A stretch of 63,480 nt of DNA, the filler included, from Octopus bimaculoides (lineage: Eukaryota): NCBI RefSeq assembly GCF_001194135.2. It is 5 parts of 5 records of this genome, joined end to end, with 100 filler letters (N's around TTAATTAATTAA, not from the genome) between each part and the next. Parts side by side here need not be neighbours in the genome. Positions count along the whole stretch, not along the records: positions 1 to 22,235 come from NC_068989.1; 4 more parts are not named here. One strand, given 5' to 3'. Both the position numbers and the translations under genes were made by a program. The notes under the pieces are model-generated. The model was not told where the DNA came from and searched no databases. It saw only the letters and a list, made by a program, of their open reading frames with translations. The stretch's first letter is position 1; the number at the start of each line of letters is the position of its first letter. This document shows positions 1-63,480 of this stretch, piece by piece.

Positions 1-101
1 CTATCGGTCTCTTTTGCCGAACCGCTAAGTTACGGGGACGTAAACACACCAGCATCGGTTGTCAGGCGATGTTGGGAGGACAAACACAGACACACAAACA
101 T

Positions 102-146
<45 letters not shown>

Positions 147-300
147 TACGACGGGCTTCTTTCAGTTTCCGTCGACCAAATCCACTCACAAGGCTTTGGT
201 CGGCCCGAGGCTATAGTAGAAGACATTTGCCCACGGTGCCATGCAGTGGGACTGAGCCCAGAACCATGTGGTTGGTAAGCAAACTACTTACCACACAGCC
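1..300 (-). mobile_element. tRNA-derived SINE, family 1 (CORE-like domain, internal microsatellite)
   Basis: The minus strand reads GGCTGTGTGGTAAG (A-box-like), GGGCTCAGTCCC (B-box-like), CCGTGGGCAAATGTCTT (CORE-like), then a (TA/CA)n tract and the 3' body. The same element recurs many times in the window. Confidence 0.85.
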
Positions 301-1257
301 AATAACATAAATAATATATAAATATATGCATATATCCATACATATATGTACATACCTACATCTATATGTACACATACATGCATATATGGGTACAGGACAT
401 CAAGAAGACATTAAACACAATGAGAAACGAAAACATAAAGACGAAGACGGAAAACGAACTCATATATATGACATATACACACACATACATTCTCTCTGAC
501 AATAATAAATCAAACAAGTATAGCCACGGATGGAACGTCTCTGATCCCAGGTGTGCTCGAAAAACGCCGACGATCAAAGACCTTCCAGGGATATACGGTC
601 ATCTAACGACTGAATCAAGTAAATAAGAAAACTTCTTTATCCACGACGTTCTAAAACCAACAAATAGTGACGTGATCGGAGAGACATTTGAGCTGTTGTT
701 TCTAGCAGGATGACGATTAGGTCGAGGCGCTCACGTCGCCTGGTCAAATTGTCTCTCGTTAAAGCAGCTGTTGCTAGAAATCAATTAGCAAACACCATTG
801 TAAACCGTGTGTCAACTGCTGTGACCTCTTAATGTTTCCAGAAGTGTGACTTGTTGGTGACGGCATCGCCGTCGTCTTTGTCGTCATAGTCTACAACAGC
901 CCACCCGCAACAGTATACACTTAGCTTATATCTATGTGGGTATATGAAGTCGGCTTTATGGATATGATTTATGTATCGTGTAGGTTATGGTGATGGTGGC
1001 GGCGGCGGCATTGGTGGTGTTGGTGGTGCTGGTGGATTTGGTGGTTTCGGGCGGCAGTCGTGGGAGTAGTGAAGAGGAAGATATATGGAGGAGGACAGGT
1101 GGGTAGGTTCATTGGCAATATCGCTACTGTTCTGAATATTTGCCTTCCCTCCTTTTCCTTCAGATTGTCTGCAAGTGCTTATGGAATCACGCATACACAC
1201 ACACAACACACACAACAAACACACATATATATACACGCACACACACACACATACATG

Positions 1258-1291
<34 letters not shown>

Positions 1292-1309
1292 CATACATAT
1301 ATATATATA

Positions 1310-1340
<31 letters not shown>

Positions 1341-1469
1341 ATGTATGTATGTGTATATGGGTGTGTGTGTGCGTGTGTACACACATGAAGAGGGTAATGA
1401 ACACTAAAAGAAAACACAGGAGGGACAAACAAGTTTTAACAAATATATTACTTTTATGCTTGACATATA

Positions 1470-1500
<31 letters not shown>

Positions 1501-2290
1501 AGGTACATACACACATATATATACACACACGCCTGTAGGTTTGCGTGTATATATGTGTGTATGTAAGTGTGTACGTATATATGTAAGTATACATGTATAT
1601 GTGTATGTACGTATGTTTGTACGTATGTACGTATGTATATAAAACTTACACTGACACACACTCCAATATAAGTATATTCTCTTCTCTTACTGGCTTCTAT
1701 TGCTCGACTGCGGCCATACTGGAGTACCGCCTTGAAGTAATTTTTTATTGGTATTGTTGAAAATTTATCACTGGAAATCGATGTCTAACGGATTTTAATG
1801 CCAGCTGATATTCTCTGAGCATAATCTCGTATATTTGACGATCCTGGTATTCTAGTTAAGAAGATGTGCAAGTTTTCTTTGATGTTGTTACATAATTGCC
1901 TTTTATATTTCATATTTATTTAGGTAGGCAGTTAGTCATCTAAGGGCCTGTAAATTTTGGTTTTCTCCGATAGAATGTCCTTGCTAGCGATTGGAAAAGT
2001 GGTATATCTGAAATCTAGCAATAACGACATTTCGGGCATTGCCGTTTTCAATAGTGCCGAAACTTGGGAAAAGATCTTCCAGGGTCTTCCAAATATAAAT
2101 AGAAATATCTCACTTTCTCTCTTTTGTTTTTCTCTACTTCTTTCTTTCTTTCTTTCACTTTCCTTCTCTCTTCCTCTTTCTTTCTCTCTCCTTCTTTATT
2201 TTGTTCAAGGGAATAAAGATTCAGATCTTTGTGACGTTTCCAGCAATTAAAGATTTTAACTGAAGTTATTTTACTGGCGGACGTATTCTG

Positions 2291-2940
2291 TACGAGGTGG
2301 TATCAAATAATTACCGGATTAGTTATGTCTAATGAAAATACTACTTGTTTACCTAAGTTTTAACATCATTTCCTTCGAAATAGTCACCTTGCGAAGCAAT
2401 ACACCGGTTCCTGCGTTCCTGCCACTTTTAGAATCCAGCCTGGAAGTTGCTTTCCGTAAGTGAGTCAAGGACCTTTTACAATTCGCTCTGGATCTCGACA
2501 ACGGTGTTAAAACAGCGACCGTTGAGCTGCCTTTTCATCTTGGGGAAGAGAAGCAAGTCCGCAGGTGCCAAATCTGGCGAATAGCATGGGTGCGGAAGCG
2601 ATACCATATTGATTTTGGAGAGAAACTCACGAGTGAGGAGAGCTCTGTGACAGGGTGCTTAGTCGTCGTGAAGAATCCAATTCTTCGCATTCCGCAGATC
2701 CGTTCGCTTTCGCCGAATGTCTTCCCTCAAACGCTTCAAAACGTCGCAGAACTCTCGATTGACAGTCTGGCCCTTGGGGGGGGGGGGCGAATTCTTGATA
2801 CACAATACCATATTGCCGGTGGTGACGCTCGTGGTGGGTCTTCCAGATCGTTCATTGTCTTCCAGGGACGTTCTTTCCACTCAAAACATTGCGCTCGACC
2901 CAATTTTTGTCCTCGGTATAATTCATCAGATTGACTGAAA
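2291..2940 (-). mobile_element. Internally deleted mariner transposon fragment
   Basis: TA plus TIR-like CGAGGTGGTATCAAA at 2291. The minus strand encodes LEDNERSGRP, WILHDD and a YSPDLAP-type C-terminus. The region that should carry WVPHEL is missing and there are stops and frameshifts. Confidence 0.85.
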
Positions 2941-3059
2941 ATACCTGTGATTTTATGTCAGATAGTGTGATGAATAAAATAGTAGCCTTAGCAACATACC
3001 TTGAAGTACAGCAGGCATTTTATCTTGATGTTTGGTGACAACAAATCTCCTCAAATCTC

Positions 3060-3960
3060 AAGAATCTTCCTTAGGATTCTTATAGAATATTGGATGATAC
3101 TTTTCAGCAGGTTGACAAAGCAAGTTTCAAATGCAGTTTTTTTGTAGTGCTTTAGGTACCATGCTAAGTGTTCTAATTACCACAGGAATAATTATTGTCT
3201 TAGTCTTCCCCAGTCTCCTCAGCTCTCTGGCTAGATCCTGATGTTTCTCAATAGTTTCCATTTCTTTAGTATAGATTCTGCTTTAATAGGATATTGCAAA
3301 ATCTATGATTTTACATTGTTTATTTTGTCCTCTATAGCCATGTCTGGTCTTCTTGCCTCAATAGTACGGTCAGTCTCTGTGGCGAAGTCTCACAAGATCT
3401 AGTAATTCTCATTTTCTATCACAGCTTCTAGTTCGTGTTCATATCACTTTCTGTTGTTTTTGAAGGCACACTCAGCAATTATCCCAATGCACCCCTTTTG
3501 TGCTTGTATACTGCACTCACTTAGAGGGTGGTTTATACATTTGTCTCCTTTCCTGCAGGATCTATATTTGCTGACTGACTGAGTTTTGTTTATCTTTGCC
3601 TTTGTTCTTAGGGCTTATTCTTGAGTAGCTCTAATTAGCATTTTTGTTTCTCATTTCAAGTTCCTGTTTGTCAACTAGAGCCAGTGTTCTTTAGTTCCAA
3701 CATTGCCAGTTTGCTGTATGAATTAGCCACGTATTTCCATTTCTTTCCATTTGTTTGTTCTGTTGTTCTTTTTCTTTTTGATTTCTCCTACTGTTTCAGT
3801 TACTTTTTAGGTATCTCTGACTAACGATAATATTCTTTCTTTACTCTGCACACATAATTTTTCAGACCCAGTTTCGTAGTGTTAACAGTGTCTTCTGCGT
3901 TTAGTAATCCTCTGTCACCTTCCTTTCTTGATAGGTAGTCTATCGGTATTGCTCTTATGG
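3060..3960 (-). mobile_element. Decayed R4/Dong-like non-LTR retrotransposon 3' part (post-RT zinc finger plus restriction-like endonuclease)
   Basis: Frame-shifted minus-strand translation gives ...ETKMLIRATQE*ALRT...KYRSCRKG...NHPLSEC...DRTIEARRPDMAIEDK...IIIPVVIRTL, the RLE-clade PD-(D/E)xK pattern. Confidence 0.75.
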
Positions 3961-3974
3961 TGGTGTGGTTTTAG

Positions 3975-4063
3975 GGGGTCAATAAAATAAGTACCAATCT
4001 GAGATCAATGAAATCAACTATCCTCCTCCCCAAATTTCGAGCATTGTGCCTATAGTAGAAAGG

Positions 4064-4107
<44 letters not shown>

Positions 4108-4500
4108 AAGCGACGAGCTGGCAGAGTCCTTAGCACACCGGGCAAAATGCTTAGCGGTATTTCCTCCGTCTTTATGCTTTGAGTTCAAATTCCGACGACG
4201 ACGATTTTGTCTTTCATCCACTAGCGTAGCTAGAGTGTGTGCCACCCGATGCGGCTCTTCCGTTTGTCGACCCCGGACCCCGAACCCTACAAAAAAAAAC
4301 ACATACTACCTACAGCAGACCCAAAAGTGGTGCCTTTTAAAAGTGCCGCCCGGGGCAGACTGCCCCTTCCCCAGATACGCTAGTGCTTTCATCCTTTTGA
4401 GGGCGACAAAATAAGCACTAGTTGAGCAATGGGATCGATGTAATTGACTTACCGCCTTACTCGAAAGTGCTGGCCTTGCGCCAAAATTCGAAACCATTAT
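3975..4500 (+). mobile_element. Two tandem family-3 tRNA-SINE pieces (conserved central domain, (ATT)n tail); the second is interrupted by a MITE
   Basis: GCGACGAGCTGGCAGA head at 4110, B-box GAGTTCAAATTCC, and domain CTTTCATCCTTT..GACAAAATAAGCAC. (ATT)n tail at about 4045-4105. Confidence 0.8.
4219..4385. mobile_element. hAT-type MITE
   Basis: TIRs CACTAGCGTAGC / GATACGCTAGTG, with an exact 8-bp TSD CTTTCATC at 4211-4218 and 4386-4393. Confidence 0.85.
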
Positions 4501-4539
4501 TGTTATTGTTGCTGCGTTGATCAATAATAGTAGAGATGG

Positions 4540-4895
4540 ACAGAACGTGTCTAGGAATCCTCTTTAGTCTTGTGTTCAGACCACGAGATGTTTTGAATCC
4601 TTATGAGAATCTTGTTGTATACACCATCAAGACTGTCTTGAAGCTTCTTCATTAATTCACGTTTCAGCTTCTATACAAAAGAATGCTCGCTAAATACGTT
4701 CAAGAAAAACAACTCTCGTTTATTTTGGAATACTTGATTGCCAGATGTTTTGGATCTTGTTACGGCCACTCCAGGCCTTGCTTGTCAGGAAGTCTTTCTT
4801 ATTGACAGCAGTATTGGACCAAACGTACTTGAAGTCATTGTTCTCCTTGAGTTGTTTACCATCGCTGGAGCAAATTAGCAGGTGGCTTTCAACTT
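4540..4895 (-). mobile_element. RTE-like LINE reverse-transcriptase C-terminal fragment
   Basis: The minus strand encodes ...LKENNDFKYVWS...KDFLTSKAWSGRNKIQNIWQSSIP... followed by frame-shifted remnants of the post-RT AETW-type region. Confidence 0.65.
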
Positions 4896-4977
4896 CTATA
4901 ATGGCCATATATTATTTAGACATTTTTGTATTGAGAAAAAAATATGTGCATGAGTGTATGAGTGTATATAACATACA

Positions 4978-5125
4978 CTTGATAAGACGTTTTCTCCCCA
5001 ACCACATGGTTCTGGGTTCAGTCCTACAGCATGGCGCCTTGGGCACGTGTCTTCTACTATAGCTCCAAGTTGACCAAAACCTTGTGAGTACATTTGGTAG
5101 ACGGCAACTAAAAGCCTGTAGCATA
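4978..5125 (+). mobile_element. Family-1 SINE, 5' half
   Basis: CAACCACATGGTTCTGGGTTCAGTCC...CCTTGGGCACGTGTCTTCTACTATAGC, matching the element at 1-300. Confidence 0.8.
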
Positions 5126-5189
5126 TGTGTGTATGTATGTGTGTGTATGTGTGCGTGTGTGTTTATAAACGTGGTATATATATATATAA

Positions 5190-5254
5190 TTTTAGGGAAA
5201 AGAACCAAGGTTCATGAACTCATCGATGAAAATCCTTGGTTCTTTTCCCTAAAA
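5190..5254. repeat. Perfect 21-bp inverted repeat between (TA)n tracts
   Basis: TTTTAGGGAAAAGAACCAAGG at 5190-5210 and CCTTGGTTCTTTTCCCTAAAA at 5234-5254. Confidence 0.9.
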
Positions 5255-5449
5255 CTATATATATATATATATATATATATTTAATACTGTGAAACTTAAT
5301 TCAATTTTAATTTTTAATAAATTGATTTTAATTGAGTTTTTACCTGTAATTTTGGATTTTTATCCCTATTATTATTATTATATATATATACACTTCATTT
5401 TGTATCTGGTTTGCAAGACTTTTTACGTGAATTCGTGTGTTGAAACAAA

Positions 5450-5621
5450 TTTTGTAGTGTCTAGGGAGAGTCATCATGTCAATATAATTAAAACATACAC
5501 ATACAGGTTTAATACCAAGACTGAGAAGATTGCAAAGATTCAGATATTTAATAAATGAGGGAAATTGAACTGGTGTGTGTTAATTATATCAGCATAATGA
5601 CTCTCCCTAGACATAACAAAA
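5450..5621. repeat. Fold-back element with ~50-bp imperfect arms
   Basis: TTTTGTAGTGTCTAGGGAGAGTCAT...TATAATTAA pairs with TTAATTATA...ATGACTCTCCCTAGACATAACAAAA. Confidence 0.85.
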
Positions 5622-6257
5622 TACGTGTGTGCGCGCGCGCGTATGTGTGCTCGCGCGTGTGCTAGTATGCGCATATGCGAGAGAGAGAGACGACAATATC
5701 CTATACATATTTGTATACGTATGTATTAGTGTGTACGCAGCAAGCATGTCTATGTATTTGAACGTAACTCCACCAAATGACTAAGTACCACCTATACGTG
5801 TGTGTGTGTGCGCGCGTGTATACGAGAGAGTGAGAGAGAGAGAGAGGGAGAAAGAGAGAGAGAGAGAAAGAGTGAGAGGGAGTATCTCTACTTCCTGCAT
5901 GTGTCTATGAAAGCACGTGAAGGTATGTCGTTTTCACGCCAAATAAACCCATTGAAAAGGAACAAGAGTCTGTTCAGAAGTCTGTTCGGTATAACAATAA
6001 ACGTACATCCAACAACGAGTAGCTTGAAAGGTTCTGTCACTCCGTTTCAGCGTTCATTGACTGCTTATTGTTAACAACAACTCTATTATAGCACAGTCGA
6101 CTAACGTCTAAACTGGAGTGTAACAACGGCAACATGCTAGACGTTATTAATATATTTTAAAAATACCCAGAACAATGCGTACATATGTATACTTACATAT
6201 CTACATATCTATGAAGGTATGAATACATACGTAAATAAGTGTATGTGTACACACACA

Positions 6258-6298
<41 letters not shown>

Positions 6299-6344
6299 TT
6301 TACTAAACAAAAGTACTCTGTCCAGTGAAAGATAAATATCATTT

Positions 6345-6485
6345 AATGCTCAGTATATTAAATAAGAGCTACTAACAGTGCATTTTTTTTTTTTTGTTAT
6401 TAAGACACGTGGTTAGGCATGTTACAAATTCCTGCCTAACCACGTGTCTTAATGACAAGAAACTACTAGTAGCCTTTATTTAAGT
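6345..6485. repeat. Fold-back palindrome (26-bp inner arms, 13-nt loop, imperfect outer arms)
   Basis: 6394-6419 pairs with 6433-6458 (one mismatch). Outer arms are TAAATAAGAGCTACTA and TAGTAGCCTTTATTTA. Confidence 0.85.
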
Positions 6486-7639
6486 GCAGTGTAGATTAAA
6501 TATTATATATACATATATACATATATATAAAAGTATATTTTATTGTGTTTAGAGAGAGTCATTCTTTTTTAATGCCTTATTAATTTACACACTCACCGGT
6601 TCGATTTCTACTCATTTATTTATCCTAAAGTTTTCGTTGCTTCTTGCAACATCTTCAATGGTCGTTGACTCCATCCGTTATCGAAGTGACGTTCTTTTTG
6701 TTTTTGTTTGTTTGTTTGTTTGTGCACATATATATACATCTGTGTATGTGTGTGTGTTTATGTGTATATGTATGAATACACAATACATTCATACAAATCC
6801 AATACACGCATGCACACACTCATACACATTTATGCTTATGTTTACAGTCGAAAAGAAAGAACTCACTACGTTGTGCAAAGCATAATTTTGTTATTTATAT
6901 TTATATTTTTTTATATATTTTATTTTATATTTTATTTACATCTTAATTTATATTTTATTTTATTCATTTCTTTATTCTTATAAATCAGGAGCCATTATAT
7001 GATTGATTCGGCTGCCTGGCGGTTGATGCTTTCAGGCAAAGAGCGACACTGCACAATATTCTGCTGGTTCAGTCTTTTTTAGGAACAGTAACATATACAA
7101 GACATTCTTAAATACGATGTGTAATCTTTACAATTGTCGTCTACGAGATTCTTGTGAAAGTCTCTTTTATTTCCTTGTTGAAACCAGCTTCATCTTATAA
7201 AAATTATAAGTACAATTAAAATGTGAATACATATACATTAGGAATGCTTAGATGAACGTCCCAAACTTCGAAGTCACTGTCAAAATTAGCCTTGTTTAAA
7301 AATAATAAATTTCTTCTCTACAAAAGTATAGAATTATCCATCAGATAAATGCAATTGTTTTTTGTTAAAACTAAACAATAAAACAAACCTGTGTGCGTTT
7401 GTGTGTATGTATGTTTATAATTGTGTATTTAGAGTAGAAGTGTATTTTAAGAACGTGTATAAGGAGATAGATAGATAGATAGATAGATATTTGAACTATG
7501 GTTCGAAGTTTTACTGACATAGTATAAAAAGTTCCTCTATATATATAATAGGGGAAGTCACGAAGTATATTCTTTGACTTCCTTAATCACATGAATAAGC
7601 ACGAATGTTCTCGATATTCGCATTAACAAGCATTCATTC

Positions 7640-7684
<45 letters not shown>

Positions 7685-7718
7685 GTGTGTGCATGTTTGT
7701 GTATGTAACTACATATAC

Positions 7719-7752
<34 letters not shown>

Positions 7753-7980
7753 ACTTGGTACACCTCACCCCACTCCAAGAAAAAATTATGCACACATCGA
7801 AACATTTTAAAGTAAGCATTTATTAAAATTCATTTTATTTTCAAAATTTAATAGAATCTAAAGATACATTTCTTTTNNNNNNNNNNNNNNNNNNNNNNNN
7901 NNNNNNNNNNNNNNNNNNNNNNNNNNNNNNNNNNNNNNNNNNNNNNNNNNNNNNNNNNNNNNGTGTGTGTGTGTGTGTGT

Positions 7981-8214
7981 GTATTCTTTTAGATTGCGGC
8001 CAAGCTGGGGCACCGCCTTGAAAGGTTTTAGTCGAACAAATCTACCCCAGGACTTATCTACCTGATTCTTTAGTCGAACAGCTAGGTTACAGGGACGTAA
8101 ACACACCAACACCGGTTGTCAAGCGGTGATGAGGGAACACACACTGACACGAAGACACACACACATAAATACATATCTATATATGTGTGTCTGTGTGTGT
8201 GTGTCTGTGTGTGT

Positions 8215-8245
<31 letters not shown>

Positions 8246-8300
8246 CCGGGTTTTTCCCGTCTACGAAATACACTCAAGGTTTTGGCCAGCCCAACGCATG
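7981..8300 (-). mobile_element. Family-1 SINE, 3' body and truncated core
   Basis: GGGACGTAAACACACCAACACCGGTTGTCAAGCGG, a microsatellite, then CAAGGTTTTGGCCAGCCC. Confidence 0.7.
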
Positions 8301-8628
8301 TATGTATGTTTATATGTATGTTTATATGTATGTATGTATGTAATGTATGTATGTATATGTGTGAGTGTAGGGTTGGCTTGGGGTGGGGTTGACGCGTGGC
8401 TGTTTTCAATTCAACAGGCGAAGTGAAAGTGATTGTGAAGGAGCAATATAACAATGCACGATTGTTGTATTTCATCAAAAAAGGATTTGAATGCGTCACT
8501 TGTGATGCAGTCTATGCTAAGTAGCACGTGAGTACTATAGAGGTAGAGTTACTCAATCAACATGTGAAATCTGAACGACATATGTCCATTACAAAAAACT
8601 ATGACTCCTTCAACTGCATATGACTGTA

Positions 8629-8665
<37 letters not shown>

Positions 8666-9293
8666 AAATATTTTATGATTATATACATAATCATAACAAG
8701 GGGTCGGCTCCATGCATCACCACGCACCGTAAGAAATAGACGCTAAAGTCCTTTTTTACTACCTTAAAATCTCCGAGAATAACACACTTTATTGTAGGCA
8801 AGCAAAAGAAAAATAATGAATCAATATGGCTGCTTAACTACGGACGCGTTTCGAACTTAAAGTAAAAAATAATTTTACTTACTGTTTCTCTTCAGCATAG
8901 TATTTCGTATAAGTTCACGAGTATTTCAAAATATGCACGCAATCAGCGTCATCGTATGTCCGATATTTATCCAGACTCGTAAAAATATACCGCCAAGTAT
9001 AATTCATATCTTTCTTTTATATGCACGTGTGTGTTAAGATCTAGACCGCAGTAAATGCAGCTTCGATCATGGAGTGAATTTATTCAAATATTATTTTAAT
9101 AATAAAGGGTAAAAATCAATAAAATTTACAGCATTATTGATTCATTATTTTTCTTTTGCTTGCCTACAATAATGAGTGTTATTCTCGGGGATTTTAAGGT
9201 AGTGAAAAAACTTTAGCGTCTATTTTTTACGGTGCGTGGTGAGGCATAAAGTCGACCCCTTGTTATAATTATGTATATAATTATAAGATATTT
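8666..9293. mobile_element. Non-coding element with ~165-bp inverted arms enclosing a hammerhead motif (Penelope-like inverted-pLTR architecture)
   Basis: 8666-8832 is the imperfect reverse complement of 9129-9293. The spacer is about 296 bp and has no ORF. Confidence 0.8.
8837..8901 (-). ncRNA. Minimal type-I hammerhead ribozyme, intact core
   Basis: Minus strand: ACTATG | CTGAAGA | G-AAAC...AAGTAAAA/TTTTACTT...GTT-C | GAA | ACGCGT | C | CGTAGT. All core nucleotides are present, helix I has 6 bp and helix III is palindromic. The GUC site predicts cleavage between 8843 and 8842. Confidence 0.8.
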
Positions 9294-9734
9294 TGGGATT
9301 TTGCGGAGGGTCAAAATTGGTAACACAAACAGGATATATATGTATAGAACTTTTCCTACCTTGTGATAGAACTTCCCATGGCCATCAACATAAACTTTCT
9401 CACTTATAACGCCTGTACTTTCTGAAAATATATCTTTCCCAAATAAAGCTCACTTCATATTCAAGGCTCTGAAGAAGCTATATGATGTTATCCTGGTTCT
9501 GAGCTAAGAGTCCACCACATCTTATGAAAGAAACAACAATAAGCCAATGAAGTTCATTACATAACATTTGGTTTTTTCCTCGTGTCATCTCTTTGTTTTC
9601 TATTACCATTCTATACTTGAATAACATTGTGTTCTGGACCATACCTATACTGAGTTCTACACCACGTTATTAATCTCATTATGCCTTAGTGAAATATTAA
9701 AATAATGTTTATCTATCTATCTATCTATCTATCT

Positions 9735-10145
9735 GGCTGTGTGGTAAGAAGTTTGCTTTGAAACCACGTGGTCTGGGTTCAGTTCCACTGCGTGGTACCT
9801 TGAGCAAGTGTCTTCGATAGCCACGGGCCAACAAAAGCCTTGTGAGTTGGTTTGGTAGACGGAAACTGAAAGAAGCACGACGTATATATAAATATATATA
9901 AATGTATAAGAAGCACGCCGTATATATAAATACCAGGATAACATCATATAGCTTCTTCAGAGCTTTGAATATGAAGTGAGCTTTATTTGGGAAAGATATA
10001 GCTTAGCGGTTCGATAAAAGAGGGTAATAGCCCAAGTGCCATGTCAAACTAAAACAAATATATGTACTGATGTTGATTTTTCAACTAAAATCTCCAGGAC
10101 GGTGATCCAGTATGAACGCAGGTCAATAACTGAAACAAGTAAAAG
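9735..10145 (+). mobile_element. Family-1 SINE carrying a templated inverted insertion
   Basis: Head GGCTGTGTGGTAAG at 9735 and 3' body ending GAAACAAGTAAAAGA. 9932-10000 is an inverted copy of 9429-9497. Confidence 0.8.
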
Positions 10146-11280
10146 ATATGTGTGTGTATTTGTGTGTGCCTTTGTATGACAGTGTGTGCGCGCGCGTGCG
10201 TAATATCTCTGAAGCTGAAGGTTAGAAGAATAACCCGTCCTGCTAGCGCTAAGTGACTGAGAAATTATGCTGTTGAAATGAAACTGTACAGATTAATTAG
10301 CAACAGAAAGAAGGTAGTTTTGTATTATCTAATTTCAAAAAAAAAAAAACTTTAAGATGTATGTGAAGTAGAGGTGGTCGTTATGATGTGTAAACGATAA
10401 CGTTGTTGCTAGGTAAAGGAGCAGGTACGTGGATCAAATCCCATTAGCAAATCTCAGTTTCTTTGTTTTGTTTTGTTTTTTCCTTCTGTTTCAATATGCT
10501 GCTAATTATAACAATATGTCACATTGAAACAAACGTTTCTTTGTACATATGTGCGTGTCTATTTTTTATAACTGTGTGCACATTTTATATGTATGTATAT
10601 ATATATATATATATATATGTGTGTTTGTGTGGGGGGGTTGCCTATTTATCTGTTTATGTCTCGGTGATGTATGTATTTTGTGTTTATATCTGTGTATGTA
10701 ATGTGAATATGTTTATATTTGTATCTAAGTATATGTATATGTGAAAATATACGTGTGTATTTATGTTTGTGTGTATGTATATGTAGATTCTTGTCTCTGT
10801 TTGTGTATATATGTATGCTTATGTGAACGTGCTTATGTTCGTATGTATGCGTATGCATATAGGTGGATGCATATATTATCAGATGTCACTTTTGGCTTAG
10901 CTGTTGAAATATACATTAATTTATGCAGTTGTTCTATCCGGTAACCAGTGACACCAGTCGAACACACCTATCAACAACTAGTTTATATGTCAGCTTAACC
11001 TGCGTGACAAGTGGCTCGCATGAAATTCTTTACACACTTCTGGTTTTGTGTATCCTATTTTATTCCGGAATCTTCGAATACCATATAAGGAGAGAAAAAA
11101 GTACATGAATATATAAAGAGCATTCAACGTGCCTTATTATAAAGCTGTGAACGTCCGTGAAAGGGAAGTGTGAATTTACGTATATATTACTAAGACAATT
11201 ACCAACTAAAATCGGTGAAGTGTTCGGCTTAGAATAGGAAACTGGAATTTGAACCCGAATCGAAAAGTTTTTAATATTTG

Positions 11281-12080
11281 AGCTGGCAAAATCGTTAGTA
11301 CACCAAGCAAAATACCTAACGGCATTTCGTGCGTCCTTATGTTCTGAGTTCAAATTCTGCTTTTCATTAATAAATTAGGTAGGAGTTGAACGTTGGGATC
11401 TGTGTAATCGACTTAAACCCTACCTGAAATTGCTGGCCTTGTACCAAAATTTAAAACCAGTATTATTTATTTATTATTTTGTTTTATTTTAGTCGGGAAG
11501 GAAACGCCTTTGATGTCTGATAACAAAAAACACATTCGGAGTTTACATTCTACTGCAAAATATATGTACATATCTTGAGCAAAATTAATTAATCTCATTT
11601 CTATTCTCAGTATCAATGGGTAAAATATGGTGGTGAGCTGGTAGAATTGCTCGCACGCTGAACGAAATGTTTAACGGCATTTCGTCCGTTTTTACTTTCT
11701 GAGTTCAGATTCCGCCGAGGTCCAGTTTGTCTTTCATACTCTCGGAGTCGATAAAATAAGTACTAGTCGAGTCCGGGGGTTGATGGAATCGACTTACCCC
11801 TCCCTCGAAATTGTTGACCTTGCGCTAAAGTTTAAAAACAATATTAATGAGTGAAATTAAAGCAGCGAGCTGGCAGAACCGGTGCTGCGTCGGACAAAAT
11901 ACTTACCGGTATTTCGTCCAGCTTTACGTTCTAAGTTCAAATTCCACAGAGACCCATTTTTGCTTTTCATCCTTTCGGGGTCGATAAAATAAGTAACAGT
12001 TGAGTCCTGAGGCCGATGTAATTGACTTACTTCCTCCATTAAAACTGCTGGCCTTGTGCCAGAATTTGAAATCAGATATT
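11281..12080 (+). mobile_element. Three head-to-tail family-3 SINE copies
   Basis: GAGCTGG(C/T)AGAA heads near 11281, 11635 and 11867, each with a B-box AGTTCA(A/G)ATTC and an AAAATTT(G/A)AAA-type end. Confidence 0.8.
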
Positions 12081-13891
12081 AATGGGGGACATTTATATCG
12101 GTTTAAAATTCTTGTTAGGTGCATTAAGCGTGTTGTGATAACATCCACTTTACTATTTCTTTTACACACAGCGAGTGTCCATGGGATTTTCGATCCACGC
12201 CTCCTAACATCGTTATTATATGATATCAGCATCATATGATATCAATGTGATATAGTAAAGAATAAATCATTTCTTTCAAGTTGAGTTGTTTCTATTTATT
12301 CTAAAATTCTTTCTACCGATAGAGGGATAATTATAAGAATTTCAGTTTTTATATTTGTCCTTTATATCCAATACTTACCAAAGATCAAGTTCAATCTCTC
12401 ATTATACGCACTGCACCACTTATTTTTTTAATCAACAAATTTACTCTTAAAATGTTCTGGCAGGTTCGAACGCAAATATACTTATCGCTGTTGTGCTCGT
12501 CACAGGAGACAATTTCTCCTTGACAACGATTATGTGTTCATTATACACTCGATCCATTCATACAAGGGATTCTCTGGAACACTGGAGTTTCGACATGTGT
12601 CTGGTCACCCAGAAATAACCAGATTTATGTATCTAATCCAGAGCCTATCGTCTTGTTTATAATTTCAACAAACAAACTATTCGCTGATCACTACTGATAT
12701 TTGCCAACTGTTAATAAATCGTTATATGATTTATTGAACAGTGAGATTAGAAATGATGCCTTGCTTATTTATTCTTGATACATTTAGGCAGATTCGAACA
12801 TGAATGTGCTAACCGCTGCTGTGTTCGTCACAGAACAGCTTCTCCTTTACGGAAAAGAGGCCATCTGTCTACACATGTAGCATGTACAAGCAGACAGCCT
12901 CTCTCTGCCTCTCTCTTTATCTCTCCTTTTCGCTTTTTGTCCCCTTTCTCTCTCCCACACACACTTTTTTATTCCTCTCTTTAACTCTCATTTTTTTCTC
13001 TCCCTCTTTCACTCTCACTTCTCTCTCTCGTTTTCTCGTATTCATTTCTTTCTGGGATTAAAATATACCTCAGTCTCATCTAAGACATATTTTCTGCGAA
13101 AAGAAAAGAAGAAATTTATTTCATTTCTTCTGCAACATCCCTCTTCAAACATATATACCGAATTGACATCCCTCTACTTTTGTATGAGCTCGTAAATATC
13201 GCCGTGACAAGTACAAACATTAAAGTTAACTACGCTACTCCTCTTCATAGGTGGCAGACTCCTGGGGATGAGGACGCCGAGGATTAAAAACGAGGTGGAC
13301 ATATTGTCATGTTTAATGAAATCAAGATGGTTTCCATCGTTTGAAATTTGCCCAACACTAACAAATTACAAAACAAGAAATATGTCGCCGCAAACTTGAT
13401 TTTGTCATCTCATTAATAAAGAAGTAGTGGTGCTAAAACTTTCTCTACTATTTGGTGTGGGAGTTAGGGACAGGGATTTGTGAGTTTGAAAACAGCTGAA
13501 CTGTACAGTTCTTATTTATGATTTTAATGGAACCGAATAATTCCAGTCAGTTGCGCTGAATAAATGTCTGGCAGAAAGGAAATGCATTGAGTTAAATATT
13601 GCATCGATGTTGTACGTGTGGACTACCTGTATTTATGGGCCAGGATACAATGTTAAGAATTAAGACCTAATCCGTATGGCCCCCATTTTAAAGGCTGCGT
13701 GGAAGTTATCGAGGGAGCTATGGAAGATAAATTGACAAGGTAAAACATTTACAAACTCTATCTTTCCCTCCCTATACATAGTTTAGAGTCCCGTTAAGGT
13801 AAGATCTAAACAAAAAAAGTACTACATCGAATGAGAGATAAATGTTCAATGTACATAAAATTATATATATGTGTGTGTGTGTGTGTGTGTA

Positions 13892-15190
13892 TTGGGTCAT
13901 CCCATAGATAATGCGGTTTTTTCAATTGCATGAACTAAAAGTCGGAGGGGAACGGGATAAACTGCCTGTATCAACTTGCTGTAAAAGTATTAAGTAATTT
14001 TACCTTGTTCTTATCCTTAGTGCAAGTTTTAAAGAGTGCAGTTCGATTTTAACAGTTATTTTTGCCAAGCTATAAGTGGAGTGACAAAGGAGCACATTCG
14101 GCATATTTTGCTTTATGAGTTCAATAATGGCAACAACGCAACGGAAAGAGCGAGGCGTATTAATGCAGTATATGGGGATCGGACAATAAGCGTAAGCCAG
14201 TGTTAACGGTAGTTCCAGAAATTCCGAGCCGGAAACTACAGCCTAGAAGACGAGCTTCGTCCTGGAAGATCTGCAGAGCTCGACGAGGACGTCCTGCAAA
14301 CCCTGGTGGAACAAAATCCCATCGTAACTGTTGAGGAACTAGAAGAGAAGCTTGAATTTGGTCATTTAACCATTCAAAACCTGCGTTCCATCAGAAGAGT
14401 CAGCAAATTAGGTCAATGGGTTCCTCACACTTTCCAAGTCTAATGGCGCGCAGAGAGTGAATGTGTGCTCTTCTTTGCTGTCATGTCTCATGAATGAACC
14501 ATTTTTCGACCGAATAGTGACTGGTGACGAGAAATGGGTTCTCTATAAAAATGTCAAGCGCTGAAGATTGTGGGTAGGGAAAGGCGAAACACCGGCACCC
14601 CAGGCTAAAGAAAATTTTCACCCACGTATGGTGTTGTTATCTGTTTGGTGGGATATGAAAGATTTAATCGACTTCGAACTTTTAAACCCAAACCAAATGA
14701 TAACAAAGGAGAGCTACTACGAGCAGCTTGAGCAGCTTAAATCAGCGCTAGAAGAAAACTGACCATCTTTGGTTTCAAGACGAAACGGATTCTTCCATCA
14801 GGATAATGCTCGGTCACATACAGCGAGGGTGACATTTCAAAGGCTGGAGCAGTTTGAATGGGAAACAAAGCCCCACCCACGATATTCGTCGGACATTGCT
14901 GATTATCATTTATTCCGATTATCTGATTATCATTTATTCCGCAGTCTTCAAAATCATTTGGACGGAAAAAAATACAAATTCTGTAGACGAGGTCAGAACA
15001 ATACTGGAGGAGTATTTTTCGTGACAGGCAGGCGAATTTTGGAAGAGGGGCCTTGCAAGTCTACCAGATGGAAAAGCATTGTCAAAAATGAAAGAGAGTA
15101 TATTTTATATTAAAAAAGAGCTTTGTTTATCTTAATTTAGAAAACTAAAAGAAGTATAAAAAAACTGCATTATTAATGGGATGACCCAAA
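13892..15190 (+). mobile_element. Full-length (~1.3 kb) inactive mariner element (D,D34D type)
   Basis: TIRs TTGGGTCATCCCATAGATAATGCGG / CTGCATTATTAATGGGATGACCCAA with flanking TA. Transposase motifs KEHIRHILLYEF, WVPH, IVTGDEKW, FFHQDNARSH and HPRYSSDIADYHLFRSL are present, with several stops and frameshifts. Confidence 0.95.
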
Positions 15191-15469
15191 TACACACACA
15201 CACACACACACACGAATGAGTGAATAACCGAAATGAAGAAGCACTCAACACATGTAGTTGGAGCTGTAGTTGAGTAACAGGTTCATTGACCACCTTATGC
15301 TACTTTCGTGGACGTGATGAAAAAATGCAGCCAGTTCTTCTGACATTAGGAAGCTTTTGAACGTCCGAGATGGTTGTGTTTATTCAACAGATAGATATGT
15401 TTATGTATATATGTACGTACATGTATATGTATAAAACTGCCAGACCAAACTATCAAAAGCGTGGCTTAG

Positions 15470-15690
15470 CTCAATATTCTTTTTCCACTCTAGACACAAG
15501 GCCCAAAATTTGGGGGGAGGGGGCCAATCGATTAGATCAACCCAAGTACACAACTGGTACTTAATTTATCGACCCAGAAAGGATGAAAGGCAAAATCGAT
15601 CTCAGTGGAATTTGAACCCAGAACATAAAAACATGAAATACCGGTGAGTATTTTGCCCGGCGTGCTAACGTTTCTGCTAGCTCGCCTCTT
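15470..15690 (-). mobile_element. Family-3 SINE
   Basis: ATCGACCCAGAAAGGATGAAAGGCAAAATCGA...GGAATTTGAACCCAG...CTAGCTCGCC. Confidence 0.8.
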
Positions 15691-17587
15691 TGCTTAGCTC
15701 AAAATATAAATAATAAAAGATTTAAAGAATCAAAAACAATTTTAAATCATTGTAACTGAAGGATGAAGGAAAGCTACACAGTTTGAAAGTGTCTTCACCA
15801 CCGTACCATACTTCCATGTTGCTTGATTAGAAACGAATGCTAACACACTGTCAGTTAATCTTGAAGGAAATGTGGCCATTAACTGTTGTTTATGGTTTAA
15901 ANNNNNNNNNNNNNNNNNNNNNNNNTAGTCCATCTTTAACGTCTTCTTTGATTGAAGGCTCTCACTTTTTGAGACGCATTTGTAGTTGAAGTAAACTTTG
16001 TTCTGGAGTTATTTTATAACAATCAGATGATCTCACAAAATCTGGGTTGGTGGAAATTTATGGCTTTAGACAAAAGAGCTAAAAATAATATCTAAAAAAG
16101 ACATTAATAAAAATAGCAATAATAAAGTCGTGAATAATAATAACGGTTTCAAATGTTGACACAATGTCAGAAGTTGTTAGGTAAGTTGATTACATCGATC
16201 TCAGCGCTTAACTGGTGCTTTATTTTGTCGACCCCCTAGAGAATGGAAAACAATGTTGACTCTAACACAATTTGAACTGCAGAGTGTAGTCATAACAAAT
16301 ATTTCGTGGCATGTTTTTTTTTTCCTGATACCGTAACAATTTTGCTGTTCTACCGTTCTAAATACAATACTATCTAAATACAATCGCTCTAAATACAATC
16401 GCTTTCTTGATCATGTCTGAGAACGTGTCCGATCCGGTTTCAGCGTCGGCTTCTTATTTCGTCACTGATCCTGTTGATGCCTGTTATTGTCTCAATTGTA
16501 ACCAAGATTGTGAAAGCGATTGTATCAGCTTGAGGAGAAAAGAGCAGCATGGCGCCCTAAATGGAGAAGGACCACTGACAAGGAAAGGAGATGAACGAGA
16601 AGGGTGGAGAAGCTAGAACGAGACCAGAACAGTAGCAGAAAACAGAGATCGTGTTGCGACCTCATGACACGAAGAGAACTAACAAACTAATCGCTCTAAG
16701 TAATGGTTTTTGATTTATGTACAGAGCCAACACTAGTACTTAATTTTATCGACAATGGAAGTATTAAAGGCAAAATTAACCTCTTTGGGGTTTGAACGTA
16801 ATGAGACAAGTAATATCGCAATACATTTTATCCGACGTTCTAACGATTCTGCCAGTTTACTACCTTGAAAGGTTTCTAATAGTTTTATTCAATTAAATCG
16901 ACCTCAGTATTATATGACTGGTAGAAGACAAGCCAGTTGTTAAAAAATAATACCCATATCGATCCTGTTAAAGATCAAGGTCTAAATTCAACTGATTGGA
17001 AAGTTTAACTCTTTGAACGCGGAGAGTAGATATATCAGCTGACTTTTATTGCTGTTAACTGCGGAAAACGGTTTTACCGAACAGTTTTGAAAAAAAAGCT
17101 TCTCCCGATGCTGTAGGAAGCGGAAGCACCTTCGGTGACACTTTTTTCCCTTTTTTTTTTTTTTTCATATTTCATTGAATATCTCTTTACGGAGATATTT
17201 TAGTGGTGGATATGAAAACAGCTCCTACAGGAGGCACAGATAAAGTATAGCAGAAGCAGAAAATATCAAATGAAGAAATTACCATAAAATTTATCAAAGA
17301 TTTAATAAGGTTAGGATTATTTACAAAAAAGAAAANNNNNNNNNNNNNNNNNNNNNNNNNNNNNNNNNNNNNNNNNNNNNNNNNNNNNNNNNNNNNNNNN
17401 NNNNNNNNNNNNNNNNNNNNNNNNNNNNNNNNNNNNNNNNNNNNNNNNNNNNNNNNNNNNNNNNNNNNNNNNNNNNNNNNNNNNNNNNNNNNNNNNNNNN
17501 NNNNNNNNNNNNNNNGTAGCAACGGGCAAAATACCGCTAAGCATTTCGTCCAGCGTGCTAACGATTCTGCCAGCTCACCGCTGCTAT

Positions 17588-17618
<31 letters not shown>

Positions 17619-17829
17619 TTTTCTACTTTAGGCACAAGGCCTGAAATTTGGGGTGAGGGGACTGATCGATTACATCGACCCTAGTGTTTCCCTGGTACTT
17701 AATTTATTGATCCCGAAAGGATGAAAAGGCAAAGTCGACCTCGACGGAATTTGAACTCAGAACATATCCGCAGACGAAATACCGATTTCTTTATTACCCA
17801 TAAAGGGCTACACAAACAATTTTTAAGAC

Positions 17830-19700
17830 ATCACAAAACATAAAGACGGTACAAAACGCAACAAACATAAAATCGGGGAACTAAAACTACAAAAGCAAAT
17901 GATGATAGAAGAAAAATTAAAATAAAATGACAAATGCAAGAATGAAAAAATGAGGCGCAATGTCGACTCGAACCCCGAAGTCGGGTGGTTGCATTTATCC
18001 AGTCTTTCACTTTTACGTTCAACATCATGTAAACATTTTAACGGCTTTGCAACTCAAAAAATTGAAACACTCGCGTTACCTTTCTCCCATTAACCACTGT
18101 TACTTGTGTCCTTATCAACTGCAAATAATCAGTTCTATGGGGTGGTGTCTCCACCAACCATACCCTTATCGTTGTTATATTTTCACCAAGTTCTTTTATG
18201 TACTCCCAGTAGTTTTCCTCATGTATCAAAATGCATTTCTCAGCAGATTTCTCTGGCATTTTAACTCTTATTATTTCCTCCAACCTTTCGACTTTTCTCT
18301 CCATCTGCTCGCAATTCTTGTACTTTATCAAAACCCCTTGTATTTCACATCTTTATCCGTTCTCTCCTCCTCTTCTTGTGCATTATTAGTTTCTGGTTTT
18401 TCCATCTCTTTTTATGTTTTCTGTTGACCGTTCCTTTAACTTATTTTTCTTTCGCTTTTTAGGGTTAGTAGCTCCATTTTCGTTCTTCGTTTTCTCTGTT
18501 TCACACTACTGTCTCTCTTTCATTTCCTCAGTGTGGTCTACAATGTTTTCCTTCTCTGCTTGTGCTTTCTCTTGCTGTGGCTGTGTGAACTCATATAGGG
18601 GGCATTTGGTCTTCATATGACCTCTTTCCCCGCATATGTAGCAATTTGGTTTCCTTCCCTCTACTACCACATTTAACGTTCTCTCATCATCCACTTCTAT
18701 CTGGTAGGGAATTCTTATAAGAATATCTCGTAGCCATTGAGGAGGGGAGCGAGAACACGTGCCTCGGCAACTTTGAGGAAGTAATTTTGTTTCCAGCGAC
18801 CGCAGTCACCGGGCATTCACACTGCCTATTCTGAGCGCAACCATGAGTTTGGATAAAGCGAAAGAAAAGCACTTATCTATAGGTTACACGGGTCGCCGCT
18901 CCCGCGGTCGGTAATCCTTTGTAAATAGTTCTTTTTATGGTGGTCCGTAATTCTCCAATAGCATTCGGGTGACTTGTTTTTAAATGAGTGTATATGTTTT
19001 GTTGTATGGCAATAAATTTTTATTTTTTGTGGAATGTGGTATGTAGGTGTGATGTAGCTGTCTTCATCAATGTTTAATATATTGCTCAATGTATGAACTC
19101 TGTATTGCTTGTATATATTGATGTGTAGTTGTCTAAGTTATTGATTCTGTTTGTATTCGTTTCTGTGTGACGGTTCTGTTTTTGTGTGCTCGTGCTAGGT
19201 TGTGTTTGTGTGGAAGTGTCTGGAGTGGTGTCACATTTTTGTGTTTTTTTAATTTTTTTTTTTGTGTTGCTGCAGCTTTTTTTCTTCAGTTCTCTGTTTT
19301 CTCTTCCCTTTAAACACTATCCACTCTTCGGATTTCCCGTCCGACGCTCCGGTCACGTCTGAAGCGTCGTCAGGGAGGCGTACATTTGCAAAGATGAGCA
19401 TTAACTCAACTGTGCTTTTGTCTTCGTTTTCTGTTTTATTCTTTGTTTTTGCTGCAACTGACTGTCCTACTCTTCTTCGATGACCAGCGTCCCGCGCTGC
19501 TGTGTCCTCTTGTTCGTTTGCTCCTGCTGTAGCTGCTGGTGATTCTGCTGTGATGGAGATGTTAGCAGCAGGAACATTTTGGTAGGTGCTTTCTTGAATG
19601 AGCAGAAAGCCATTAAATGGTTCTGTCCTCGCTGAAAAAGAGTAACTCATAAGACATGACAGACTAGGGCAGTACATCTACTGGAATGTTTGTAAATATT
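17830..19700 (-). mobile_element. Decayed ORF1 (gag-like, CCHC knuckle) of an L1/Tx1-like non-LTR element
   Basis: IEVDDERTLNVVVEGRKPNCYICGERGHMKTKC (C-x2-C-x4-H-x4-C), flanked by broken basic/acidic low-complexity frames. The clade assignment is an inference. Confidence 0.65.
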
Positions 19701-19714
19701 ACAAAATTAAATCC

Positions 19715-20260
19715 CATGATAAGTGGTACAGGCACCATCCAGAGGATGCAAAAATGGCGAGGACGTCACCATCCTTTGAAACTTCCCAACGCAAACAGAC
19801 AGAGAAATTGACTCCAATCAACCAGACATTGTGATCAAGGACTACAACAGAAGAACTTGTCTGTTAATAGATATGTCTGTCCCACAAGATCAAAATGTCT
19901 CAAGAAAGGAATATGAAAAGCTTTCTCACTATAAAGATCTGCAAATTGAAATCACAAAGATGTGGAAGCTTAGTACTACGATAATACCAATAGTAATCGG
20001 TGCGTTGGGAATGATAAAGAAGGGAGCTGAGAAGAATGATAAAGAAAGGAGCTGAGAAGAATGATAAAGAAGGGAGCTGAGAAGAATGATAAAGAAGGGA
20101 GCTGAGAAGAATGATAAAGAAGGGAGCTGAGAAGAATGATAAAGAAGGAGCTGAGAAGTATATTAAGCAACTTCCTGGTCACTCCAATCTCCGTAAACTA
20201 CAAAAGATAACCTTGATGGGAACAGCTCATATACTGCGGAAAGCACCCTTCATCTAAAAT
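19715..20260 (+). mobile_element. R4/Dong-like non-LTR 3' fragment (RLE domain) with an internal 25-bp x6 array
   Basis: HDKWYRHHPE...NQPDIVIKDYNRRTCLLIDMSVPQD...EKLSHYKDL...IIPIVIGALG, then after the array YIKQLPG...KITLMGTAHILRK. Confidence 0.85.
20010..20158 (+). repeat. Minisatellite, 6 x AATGATAAAGAAGGGAGCTGAGAAG
   Basis: Five 25-nt units plus one 24-nt unit, counted directly. Confidence 0.95.
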
Positions 20261-21223
20261 TGGAATAAATGTGGTGATAATTTCAGCGTGCATAGCAAAA
20301 CAAAAATGCCCTTGTTACTCTTNNNNNNNNNNNNNNNNNNNNNNNNNNNNNNNNNNNNNNNNNNNNNNNNNNNNNNNNNNNNNNNNNNNNNNNNNNNNNN
20401 NNNNNNNNNNNNNNNNNNNNNNNNNNNNNNNNNNNNNNNNNNNNNNNNNNNNNNNNNNNNNNNNNNNNNNNNNNNNNNNNNNNNNNNNNNNNNNNNNNNN
20501 NNNNNNNNNNNNNNNNNNNNNNNNNNNNNNNNNNNNNNNNNNNNNNNNNNNNNNNNNNNNNNNNNNNNNNNNNNNNNNNNNNNNNNNNNNNNNNNNNNNN
20601 NNNNNNNNNNNNNNNNNNNNNNNNNNNNNNNNNNNNNNNNNNNNNNNNNNNNNNNNNNNNNNNNNNNNNNNNNNNNNNNNNNNNNNNNNNNNNNNNNNNN
20701 NNNNNNNNNNNNNNNNNNNNNNNNNNNNNNNNNNNNNNNNNNNNNNNNNNNNNNNNNNNNNNNNNNNNNNNNNNNNNNNNNNNNNNNNNNNNNNNNNNNN
20801 NNNNNNNNNNNNNNNNNNNNNNNNNNNNNNNNNNNNNNNNNNNNNNNNNNNNNNNNNNNNNNNNNNNNNNNNNNNNNNNNNNNNNNNNNNNNNNNNNNNN
20901 NNNNNNNNNNNNNNNNNNNNNNNNNNNNNNNNNNNNNNNNNNNNNNNNNNNNNNNNNNNNNNNNNNNNNNNNNNNNNNNNNNNNNNNNNNNNNNNNNNNN
21001 NNNNNNNNNNATGTGACATTCATTGTCCCCGGAATTAAGTCTATAGTGTTCAGGTCACACGGCAAACAAACACTTTGAAATATGTTGTCGCTCTTTTCAG
21101 GAAAAGAAATGTGCATATTTTATTAAAATTTTATTCCTATTTTTAATTTTATTTCCTTTCGACCATATAACTCTGCCGTTAAGAAAAAACAGGTAACGAT
21201 TTCAAGTCATATAACTTACACGC

Positions 21224-21225
21224 AT

Positions 21226-21306
<81 letters not shown>

Positions 21307-21420
21307 ATCTCACACACACACACACATCTCACTCACTCACACACACTCTCTCTCTCCTACACTCTCTCCCTCCCACACTCTCTCTCACACACACACACTC
21401 TCTCTCTCACACGCACACAC
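21224..21420. repeat. Compound (CT)n/(CA)n microsatellite
   Basis: Read directly from the sequence. Confidence 0.95.
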
Positions 21421-21819
21421 ACTCTACACGTATAAACACGCGTATTTATATAGTGTGTCACTGTTTCTTTGTTAGTATGATTTTTTTAAATGTTTTATCT
21501 GTTTTTAAAATATACTTTATGCATATGTACGTCAACTATGACGTAAGTAGATATCTATAAGAACGCGTTTTCATTTCTACCCTGAAAAGAGAGAGAGAGA
21601 CGGGGAGAGAAAAACAAACAGATAGATAGACCGAGACCTAGATAAAAAGACGGAGAGAGAGAGTTAAAAAAAAGTAGGTAGCTAATTATTTACTTATCGT
21701 TGTATATTTTCAGTGACTTATTGAAGAAACTTAATATTATTATTGATTTCCAACGTGTACTTGGAATTTGAGGGACGACATAACAATTTATATATCTTTT
21801 CTGTTATAGGTACAAAGTC

Positions 21820-22235
21820 TGAAGTTTTGAGAAGGGCTAGTGATTAAATGATACTTATTAATCGATTCCGAATGCATGAAAAGCAAAAATCGACCTCGGC
21901 GGAATTTGAGCTCAGAGCACAAAGACAGGAAATGCCGTTAAGCATTTTAACTCGCGTATTAATCATTCTTTTCTATTATAGGTACAAGGTCCGAAATTTT
22001 GGGGAGGTGGAGGGGGGGCTACTCGATTAGATCGACGCCAGTACGCAACTGGTACTTAATTTATCGACCCCGAACGGATGAAAGGCAAATTCGACCTCGG
22101 CGGAATTTGAGCTCAGAGCACAAAGACAGGAAATGCCGTTAAGCATTTTAACTCGCGTATTAATCATTCTTTTCTATTATAGGTACAAGGTCCGAAATTT
22201 TGGGGAGGTGGAGGGGGGGCTACTCGATTAGATCG
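21820..22235 (-). mobile_element. Tandem family-3 SINE copies, 201-bp period
   Basis: GACCTCGGCGGAATTTGAGCTC occurs at about 21892 and 22093, and the following ~145 bp are identical. Confidence 0.8.
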
Positions 22236-22366
22236 NNNNNNNNNNNNNNNNNNNNNNNNNNNNNNNNNNNNNNNNNNNNTTAATTAATTAANNNNNNNNN
22301 NNNNNNNNNNNNNNNNNNNNNNNNNNNNNNNNNNNCATTTTATGTATCCTCTATATTCTGTTTCAT

Positions 22367-22381
22367 TCTCTTCTATTTCAG
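22367..22381 (+). promoter_or_regulatory. Probable splice acceptor for the exon containing the ZNF coding sequence
   Basis: Polypyrimidine tract ...TTCATTCTCTTCTATTTCAG| ending at 22381, about 350 nt upstream of the ATG. Confidence 0.5.
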
Positions 22382-22733
22382 AACATCAAGTGGCATTGGC
22401 ATAAAATAATTACTAACTTGAGTTCGTTACTTGGAGACCGAAAATAAATTATGTAGAACAGACTTAATCCTGTTTGTTTAAGTCTGTTGTAGAATTACTG
22501 TGAAATATTTGCTGTGAACTGAGATTAACAGCGAAATTCCCCTGTTTCACTCTGAAATGAATGGAAGATGAATTTATATTGTAATTAAAATTGGATAACA
22601 AAAGACTTTGCAACATCTTCAAATATCAACAAAGATCACAGTTGATGGAAATCTAGCAGAAGAAATATTTATTTGGAATAAAAAGAAGAAATAAAATCAT
22701 CTGTATATTGAAGTGGGTGGGAGAAGTAAAGTG

Positions 22734-23669
22734 ATGGAAGACAAAGTCTCCGAGTACAAAGTTGAATGTAAAAAACTATTTAAACAGATTGATTTTCCTG
22801 ATGATAGAAAGAAAAAGAAAGGGAAAACATTATATCAGTGTGATGTCTGTAAAAAGACATTCACTCTAAAATTTAATTTAACTGCTCACAAAAGTATTCA
22901 CACAGGGGAGAGGCCATATCAGTGTGATATCTGTGGCAAGGCATTCCCTGTAAATTGTCATTTAACGAGACACAAACGCCTTCATACAGATGACAAGCCA
23001 TATCGTTGTGACATCTGTGGGATGTCTTTCTTCATTGGGAGTCAATTAACGAAACATATACGCACTCATACAGGTGAGAGGCCCTATCACTGTGGCATCT
23101 GTGGTAAATCATTCTCTCTTAGTAGCACCTTGTATGAACACAAACGCATTCACACAGATGAGAGGCCATATCTTTGTGACATCTGTGGTAGATCATTCTC
23201 AAGAAAATATTGCTTAACTAGTCATAAACGTCGTCATTCAGGGGAGAAACCACATAACTGTGATATCTGTGGAAAATCTTTCACGGGTGGAAGTTACTTA
23301 ACGACTCATAAACGTATTCATACAGGAGAGAGACCATTTCACTGTGAAATCTGTGGTAAAGCATTCTCTGCCAGCAGTACGTTAACTATACACAAGCGTA
23401 TCCACACAGGTGAGAGGCCATTTCATTGTGATATTTGTGACAAAGCATTCTCTCGAAGCAGTGATTTAGGTAAACACAAACATGTTCATATTGATGAAAG
23501 ACCATTCCACTGTGATATCTGTGGTAAATCATTCATTGGAAGTAGTTACTTAATTATTCACAAACGTGTTCATACAGGAGAGAGACCATATCACTGTGAT
23601 ATCTGTGGTAAATCATTCACTCAGAAAGGTGGCCTAACTAGACATATAAGGACTCATACAGATCAGTGA
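22734..23669 (+). CDS. C2H2 zinc-finger protein, 10 tandem fingers, no effector domain in this exon (311 aa from ATG 22734)
   Basis: Uninterrupted ORF with ten C-x2-C-x12-H-x3-H units and TGERP-type linkers. The first ATG is at 22734; the ORF track starts at a GTG at 22713. Confidence 0.95.
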   Translation: MEDKVSEYKVECKKLFKQIDFPDDRKKKKGKTLYQCDVCKKTFTLKFNLTAHKSIHTGERPYQCDICGKAFPVNCHLTRHKRLHTDDKPYRCDICGMSFFIGSQLTKHIRTHTGERPYHCGICGKSFSLSSTLYEHKRIHTDERPYLCDICGRSFSRKYCLTSHKRRHSGEKPHNCDICGKSFTGGSYLTTHKRIHTGERPFHCEICGKAFSASSTLTIHKRIHTGERPFHCDICDKAFSRSSDLGKHKHVHIDERPFHCDICGKSFIGSSYLIIHKRVHTGERPYHCDICGKSFTQKGGLTRHIRTHTDQ

Positions 23670-23901
23670 CTGTATCGATGTCAAAATCCAGGTTGTGTTA
23701 AATACAGGGTGGCTTGTGTACCACCAAATTCTTGATCAAATTAATTTTCTTGTTTTTATAATTCGTAGTTTTATGAATATTGAAGATTTTTCAGAGGATA
23801 ATTTTGAAACTTAACTAATACACTGATCAATATTTACAAATATCAGAATTGATATCTTGCTACCTTGGTGATAAAGGACACAACGTGGTATTTATTTTAT
23901 A

Positions 23902-24106
23902 TTGGGTTGGTGGTGCATAATTATTGCGGCTTTTTTTCATAAAAAAACAATAACAATAGTTAGCAAAAACATCTTTAAATGATTATTCTGATCATCTGCC
24001 AAGCAAATGGGAAGCAGTAATGGAAGTAGATGGTAAATATGCTCCGGAATAATCATTTAAAGATGCTTTCGTTGATAAAAACCGCAATAATTATGCACCA
24101 ACCCAA
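23902..24106. mobile_element. Mariner-derived MITE (205 bp) downstream of the ZNF stop codon
   Basis: TIRs TTGGGTTGG(TG)GTGCATAATTATTGCGG / CCGCAATAATTATGCACCAACCCAA with TA TSD. The centre encodes the transposase tail DHLPSKWEAVMEVDGKYAPE*. Confidence 0.9.
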
Positions 24107-24662
24107 TATTTACTGATATATTTTACAATATTTATAGAAACACTAGATTAACCAACAAGAGAAATGAAATGATTAATTGAATCACTAAAACCAAAGTTAT
24201 ACATGTTGCTCTGCCATACTTACCATAACAGGATTCATTGAAGGTCGAAATATCTTATATGATAACAATTTTATTGACACAGGAAAGAAGATATCACAGT
24301 ATATAACTATGGCTATATCTATATCAGTCAGATAACTTAGAACTGTGATGTTTGTAAGAAAAGTATTCTTTCTAAGTACTCATATATTTTCCATCTACTG
24401 GGAGAAAAGATACCATTAATTTATTTGACAATGTGGGTAAATAACTGAGAAATCTATTCTAATAAGTCAAAACATCCCTGTACAGTTATTATGTTAGAAT
24501 TAAAGTATGGATCTTCTATAGACTGTGTCATGTATCTTACGTATATTCTGGTTTAAATGTTATGGATGTATCCCACCAAGGGACCAATTCTGATGTTGGT
24601 TTTCATTTCTTTTATTTCTTGTACGATTCCTTCATGGTTAAACTGAATCTTAATATCAATGT

Positions 24663-25040
24663 AACATCATCATCATCATCATCGTTTAACGTCTACTTTC
24701 CCTGCTGGCATGGGTTGGACGGTTTGACTGAGGCCTGGCAAACCAGAAGGCTGCACCAGGCTCCAATCTGATCTGGCAAGGTTTCTACAGCTGAATCCCC
24801 TTCCTAATGCCAACCACTCCCAGAGTGTTGTGGGTGCTTTTTACATGGCACCGGCATGGGGGCCAGTCAGGTGACACTGGCATTGACCATGCTCGAATGG
24901 TGCTTTTTATGTGCTACCTGCACTGGCATTGGCCATGACTACGGTTTCACTTGACTCAACAGGTGTTCTCAAGCACAGCATATTGCCCCATGATTGAAGG
25001 GTACTTTTAAATGGGCCGGTTATGTGACAATGGCTACAGA
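24663..25040 (-). mobile_element. Family-4 repeat (RTE 3' tail type, (GAT)n end)
   Basis: (CAT)n-CGTTTAACGTC...TTTCTACAGCTG..CCCTTCCTAATGCCAACC with GTGCC-GGT-GGCAC-type modules. Confidence 0.75.
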
Positions 25041-26172
25041 TTATTTCCAAAGTTTAGTTCCATTTAGAAAGACAACAATGAATGTAGTCTTCTACATCAT
25101 GTGAATAATAACCAGGCCACCATACTTCATGCGGCAGCCATGTCACAATTAATGAAAGTGTTGTTTCATGACCCTTCATTATTTTACGTCCACTTTCCAT
25201 GCTCACATGGGTTTGATGAGTTGTCGAGGTCGGAGTCATCTCTTTCTTGGGGACTGCAACCACTGTAGACCAAAGCTTACATGTAACATTTGGTTTGGTT
25301 TCTACAACTAGATGCATTTCTTATTGTCAAACACTTTACAGAGTCAATTTTCCATGACCCCAACAGTAGGCAGGTTGAATAGAGGGACATCTGAACCCAT
25401 CACTTTGAGGCAATGAGAGCTGTTGGCTTTCTGTTGTGGCACCAGAACAAAAGGGTCTTGTACGGTAAAACGACAATTTAGGCAGTATTCAGGGAACTTG
25501 GCTTGTAGGCAAAAGAGGGGAAATAGAGGCAGGGGAAGGGCAACACCAACAGTAAGGCAAGAAGAACTGAGAGTACTCAATAAGGGCAGTGGTCCTCAAC
25601 TGGGGTCCAAATAAGATTTTGCTGTTAAAGCTCATCTGCAATAGATTGGTTATATTTCTACAAAATACAAAATATTTTTAACAATTTTTTTTTATATAGA
25701 ACTAATATTTATTACAGAGATGTACTTGCATAGCAAGTGACCTGATCTGAGATCGTGTGCTGAAACAAAAACAATTGCAGCATGGAAGGTGTTTAAAAGC
25801 CATTTAAAAACACAAAAACCGTTAGATTCACTTCAACATTTAAATTTAATTTGTCAAAATATTTTTGTCGCTTTGAAACAGATATGTGCATAAGATGGAC
25901 TCTCCCATTGAAGTTGCCGTACCAAATGATTTGTTTACGGGGATCAAATGTTCATTGTGCCACACATTAGCTCACTCCTTCCCATCAAATCAACATTGCC
26001 TGAACAGGTATGCACAGGTGTACCAGGCATCAGGTGTTGAAGTGATTGCAGAGCAACATAAGGTGAAGTGTTTTACTCAAGAACACACTGCCCAGTCTAG
26101 GAATTGAAACCACAATCTCACGAGTAACAACCTAATCACTAGGCCATGTGCCCTCTCTCACACACATATATA

Positions 26173-26449
26173 TATAAAATATTTTTATACACAAAGTGGA
26201 TACCATTGAGAGGACTCCTTACATGCTAAAAAGAGCAGTTAAAACCGAAACCACAAAAAAGAGAATTCATGAGGTACGCCAATTATAATACTAGAACAAA
26301 CAAAAAATAACTAATTTTTTTGTCCATTCTAGTGTTATAACGGCATGCCTCATGAATTCTCTTTTTCATGGTTTGGGTTTTAACTGGTCTTTTTAGCATG
26401 AAAGGAGTCCTGTCAATGGTCTCCTCTTTGCGTATAAAAATATTTTATA
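26173..26449. mobile_element. Almost fully palindromic ~277-bp MITE
   Basis: The arms pair along nearly the whole length, e.g. AAGAGAATTCATGAGG with CCTCATGAATTCTCTT and TATAAAATATTTTTATAC with GTATAAAAATATTTTATA. Confidence 0.85.
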
Positions 26450-26544
26450 CACCCTTGTATTTTTAAAAATATGTCTTTAATTTATGCATGCTAACCACTG
26501 GTAATAAATTATGTTAATTTATTACCCTCATATTTACGATATAT

Positions 26545-27660
26545 ATCATCATCATCATCATCATCGTTTAACGTCCACTTTCCATGCTAGCATGGGTTGG
26601 ACGATTTGACTGAGGACTGGTGAAACCGGATGGCAACACCAGGCTCCAGTCTGATTTGGCAGAGTTTCTACAGCTGGATGCCCTTCCTAACGCCAACCAC
26701 TCAGAGAGTGTAGTGGATGCTTTTACGTGTCACCCGCACGAAAACGGCCACGCTCGAAATGGTGTCTTTTATGTGCCACCCGCNNNNNNNNNNNNNNNNN
26801 NNNNNNNNNNNNNNNNNNNNNNNNNNNNNNNNNNNNNNNNNNNNNNNNNNNNNNNNNNNNNNNNNNNNNNNNNNNNNNNNNNNNNNNNNNNNNNNNNNNN
26901 NNNNNNNNNNNNNNNNNNNNNNNNNNNNNNNNNNNNNNNNNNNNNNNNNNNNNNNNNNNNNNNNNNNNNNNNNNNNNNNNNNNNNNNNNNNNNNNNNNNN
27001 NNNNNNNNNNNNNNNNNNNNNNNNNNNNNNNNNNNNNNNNNNNNNNNNNNNNNNNNNNNNNNNNNNNNNNNNNNNNNNNNNNNNNNNNNNNNNNNNNNNN
27101 NNNNNNNNNNNNNNNNNNNNNNNNNNNNNNNNNNNNNNNNNNNNNNNNNNNNNNNNNNNNNNNNNNNNNNNNNNNNNNNNNNNNNNNNNNNNNNNNNNNN
27201 NNNNNNNNNNNNNNNNNNNNNNNNNNNNNNNNNNNNNNNNNNNNNNNNNNNNNNNNNNNNNNNNNNNNNNNNNNNNNNNNNNNNNNNNNNNNNNNNNNNN
27301 NNNNNNNNTGCTTCTAATGTTCAGCTTTTCTCTCAAGATACTTACACTCTGACGGGTATTCACATTGACATTACACATCCAACGGAGCATACTGGCTTCA
27401 TTCCTTGCGAGCTTACGTATGTCCTCAGCAGTTACAGCCCATGTTTCACTGCCATGTAGCATGGTTGTTCGTACGCATGCGTCATACAGTCTGCCTTTTA
27501 CTCTGAGTGAGAGTCCCTTTGTCGCCAGCAGGGGTAAGAGCTCTCTAAACTTTGCCCAGGCTATTCTTATTCTAGCAGCTACACTTTCAGCGCACCCACC
27601 CCCACTACTAACTTGGTCGCCCAGATAGCGGAAGCTATCGACTACCTCTAGTTTTTCACC
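26545..27660 (-). mobile_element. RTE LINE 3' portion: RT C-terminus, gap, family-4 3' end with (GAT)n tail
   Basis: The minus ORF MLHGSETWAVTAEDIRKLARNEASMLRWMCNVNV...LREKL is a typical RTE post-RT region. The family-4 tail lies on the same strand across a ~525-N gap. Confidence 0.75.
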
Positions 27661-27676
27661 TATTTATAGGCACAGG

Positions 27677-28200
27677 AGAGGCTGTGTGGTAAGTAGTTTA
27701 TTTACCAACAACATGGTTCCGGGTTCAGTCCCACTGCATGGCACCTTGGGCAGGTGTCTTCTGCTATAGCCTTGGGCTGACCAAAGCTTTGTGAGTGGAT
27801 TTGGTAGATGGAAACTATATATATATATGTTTGTGTGTCTGTGTTCCCCACCATCACTTGACAACCAGTGTTAGTGTGTTTACAACCTCGTAACTTAGTA
27901 GTTCGGCAAAAGAGAGCGATAGAATAAGCACTAGGCTTACAAAGAATAAGTCCTTGGGTTGATTTGTTTGACTGAAGCCAGTGCTCCAGCATGGCCAAAG
28001 TCAAATGATTGAAACAAATGAATATATATATATATATATACACACATACAATGGGCTTCTGTCAGTTTCTGTCCACCAAACCCACCCACAAGGCTTTGGT
28101 TGGCCTGGGGCTATAGTAGAAGACACTTGCCCAAGGTGCCATGCAGTGTGATTGAACCCAAGACAGCATGATTGGGAAGCAAGCCTTTTAACTATACAGA
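27677..28200. mobile_element. Inverted (tail-to-tail) pair of family-1 SINEs
   Basis: A plus-strand copy at about 27677-28020 and a minus-strand 5' half at about 28050-28200. Confidence 0.8.
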
Positions 28201-29109
28201 CGCATTTGTGCCTATTTGGATGAAGTTTTTCCACATGCAATCTCAATGTGTTTGAGAAGTATCTATCCTGAATCAGAGAAGTGAGGGTGGTCACTTGAAG
28301 CAAGGACAGGGTTACTGTTGTGAAGAAGGTTCATGGCTCCTTCACATTTTATAGAGTTGGGCAGGAGAAAAAGCTGGAGTGGTACAAAAAAAGTGGTAAA
28401 TAAGGTGGTGATGAGGTGCCGGGGTTTACCATCATAGAAATATGTCCAAGAATGTTTTGTAATTCATTTCGCATTTGTAAATTGTTTACAGGTGTGAATC
28501 AGTTTTGGAAGAAAAAAAAAAAAGGAAAAGCTCTCCAACAAATATTAATGTTATTTGATTTAAAATTTTATAAATAAAATTTTGATTTCTATATAAAGGC
28601 AAATATTTAAGGATTCACAAAATTAAGTGATAAAATTTGACATAAATTTATTCTTTTCCTTGTATTTCTATTTACAGAGAATACTTTCCGCAAATCAGTT
28701 CAGTAACATATTCCTCCTGTTAGATTTACATAACAACCTGGCTTTTGAACAGGAATAATGTTCCACAAACTTCTCTAAGGTTTAAATTAAGTCTTGAGAT
28801 TTTCCAATTATGATTAATGAATGTATGACTAAGAAACTTGAATGACAAACATCAACAAATCTTTATTCATAGATTAATGTAGTTGCTTTAAGACTAGATC
28901 TCAGAAAACTATTCCCAAGATATTTTACAATAATAGCTGGTTTTTTCTAGTCTCTTCCTCCCTGCTGTTTGCAACAGATGAAGCCTGACTCCACACTCAA
29001 TCACTCTTCGCATTTTTCACACTGATACACTTTGTTTTCCTCAACAAGTTTATAATTCTGAAATATTTTTCTAAAAGACTTTCTCTCAAATGAGATCACT
29101 CCTACAGAC

Positions 29110-29480
29110 ATCATCATTCTAATGACCACTTTTCCATGCTTGCATGGGTCATATGGACGTAATTGAGACTGACTGTCTCTAGCTGGACGCTGTTCCAGTT
29201 GCCAACCCTCGCCTGTTTCCAAGTAAGGTAATATCCAGATATGTTTTCACAGAATATTAGAAACGAAACACACCGTTTGCATTCTGGTGACACTCGTTTG
29301 TGAGCATCACATGATGCCAGGACAAGGAGACAGGTTACACTCACACACGAGAGGTTTCTTTCAGTTTCTGTTAACCAAACCCACTCACAAGGCCTGCAAT
29401 TATAGAAGGTGGTACGCGATAGAACCGAGCCCAGAACCATTTGGTTGGGATGCAGACGTCTTACCACACAACTATGACTA
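29110..29480 (-). mobile_element. Family-1 head joined to a family-4-like tail, downstream of the ZNF2 stop codon
   Basis: Family-1 core at 29345-29480, with a CATCATCATT...CCATGCTTGCATGGG tail near 29110. Confidence 0.6.
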
Positions 29481-29548
29481 CTACTAACAAAAGAGATCAA
29501 CAGTTCAACAAGAACTGTTGCTGGATCTATTATTTGATGTTTCATAAA

Positions 29549-30433
29549 TTAAGAGGATGCTCTCTTGTGTGTAATCATGTGTTTGTTTAAGTGACTTTTA
29601 TACATAAACGATTTGCCACACGTATCACAATGATAAGGCCTTTCTCCGGTGTGGCTACGAATGTGAACTATAAGATTCGAATTGTCAAAGAATGTTTTTC
29701 CACAGATTTCGCAATAAAACGTTTTCTCGTCTCCATCATGCATTCGTTTGTGCCTTGCTAAAACACTGTTTGAGACAAAAGATTTGCCACACATTTCACA
29801 GTGGAATGGTTTTTCGCCAGTGTGTAATATTTTATGTCTTTTTAAATTACTATTGGAGAAGAAGGACTTCCCACAGATGTCACAATGGCAGGGTTTTTCT
29901 CCCGTGTGCATTCGTTTGTGGCCGGTAAGATGCGAGTTATCAATAAACGATTTACCACAGATTTCACAGTTGAATAATTTTTCTCCCGTGTGTATCCGTC
30001 TGTGTCTTGTTAACTTACCGTTACAGACAAACGACTTGCCGCATAGCTCACAACAATGAGGTTTTTCACCCGAGTGGATTCTTTTGTGATTTATTAAAAT
30101 ATTACGAGTTATAAAATATTTTCCACAAATATCACAGTGAAACGATTTGTTTCCGGTATGTATTGCTTTGTGTATTGCAAGACTGTTATCCTGAGAGAAT
30201 GATTTGCCACAGACTTGGCAATTGTATGGCTTTTCCCCAGTGTGGATTCTTATGTGTTTCGTTAAATTGCTGTTACTCACAAAAGACTTACCACATATCT
30301 CACAGTCAATATTTTTCCGTTTAGTAAGCGTTTCATTACAAAAAGGTTTCTCCTCACCGAACCTCTGTCTAATGGAATCTTTCTCGCTAAAAACAGTTGC
30401 CTGAGAAATGTCCAAATGATTCACGTTCTCCAT
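29549..30433 (-). CDS. C2H2 zinc-finger protein, 9 tandem fingers (294 aa)
   Basis: Open ORF from an ATG with nine C-x2-C-x12-H-x3-H units. Linkers are TGEKP-like and one is 6 aa (DGDEKT). Confidence 0.95.
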   Translation of the reverse strand: MENVNHLDISQATVFSEKDSIRQRFGEEKPFCNETLTKRKNIDCEICGKSFVSNSNLTKHIRIHTGEKPYNCQVCGKSFSQDNSLAIHKAIHTGNKSFHCDICGKYFITRNILINHKRIHSGEKPHCCELCGKSFVCNGKLTRHRRIHTGEKLFNCEICGKSFIDNSHLTGHKRMHTGEKPCHCDICGKSFFSNSNLKRHKILHTGEKPFHCEMCGKSFVSNSVLARHKRMHDGDEKTFYCEICGKTFFDNSNLIVHIRSHTGERPYHCDTCGKSFMYKSHLNKHMITHKRASS

Positions 30434-30626
30434 ATTAAGTCGAGAGGAATTCTTAAAATCTAAGAAATGTTTACCATGATTCAGATTCTTGTCTTGTCAA
30501 TGCACGTATATTCTCTCCTCATCACTAGAACGTTTGTTGTTGACTACGTCGTATATTGTGGTAGACAATAACATTGCTATCTCTACGTTAATAAATGTGG
30601 ATCGGGTTAAAGGATGCTGTTTAAGT

Positions 30627-30652
30627 CTATAAAAGATATACAGAAAGAGATG
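30627..30652 (-). promoter_or_regulatory. Probable splice acceptor upstream of the ZNF2 coding exon
   Basis: The minus strand reads TCTCTTTCTGTATATCTTTTATAG|, with AG at 30628-30627. Confidence 0.45.
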
Positions 30653-30954
30653 CCATGGTGAAATCTGTTCTTCTATTACAGGTTGTAACGGTCAAGTTCA
30701 GTTAGAATATATATATATATATATTAGTAAGAAAAGATATTAAAGTGTGAGACGATCGATGTCGGAAGAAAGACAACCAGAATCGATCAACGCATCAAGT
30801 GTCAGGAATAACTGAAGACTAAAAAAAGAAACATCACAAGAAAAACTCTGCGAGAACCATTTGTGCGAATCACCCGTTCCTGTCATGCGCAGAGAATTCG
30901 TACAAGGGAGATAACTCCATACCTAGGAAGAATCCTAAACTGGTTCTCCGTCGA

Positions 30955-31240
30955 CGAGTGTTCCAGTTGAATCGATCAACGGAACAGCCTGCTCGCAAAA
31001 TTAAACATGCAAGTAGCTGAAAGCTTCACAAACACCCGTAACCCTTAAGGTAGTTCTCTGGGAAATTCAGCGGGACACAGAATATGACAAGATTCGTCCT
31101 TTGAATTACAGGTACAACTCATTTTTGCCAGCCGAGTGGACTGGAACAACTCAAGCTAAAGTTCTTGCTCAAGGACATAATGCGCCGCTGGGAATGGAAC
31201 TTACGACCTGACAATCATGAACCGGACACCACTGAACCAC
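30955..31240 (-). mobile_element. Diverged family-2 SINE
   Basis: TTCCAGTTGAATCGATCAACGGAACAGCCTGCTCG tail, and a head ending ...ACTGAACCACGC. Confidence 0.7.
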
Positions 31241-31542
31241 GCATCATCACTACGAAGAACCATAGAGCATGCCAGAATGTCACGTTCACCTTAACAGAAG
31301 AGAATTCAATGAAATCAATTATAAATAATCCCAAGTAAGCAGTGTAAATCGTTTAAATTTCACCGGTGACATAAATGAAAAATCCCTTACATAATTTAAT
31401 ACGTTTGGAAGTAACTTTAATTTTATCAATTTCCTCCATTTGCATAGAACCCATGGTAAGTCGATAAAACATCACCCAGATAATTAACCCTCATTTATCA
31501 ATGAGGATGGTTGATCTACGACAGCTAAGTTTAAGATATTTT

Positions 31543-31625
31543 GGGGGCATATGGCGTAGTGGTTAAGAGCATGGGCTACTAACCCCAGGATTCCGAGATT
31601 GATTCCAAGCAGTGACCTAAATAAT
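31543..31625 (+). mobile_element. Family-5 tRNA-like SINE head only
   Basis: GGGGGCATATGGCGTAGTGGTTAAGAGC...GATTCCAAGCAGTGACC, the same head as at 40665. Confidence 0.7.
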
Positions 31626-32009
31626 AATAATTAATTCGTTTTATTAGCCACAAGGGCTAATATCAATTAAAAACATAAGGACAAAGACAGGACGAAGGTT
31701 ACAAAAGGTTTTGTCCGAAAAGGTAGGAAAGTTCGTCTAAACAGAGGAAGAAAACGGAGAAAGATATAATGAATAAATAGATAAATAAATAAGTAGAACT
31801 CCCAAAGAGGGAGGCGCTTCGAAAAAGGAAAGGTTACATGTGGAAAAACCCATAAAACCACGGGAGCCTGGTCAGAAAAAATAAGAGAAAGGGGTATAGA
31901 GCCCTTTCTNNNNNNNNNNNNNNNNNNNNNNNNNNNNNNNNNNNNNNNNNNNNTTAATTAATTAANNNNNNNNNNNNNNNNNNNNNNNNNNNNNNNNNNN
32001 NNNNNNNNN

Positions 32010-32361
32010 GGTTCCAGTTGATCCGATCAACGGAACAGCCTGCTCGTGAAATTAACGTGCAAGTGGCTGAGCACTCCACAGACACGTGTACCCTTAACGT
32101 AGTTCTCGGGGATATTCAGCGTGACGCAGTGTGACAAGGCTGGCCCTTTGAATTACAGGCACAACAGAAAGAGGAAGAAAGAGTGAGAGAAAGTTGTGGT
32201 GAAAGAGTACAGCAGGGTTCACTACCACCCCCTGCCGGAGCCTCGTAGAACTTTATGTGTTTTCGCTCAATAAACACTCACAACGCCCAGTCTGGGAATC
32301 GAAACCGCAATCCTACGACCGCGAGTCCGCTGCCCTGACCACTGGGCCATTGCGCCTCCAC
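32010..32361 (-). mobile_element. Family-2 tRNA-SINE
   Basis: Reverse complement of the element at 33879-34258. Confidence 0.9.
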
Positions 32362-33878
32362 TCACTCGACTAAAACCCAATCGATACACCAACCTGTCAC
32401 CGTCATCATTTCTGTGTTTCACTCATAACATTGCACTTAACATTTGAATGCACCAGTGGTTTAGTTGAATAAGAACATTATTATATTTAATTTAGGGGGT
32501 TCCTGGCTCGAGTCCAGTATAGGACTACACACATATCGAGTAATAAAACACCTAGTGACGACCGAAGATGAAACATATCGAGACGTATTGTAACTTTAAG
32601 CATTATAAAAATACATTCTTGAAATACAGATTAATGGTCCTAAAAAAATTATATCCTTAACAAATAAGCAAATATTCTCTTCACAAGGGAGGAAAAAGGT
32701 TTCCTCTTTCCGGCTTTGTGATAATAGTTAACTGTGACGTGTGCTTCTCTCTATACACTTACCTCGCTTGCACAAATGCAGCTCATTTGCAAGAGAACAA
32801 ATTAGAGGCTTAGAAGATTTGATCTTTGTGTGAAAGACATGTGAAGTACACAGCCTGGGAAAGACAGGTTTGGTCAACTTCCTTAGTGTCTTAGATGGAT
32901 AGTCAAAGGTAGACATGTAAAAGAAATGTTCAGCGATTTCTTCTAAAGATAACTTCATGATAATAATTCAGAGATTATCAATTTCAATTTGAATGAGTTT
33001 ACTGTTGGAAAATTGCAAAACTTTTATGAAACGCTTAAAGAGACATCAAATATTATTTCAAATCACATGGGGAGACCACTCCAGAAATTTGCATTTTGTA
33101 GATCAATATGGCTGTTTTAGTTTGTATCTGAAAAGATAGCGCTAATAAAAGATAACCAACTGTCGCATTCTAATACAGAGACCAACAGAGAATAAGTAAG
33201 TTGATATGAATATTTTTGTCAGAGTACATCATTATAATAAAATAGTTTTATGAGAGTTTAGCAAAAAGAAATGTATTGCTTAGTTACCTCGTTAACAACG
33301 AGATAAATGGAGCGTTGGATGAACGAATAAGGGATGGCGTAGTGTTCGATCATAATACGTTTGTTAACAGATCGAGTTAGACGTGACGGTCCGATGAAAA
33401 ACGGCAGAGTTATGTCAGAAAGTTATTTCCATACGGTGGTTTAGTCGGACAAGCTTTGTAGTTAGTTATCTGTCGATGAGAGGGGAGGGTGAGTGAGCAA
33501 TTGCAAAAGTCTACTGCCGTTGTGCAATTTTTAAGTTAGTAGTAGTTTCGGTCGTTTGTGTTGTGGCATCTTCATGTTGACAAATCTGGTTGTCGCGATC
33601 AGCCGATACCGAACGTCGCTCAATTTAACACATGAGTACATCCGGTCTCTGCTTTCCAGTCTGTCTCTATCTATCATTTTGTTTGTGACTCCCTTCAGAT
33701 TTGGTCTCTTTTTATACGCTCCAGAACAAATACAATTGGACAGATCTGTGGTGAAGTCATTACTCGAAAATCCGAGAATTTTTACATAGAATTTGCTGAT
33801 CGGAAACAACAAATCCTGTGTTCAATTCAAAGTAAAGAGCTGCTACGAAACTTTTTGTAATTGATATCTTGTCTCTTA

Positions 33879-34258
33879 GTGGAGGCGCAATGGCCCAGTG
33901 GTTAGGATAGCGGACTCGCGGTCATAGGATCGCGGTTTCGATTCCCAGACCGGGCGTTGTGAGTGTTTATTGAGCGAAAACACCTAAAGGCTCCACGAGG
34001 CTCCGGTAGGGGATGGTGGTGAACCCTGCTGTACTCTTTCACCACAACTTTCTCTCACTCTTACTTCCTGTTTCTGTTGTGCCTGTAATTCAAAGGGTCA
34101 GCCTTGTCACACTGTGTCACGCTGAATCTCCCCGAGAACTACGTTAAGGGTACACGTGTCTGTGGAGTACTCAGCCACTTGCACGTTAATTTCACGAGCA
34201 GGCTGTTCCGTTGATCGGATCAACTGGAACCCTCGACGTCGTAAGCGACGGAATGCCA
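33879..34258 (+). mobile_element. Full-length family-2 tRNA-SINE
   Basis: A-box TGGCCCAGTGG, B-box GGTTTCGATTCCC, body GCGTTGTGAGTGTTTATTGAGCG, and tail GTTGATCGGATCAACTGGAACCCTCGACGTCGTAA. Confidence 0.9.
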
Positions 34259-34374
34259 TTATCTTGTCTCTTGAGCTCCCCTAGCATTGTCTTCCACACT
34301 GCACCGATATCTCTTCACGCCTCTCTCATTAATATGATAACTACCACTCATAATTTACAATCTCCACTGAAATT

Positions 34375-35590
34375 ATTGACTTTAAATTTTGACACAAGGT
34401 CAGCAATTTCTGGGGAAAGGGTCGATCGATAACACCGATTCAACTGATATTTATTTTATCGAGCCCGAAAGAATGAAAGACAAAGTCGACGTCGGCGGAA
34501 TTCGAACTGAAGCATTTTTCCCGGCGTGCTAACGACTCTGCCAGCTTGCCGGTTTAATTTCCACTGAAATTATTATCTTTAACCAATTCACGTCAAAGAT
34601 ATGAATTGTGAAGAACAAAGAGAACAGTGCGAGGAGAAAGTTCCACAGTTTGTCAGAAGATAAATCTAATGATTTGAATACGTTCTTTAAAATGAACATC
34701 TACACTACGCTGCTTAAATGTTAACTAGTTAGTCCTGAAATCTGAATTGTCAGTTCTGAAGATTAATGAGAACAGTCTGTAGTCTATGAGAAGAAGAAGA
34801 AGAAGAAGAAGAAATATAGGGTGGGTTTTCATGCACAGGCGACCTTTTTTGAGAAGTGGGCTGCACGAGACATGACTCATTATCAGGCGAACCGCAATAC
34901 CAAAAAAAAAAAGAAAAAAAAAAGAAATCGAAGTAATTTTTCGTTGGCAAGCCATTTAGAAAGACCTGCAGGCTGCAGTTTACCTGTGAATGTTTTAGAT
35001 ATTGTGACCCACAATATAAAGAAACTCCGAGTGAAACCATCTTCAATAGTAGATCTTTATCCTCAGAGTCAACGAAGAAATATTTCATCAATTAATATTG
35101 ATAATAATAATAATGCTATCTAGGGGCCGGCATGTCAAAGAATAAACCAACGTTTCCTCTGCGTGTCGTAAAAGGCGATTGAAGAAATTGAGGTAGGATT
35201 TGCACTCCGACCTCCTAAAAACCCTCACCAGCAACGAGTGGTGAAAAGGTGTCATCCGCCAGGAGTAGAGAGTCACCAACAAATGATGGATGCAGCGACG
35301 CGCTGTTGCGGTGCATGCCCCAATACTACTATTACTTCAATATTGGTGATAAAAATTTCTCAGCCAACAGAAAACAAAATAATTGTTTCAAACAAGACCT
35401 GCAACGTAGGGAAATGGGGTAAGTCGATTACATCGATTCCCATACACAATTTGGTATTTATTCTATCGAACCCGGAAGGATGGGGGGAAAGGTCACCTTT
35501 GGCGGGATTTGAACTCAGAAGTAAAGAGGAACGGAATGCCGCTAAGCATTTTGCCCGACGTGCTAACAATTCTGCCAACTCGCCTCCTTA
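34375..35590 (-). mobile_element. Two family-3 SINE copies (about 34375-34555 and 35400-35590)
   Basis: GA(A/T)GAAAGACAAAGTCGAC and GGATTTGAACTCAG motifs on the plus strand, i.e. minus-strand elements. Confidence 0.75.
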
Positions 35591-37333
35591 AAAGAAATAG
35601 TAATAAATAGCTAGTTATATATGCTTTACTGAATTTAGTCGGACATATCACAATTCTCAGTGTCGACTTCTGATTTTCGGCTCTCCTCTGTCAATCAGTA
35701 ACTGTAATGCATTAAGGTCGAGTCTATTACACTGTGCACCATCCTTTAAAAATAGTTGCGTTTTGTCAAAAGAACTCGGGATTTCAATAAAGGAATCAGT
35801 TAGCTTTTAATAAACGAATCAGCTAGGTTAATTAGCAAAAGATTCTTTCTGTATGGTGTTCCAAACGAATACTATTCTGGGATATTATGTAAGTCAGAAA
35901 TACGTTTCCTCATTGATCAAAGTCCTTTATAATACAAGTTGCAGGTAAACGTACCAAGAAAAACAGTTGCTTATATAAAGTTACCTATTTTTTTTTCTTT
36001 TGTGTTTACAGTTGAATGATTATTGGTGGATCTGAGAGTAGCAATTTTATTGACCATTTTCCCCAAGTATTATTCCATCTATTTATAAAACTATAAATCT
36101 AATTATACATCAATTTATTTATATCCTTTTCTATATTCTCTCTATACATACCCGAGTTAACTCCACATGTTCACATAATAGAATATACTTGCTAGATATA
36201 GTAACAACGTGATTACTCTAAAGTATCATTTCTAAGAGAATCAAACAGATTAAATAGAACCAATTCCATTCTCACTTTTCTGGCTTGCAGACATTGCTTA
36301 ATTCTTCCCCTGGTATTTTCTTCCCTCGAATGAACGAAAGGTAGGCGTTATTTGTGAGAATCTTTGCCGAATTGCATCCAACAGAGGAGAGAAGCGAGAG
36401 ATTCTAAAGAAAAGAAATATTCTCAACAGACGAATAATTCTTGGCTGATCTTTCCCATTACAAGCCGAAATTAATGTTTTCGTTGGCAGAGAAGTTCGCC
36501 ATTCTGCCAATGATAACCCGCTGTACAGTAGACTGTCGGAAAATAAAATAATAAAAAAAATAATAAAATAATACAAGGATTGATTCTATTTTGGTTTATT
36601 GATTTTCTTCATCCAGTTTCAGCTTCTCAAAGCGATGACATCATATCCGTACAATCCACATAGCAGTTCTCCTTTGCTCTTCACTCAAACAACTGCTTTA
36701 CTTTGTCTCTCTCTTCCTTTCTCTTTCTTTTTATTCTTTATTTATTTTTTAAAATACAAAAGCCGACTCGGGAGCTTAGAGGGCCTCGAAGATGAACCTT
36801 CAGTTTAACAAACTAAACAAGAAGCAACTGTTGGATTTTGCAGTGTTTAGCTATCATTGGTTTTTAATACAGACTGAATTATGTATTTATTACTCTTTAT
36901 TAGTTTACTTTTTTTTTACTTGTTTCATTCATTGGATTGAGGTCATGCTTGAGCATCGCCCTGTAGAATTAGTCGAACAAATCGACCACAGTGCTTATCT
37001 TAAAATCAGGTTCATATTCTTGCATTCTCTGTTGATGAACAGCTAGGTTATAGGGACGTGAAACAAACCTACTAGTGATGGGGTACCAACACAAAGTCTG
37101 ATTCGCGCATACACTTTCTCTCTCACACACACAAGCACTAACACACACACAGCATTGGTTGGCTCGAGACTATAATAAAAGATTTCGCACAGTGGGACTG
37201 AACCCGAAACTATGTGGTTCTGAAGCGAATTGTTTAACACAACCACGTCTATTATTTATCAATGATTATTATTATTATTATCAATAATAAATCTCTGAGT
37301 GAGATGTAAACAGTAGCAGCACGACATCGTGAA

Positions 37334-37511
37334 GTATATTTGCCACCTAAACGTGGCTGGCACATATGGGACGATGCTTCTGTAGTTTATAGCCCCAGGA
37401 AGACATCTCATCCAGCTGGCTAACGGCACCTGGAGGAGATGTCTTCATGGGGCTATAAACTACAGTAGCATCGTCCCATATGGGTCAGCCACATTTAGGT
37501 GACAAATATAC
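37334..37511. mobile_element. Hairpin MITE, ~178 bp, TA-flanked
   Basis: Arms of about 76 bp (GTATATTTGCCACCTAAA...AGACATCTC and GAGATGTCT...TTTAGGTGACAAATATAC) around a short loop. Confidence 0.9.
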
Positions 37512-38107
37512 CTCTATTATTATTATGTTTTTTGTTTTATTTAAATCAAATTAATAAGAAGAAAGGGAACCGCCTATGACCTTTAAAAGACCTCGGGAAA
37601 TGGTGGTGAGTGTGGGAAAAGGAGACTCAAAGGTTGGTGTCGTAAATTGTTGTACATCAAATATCACGTTATTCTCAGACCTGGTCTGAATACTTGCAAC
37701 AGAGTGGGTNNNNNNNNNNNNNNNNNNNNNNNNNNNNNNNNNNNNNNNNNNNNNNNNNNNNNNNNNNNNNNNNNNNNNNNNNNNNNNNNNNNNNNNNNNN
37801 NNNNNNNNNNNNNNNNNNNNNNNNNNNNNNNNNNNNNNNNNNNNNNNNNNNNNNNNNNNNNNNNNNNNNNNNNNNNNNNNNNNNNNNNNNNNNNNNNNNN
37901 NNNNNNNNNNNNNNNNNNNNNNNNNNNNNNNNNNNNNNNNNNNNNNNNNNNNNNNNNNNNNNNNNNNNNNNNNNNNNNNNNNNNNNNNNNNNNNNNNNNN
38001 NNNNNNNNNNNNNNNNNNNNNNNNNNNNNNNNNNNNNNNNNNNNNNNNNNNNNNNNNNNNNNNNNNNNNNNNNNNNNNNNNNNNNNNNNNNNNNNNNNNN
38101 NNNNNNN

Positions 38108-38460
38108 GTGCTTAATTTATCGACTCCGAAAGGATGAAAGGCAAAGTCGACCTCGGCGGAATTTGAACTCAGAACGTAACGGCAGACGAAATACCGCTAA
38201 GCATTTCGTCCGGCGTGCTAACGTTTCATATTTCTTTATTGCCCACAAGGGGCTAAACATAGAGCGGACAAACAAGGACAGACAAAGGGATTAAGTCGAT
38301 TACATTGAACTCAGTACGTAACTGGTGCTTAATTTATCGACTCCGAAAGGATGAAAGGCAAAGTCGACCTCGGCGGAATTTGATCTCAGAATGTAACGGC
38401 AGACGAAATACCGCGAAGCATTTCGCTCGGCGTGCTAACCACTCTGCCAGCTCGCCGCCG
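38108..38460 (-). mobile_element. Family-3 SINE dimer
   Basis: Two tandem monomers joined at ...CGTGCTAACG|TTTCATATTTCTTTATTGCCC... Confidence 0.85.
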
Positions 38461-40664
38461 TGACTAGACTGCGTATTAAATTAGTTAGTCATGGACACAC
38501 TGCCGCCTGCAGGACTTTCTCAAAGACACAACAACGAAAAATTATCTTGAATGTTTTTTCGTTGTGCGGTCCGCTTGGTGGTCAGCCATGACTCATGCCG
38601 CTTGCTTCTCGAAAAAGGCTGTCCACGCCTGTATTGAATCAACCGACCGTAAAATGGACGACGACTATTGAAACAGGAAAGGAGACATGAAAGAGACTGG
38701 GAGATATGAAGTTCATACTTTATTAGGGAACATTTGTGGGATAAATGAATTAAGAGAGTTTAACTTGACATCGAAACCGGATTCTAAAACAGCATTTGTA
38801 CTAAACGGCATTTATATGCCTTTATGAACAATAATTTCTTTTCTTTTTCTTTTTCGTGTAGTGAGGTTATGACATTCATGCATTTTCCAAGAGTGCAAGC
38901 CATGCAAGTCAGACAAATCCAAATGGGTATTGATAGCGTGGTCCTTACACACACACACACACACACCATACGCTTGCGCGCACACACACAACACACACAC
39001 ACATACAATTTTCGTTTTCCAAATACACCCACAAGGCTTTGGTCAGTCCGGGCTATAGGAGAAAATACCCACCCAAAATACGACGTAGGGGAACTGACCA
39101 GAAGTGGTTGCGAAGCAAAAATCATTATCACACAGCCATACCTGCTTCCAAAGAGGTTGGATTTGACTGTTATTTCTAGCCGGCTCAACGACTATATTGA
39201 AGTCTGTCAAGTGTTCCAATCTGGGGTATTGTGTTAATGTCAGAAAGCAATATTAGTTACAGCTTTAAGACTATTAGCTGGCAGAACTGTTAGCATGCCC
39301 GGCAAACTACTTAGCGGCATTTCTTCCAACTTTATGTGGTGAGTTCAAATTCCGCAGAGGTCGACTTTGCTTTTTATCCTTCTGGGGTTGATAACATTAG
39401 TACCAGTTGAACATTGGGGTCGATGTAAACGACTTACCCACTTCCTCGAAATTGCTGGCCTTGTACCAAAATTTGTCAGAGCTGTTTACGTTTGGAATTC
39501 AAATTTCTTAGAGATGTCGCATTTGTTATTTAAAGCTTCCAAGATTAAAGAAGCTTATTTAACAATAACATTCTGATCGATCATATTGCATTATAAACCC
39601 TCTCTTGACAAATATGCAGCTTTGTACCTAGTCTAAGTATTACACCTGGGTATGAAGATTTAAGTATTATGATTTATGTGACGAAGACGAAGGGGGGAAA
39701 AAAAGGTTTCTATCTCATTATGAAAATAAGAGAGAAACCTCTACGTGTTTTCAATTTGCTGATAAAAGCAATCAATTTCCCCTCAAACACAGAAGGTTAG
39801 GACGGGGTGATCGCGATTGGAACACTCTGGTCATAGGTTCATTCAATCAGAGTTGACTGGGATTGCGTTTTGAATATCAACAACAGTAACAATAACTGGC
39901 TGGATATTGATTTTTGCCATTTCACTGTCGTTATATACAGCAGGAAGGTAGAGTTTGCTTCGCAACAGCATCGATCCGGGTATGATTCTAGTGCGGGGTA
40001 CCTTAGACAAGTGTCTTCACTCATAGCCTCGGGTTGAACAATACCTTGTGAGTAGAATACAGTAAACGCCGATCATACACACACACACACACACACACAT
40101 ACATAACATACATACATACATACATACATACATACATACAAACTTTCCAAAAATTTAGCACATAAATACATATGCATGCATCTAGACATAAAAACGCATC
40201 CATAAAACAAACATACAAATCTGCGCATACACTAACACCAAATACTGCACACGCACACATATGCACAAATACCTAGATGATGTTGATCAAAGTTCCAATG
40301 AAGGAGCCTTGGATCTATGTTAGAGTCCGGCTCTTTCTCTATTGACAAGAAATACAGAAATGAAACTGATTGATAACATACATAATATACATACATACAC
40401 ACATACATAACACACATACATAACATACATACATAACATACACACATACATAACATACATACATACATACATACATACATACATACATACATACATACAC
40501 TGTTGGTGTTAAAATTCCAATGAAGGAGCCTTGTATCTAAGTTAGAAACCAACTCTTTCTCTATTGGCAAGAAATCTTGAAATAAACTGAATAATGACCT
40601 ACCTACTCACCTACCTACCTACCTACATACCTACCTACCTACATACATACATACATATGCCCAC

Positions 40665-40948
40665 GGGCATATGGCGTAGTGGTTAAGAGCGCGGCTACAA
40701 ACCCCAAGATTCCGAGTTCGATTCCAAGCAGTGACATGAACACTAACAATAATAATAATAATAATATCGAAAAATACCTTAGGAATGAGAATCCAGGTTC
40801 AAAATTTCCCCAAGCCACCTGAAGAAGGTTGGAAGGTATATCAGCCGAAACATTGTGTTAACAACAAACAAGATAAGGACAAATATCCGTCGAATGTAAA
40901 TATTGTAAATAATGTACATACTGCTTCATCTCTTAAATATAGAACTGT
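40665..40948 (+). mobile_element. Family-5 tRNA-headed SINE-like element with a 3' hammerhead motif
   Basis: A-box TGGCGTAGTGG at 40672-40682, B-box GAGTTCGATTCC at 40714-40725, an (AAT)n spacer, then the hammerhead-bearing tail. Confidence 0.75.
40816..40859 (+). ncRNA. Minimal type-I hammerhead motif (helix III altered, probably inactive in this copy)
   Basis: CAC | CTGAAGA | A | GGTTG-GAAGGTATAT-CAGCC | GAA | ACAT | T | GTG. The core is intact. ACAT is one CpG-type transition away from the palindrome ACGT. Confidence 0.65.
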
Positions 40949-40959
40949 ACATACATATG

Positions 40960-41300
40960 TATCAATAACTTGCATGAAGTATCGATAAGTTCATGAACAA
41001 GAGATCACCAAGTACATGAAGCAGAAAAAGAAAACAGTGACAGACAACAACAAATGTAGGCTGTGCAAAATTAAAACTGAAGACATCAACTACATTATTA
41101 TCAACCGCGAGATAATATCTTTTAGATATTATCTTCCCATGGGGTGTGATGTAGTGCCAGATCAATCTGGAACAGAATTAGAAGAAAACACATAGAACTG
41201 ACAAAACTGACTATACTGAGATTAAGGGGTCAAAAATATATATGTGGAACTTAAAAATTAAGATAGCCATCAAGTCAAAACACAACTAGACAGTAGAAAG
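40960..41300 (+). mobile_element. R4/Dong-like LINE fragment (post-RT zinc-finger region)
   Basis: VHEQEITKYM...NNKCRLCKIKTEDINYII...RYYLPMGCDVV...WNLKIKIAIKSKHN. Confidence 0.6.
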
Positions 41301-41728
41301 ATAAATTTTTTCAACACGTTAATAATGAATAGTATATATAAAGGATAAAATCCTTTTAAGAGTAGAAAAATTTGCCGGTAACCAGCCATGAGGATCGAAC
41401 TTACACCCCTCCGATATCCAGTTGAAGTGCTCTATATACTGTTCAGTATTTACATGTTGAAAAAAATTTATCTTTCTACTTGTTTTACAATACATTTCAA
41501 TGCTTCAAAAACAAACTTATGTTTCGTTACATAAGACAAACGAGATAGATATTTTCGTGGGAGCACGGGAGAAAAAATATGCACTGTCATGGAAATCAGC
41601 GGCCTTCTAGATACCAACATAGTCAGAAAAATAGAGGAAAAAGAAAACGTCTGTGGGTCATTGATAAGAAGTTTGCAGATCCAGTACTCAAGATACGCTT
41701 TCAGTTTCGTACCTGTTAATATTGGAGT

Positions 41729-42114
41729 GTGGAGGCGCAATGGCCCAGTGGTTAGGGCAGCGGACTAGCGGTCATAGGATCGCGGTTTCGATTCCCAGAC
41801 CGGGCGTTGTGAGTGTTTATTGAGCGAAAACACCTAAAAGCTCCACGAGGCTCCGGCAGGGGATGGTGGCGAACCCTGCTGTACTCTTCCACCACAACTT
41901 TCTCTCACTCTTGTTTCTGTTGTGCTTGTAATTCAAAAGGTCAGCCTTGTCACACTCTGTGTCACGCTGAATATCCCCGAGAACTACGTTGAGGGTACAC
42001 GTGTCTGTGGAGTGCTCAGCCACTTGCACGTTAATTTCACGAGCAGGCTGTTCCGTTGATCGGATCAACTGGAACCCTCGACGTCGTAGGTTCCAGGCGA
42101 TCCGATCAACGGAA
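41729..42114 (+). mobile_element. Family-2 SINE with a folded-back 3' end
   Basis: A full head and body; 42089-42114 is an inverted copy of 42051-42076. Confidence 0.85.
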
Positions 42115-42289
42115 AGACGGAGCCAGGAATGCAATGATCCGAAACTAAATACCGCAAGCATTTTGTTCGACGCTTTAAGAATTTTGCCGAATCCATAATA
42201 CCACATCAGGAGTGGCCAGGGGCTAAACAACAACAACAACAACAGCAGCAGCAACAAATTTTAACAAAGGTGAAACTTGGATATTTTTT

Positions 42290-42723
42290 TACTTTTTATT
42301 TTGCTTGTTTCAATCATTTCACTGTTACCATGCTGAGGCACCACCTTGACGGGTTTTAGTCGAACCTAGTACTTATTCTATCGGTCTCTTAAGCCAGACC
42401 GCAAAGTTACTGAGACATAAACACACAAACATTGGTTGTCAAGCGGTAGTGGGGGACAAACACAGACACAAAGACACATATATAAATATTTGCATATGCA
42501 TACATATACATACATATATATACTCTTTTACTCTTTTACTTGTTTCAGTCATTTGAAAGCACCGCCTTTAGTCGAGCAAATCGACCCCAGGACTTATTCT
42601 TTGTAAGCCTAGTATTTATTCTATCCGTCCCTTTGGCCGAACCGCTAAGTTACGGGGACGTAAACACACCAGCATCGGTTGTCAAGCGATGTTGGGGGGG
42701 GGGGACAAACACAGACACACAAG

Positions 42724-42755
<32 letters not shown>

Positions 42756-42920
42756 CATATATACGACGGCCTTCTTTCAGTTTCCGTCTACCAAATCCAC
42801 TCACAAGGCTTTGGTCGACCTGAGGCTATAGTAGAAGACACTTGCTCAAGGTGCAATGCTGTGGGACTGAACCCGGAACTATGCAGTTGGGAAGCAAGCT
42901 TCTTACTACACAGCCATATA
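42290..42920 (-). mobile_element. Tandem family-1 SINEs (a 3' half plus a full copy)
   Basis: Matches the element at 1-300, including the internal microsatellite. Confidence 0.85.
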
Positions 42921-43151
42921 TGTGTTAGTGTGTGTGTGTGTGTTTGTGTCTGTGTGTGTGTGTCTGTGTGTGTATCTGTTTATACATGCGAGTGTCTATG
43001 CATATGATTGTATGTGCGTATGTACACGTGTACATATATGTATTTATATAAGTGTGCATTGATGTTTATGTTTGCATGCATGCGTGTGTATGTGCGTCTG
43101 TATGTGTGTGCGTGTACAAGCATGCCTATGCGTACATGTGATTGTATGTAC

Positions 43152-43189
<38 letters not shown>

Positions 43190-44460
43190 GTGTGTGTGTG
43201 TGTATGCTCCCGGACATCAACTAAATAGAATTCTTAAGCAAACCAAGACATATCGACCATACCTCAAGTTGTACCACGGCACATATAGCCTTAACCATCA
43301 TACAATTCTAAGACACTACTACTCACCCCCACCCTTGTTCTCAACTTTCTCTCATCCCCCACTGTATAGAGAGCCCTGTTTCTACCGCAGCTCATACCTT
43401 CTTCCAGCTGCCGTTATTCATCCTCGTCCCGCCATCGCCTCAATCAGCTGCAAGCCGGCTATACCTCATACATATATTCCTGTATTTGCCAATGCCGTTA
43501 CAACTTTTGGTCCCTGTCACATTTCCTCTTCTGTCTTTCTCACAGAAACTCATCTAAACACACACACACATACATTCACTTCAATTCCTCCTCTCCCCTT
43601 CTGCGCCTCCTCTTCCTGCTCCTCCGCCAACTTAGCTCTCGAGAAAACCAGGAGGCAAAGTCGGGGAATCGGAAAGAGGTGAAGCATTATTATTGATTTA
43701 AAAAGAAAAACTTTCCACTGACTACAGCCATCACTGCCGCTACCGCCTTCTCCAGCGCCACCACTACCTCTAGCACTAGTAACATCATCGCTGCCGCCGC
43801 CGCTCGCCTCTCTCCGTTCACTGTACACCGCCGCCGTCTTCATCACTTCTACCGTCAACCTCCATCGTCACTCGCTGCTGCGATGTGATTGGCTGAATTG
43901 TACAACGAGAACGCTGAAAGATTGGAGGAATTTCTAGCGTTCTTTGTTGTGTTTCCAATGTCTTCTAATTCAATCAACCACGTGTCTTACTTCCACCCCA
44001 ATCCTGCCAGACATTTTCATTATCATCACTATATACCGAACATGGGTTCAAAATACCGAAAGATGGAGAAGATCAGCTTTCTATGTTCAACCAGCCAACC
44101 AGCCAACCACCCTCTCTCACTTATATACTTGCATGACTAAATCTCCACATAAAAACTGCATTAGATTATAAGTTGTGCAGCAATAGCAGCAGCAGTAGAT
44201 CTACAGTAATACACTTGCAACAAAATCGAGGTGCACTGATATATTGCAGTTTCTATATCTGCAGCTCCATTCAAGTGTACCGATATAGCCAACTAGCATC
44301 GTATTTCTTCTCCAACTTCGATGTCTATTTCTAAGTTATGCTTATTTCTAAGTATGTATAAATATATCAAGCTTGATGTTGGCTAATATACCATATATGT
44401 ATTCGATCATATACATAAGTTTGTGTTTGTGTGTGTGTATAACATACATACATACATACA

Positions 44461-44516
<56 letters not shown>

Positions 44517-45200
44517 NNNNNNNNNNNNNNNNNNNNNNNNNNNNNNNNNNNNNNNNNNNNTTAATTAATTAANNNNNNNNNNNNNNNNNNNNNNNNNNNN
44601 NNNNNNNNNNNNNNNNGAAACTAGGAAGAAATTAACCCCTTCTGATATATAAATAGTGACACAAGCAAGATCTACATTGATTTCAAAGGGCCAGCAATTT
44701 TGGGAGAGAGGTTAAGTCGATTAAATCAACCATAGTGTTCAACTGGTACTTATGTTATCGACTCCGAAAGGATGAAAGGCGAAGTTGACCCCAGAGGAAT
44801 TTGAACTCAGAACGTAAAGACGGACAAAATGCTGCTAATAATTCTACCAGGGCCGGAAGCAGAAGCAGTAGCGAGAACGAAAGGCGAGCTGTTCCCGCTG
44901 CCGCCACGTACGGCCGCTTCCCCGGCGCGCGCCCTTTCCTGCGACTCCCGACTCCCCGCCGCTGCAGCAGCAGCCGAAGGCTTACTCACAGGATCTATGT
45001 TAGATGAAGAGAGAGGGGCATAGACATATGCATAGTTCATTAGTTCAAATAGCCTTTGAGTGCCACCTCATAACACTCCGGCAACACCAGCTGAGCACCA
45101 AAGTGGAGAAATGAGTGTGTCTGTCATTCAAACTGAAACACGATTAATGATAAAAGCATATCTGAACATATACATCTATGTTCATATTTACATAAATACA

Positions 45201-45582
45201 GTGGAGGCGCAGTGGCCTAGTGATGAGGGCAGCGGACTCGCAGTCATAGAATCGCGGTTTCGATTCTCAGACCGGGCGTTGTGAGTGTTTATTGAGCGAA
45301 AACACCAAAAGTTCCACGAGGCTCCAGCAGCGGGGTGGGTGACAAACCTTGTTGTACTCTTTCTCCACGACTTTCTCTCACTCTTACTTCCTGTTTCTGT
45401 TGTGCCTGTAATTCAAAGGGGCCAGCCTTGTCACACTGTGTCACGTTGAATATCTCCGAGAACTATGTTAAGGGTACACGTGTCTGTGGAGTGTTCAGTC
45501 ACTTGCACGTTAATTTCACGAGCAGGCTGTTCCATTGATCGGATCAACTGGAACCCTCGACGTCGTACCCGACGGAGTGCCA
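45201..45582 (+). mobile_element. Family-2 SINE
   Basis: Collinear with 33879-34258. Confidence 0.9.
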
Positions 45583-46323
45583 CATAAATACATCTATAAA
45601 AAAAACCTGTAAGAACTTCATAAGATTTAAAGGATGATGGTTAAACAATGTCTATAGATGAAAATACATACATACAGATATGTATATACATAATAGTATG
45701 ATGTCATAGTCTAGTTTCTCTGTTTATTTTTGCACACAACGCCATAAGTATATTTGCAGAATAATGTCATAAAACATAATAAAAAATGTCAAAGTTTAAA
45801 TCTATTTTTTTTTACATACGATGACACACTAACCGCATTTACAAAATAATATTTTTAGTAAATCATTACGATATTTATCACTCCATTTAAACCCAATTAG
45901 ATATGTCTAATAAACGTAAGTAATCATACTCTACGGCTCTGAAAAGGGCGAAAATAAACGTGCTGTGCGGCGTACTTTGAAGAAGCGTCGAAAATATCAT
46001 ACATCATGAATTTCTATATAGATACTCCACCCGCTATAAGTAGCAGCCAAATCGTGCTTAAGCTACACACTTGTCATCTTGTAAAGGAAAAGACGGAATG
46101 AATAAAGTAGTATTGAACAACCCTAAAAAGACAGGATCGTCATGGCTGAATTGTCTTTGAAGATAGGTCTACTAGAAAGTGGCTGACCTATGGCTAAAGA
46201 TCGACGACGATGATGACAACACTCAGACAAATCAGTATGCCAGCAACCAGTTCAAAATGGCTAAACTGAGCCAATAATAGCGACTTTACATGACTGCGCA
46301 GCTTGCTAGAAATAGTACCCAAA

Positions 46324-47150
46324 GGCGGCGAGCTGGCAGAAACGTTAGAACGCCGGACGAAATGCTTAGCGGTATTTCGTCTGCCGTGACGTTCTGAGTT
46401 CAAATTCCGCCGAGGTCGACTTTGCCTTTCATCCTTTCGGAGTCGATAAAATTAAGTACCAGTTACGCACTGGGGTCAATGTAATTGACTTAATCCCTTT
46501 GTCTGTCCCCTCTATGTTTAACTCTTTGTGGGCAATAGAGAAATAATAAATAGTACCCATTTTTCTTCAAACGTTACCATCTTAGAGAAGGACTCATTGG
46601 CTAATGGAAGCCCTCGTTACTTTATAGAAACACATGTACGAGACAAGCTTCCACAACTTCCATCGTCGACCAAATTCAACTCACGATATTGGTCAACACA
46701 AGGCGAAAGTAGAAGACAGGTGTTATCCTTTCTACAGTAGGCACAAGGCCTGGAATTTGGAGGAGGGGGCTTGTCGATTACATCGACTCCAGTGTTCAAG
46801 TGGTACTTATTTCGTCGACCCCGAAAGGATGAAAGGTGAAGTCGACCTTGGCGGAATTTGAACTCAGAACATGAAGATAGACGAAATACCGCTAAACATT
46901 TCGCCCGGCGTGCTAACGATTCTTATTTCTTTATTGCCCACAAGGGGCTAAACATGAGGGGACAAACAAGGACAGACAAAGGGATTAAGTCGATTACATC
47001 GACACCAGTGCGTAACTGGTACTTAATTTTATCGACCCCGAAAGGATGAAAGCAAAGTCGACCTCGGCGGAATTTGAACTCAGGACGTAACGGCAGACGA
47101 AATACAGCTAAGTATTTCGCCCGACGTGCTAACGTTTCTGCCAGCTCGCA
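46324..47150. mobile_element. Family-3 SINE cluster: a plus monomer (46324-46530) and a minus dimer (46735-47150)
   Basis: Near-consensus copies in opposite orientations about 200 bp apart. Confidence 0.85.
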
Positions 47151-48080
47151 GATACCTTAAATAATACTTGACCAATAATATAAGCACAGAAATAATAGTG
47201 TTGTTGCAAAGTTTGATAAATATTAATTTTGATGTTTTCAAAAGACTTGGTGCCGGAGAAAATATCAGCTACGTTGGTAAAGCATAGAAGCTTACAACGT
47301 CTACCGTAAAAGAACAATAAGTTGACATGAGAAAGAAAATTAAGTGCGCAAGAAGCTGCTCTGTTAACAGCTCGGATCTTATATTTCATAGATCTAACAT
47401 GATGCTTAAAAATTGGAACGGCTCTTGAGTGTATGGAACGAGGATCAGATCCGACATAAAGCGCCGATAAGGACTATAATAATATATTAAAAGGTTATTA
47501 AAGTTTATTTGACGATTTGCAGAAAAATGAAAGTCAAATTTCTAATGAAATTTCCAGCTAGAAAAGACGGTTTAAAAGGTATAAGAAGGGCTTGAATTTG
47601 CTGCATAAAAAATGATGGATGAAGCTACCAATGCTGAAACACTGGTTGTTATTAATTCTGAGCAGCCGGGAGAAAATGTTTGCTGAAGGGAGCTGCACAC
47701 TAGAGCATGCATACAATGTATCAACATTATATTTTGCACTTTTCTAAAAGTTCATGCCAGCTAAAATTCAACACAACAAGAAAAATCAACACAAGGGCTT
47801 CTGCTTTTGTATCACTCCGAAAACCCAAGGCGTACACAAAGCTTTTGCTGTTCAAATAAGAATACATGGATGACCAAGAACCTTTGAGAAGTGTGGTTTA
47901 AAACATGTTTTGTCCTGTTCTAGAAAGGTAGAGTACCAAACATAATATTTCCAACAAAGCATTGCTCGTTTTATACAATGAGTTTTCTGAAATGCGAGAG
48001 TAGAATATATGCCTAAGAATACTTCTTTGTTTCAGCCAATGGATTAAGGTGTGGTAATTAACTTCAATGTATATTAACTG

Positions 48081-48720
48081 AGGAGGCGCAATGGCCCAGT
48101 GGTTAGGGCGGCGGACTCGCGGTTTCGATTCCCAGACCGGGCGTTGTAAGTGTTTATTGAGCGAAAACACCTAAAGTTCCACGAGGCTCCGGCAGGGGAT
48201 GGTGGCGAACCCTGTTGTACTCTTCCACCACAACTTTCTCTCACTCTTACTTCTTGTTGTGCCTGTAATTCAAACGGTCAGCCTTGTCACACTGTGTCAC
48301 GCTGAATATCTCCGAGAACTACGTTAAGGGTACACGTGTCTGTGGAGTGCTCAGCCACTTGTATGTTGATTTCATGAGCAGGCTGTTCCGTTGATCGGAT
48401 CAACTGGAACCCTCGACGTCGTAACCGACGGAGTACCAACAACAACAAANNNNNNNNNNNNNNNNNNNNNNNNNNNNNNNNNNNNNNNNNNNNNNNNNNN
48501 NNNNNNNNNNNNNNNTCTTACTTCTTGTTGTGCCTGTAATTCAAACGGTCAGCCTTGTCACACTGTGTCACGCTGAATATCTCCGAGAACTACGTTAAGG
48601 GTACACGTGTCTGTGGAGTGCTCAGCCACTTGCATGTTGATTTCATGAGCAGGCTGTTCCGTTGATCGGATCAACTGGAACCCTCGACGTCGTAACCGAC
48701 GGAGTACCAACAACAACAAA
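48081..48720 (+). mobile_element. Family-2 SINE split by a gap (3' part assembled twice)
   Basis: TSD-like ATATTAACTGA at about 48071-48081 and 48720-48730, and an (AAC)n tail. Confidence 0.8.
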
Positions 48721-48972
48721 TATTAACTGAGAACTTTCAAACAACTTACAAAAACAATTAAAAGGGAAGATAAAGCTATAATTAGAGACTGCGGATGTTG
48801 TGGATATAACAAAACTGAGCTATGGGATGATGTAAAGCCCTCATCTTAACCAGATTGCAGCCGTGACATTACAAGTTTTCCACAAGCAATCAACATCAAA
48901 TTCAGAAAGATATTGACTTGGGCAAATGTTATAGGATTTGAAGTAGTAATAGAGAATGATATTAAGTTGCTA

Positions 48973-49249
48973 GTTGTTGTCGTTGGTACTCCGTCGGTTA
49001 CGACGACGAAGGTTCCAGTTGATCCGATCAACGGAACAGCCTGCTCGTGAAATTAACCTACAAGTGGCTGAGCACTCCACAGACACGTGTACCCTTAACG
49101 TAGTTCTCGGGGGAAATTCAGCATGACACAGAGTGCTTCAAAGCTGACCCTTTGAAACACAGGCACAACAGAAACAGGAAGAAAGAGTGAGAGAAAGTTG
49201 TGGCCACCATCCCTTGCCGGAGCCTCGTGGAGCTTTAGGTGTTTTCGCT
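48973..49249 (-). mobile_element. Family-2 SINE truncated by an LTR insertion
   Basis: The SINE sequence stops at GTGTTTTCGCT, where TGTAGTAACGCC begins. Confidence 0.8.
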
Positions 49250-49403
49250 TGTAGTAACGCCTTGTCTCGTGCGCATGCGTAGTCATCAATATCCAAGTTT
49301 GGCGCCCTGATTCTTACTCTTTCTCGGCCGGCCGGCCATGAGCATGGACGTGTCAAGCTGTCTCTCCATCATTTCAACTCTGGGGACAGCTCACATCAAC
49401 ATT
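49250..49403 (+). mobile_element. Gypsy LTR 5' portion (same family as 61631-62034), cut by a gap
   Basis: Starts TGTAGTAACGCC and shares GGCCGGCCGGCCATGAGC and ACTCTGGGGACAGCTCACATCAACATT with the LTRs at 58-63 kb. Confidence 0.85.
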
Positions 49404-51345
49404 NNNNNNNNNNNNNNNNNNNNNNNNNNNNNNNNNNNNNNNNNNNNNNNNNNNNNNNNNNNNNNNNNNNNNNNNNNNNNNNNNNNNNNNNNNNNNNNNN
49501 NNNNNNNNNNNNNNNNNNNNNNNNNNNNNNNNNNNNNNNNNNNNNNNNNNNNNNNNNNNNNNNNNNNNNNNNNNNNNNNNNNNNNNNNNNNNNNNNNNNN
49601 NNNNNNNNNNNNNNNNNNNNNNNNNNNNNNNNNNNNNNNNNNNNNNNNNNNNNNNNNNNNNNNNNNNNNNNNNNNNNNNNNNNNNNNNNNNNNNNNNNNN
49701 NNNNNNNNNNNNNNNNNNNNNNNNNNNNNNNNNNNNNNNNNNNNNNNNNNNNNNNNNNNNNNNNNNNNNNNNNNNNNNNNNNNNNNNNNNNNNNNNNNNN
49801 NNNNNNNNNNNNNNNNNNNNNNNNNNNNNNNNNNNNNNNNNNNNNNNNNNNNNNNNNNNNNNNNNNNNNNNNNNNNNNNNNNNNNNNNNNNNCTTCATAT
49901 TTTGGATCTTTCTCAATTGACGGGCACCACTTTTCATTTATGATTTATGTAGTGTTTTTGGTACCGAAACACTTTCAAACTTCGTATACTTGTATATTTT
50001 GTGTTATAGAACAGATAAAAAATTTTGTATTCGAAGTTATTTCATGTAAAAAAATTGTCGTATTTCGGTAATTTCAACCAATCACTGACGTCTATTGAGG
50101 TGAAAACAATTACTGCCGTGGAGTAAATTGTACTGCGTGTGTTTAGAAATTAATTTTAGAAATTATTTTTATACATAAAAATGCCCGTGTTACTTTCTCT
50201 TGTTTTTTTTTTTTTTCGAAAAAAAAAAATCGCCGGAACGCATTAACATTTTAAAATATGAAAATCAATGAGGAAAATAATTTTGCCTCACGATAAAATT
50301 TTCAGGAATGCGTTGCTTCCATAATGCGGGTAATTCCTGTGTAACCAAGTGGCTCTAGTTACAGACATGGCTGTGTGGTTCAGAAGTTCACTTCGCAACC
50401 GCATTAGCTTCTGGTTTAGTCCCACTGCGTGTCATTTTGGATTCCGGTCAACTAATGCCTACTGAGAGAAATTAGTAGTTAGAAACTGCAAGGAAGCCTG
50501 TCGTGCACACACACAGGATTTCCTTCTTAAATTCGATATAATCTACTTGCATCTTATCGGTGTCAGTGGCAATCACGATGAGGTTGTCGTCTGCCTTGAG
50601 TACACTGTCGGCAGCTTTTAATTTCCTCAGCTCAACTTCGATTTCACTATTAACTTTAATTTCATTATTGTCAATTTAAATTTAGTAATTTTCACCAGTT
50701 TTGTTCATCACCCTTCATGGTCAACCAAAGGAACAGAATTTCGAATGAAATTAGAAGTGTAACTGCGTCTAATTGTAATGAAATTGCTTTCATTATATGT
50801 AGATATTCAACGAACGAGTATTGAAACTCTTATTCAAATATACAAACTGAAAGGTCGTGTCGAACAAAACAATCGAGGAAGTTTTTGAAACACTAATATT
50901 TCGGATGAAATGAAAAACTTTATATACACCTCATTGACGCAAAATACCACATATCTTTAAAACTGCTTATCCGACATGGACTTTGAGCATTTTAACCTTT
51001 TTTTTTATCAATCATTTGCCATGCTGGACCACTGAATTCAATACGCTTTTTTTTCATTCTCTCTCTGTATTTCCTCTTATTTGTTTCTGTCGAAAAGTGT
51101 AGGTTCGAAACGTAAAAGACTTTCTATTTTTCCTGAGCGTCAAATTAATACACTTGTTTGCTGTTCCTCCAACTGTCTTCGTCTTTGTTTTTCTATAAAT
51201 TTGAACTATATATACATATGTACATTATTATTAATTTAATGTATTAATTGCCTATAAATTTTTATAGCATGCTGACTACTTAATAAAAATCGTTAACGTG
51301 ATTTTTATCCTTGTATTCTTTTATGAATATATATATATATATATA

Positions 51346-51471
51346 CTTTATTTAAAAGCAGCAGAAATATAACAAAAAAAACCGTTACTCTGAGTTTCAC
51401 GTTCCCGTTCATCGGACGTGAAACTCAGAGTAACGGTTTTTTTGTTATATTTCTGCTGCTTTTAAATAAAG
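51346..51471. repeat. Near-perfect 56/57-bp fold-back palindrome centred on a hammerhead-like core
   Basis: 51346-51402 pairs with 51416-51471, differing only by an A8/T7 run. The spacer is 13 nt. Confidence 0.95.
51381..51418 (-). ncRNA. Hammerhead-like motif, U4C variant
   Basis: Minus strand: CGT | CCGATGA | ACG-GGAA-CGT | GAA | ACTC-A-GAGT | A | ACG. Helix I has only 3 bp in this rearranged copy. Confidence 0.5.
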
Positions 51472-54400
51472 CATATTACTCTACCTCTGGTATTTGAGTA
51501 CTCTTTTTTCCACCTTGTTGCACATTTCATGNNNNNNNNNNNNNNNNNNNNNNNNNNNNNNNNNNNNNNNNNNNNNNNNNNNNNNNNNNNNNNNNNNNNN
51601 NNNNNNNNNNNNNNNNNNNNNNNNNNNNNNNNNNNNNNNNNNNNNNNNNNNNNNNNNNNNNNNNNNNNNNNNNNNNNNNNNNNNNNNNNNNNNNNNNNNN
51701 NNNNNNNNNNNNNNNNNNNNNNNNNNNNNNNNNNNNNNNNNNNNNNNNNNNNNNNNNNNNNNNNNNNNNNNNNNNNNNNNNNNNNNNNNNNNNNNNNNNN
51801 NNNNNNNNNNNNNNNNNNNNNNNNNNNNNNNNNNNNNNNNNNNNNNNNNNNNNNNNNNNNNNNNNNNNNNNNNNNNNNNNNNNNNNNNNNNNNNNNNNNN
51901 NNNNNNNNNNNNNNNNNNNNNNNNNNNNNNNNNNNNNNNNNNNNNNNNNNNNNNNNNNNNNNNNNNNNNNNNNNNNNNNNNNNNNNNNNNNNNNNNNNNN
52001 NNNNNNNNNNNNNNNNNNNNNNNNNNNNNNNNNNNNNNNNNNNNNNNNNNNNNNNNNNNNNNNNNNNNNNNNNNNNNNNNNNNNNNNNNNNNNNNNNNNN
52101 NNNNNNNNNNNNNNNNNNNNNNNNNNNNNNNNNNNNNNNNNNNNNNNNNNNNNNNNNNNNNNNNNNNNNNNNNNNNNNNNNNNNNNNNNNNNNNNNNNNN
52201 NNNNNNNNNNNNNNNNNNNNNNNNNNNNNNNNNNNNNNNNNNNNNNNNNNNNNNNNNNNNNNNNNNNNNNNNNNNNNNNNNNNNNNNNNNNNNNNNNNNN
52301 NNNNNNNNNNNNNNNNNNNNNNNNNNNNNNNNNNNNNNNNNNNNNNNNNNNNNNNNNNNNNNNNNNNNNNNNNNNNNGACACGTAAAAGCACCCACTACA
52401 CTCTCTGAGTGGTTGGCGTTAGGAAGGGCATCCAGCTGTAGAAACTCTGCCAAATTAGACTGGAGCCTGGTGTTGCCATCCGGTTTCACCAGTCCTCAGT
52501 CAAATCGTCCAACCCATGCTAGCATGGAAAGCGGACGTTAAACGATGATGATGATGATATATATATGGGGCGATTGAGATCGAAACTGAACCAAATTCGA
52601 TGACTGGTACCTGTGCCAGTGGAGTGCTAACAGCACCATCCGAGCAGGATCACTGCCAGAGCAGTGGTCTCGCTTTCGTGCTGGTGGCATGTAAAAAGCA
52701 CCATTTGAGCGTAATCGTTTCCAGCTTCACCTTACTGGCACTTGTGCTGGTGGCATGTGAACAAAATATTGGACTGACTCCTGTGCAGGTGGCACATAAA
52801 AAACACCATTTGAGCGTGGCCGTTGCCAGTACTGCTGGACTGGCCCTCGTGCCGGTGGCATGTAAAAAGCACCCACTCCACTCTTGGAGTGGTTGCAGTT
52901 AGGAAGGGCATCCAGCTGTAGAAACTCTGCCAGATCAGATTGGAGTCTGGTGTAGCCATCTGGTTCGCCAGTCCCAGTCAAATCGTTCAACCAATGCCAG
53001 CTTGGAAAGCGGACGTTAAATGATGATGATGATATATATATATATATATGTGTGTGCGTGTGTATGAGAACAAGCACAAATGTTGCCATTCAAAGGCTTT
53101 GCATGTCACCATCTGAGCATAATGGTGATATGAAAATGCTAAAATGTCAACTAGTCCCTCTGCATTTCAGTGGACTACAAAATCTCTTATTTGAAAAACA
53201 GGAAATGTTTGGCAACAGGTAGGGTATCCAAACATGAAACACTGCCTTAGATAAGTCACCATCCAACTCATTCCATCAAGGCAAAACAGACATTAAATTA
53301 GCACATAGAAATTTTAATTTTTTTTGTTTTTGTCAATTGGTGTGGAAGGAGATTATAGGTACCATAAACCCTCTGAATCAAGCTCAAAAAAACAAAAACA
53401 AAAAAAAAAACACATCGAACTCCCTGATATCTGAAAAGACATGTTGGTCATTGTTGGAATGTTTTAAATTCCAAAATCATACGAAAGAATATATTATCAA
53501 AAAACATGTATTTTATCAAACAGTAAATAAAATAAAACAAGTTTTAATTGTAAAAAAAATATATTTAATATCATTTGAAGTTAACAATTTTGGGTCCAGA
53601 AGGTTTTACAGTTTTCTTATGTGTCACTGGTTCGGCATCAACACTAGCAAAAGGGTCAATTCGTTCAATTGTTAGATCAGCAGCAACTACAAGGAACAGA
53701 GCATACCAAATCATAAAGCAAGAGGCTATATGATAGATTATAAAGAGAATGAAAATTTTCAAGAAATCCCCAAAACATAGAGGTGTGTGTGTTACCTTCA
53801 ACATAATACCTGCAAAAGATTACTTGTAAATTATAGTATTCTCATATCCAGGTGTTTGAGAAATACTCTATTAACTCGTGTATAAGCCCCACCCACCACT
53901 TTAATGTCAAATTTTAATACTAAATGTTTCCCTGCTAACAGCACCATCCGAGCGGGATCACTGCCAGAGCAGCAGTCTCACTCCCGTGCTGGTGGCATGT
54001 AAAAAGCACCATTTGAGCGTGATCGTTTCCAGCTTCGCCTTACTGGCACTTGTGCCGGTGGCATGTGAACAAAACATTGGCTGACTCCTGTGCAGGTGGC
54101 ACATAAAAAAACACCATTTGAGCGTGGCCGTTGCCAGTACCGCCGGATTGGCCCTTGTGCCGGTGGCACGTAAAAGGCATCCACTGCACTCTCGGAGTGG
54201 TTGGCATTAGGAAGGNNNNNNNNNNTGTAGCCATCTGGTTTGCCAGTCCCCAGTCAAATCATCCAACCCATGCTAGCATGGAAAGCGGTGCCAGTCATCG
54301 AATTTGGTTCAGTTTCGATCTCACTTGCCCCAACAGGTCTTCGCAAGCTGAGTTTAGTGTCCAATGAAGGGAGGTTGGCACGGGTGCCAGTCAATGAATT

Positions 54401-54538
54401 CAGTTCAATTTTCGATTTCACTTGCCTCAATAGGTCTTCGCAAGCAGGGTTTTGTGTCCAAAGAAGGAAAGGTACGCATAAGTGGGTTGGCTACACCCCT
54501 GGTAACCTATACCTACTTAAGGATTAGTTATACTTTAA

Positions 54539-54743
54539 CCCTTTCGGAAACTGCCTCTGGCTCTGTAGTACAACTGTCTTGTTTTCATAATTTATGAATT
54601 AAAATCACCCACCAAACCTTAGTCACAATTTGTTCCTAACACCATATTAATGATAACTAAGTTATTTTACTAAACTCTTTGTTATATTTAAAGTAATTGA
54701 AAGAAACACAGAGCATCTCAACAGAAATACAGTAACGAAAGGG
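54539..54743. mobile_element. piggyBac-type MITE (205 bp)
   Basis: TTAA|CCCTTTCG ... CGAAAGGG|TTAA. Confidence 0.85.
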
Positions 54744-56662
54744 TTAAAGGAGTGGGAGCTTCTCTCCAAAGTAATTCTCTTGGAGATGGTGGATTTCCTG
54801 CATGTGTAGAGTTTAGCAATGGAAGAGACAATAATTAGAACTGAATTCTGGATGTAATAACAGCAACATGCACTGAGATGACTCGTGATTTTGATCAGCT
54901 TGAATGCTGAACCTAACTGATCTGGTGCACATCCATGGCAGCCAAGGGTAACATGTATGATACATTTGTATGATGGTGATGTCTGTTGCAGGTGGTACAT
55001 AAAAAGCACCCAGCATGTTCTGTGAAGTGGATGGCATTAGGAAAGGCATCCAGCTGTAGAAACCATGCCACAGCAGACAGTTGGGGTTTGAGCTAGCTCC
55101 ATGCTAACATGGAAAGTGGACGTTAAATGATGATGAGGGTGAATATCAACACAAGGAAAACCACACACACACAAAAGGTTTCTTTAGGGTTTTTTTCAAC
55201 TTGCAGTTTTACCAAGAAAACATGTCTGGGCTCCTTGACATGTTGCATGATCTTTGCAAATAAAAAGTGCATTCAAATAGTATCCTTTATTGCCAGTTCT
55301 TCATATAACCATATCCAGGCTGTTTGTTGTTTGACAGACAGGGAAGGTATTCCCTTGCTTGGAAACAAGTGAGGATTGGTATCAGGAGGGCCATTTGGCC
55401 ATAGAAAATTCTGACCCATGCAAGCATGGAGACACAGACATTGAAATGATGATGAGGATCATCATCATCATCATTTAACGTCCGCTTTTCATGTTAGCAT
55501 GGGTTGGACGATTTGACTGGAGACTAGCGAAGCAGATGGCTACACCAGGCTCCAATCTGATTTGGCAGAGTTTCTACAGCTGGATGCCCTTCCTAACGCC
55601 AACCACTCCAAGAGTGTAGTGGGTGCTTTTACATGCTACCGGCACGAGGACCAGTCATGTGGTACTGGCAACGGCCATGCTCAAAATGGTGTATTTTACG
55701 TGCCACCTGCACAGGAGCCAGTCCAGCGGCACTGGCAATGACCTCGCTCGAATGATTTTCTAACGTGTCACCGGCACAAGTGCCAGTAAGGGGACGCTGG
55801 TAACGATCACGCTAACACCAAAGACAATAAGGAAAGTTAGAGAAAGTGTAGATGTCTATGAAGGTGAGCAGTCGATGGTACAGTGAAGTGGGAGGCATGG
55901 AGAAGGCTCACTCTCTTGGAAGAGCCAACACTACAGCGGAAGTGTTAATACAAAATTTTATTTACCTTGTTGTTGCTGTAAATCAGGACAATCTTTTCTG
56001 TAATGTTCCACAGAACCACATTCTCTACAGCAACCACCTGAAGAAATCGAACAAAGATAAACTGTACACTTTCAGCATAACTAGGAGACCAAGTTTTTAA
56101 AGCACAAACGTGGTGACTGTGAAGAGGTTGGTGCAATCTTTTGACTTGCCAGTTACTGCTGAACTGTCCAACCGATGCCAGTATGGGAAATGGGCGTTAA
56201 CTGATAGTGGTGATGATGATGATGAACCTAAGTAGATATACGTATATAATTGTAAATACTAACCATTTGGATACAGGCCACGGGGGTTATCAGGACACTG
56301 TTTAGAAAGATGTCCAGTTTCTTTGCAAATAAAACATTTAGCATAAGCCAGCCTGTCCCCTAAAAATAAGAATAAAAAAAGAATAAAATGAATGTTACAA
56401 AACAAAGGTTGGTTAAAAAAAAAAACATAAATTCAATTCTTTTTATGTAATTAGAGAACACAAAATTAAGAAAAGTGGTCCTTGAATGCTAATTTATTTA
56501 ATGGACCTCAGATAGATTAAAAGGTGGGGTTGATGACCAAACAACATAACTACATACTACAAAGAATTCGGTCCAGCGTTCTGGTTATTTTATTACCCAC
56601 GACCCTGGGAGATAATTTAGGAAATCATTGGAAGAAACTTGGAATCATTGCCAGCAGGATTC

Positions 56663-56737
56663 AAATCCAGAATATCAAGGGACATAATATCAAGGGACAG
56701 ACATAATATCAAGGGACAGAATATCAAGGGACATAAT
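56663..56737 (+). repeat. Four copies of ~15-bp AATATCAAGGGACA(T/G) (likely subterminal repeats of a DNA transposon)
   Basis: Read directly from the sequence. The transposon interpretation is an inference. Confidence 0.7.
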
Positions 56738-56781
56738 TCTACAAAGAAACACCAATACTATTGTATGAGATGTTACACACA

Positions 56782-56976
56782 TGCTCTAGAATTGGTGTTT
56801 ATTCTGTTATGGGGGCTGGTTGGTTTTCTAATTCTAAATATGCTTTATTGGGATCTGTTCGTGCAGTTGCTCAAGGTATTTCTTATGAAGTAAGAATGTC
56901 TTTAATTTTAATGAGTTGTTTGTTGTTAGAGGGGAGGATTAATTTGGTAAATTTATTGAAATATCAATACCAGTGA
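56782..56976 (+). pseudogene. ND1: NUMT: mitochondrial NADH dehydrogenase subunit 1 fragment
   Basis: Under the invertebrate mitochondrial code: [43 protein letters not shown], the hallmark ND1 [18 protein letters not shown] motif, with mitochondrial T-rich codon usage. Confidence 0.95.
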
Positions 56977-58279
56977 ATTGGTGATAATAAAAGCATTGAT
57001 TTTTAATATAGACCCAAGGCCACACACATTTTTTGATTATAGGTTTGTAATTGATAAAACTGACCTCAAAACTTAGTTTTAGCGACCCTAAATGGATGAA
57101 AAAAAAATTGACTCTGGATGAATTTTGAACTCAATACTTAGATGAAAGCAAATAACTTGACCCTTCAGTTATCATATTACGCTGTACAATGTAATGCTCA
57201 TTTATTCACACCTCTTTAAATTATCCTGGATTATCTTATAGCTTTGAGATTCCGATGATGTGACTCTTTATTTTTAGAATGACAGTAGAGTAATAGTGAG
57301 AGGCCAAATCTGGCCAGCTTGAACATAAAAAAGGTAGGGTGTTATGGCCAGACATGGCCAGTTTAAATTCTTAAGTGTTAAATATTATTTTCTGGAAGTC
57401 TATCATTCCTACTTTTCACCAAGTTTAACATACATAACACGAAGAAACACATAAATACACACACATACACACAATGGGCTTCTTTCAGTTTCCATTTACC
57501 AAATCCACTCACACGGTTTTGGTTGGTCTGAAGACATACTTGAAGACACTTGTTTTACGTCCTATGCAGTGGGACTGAATCAAAGACCACATGGTTGAGA
57601 AATAAGCTTCTCAATCGCACAGCCATGCCTGCAGCTATAAATTCACATATTGAAATCAAACCAAATTCAACGACTCCCATGCCAACCTTCCTTCATTGGA
57701 CACTAAACTCTGCTTGCAAAGACCTGTTGGGGCAAGTGAAATCGAAATCGTAATTGAACCAAATTCAATGACTGGCACTTGTGCCAGTGGAGCACTAAGA
57801 GCACTGTCCAAGCGTCATCACTGCCAGAGCAGCTGTCTGGCTTCCGTGCCAGTGGCATGTCAATAACACCATTTGAGCGTGATCGTTACCAGCATCACCT
57901 TACTGGCACTTGTGCTGGTGGCACGTGAAAAAACATTCGAGCAAGGTTGTTGCTAGTGCCACTGGACTGGCTCCTGTGCAGGTGGCACATAAAAAACACC
58001 ATTTTGAGCATGGCTGTTGCCAGTACCGCTTGACTGGCCCTCGTACCAGTGGCACGTAAAAGCACCCACTACACTCTCGGAGTGGTTGGCGTTTGGAAGG
58101 GCATCCAGCTGTAGAAACTCTGCCAGATCACATTGGAGCCTGGTGTAGCCATCTGGTTTGCCAGTCCTCAGTCAAATCNNNNNNNNNNNNNNNNNNNNNN
58201 NNNNNNNNNNNNNNNNNNNNNNTTAATTAATTAANNNNNNNNNNNNNNNNNNNNNNNNNNNNNNNNNNNNNNNNNNNNA

Positions 58280-59113
58280 ATGTTGGAGACACTGCTTGAC
58301 ACGTCCATGCTCATGGTCGGCCGACCGAGAAAGAGAAAGATTAAAGCGGGAACGCTTGGCTGTTTAATTCCACGCATGCGTGAGACCACGCATGCGCACG
58401 GCGTTACTACAAGCCTTTTTTTTTACAAAAGGAATGCTGAAAAATGCAATAATATGCAATGCAGTCAAATATAAATTGTCTTGGAGAGTTTCTTCGGCCA
58501 GTGCACTGTACGGCCAGACCTAGTGACATAGGGTTCACTTGTGGTAGTTCTCAACGATGAAGGTGGAGTTTTCACAGGTGTATGTGTTGGTGATGGTAAA
58601 GGTGTATGTGATGGTGTTGGCAAAGGTGTATGCAAAGGTTGAAAAGGGGGTATGTCAGTATTGTCAACGGAAGATATAGTTTTATCAAAATACGCTTTCT
58701 TCAGACGGTCGACAGACACGGTCTCCGTACGACCATTAGCGTATATTTAAAAAAATTTGGGTGTGCGAGAGAGCACACGAAAGGGTCCTTTATAAGGTGA
58801 AATCTCGTAATCGAGTGACATAGGACGCTGGATTTGGAGGTTGTAATTTGTCTGGTACCAACATCGTATCAGGCAATGCCAGTGTGGTACCATACAATAA
58901 TTCTGCTGCAGAAAAACCAAGGTCTGCTTTAACTACAGTCCTGCATCCAAGTAGGAGAACAGGAAGAAATACAGTCCATGACTGCGGATTGGGCGAGGCG
59001 CGCAATGCGGCCTTTAGTTGCCTATGAAAACACTCCACCATCCCATTTGAAGCGGGATGGTAGCTGGTGGTGCGTATACGATGCTTTCGATGAAGGGAGT
59101 GGAAGATAGGCAA
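58280..59113 (-). mobile_element. Gypsy integrase C-terminal fragment plus the start of the 3' LTR
   Basis: RTTSYHPASNGMVECFHRQLKAAL...AELLYG, YKGPFRVL, SVDRLKKAY and PYVTRSGR. The LTR starts TGTAGTAACGCC at 58411 on the minus strand. Confidence 0.9.
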
Positions 59114-60071
59114 ATTTACAATTGTTGAATTTTGGCGAAGTTAAATCTAACGTCNNNNNNNNNNNNNNNNNNNNNNNNNNNNNNNNNNNNNNNNNNNNNN
59201 NNNNNNNNNNNNNNNNNNNNNNNNNNNNNNNNNNNNNNNNNNNNNNNNNNNNNNNNNNNNNNNNNNNNNNNNNNNNNNNNNNNNNNNNNNNNNNNNNNNN
59301 NNNNNNNNNNNNNNNNNNNNNNNNNNNNNNNNNNNNNNNNNNNNNNNNNNNNNNNNNNNNNNNNNNNNNNNNNNNNNNNNNNNNNNNNNNNNNNNNNNNN
59401 NNNNNNNNNNNNNNNNNNNNNNNNNNNNNNNNNNNNNNNNNNNNNNNNNNNNNNNNNNNNNNNNNNNNNNNNNNNNNNNNNNNNNNNNNNNNNNNNNNNN
59501 NNNNNNNNNNNNNNNNNNNNNNNNNNNNNNNNNNNNNNNNNNNNNNNNNNNNNNNNNNNNNNNNNNNNNNNNNNNNNNNNNNNNNNNNNNNNNNNNNNNN
59601 NNNNNNNNNNNNNNNNNNNNNNNNNNNNNNNNNNNNNNNNNNNNNNNNNNNNNNNNNNNNNNNNNNNNNNNNNNNNNNNNNNNNTTGTGCGAGTGTGTGT
59701 GTTGCGTGTAGGAAAAAATTTTTTACCGACCTTCTCGTATATATATATATATATATTTTTCCAAGAGAGATATAAGCAGGACAGGACAGAGAAATTAAAT
59801 GCGTGTGTGTTCGTCATATACAGTTGTCCTGTTAGTAACACAAGTTACACTCTGTTGAGGTTATGTAGTCCAATTGAATTAACACCATGCGGATTCGTAG
59901 CAAATGCTTGTTGTTGTTTCATTCTTTCTTCGTCTCTTTACGCGAGTGACAGAAAATGGAGATTTTTTTTTTCTTTGAAAGGCAGGCGTTGTCATCGCGA
60001 CAAAATTTTTTTTTGTTTCGTCATCTCTTCATTTTTGACGAGTTGTATGAGAGATAATTCCGTGTTCGTAC

Positions 60072-60540
60072 TAGGGGTCACCAGTGTAATAGTTTGATAT
60101 GATAGTAGTGATAGAGACTTTAGTCTCTCTCTATCACCTTTCAACAGCATTTTTAATGAAGAGACATTAGAACAATTAACAACATAATAAAAAGGTTTTA
60201 TTTATAACTATGATGCTTGGTTTCACAATTCCTGTCATTCTGCTTAGCCGTCGCTGATTTAGATGTAGTTTGGTAATGGAAGGTTAAGGTCTTCCTTGAT
60301 GCCTGCCAAAGAACAGAGTAGCTATCACATCGATAACATCATGATGAAAAGTGCTTCGTGGAGGAGCGAGGAGTTGTCATGTAGAAGGTCTGAGCTCAAC
60401 TCGCCTAACAAAGTGAAACCACTGTTTAAGTACGAGTTTTACTACGCATGCCCAACTCGAGGGGCTTCCGGTGGTGAAATCCCCTGCGCATGCGCAGAAT
60501 AGTACTTCCTCAATGGCGGCTATAATTTCGCGCCACTACA
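60072..60540 (-). mobile_element. 5' LTR of a second Gypsy family (60085-60540) plus a tRNA-Trp-type PBS (60072-60083)
   Basis: Minus strand: TGTAGT...TATTACA, 1 nt, then TGGTGACCCCTA. An AATAAA lies inside the LTR near 60197-60202. Confidence 0.8.
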
Positions 60541-60612
60541 CCTATTTCATTTGCTACCTCAACAACATCTTTTGTCACACCAACCTGCTACAACACTCTC
60601 TCGCTCCTACTC

Positions 60613-61630
60613 TTCCAATAGGTTCTCAGTGAGTTGAAATCATTCACACGATAACATGGCTCCCCACAAAAATGTGAATTACTTTCTCTGTTTACTAAAA
60701 TTTTTAGATGTTTATAGACATCTCTATCTTAAGTACGATGTGATATTCCATGGATAAATTCCTTCATTGTAAATATGGTGGGGTGTTTATAGATAGAATA
60801 CTATAGCTTCTTAAAACTGTGAGATGTTGCTTATAAGTTTTGATATCTTAGCTATGCTAGTTCCAACTTATCGACGCTACTGTCCACAATTTCATAAATT
60901 TCCATATCTTAGCTATAGTAAATCTAGATATATTCACATATTCGCCCCCACGCTGGAATTTTGGAGAGCCTAATTGTTTTTTCCCTCTTCGTCTTCCATC
61001 CCATCTCTCTCTATCTCCTGCTTCTCCTCTTCCAATGGGTTCTCAGTGCTCCTGAAATCATTCACACGATGACATGGTTATTTAACAGCTCTACACAAAA
61101 ATGTGTAAGCCTTTTCTATTACTTTCTGTTTGCTAAAACTTTCAGATGTTTATAGAGATTACTATCTTAAGTACGATGTAATTTTCCATAGATAAATTCC
61201 TTCATCGTAAATACAATGGGGTATTTATATATAGAATACTAAAGCTTCTTAAAACTGTGAGATGTTGTTTATAAATTTCGACATCTGAGCTATGCTTTTT
61301 CCAACTTTTCGACGTTGCTCTCAAAAGTTTCATAAATTTCCATAGTTTACATGCAGGTTCCTTCCAAAAATCTAGAATTCTATACATAAATTCGTCTCCA
61401 CGCTGGAATTTTAGCGAGCTTACCTGACTCTTACCTCTTCACCTCCCTTCCCCCCTCTCACTCTGTCCGCTCCCCTTGCAATGGATTCTCAGTGCTGCTG
61501 AAATCATTCACACGATGACAAGACTATTTAACAGCTCCCCATAAAAATGTGTAAGCCTTTTCTATTACTTCATTTGCCAAAACTTTCAGAAATTTATAGA
61601 CACTTCTATGAGTTTTTCCATACATAAATT
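60613..61630. repeat. Diverged tandem repeat, about 2.3 units of 417-446 bp
   Basis: The anchor TT(C/G)CAAT(A/G)G(G/A)TTCTCAGTG...GAAATCATTCACACGAT occurs at 60613, 61030 and 61476. The third unit is cut by an LTR. Confidence 0.85.
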
Positions 61631-63480
61631 TATAGGAATAGTGGTTATACACCATTAGGTGTACACCTGCTTTCCTATATTAAATTCAGAATAAACGGAA
61701 CGCAGAACTCTGAACTATCAACACAACAATATTTATTTATGTAGGAAAATAGGCATCTTGGTTGTTGAGACGCCTTCTGTGAGAGAGCATGGTTGCTTAG
61801 ACGTTGGAATGTTGATGTGAGCTGTCCCCAGAGTTGAAAAGATGGAGAGACAACTTGACACGTCCATGCTCAATCGCCGGCCGGCCGAGAAAGAGTTCCC
61901 AGAGTTCGAAAGATGGAGACAGGCTGCTTGTACGTCTGAGCTCATGGCCGGCCGGCTGAGAAAGAGAATGAAAAAAGCGGGAACGTTTAGATGTTGAATT
62001 CCACGCATCCGCATGAGAATAGGGCGTTACTACAGGGCTCCCCTTGCCAGTGCGGAACGCACGAAAATAGAAAATTGGAGGAACGCCTGAGGCAGGATGG
62101 CCACTGAAAACCAACCACAAGATGTGGCACAGACACACACAAAGAAAATCAAAGAAATGAATGTACACTTGTGAGATACATGCATGCAATGTTTCTGAAA
62201 GGAAAGAAAATATATGAGTGCACAAGTGTGTGTGTGAGAAAAAAACACAGAACATATTAAAAGTATCTGTAGAGAAAAAATCCAGTTCGTATAAGAGTTG
62301 CACAAGATTATAGCATGTCCATACGCAGGAAATTGTGGTCAGTGAGCAGAGCTGTAGTTGAGCATCGGATGCTAGTTGTGACCTGTTACCTGGTACGGAA
62401 TATTCTATAAAAGTTACACAAGGAAATTTGGAATGTTAATACGCAGGAAGTCGTGGTTAGTGAGCAGAGTTATAGTTGAGCGTCGGATGCTAGTTGAGAC
62501 CTGTTACCTGGTACTGAATATTCCAGTTGGTTAGTTCTGACTTTTGTCCGTGAGTGGATACTCCACTCATACAGTGAATATAAAACCGAGTGTGTTGATA
62601 TTGGTGTGTCCCTGGTGGTGGGGTTGTTGGCGCACGACATTGTGGTAGACAGTACATTGGTGGTGAAGGCGTCGGCGCTGGAACTGGCTATAGCTGTGTT
62701 CTGTATGTGTGTGGTGATAATGATGTCATGTTGACGCTGTTGGCGACGTCGGGGGGATGCTTGTAGTTGGTAGTGGTTGTTGTCGACGGCGGTGGTAATC
62801 TTGGTTGGACTAAGCTGTTGATGGAGTCGCTGTAAACTGGCTGTGTTCTGTATGTGTGGTGGTAATGTTGACAGTGGTGTTTGAAAAGGTACGCTTTTTC
62901 AGACGGTCGACAGACACAATCTCTGTACGACCATTAGCGTCGACCTTGATGAGTGGCATTGCTGGAAAATGACCAAAAGATCTCGATGCAAATGAATATA
63001 AGCCAGTAACTCTTCCATTCTCCGGCCGAGAGAAACGGAGAGGTGTGTAATATGCTGAACTGGGAACAAGTAAGTATCAATAAATGTTATGTACTCACTG
63101 AAATGTAACTGCATTTTCTAACTGTGACGAGCATGTTGAGAGACAGTTGACGGCTCGCGTAGTATTATCGGTTGGTAGTTCAGATTTCGTGGCTGCGGTT
63201 GTTCTCACGTCGGGGTCACCACTTTTATAGGAATAGTGGTTATACACCATTATGTGTACACCTGCTTTCCTATATTAAATTCAGAATAAACGGAACGCAG
63301 AACTCTGAACTATCAAAACAACAATATTTATTTATGTAAGAAAATAGGCATCTTTAATCTTGGTTGTTGAGACGCCTTCTGTGAGAGAGCATGGTTGCTT
63401 AGACGTTGGAATGTTGATGTGAGCTGTCCCCAGAGTTGAAAAGATGGAGAGACAACTTGACACGTCCATGCTCAATCGCC
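61631..63480 (-). mobile_element. Short non-autonomous Gypsy-derived LTR element (3' LTR 61631-62034, PPT about 62035-62046, PBS 63205-63221, 5' LTR from 63226 to beyond the window)
   Basis: The LTRs are near-identical. PBS TGGTGACCCCGACGTGA is complementary to the tRNA-Trp 3' end, and PPT AAGGGGAGCCC precedes TGTAG. The internal region is ~1.19 kb and retains only the integrase tail VDANGRTEIVSVDRLKK. Confidence 0.9.

What the first reader, a model, noticed from the sequence alone, without database searches (positions are those of the whole stretch)
8666..9293. Intact minimal hammerhead ribozyme abutting one arm of a 165-bp inverted repeat: candidate non-coding Penelope-like retro-element
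Seen: the minus strand at 8901-8837 has the complete core CUGAAGA...GAAA...GUC, a G-C-closed helix II, a 6-bp helix I and a palindromic helix III (ACGCGU). It starts about 4 nt inside the spacer between long inverted arms, and there is no ORF. Known: Penelope-like elements carry minimal type-I hammerheads with palindromic helix III that cleave as dimers, and often have inverted terminal repeats. Inference: this is a non-autonomous, ribozyme-bearing (retrozyme-like) family, possibly still producing self-cleaved or circular RNA.
Basis: partly seen in the sequence, partly recalled or inferred. Interest (0 to 1): 0.85.

Follow-up and report, generated by a model that had tools for sequence, protein, structure and literature searches.

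The report
Lone hammerhead ribozyme relic, octopus repeat
A single, probably genuine but decayed hammerhead self-cleaving RNA motif sits beside a 167-bp inverted repeat in an octopus-like genome; it looks like the fossil of a Penelope-type retroelement insertion, a known kind of thing, not an active circular-RNA element.

Summary
On the minus strand at 8901-8837 there is a complete type I hammerhead core, a 6-bp helix I, a G-C-closed helix II and a palindromic ACGCGU helix III. It lies 4-5 nt from the inner end of a 167-nt inverted repeat (8666-8832 / 9129-9293, 91.5% identical), and there is no ORF.

The motif is unlikely to be chance. Shuffles and simulation expect about 0.001-0.003 per window. 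Rfam Hammerhead_1 aligns to it end to end, but at 16.3 bits against a threshold of 34.

It is atypical and solitary:
- Helix II is a 36-nt interrupted A/U hairpin.
- The hammerhead fold is not the predicted fold in context.
- There is no second hammerhead, tandem repeat, RT or GIY-YIG gene in 22 kb.
- The arms have diverged by about 9%.

No other copies could be retrieved, because octopus DNA is not in the searchable collections. Family conservation is therefore untested.

Best reading (about 0.5): a dead, head-to-head pair of 5'-truncated 3' ends of a Penelope-like element next to a (TG)16 microsatellite, with the longer copy keeping the ribozyme. The retrozyme and circular-RNA claim is not supported. 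This is a known kind of feature and of low interest.

The parts
8633..8664 (.). (TG)16 microsatellite, which reads as (CA)16 on the minus strand. It abuts the outer end of the left arm with one base (C8665) between. It may be the insertion target.
   Evidence: TRF: period 2, 16 copies, 100% matches; sequence. Microsatellites are frequent throughout this window, so the adjacency is weak evidence.
8666..8832 (-). Left arm of the inverted repeat. In the preferred model it is the 3'-terminal 167 nt of the longer, minus-strand retroelement fragment.
   Evidence: Inverted pairs I1 and I2. Gapped alignment with the right arm: 151/165 identical, one 2-nt indel.
8837..8901 (-). Type I hammerhead ribozyme-like motif. 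Helix I is 8901-8896 with 8842-8837. Core CUGAAGA is 8895-8889. Helix II is 8888-8853. GAAA is 8852-8849. The palindromic helix III ACGCGU is 8849-8844. H17 is C8843, and the predicted cleavage is between 8843 and 8842.
   Evidence: It is the only descriptor hit in the window on either strand. Rfam RF00163 aligns to model positions 1-45 at 16.3 bits. Expected by chance: 0.0006-0.003 per window.
8902..9128 (-). Rest of the 296-nt spacer. It is unique, AT-rich sequence with no coding signal. In the preferred model it is the upstream part of the longer 5'-truncated copy.
   Evidence: No direct repeat with the hammerhead-plus-arm part, no mirrored hammerhead, and no similarity elsewhere in the window. 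No protein homology.
9129..9293 (+). Right arm of the inverted repeat. In the preferred model it is a second, shorter 5'-truncated copy (3'-terminal 165 nt) inserted head to head.
   Evidence: The similarity ends abruptly at 9127-9129 on the inner side and at 9293 on the outer side.

Best explanation
The locus is the fossil of one insertion of a hammerhead-bearing, Penelope-like (PLE-type) retroelement in an Octopus genome.

Proposed anatomy (inferred):
- A 463-nt, heavily 5'-truncated 3' end lies on the minus strand (9128 to 8666). It carries the element's type I hammerhead, about 177 nt from its 3' terminus.
- A second, shorter 5'-truncated copy of the same 3' end (165 nt, plus strand, 9129 to 9293) is joined to it head to head. 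This creates the 167-nt inverted repeat.
- The unit sits at the edge of a (TG)16 microsatellite.

Proposed mechanism (from established hammerhead and PLE knowledge, not shown here):
- In the parent element the ribozyme worked as a dimer. Two copies pair through the palindrome ACGCGU to build a 6-bp helix III.
- The RNA is then cut 3' of C17 (GUC|C, here 8843|8842). That leaves a 2',3'-cyclic phosphate and a 5'-OH, which processes multimeric or read-through transcripts.

At this locus there is only one copy. Its helix III cannot form alone, its helix II is interrupted, and the two arms have drifted about 9% apart. That corresponds to roughly 12 My at the rate implied by PMC13282606. The locus is therefore most likely inert today.
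For: The motif is real and non-random:
- Complete core, 6-bp helix I, G10.1-C11.1 and palindromic helix III.
- 0.0006-0.003 expected per window.
- It is the only hit in the window even with a relaxed descriptor, for which 0.16 hits are expected.
- An independent covariance model, Rfam Hammerhead_1, aligns end to end at 16.3 bits.

Hammerheads with the same core exist elsewhere:
- The candidate's own 20-nt core (CUGAAGAG...CGAAACGCGUCC) recurs in seven metagenome loci with 6-bp helix I and covarying 4-bp helix II. They score 24-48 bits on Rfam hammerhead models.
- One of them, L017, lies 717 nt downstream of an RT ORF on the same strand (RVT_1 E 1.4e-6).

Host and architecture fit a PLE:
- A LINE fragment in the window is 75-92% identical to O. 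bimaculoides proteins.
- PLEs are among the abundant and recently active octopus TEs (PMC13282606, PMC8967140).
- Cephalopod genomes have Rfam hammerhead hits (235 in giant squid, PMC6962438).
- PLE insertions are highly 5'-truncated, often with an inverted 5'-truncated copy next to them. They favour microsatellites and carry the hammerhead in the pLTR near the 3' end (PMC8557442, PMC4209133).
- In the Anolis Poseidon element, reverse transcription starts 111-118 nt into the ORF, and the ORF begins inside the hammerhead (PMC11167929). That is a similar distance to the 177 nt seen here.

Other points:
- The arm differences look like neutral decay (9 transitions, 5 transversions, 1 indel).
- At 4.5% divergence per copy, about 26% of copies would keep all 29 constrained hammerhead bases by luck.
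Against: - There is no RT or GIY-YIG coding remnant anywhere in the 22-kb window.
- No homology of the arms or spacer to any PLE could be tested.
- No other copy of the unit was found, so conservation and covariation are unknown.
- The Rfam score is less than half the gathering score. The match was not reported at all when 181 nt or the whole window were searched.
- Helix II (34-nt insert, 3 contiguous bp, 5x4 internal loop) is unlike both the 4-bp helix II of canonical type I hammerheads and the 6-8-bp helix II with a 5' bulge of PLE minimal hammerheads (PMC4209133).
- All seven true hammerheads sharing the core have 11-12-nt inserts.
- Which arm the spacer belongs to cannot be shown from one copy.
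- Microsatellites are so common in this window that adjacency to one is expected fairly often.
- No target-site duplication is evident.
Confidence: 0.5

Rival explanations
1. The hammerhead-like motif is a chance match inside an unrelated inverted-repeat structure. That structure could be a non-autonomous long-TIR DNA transposon (Mutator- or hAT-like MITE) or a local inverted duplication. The ribozyme resemblance would then have no history or function.
For: - The Rfam score is only 16.3 bits against a gathering score of 34, and the match was missed in larger searches.
- Folding energy equals that of shuffles (z = 0.1).
- The hammerhead fold is not the MFE in the spacer or in the full element.
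- Helix II just reaches the descriptor minimum.
- The motif lies in AT-rich sequence, where A/U hairpins arise easily.
- The unit has equal-length terminal inverted repeats.
- The outermost 8 nt (AAATATTT at 8666-8673, AGATATTT at 9286-9293) can also be read as a 7/8 direct duplication, which would be a possible 8-bp TSD.
- TIR elements, including Mutator, hAT and MITEs, are active in octopus (PMC13282606).
- The first stage scanned an unknown number of windows.
Against: - The chance expectation is 0.0006-0.003 per window for the loose descriptor. No shuffle or simulated hit also had G-C closure and a palindromic helix III.
- My analytic estimate for all features together is about 1e-5 per window.
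- The 3' half, CGAAACGCGUCC, matches the Rfam type I consensus base for base, and bona fide hammerheads carry the same core.
- AAATATTT is itself a palindrome, so the 'TSD' cannot be separated from the inverted repeat.
Confidence: 0.22
2. One reading: the 628-bp unit is a member of a non-autonomous, ribozyme-bearing family (retrozyme-like, mobilised by PLE enzymes). It would have its own inverted-repeat architecture and may still yield self-cleaved or circular RNA.
For: - There is no ORF.
- The core and helix I are intact.
- The dimer-type helix III matches that of amphibian and PLE hammerheads (PMC7229834, PMC4209133).
- Solo 'monomer' retrozyme copies are common in genomes (bioRxiv 10.64898/2026.07.22.740005).
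- Non-autonomous PLE derivatives are known (PMC8557442).
Against: - Retrozymes are defined by tandem units each with a hammerhead. No tandem, no second hammerhead and no internal direct repeat is present.
- A single site cannot excise a circle.
- The arms are 8.5% different, so the insertion is old.
- Helix II is interrupted and the hammerhead fold is not predicted in context.
- No other copy was found in the 22 kb.
Confidence: 0.12
3. The unit is a real hammerhead placed at the 3' base of the loop of a 167-bp hairpin. It would act as a processing device. Cleavage at 8843/8842 would open the loop of a read-through transcript and free a long double-stranded RNA, which could serve as a substrate for Dicer or ADAR.
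For: - The full minus-strand transcript is predicted to form the long hairpin (MFE -279.7 kcal/mol).
- The cut site lies about 10 nt from the stem.
- Cephalopods edit dsRNA heavily (PMC5625713).
Against: - This rests on geometry alone.
- The hammerhead fold is not kept in the predicted fold of the full element.
- A monomer with a 1-bp helix III is expected to be nearly inactive (PMC4209133).
- There is no evidence of transcription or of a conserved family.
Confidence: 0.04

Closest known systems
Canonical metazoan type I hammerhead ribozymes (Rfam RF00163 Hammerhead_1). These include the dimer-dependent amphibian satellite/retrozyme hammerheads with a 1-bp helix III capped by a palindromic tetraloop (PMC7229834).
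   Same: - Full catalytic core.
- 6-bp helix I.
- G10.1-C11.1 pair.
- The 3' half CGAAACG-CGUCC matches the Rfam consensus.
- Helix III is A-U plus the palindromic CGCG, so dimerisation would be needed.
- The same 20-nt core occurs in seven bona fide environmental hammerheads.
   Different: - Helix II is 36 nt with an internal loop, not about 14 nt (4 bp plus loop 2).
- There are no recognisable loop 1/loop 2 contacts.
- It scores 16.3 bits, against 43 bits for a true example with the same helix III (L016).
- It is not in a tandem array.
Minimal hammerheads in the pseudo-LTRs of Penelope-like elements (Cervera and de la Pena 2014, PMC4209133), together with the PLE insertion architecture (Craig et al. 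2021, PMC8557442).
   Same: - Dimer-type hammerhead with palindromic 15.2-16.2.
- G10.1-C11.1 pair.
- Occurs as a single, dispersed motif, as the paper reports for most of these motifs, which it attributes to truncated PLEs.
- Position near a 3' end.
- Inverted repeat of the kind produced by an adjacent inverted 5'-truncated copy.
- Microsatellite at the boundary.
- The host is rich in PLEs.
   Different: - No bulged nucleotide between A9 and 10.1.
- Helix II is not a compact 6-8-bp stem.
- Helix I is 6 bp, not 4-5 bp.
- No RT/GIY-YIG ORF lies nearby.
- Homology of the arms to any PLE is untested.
Non-LTR retrozymes of animals (Cervera and de la Pena 2020, PMC7229834; Li et al. 2026, bioRxiv 10.64898/2026.07.22.740005).
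   Same: Non-coding, AT-rich, carries a type I hammerhead, and probably derives from a PLE.
   Different: The defining tandem arrangement with at least 2 hammerhead units is absent. The unit is bounded by inverted repeats, not direct repeats. There is no evidence of circular RNA.
Naiad-type PLE remnants with 'HHR_half_core' (PMC8557442). In these, CUGANGA and GAAA are separated by 35-50 nt in the 3' UTR. Naiads survive only as old remnants in cephalopods, including Octopus.
   Same: The spacing between the two core boxes is long (36 nt). The element is old and decayed, sits in a cephalopod, and combines inverted copies with microsatellite association.
   Different: Those cases do not fit a hammerhead stem/loop descriptor. 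This one has helix I, G-C closure and helix III. The Naiad target bias is (TA)n, not (TG)n. Membership was not testable.
MITEs and long-TIR non-autonomous DNA transposons.
   Same: 628-bp non-coding unit with about 167-bp terminal inverted repeats.
   Different: There is no unambiguous TSD and no second copy was seen. A complete hammerhead inside a MITE would need a separate explanation.

Membership tests
Hammerhead ribozyme, type I (Rfam RF00163) | Conserved catalytic core: C3 U4 G5 A6 N7 G8 A9, G12 A13 A14, A15.1-U16.1, H17 | tested here: met
   CUGAAGA at 8895-8889, GAAA at 8852-8849, U8844, C8843.
Hammerhead ribozyme, type I (Rfam RF00163) | Three helices around the core, with helix I open and G10.1-C11.1 closing helix II | tested here: inconclusive
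   Helix I has 6 bp and the G-C closure is present. Helix II has only 3 contiguous bp, then a 5x4 internal loop and an 8-bp A/U-rich stem. Helix III has 1 bp as a monomer.
Hammerhead ribozyme, type I (Rfam RF00163) | Covariance-model score at or above the curated gathering score (34 bits) | tested here: not met
   16.3 bits over the full-length model, E 0.094 in a 75-nt search. No match was listed in the 181-nt or whole-window searches. True hammerheads with the same core score 24-48 bits.
Hammerhead ribozyme, type I (Rfam RF00163) | Conservation of the core and compensatory changes in the helices among homologues | not testable with these tools
   No homologous copy was found in the window, the protein database, or the metagenome, viral and prokaryotic contig collections. 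Octopus contigs are not held.
Hammerhead ribozyme, type I (Rfam RF00163) | Site-specific self-cleavage | not testable with these tools
   This needs in vitro transcription of monomer and dimer constructs.
PLE minimal hammerhead (PMC4209133) | Located in the pseudo-LTR of an element encoding RT plus GIY-YIG endonuclease | tested here: not met
   No RT or GIY-YIG motif or ORF in any frame of the 22-kb window. The paper says most of these motifs occur as single elements, probably from truncated PLEs, so this does not exclude derivation from a PLE.
PLE minimal hammerhead (PMC4209133) | Unpaired nucleotide between A9 and 10.1, and a compact 6-8-bp helix II | tested here: not met
   G8888 follows A8889 directly and pairs with C8853. 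Helix II is interrupted after 3 bp.
PLE minimal hammerhead (PMC4209133) | G10.1-C11.1 pair, and palindromic 15.2-16.2 / loop 3 | tested here: met
   G8888-C8853, and ACGCGU at 8849-8844.
PLE insertion architecture (PMC8557442) | An inverted 5'-truncated copy adjacent to the main copy, giving an inverted repeat made of 3' ends | tested here: inconclusive
   An inverted repeat with a one-sided unique extension is present, and this fits. A single locus cannot show that the arms are element 3' ends.
PLE insertion architecture (PMC8557442) | Insertion at a microsatellite | tested here: inconclusive
   (TG)16 lies one base from the left end and none lies at the right end. Microsatellites are very frequent in this window.
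PLE insertion architecture (PMC8557442) | Sequence homology to the 3' region of an autonomous PLE of the same genome | not testable with these tools
   No octopus PLE sequence could be obtained.
Non-LTR retrozyme (PMC7229834; 10.64898/2026.07.22.740005) | Tandem repeat units, with at least two consecutive units each carrying a type I hammerhead | tested here: not met
   TRF finds only microsatellites. There is one hammerhead in the window and no internal direct repeat.
Non-LTR retrozyme (PMC7229834; 10.64898/2026.07.22.740005) | Expression as linear and circular monomer RNA | not testable with these tools
   No transcriptome data are available here.
MITE / long-TIR DNA transposon | Terminal inverted repeats flanked by a target-site duplication | tested here: inconclusive
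   TIR-like arms are present. AAATATTT/AGATATTT could be an 8-bp TSD (7/8) but is a palindrome that also extends the inverted repeat. The flanks outside 8666 and 9293 (GTGTGC / TGGGAT) do not match.

The most novel reading that the evidence does not exclude
The unit could belong to an undescribed cephalopod family of non-coding, PLE-mobilised elements built as a long hairpin. A dimer-type hammerhead with an unusually long A/U helix II would sit at the loop-stem junction. Ribozyme cleavage would then release a roughly 167-bp double-stranded RNA as a substrate for small-RNA or ADAR pathways. This would differ from tandem retrozymes in both architecture and product.
Probability: 0.05. Interest if true: 0.6.

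Novelty: new member of a known kind. Interest (0 to 1): 0.2.

Why it matters
If the preferred reading is right, this is one more dispersed hammerhead relic of a Penelope-type retroelement. That class is already described in thousands of copies across invertebrate genomes, so it adds little beyond documenting such motifs in an octopus.

Two small points have practical value:
- A hammerhead with a complete core and an end-to-end Rfam alignment, and several clearly real environmental hammerheads, fall below Rfam gathering scores. At default filters they can be missed altogether. Routine ncRNA annotation of invertebrate genomes therefore undercounts them.
- An inverted repeat next to a ribozyme motif is more simply explained by the known head-to-head insertion habit of these elements than by a new class of element.

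It would matter more only if a genome-wide search showed a conserved family with this hairpin-plus-ribozyme layout.

Tried and rejected
- **Rfam, whole window and 181-nt region.** No hammerhead was listed. It appeared only in a 75-nt search with laxer filters. The many 'miRNA' hits are microsatellite artefacts.
- **Other copies via spurious ORFs.** A concatenate of eight stop-free translations of the unit found nothing at E<=10.
- **Exact 26-mer of the arm.** No match in the metagenome, viral or prokaryotic genome contigs.
- **Sampling the octopus genome through TE proteins.**
  - The best hits for the mariner relic were only 53% identical and not from octopus.
  - The LINE fragment hit O. bimaculoides UniRef entries, but their genes are not in the contig collection. 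Neither is an ORF of the window itself.
  - The best ENA contig (L001) shares no octopus SINEs with the window and has no copy of the unit.
- **RT/GIY-YIG partner in the window.** None was found.
- **Second or mirrored hammerhead, tandem or internal direct repeats.** None was found.
- **Pol III B-box reading of GUUCGAAAC.** Not above chance: 13 matches against 7.6 expected. No tRNA-like gene was found.
- **Covariance model from the seven environmental hammerheads.** I did not build it. They were retrieved with the candidate's own 20-nt core, so scoring the candidate against them would be circular.
- **Supplementary alignments of PLE hammerheads.** Not held for PMC4209133 or PMC8557442.
Full report
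**1. What is there**

The minus strand between 8901 and 8837 reads ACUAUG-CUGAAGA-G[34 nt]C-GAAA-CGCGU-C-CGUAGU. This gives the complete hammerhead core:
- C3 to A9 at 8895-8889, and G12 to A14 at 8852-8850.
- A15.1 at 8849, U16.1 at 8844, and C17 at 8843.
- A 6-bp helix I (8901-8896 with 8842-8837, one U-G pair).
- A G10.1-C11.1 pair (8888 with 8853).
- The palindrome ACGCGU in place of helix III.

A mechanical descriptor scan finds this site and no other on either strand of the 22,235-base piece. This remains true after relaxing the rules to helix I of 3 bp or more, the U3-A8 variant, an optional bulge and larger helix III (where 0.16 hits are expected by chance).

The inverted repeat is also real. 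The arms are 8666-8832 and 9129-9293. They share 151 of 165 aligned positions, with 9 transitions, 5 transversions and one 2-nt indel, giving a JC distance of 0.09. The spacer is 296 nt. The hammerhead ends 4-5 nt from the inner end of the left arm and lies wholly in the unique spacer.

No ORF exceeds 54 stop-free codons. A (TG)16 microsatellite (8633-8664) touches the left end.

**2. Is it more than chance?**

For a descriptor no stricter than the observed motif (helix I >=6 bp, helix II >=3 bp, GAAA within 60 nt, small helix III, H17):
- 1500 dinucleotide-preserving shuffles of the window gave 0.0027 hits per window.
- 70 Mb of first-order Markov sequence gave 0.0006.
- No random hit also had G-C closure or a palindromic helix III. 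From base composition I estimate that these two known hammerhead features lower the expectation to about 1e-5 per window.

Rfam provides an independent check. Hammerhead_1 (RF00163) aligns over all 45 model positions to exactly 8837-8901(-), and the 3' half CGAAACG-CGUCC matches the consensus. The score is only 16.3 bits against a gathering score of 34. The match was not reported when 181 nt or the whole window were searched. Rescaled by me to one family and one window, the E-value is about 0.007.

I conclude that the resemblance is very probably historical and not accidental. By the curated criterion, however, it is not a hammerhead family member.

**3. Quality of the motif**

- Helix II is the weak part. 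It has G-C, A-U, A-U (a fourth C-G pair is possible with a bulged A), then a 5x4 internal loop, then an 8-bp stem of seven A-U pairs and one G-C pair with a 5-nt loop.
- The 77-nt region folds no better than shuffles (z = 0.1).
- In isolation the 65-mer's MFE nearly coincides with the hammerhead junction (-9.4 against -9.0 kcal/mol). In the predicted folds of the 296-nt spacer and of the whole 628-nt unit, helix I and the base of helix II are replaced by other pairings.
- As a monomer, helix III is one base pair closing CGCG. Hammerheads of this type are known to need a second copy to form an extended helix III, and to be poorly active alone (PMC4209133, PMC7229834).

**4. Is there a partner or a family?**

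Within 22 kb there is nothing:
- No second hammerhead.
- No tandem repeat other than microsatellites.
- No direct repeat between the two halves of the unit, no mirrored hammerhead next to the right arm, and no similarity of the spacer to the rest of the window.
- No further copy of the arms.

Outside the window I could not test it. These searches found nothing:
- A protein search with all open frames of the unit.
- A 26-mer of the arm in the metagenome, viral and prokaryotic collections.

The reason is that the host genome is not in those collections. A LINE endonuclease fragment at 19646-20052 is 75-92% identical to Octopus bimaculoides UniRef proteins, so the window is from an Octopus. Neither those proteins nor an ORF of the window are on record in the contig index. 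The nearest retrievable contig (L001) is not an octopus.

**5. Comparators obtained here**

I scanned JGI metagenome contigs with the candidate's own core, CTGAAGAG-N(8-38)-CGAAACGCGTCC. This returned 44 loci.
- Seven are plainly real hammerheads (L016, L017, L020, L027, L029, L031, L039). They have a 6-bp helix I, a 4-bp helix II that covaries (GCC/GGC, GGG/CCC, CCG/CGG, AGG/CCU, GGC/GCC), a 5-6-nt loop 2 and the same ACGCGU.
- All seven have 11-12 nt between the boxes. The other matches have helix I of 4 bp or fewer.
- L016 scores 43.2 bits on Hammerhead_1 despite the zero-length helix III loop. The others score 24-48 bits on Hammerhead_HH9, all below its gathering score of 52.
- In L017 the hammerhead (1734-1775) lies 717 nt downstream of an RT ORF (4-1017) on the same strand (RVT_1 E 1.4e-6). 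That ORF's KPT..T..LH..S.HP stretch resembles the PLE RT signature as I recall it. This recollection was not tested.

Two conclusions follow. This exact core is used by real, retroelement-linked hammerheads. The octopus candidate differs from them by its 34-nt helix II insert.

**6. Interpretation**

Type I hammerheads in animals are known in two settings:
- The pseudo-LTRs of Penelope-like elements, as minimal, dimer-type and mostly dispersed single motifs (PMC4209133).
- Tandem non-LTR retrozymes (PMC7229834), which a 2026 preprint derives from PLE pLTRs (10.64898/2026.07.22.740005).

PLEs are abundant and recently active in octopus (PMC13282606, PMC8967140). According to Craig et al. (PMC8557442), PLE insertions have these properties:
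- They are highly 5'-truncated.
- They often carry an inverted 5'-truncated copy directly adjacent, which produces inverted repeats.
- They show a microsatellite insertion bias.
- They carry the hammerhead near the 3' end.

In the Anolis Poseidon element, reverse transcription starts 111-118 nt into an ORF that begins inside the hammerhead (PMC11167929). The ribozyme therefore lies about 100-150 nt from the insertion's 3' end.

The locus fits this layout if the longer copy is the minus strand, 9128 to 8666 (463 nt). Its hammerhead cut site is then 177 nt from the 3' end, followed by (CA)16. The shorter copy is the plus strand, 9129 to 9293.

The arm divergence of JC 0.09, or 0.045 per copy, corresponds to roughly 12 My. 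This uses the rate implied by the O. vulgaris repeat study (JC 0.09 is about 25 My from consensus) and is an inference. At that divergence, about 26% of copies would keep all 29 constrained hammerhead bases by luck, while about two hits are expected in the 36-nt helix II. An intact core with a damaged helix II is therefore what neutral decay predicts.

This model is preferred but untested, because no octopus PLE could be compared.

**7. Rivals**

- **Chance motif in a long-TIR DNA transposon or local inverted duplication.** The weak helix II, the sub-threshold Rfam score and the ambiguous 8-nt terminal palindrome (AAATATTT / AGATATTT, readable as a 7/8 TSD) keep this alive. The statistics in section 2 argue against pure chance.
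This fails the defining tandem criterion, and a single site cannot excise a circle.
- **A ribozyme that opens the loop of a 167-bp hairpin to release dsRNA.** This is geometrically possible but has no support.

**8. Verdict**

The feature is most likely a solitary, inert relic of a hammerhead-bearing Penelope-type retroelement insertion. It is a new member of a known kind and of low interest. The decisive test is a genome-wide search for copies in Octopus assemblies, which these tools could not run.

Noticed in passing
window 9422-9497 and 9932-10007: A second inverted repeat lies 130 nt to the right of the finding. Its arms are about 70-76 nt and 99% complementary, with about 434 nt between them. 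That interval holds a (TATC)6 microsatellite and an inverted SINE copy (about 9735-9880). The arms are far younger than those of the finding. This could be a recent inverted duplication or insertion, or a short-read assembly artefact.
   Followed up: partly
L016, L017, L020, L027, L029, L031, L039 (JGI/GenBank metagenome contigs): Seven bona fide type I hammerheads share the core CUGAAGAG...CGAAACGCGUCC. They have a 6-bp helix I, a covarying 4-bp helix II and a zero-loop palindromic helix III. Six of the seven fall below Rfam gathering scores (24-48 bits against 52 for HH9), and at default filters only L016 was reported. In L017 the hammerhead lies 717 nt downstream of an RT ORF on the same strand.
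   Followed up: partly
window 1-293, 4980-5114, 8058-8184, 9735-9908: These are copies, in both orientations and 79-86% alike, of a SINE-like repeat (…TTTCAGTTTCCGTCTACCAAATCC… type). From memory I recognise it as an abundant Octopus SINE.
   Followed up: no
window 4115-4497, 11280-12080, 15473-15690, 17530-17784, 21786-22235: This is a second repeat family (…GGCACAAGGCCTGAAATTTGGGG…, …GCTAACGTTTCTGCCAGCTC…), also typical of Octopus SINEs. At 21880-22235 two units lie in tandem with a 201-nt period and 98% identity, running into the end of the piece.
   Followed up: no
window 14033-15110 (+) and 2479-2880 (-): Two frameshifted relics of mariner/SETMAR-type transposases are present. The best database relatives are only 53% identical and carry Pfam Transposase_1 and HTH_48.
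   Followed up: partly
window 19646-20173 (+); also 3130-3282 (-): This is a C-terminal restriction-enzyme-like endonuclease fragment of an R4/Dong-type LINE. It is 75-92% identical to O. bimaculoides UniRef proteins. It runs into a 25-nt tandem repeat of about 6 copies (19984-20173, unit GAATGATAAAGAAGGGAGCTGAGAA).
   Followed up: partly
window 18509-18805 (-) and 19252-19677 (-): There is an ORF with a CX2CX4HX4C zinc knuckle (CYICGERGHMKTKCP) and an adjacent 142-codon ORF. Together they look like the gag-like or ORF1 part of a retroelement. The 142-aa product is not on record in the contig index.
   Followed up: no
window 1227-1645, 8137-8218 and others: Dozens of sub-threshold Rfam 'microRNA' matches (mir-3149, mir-297, mir-5014 and others, up to 74 bits) all fall on (TG)n/(TA)n/(TATG)n microsatellites and their palindromic junctions. 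They are composition artefacts.
   Followed up: yes
window 7877-7962, 15902-15925, 17336-17515, 20323-21010: Four runs of N mark assembly gaps inside the piece. The source is a gapped scaffold assembly, so repeat structures near the gaps may be incomplete.
   Followed up: no
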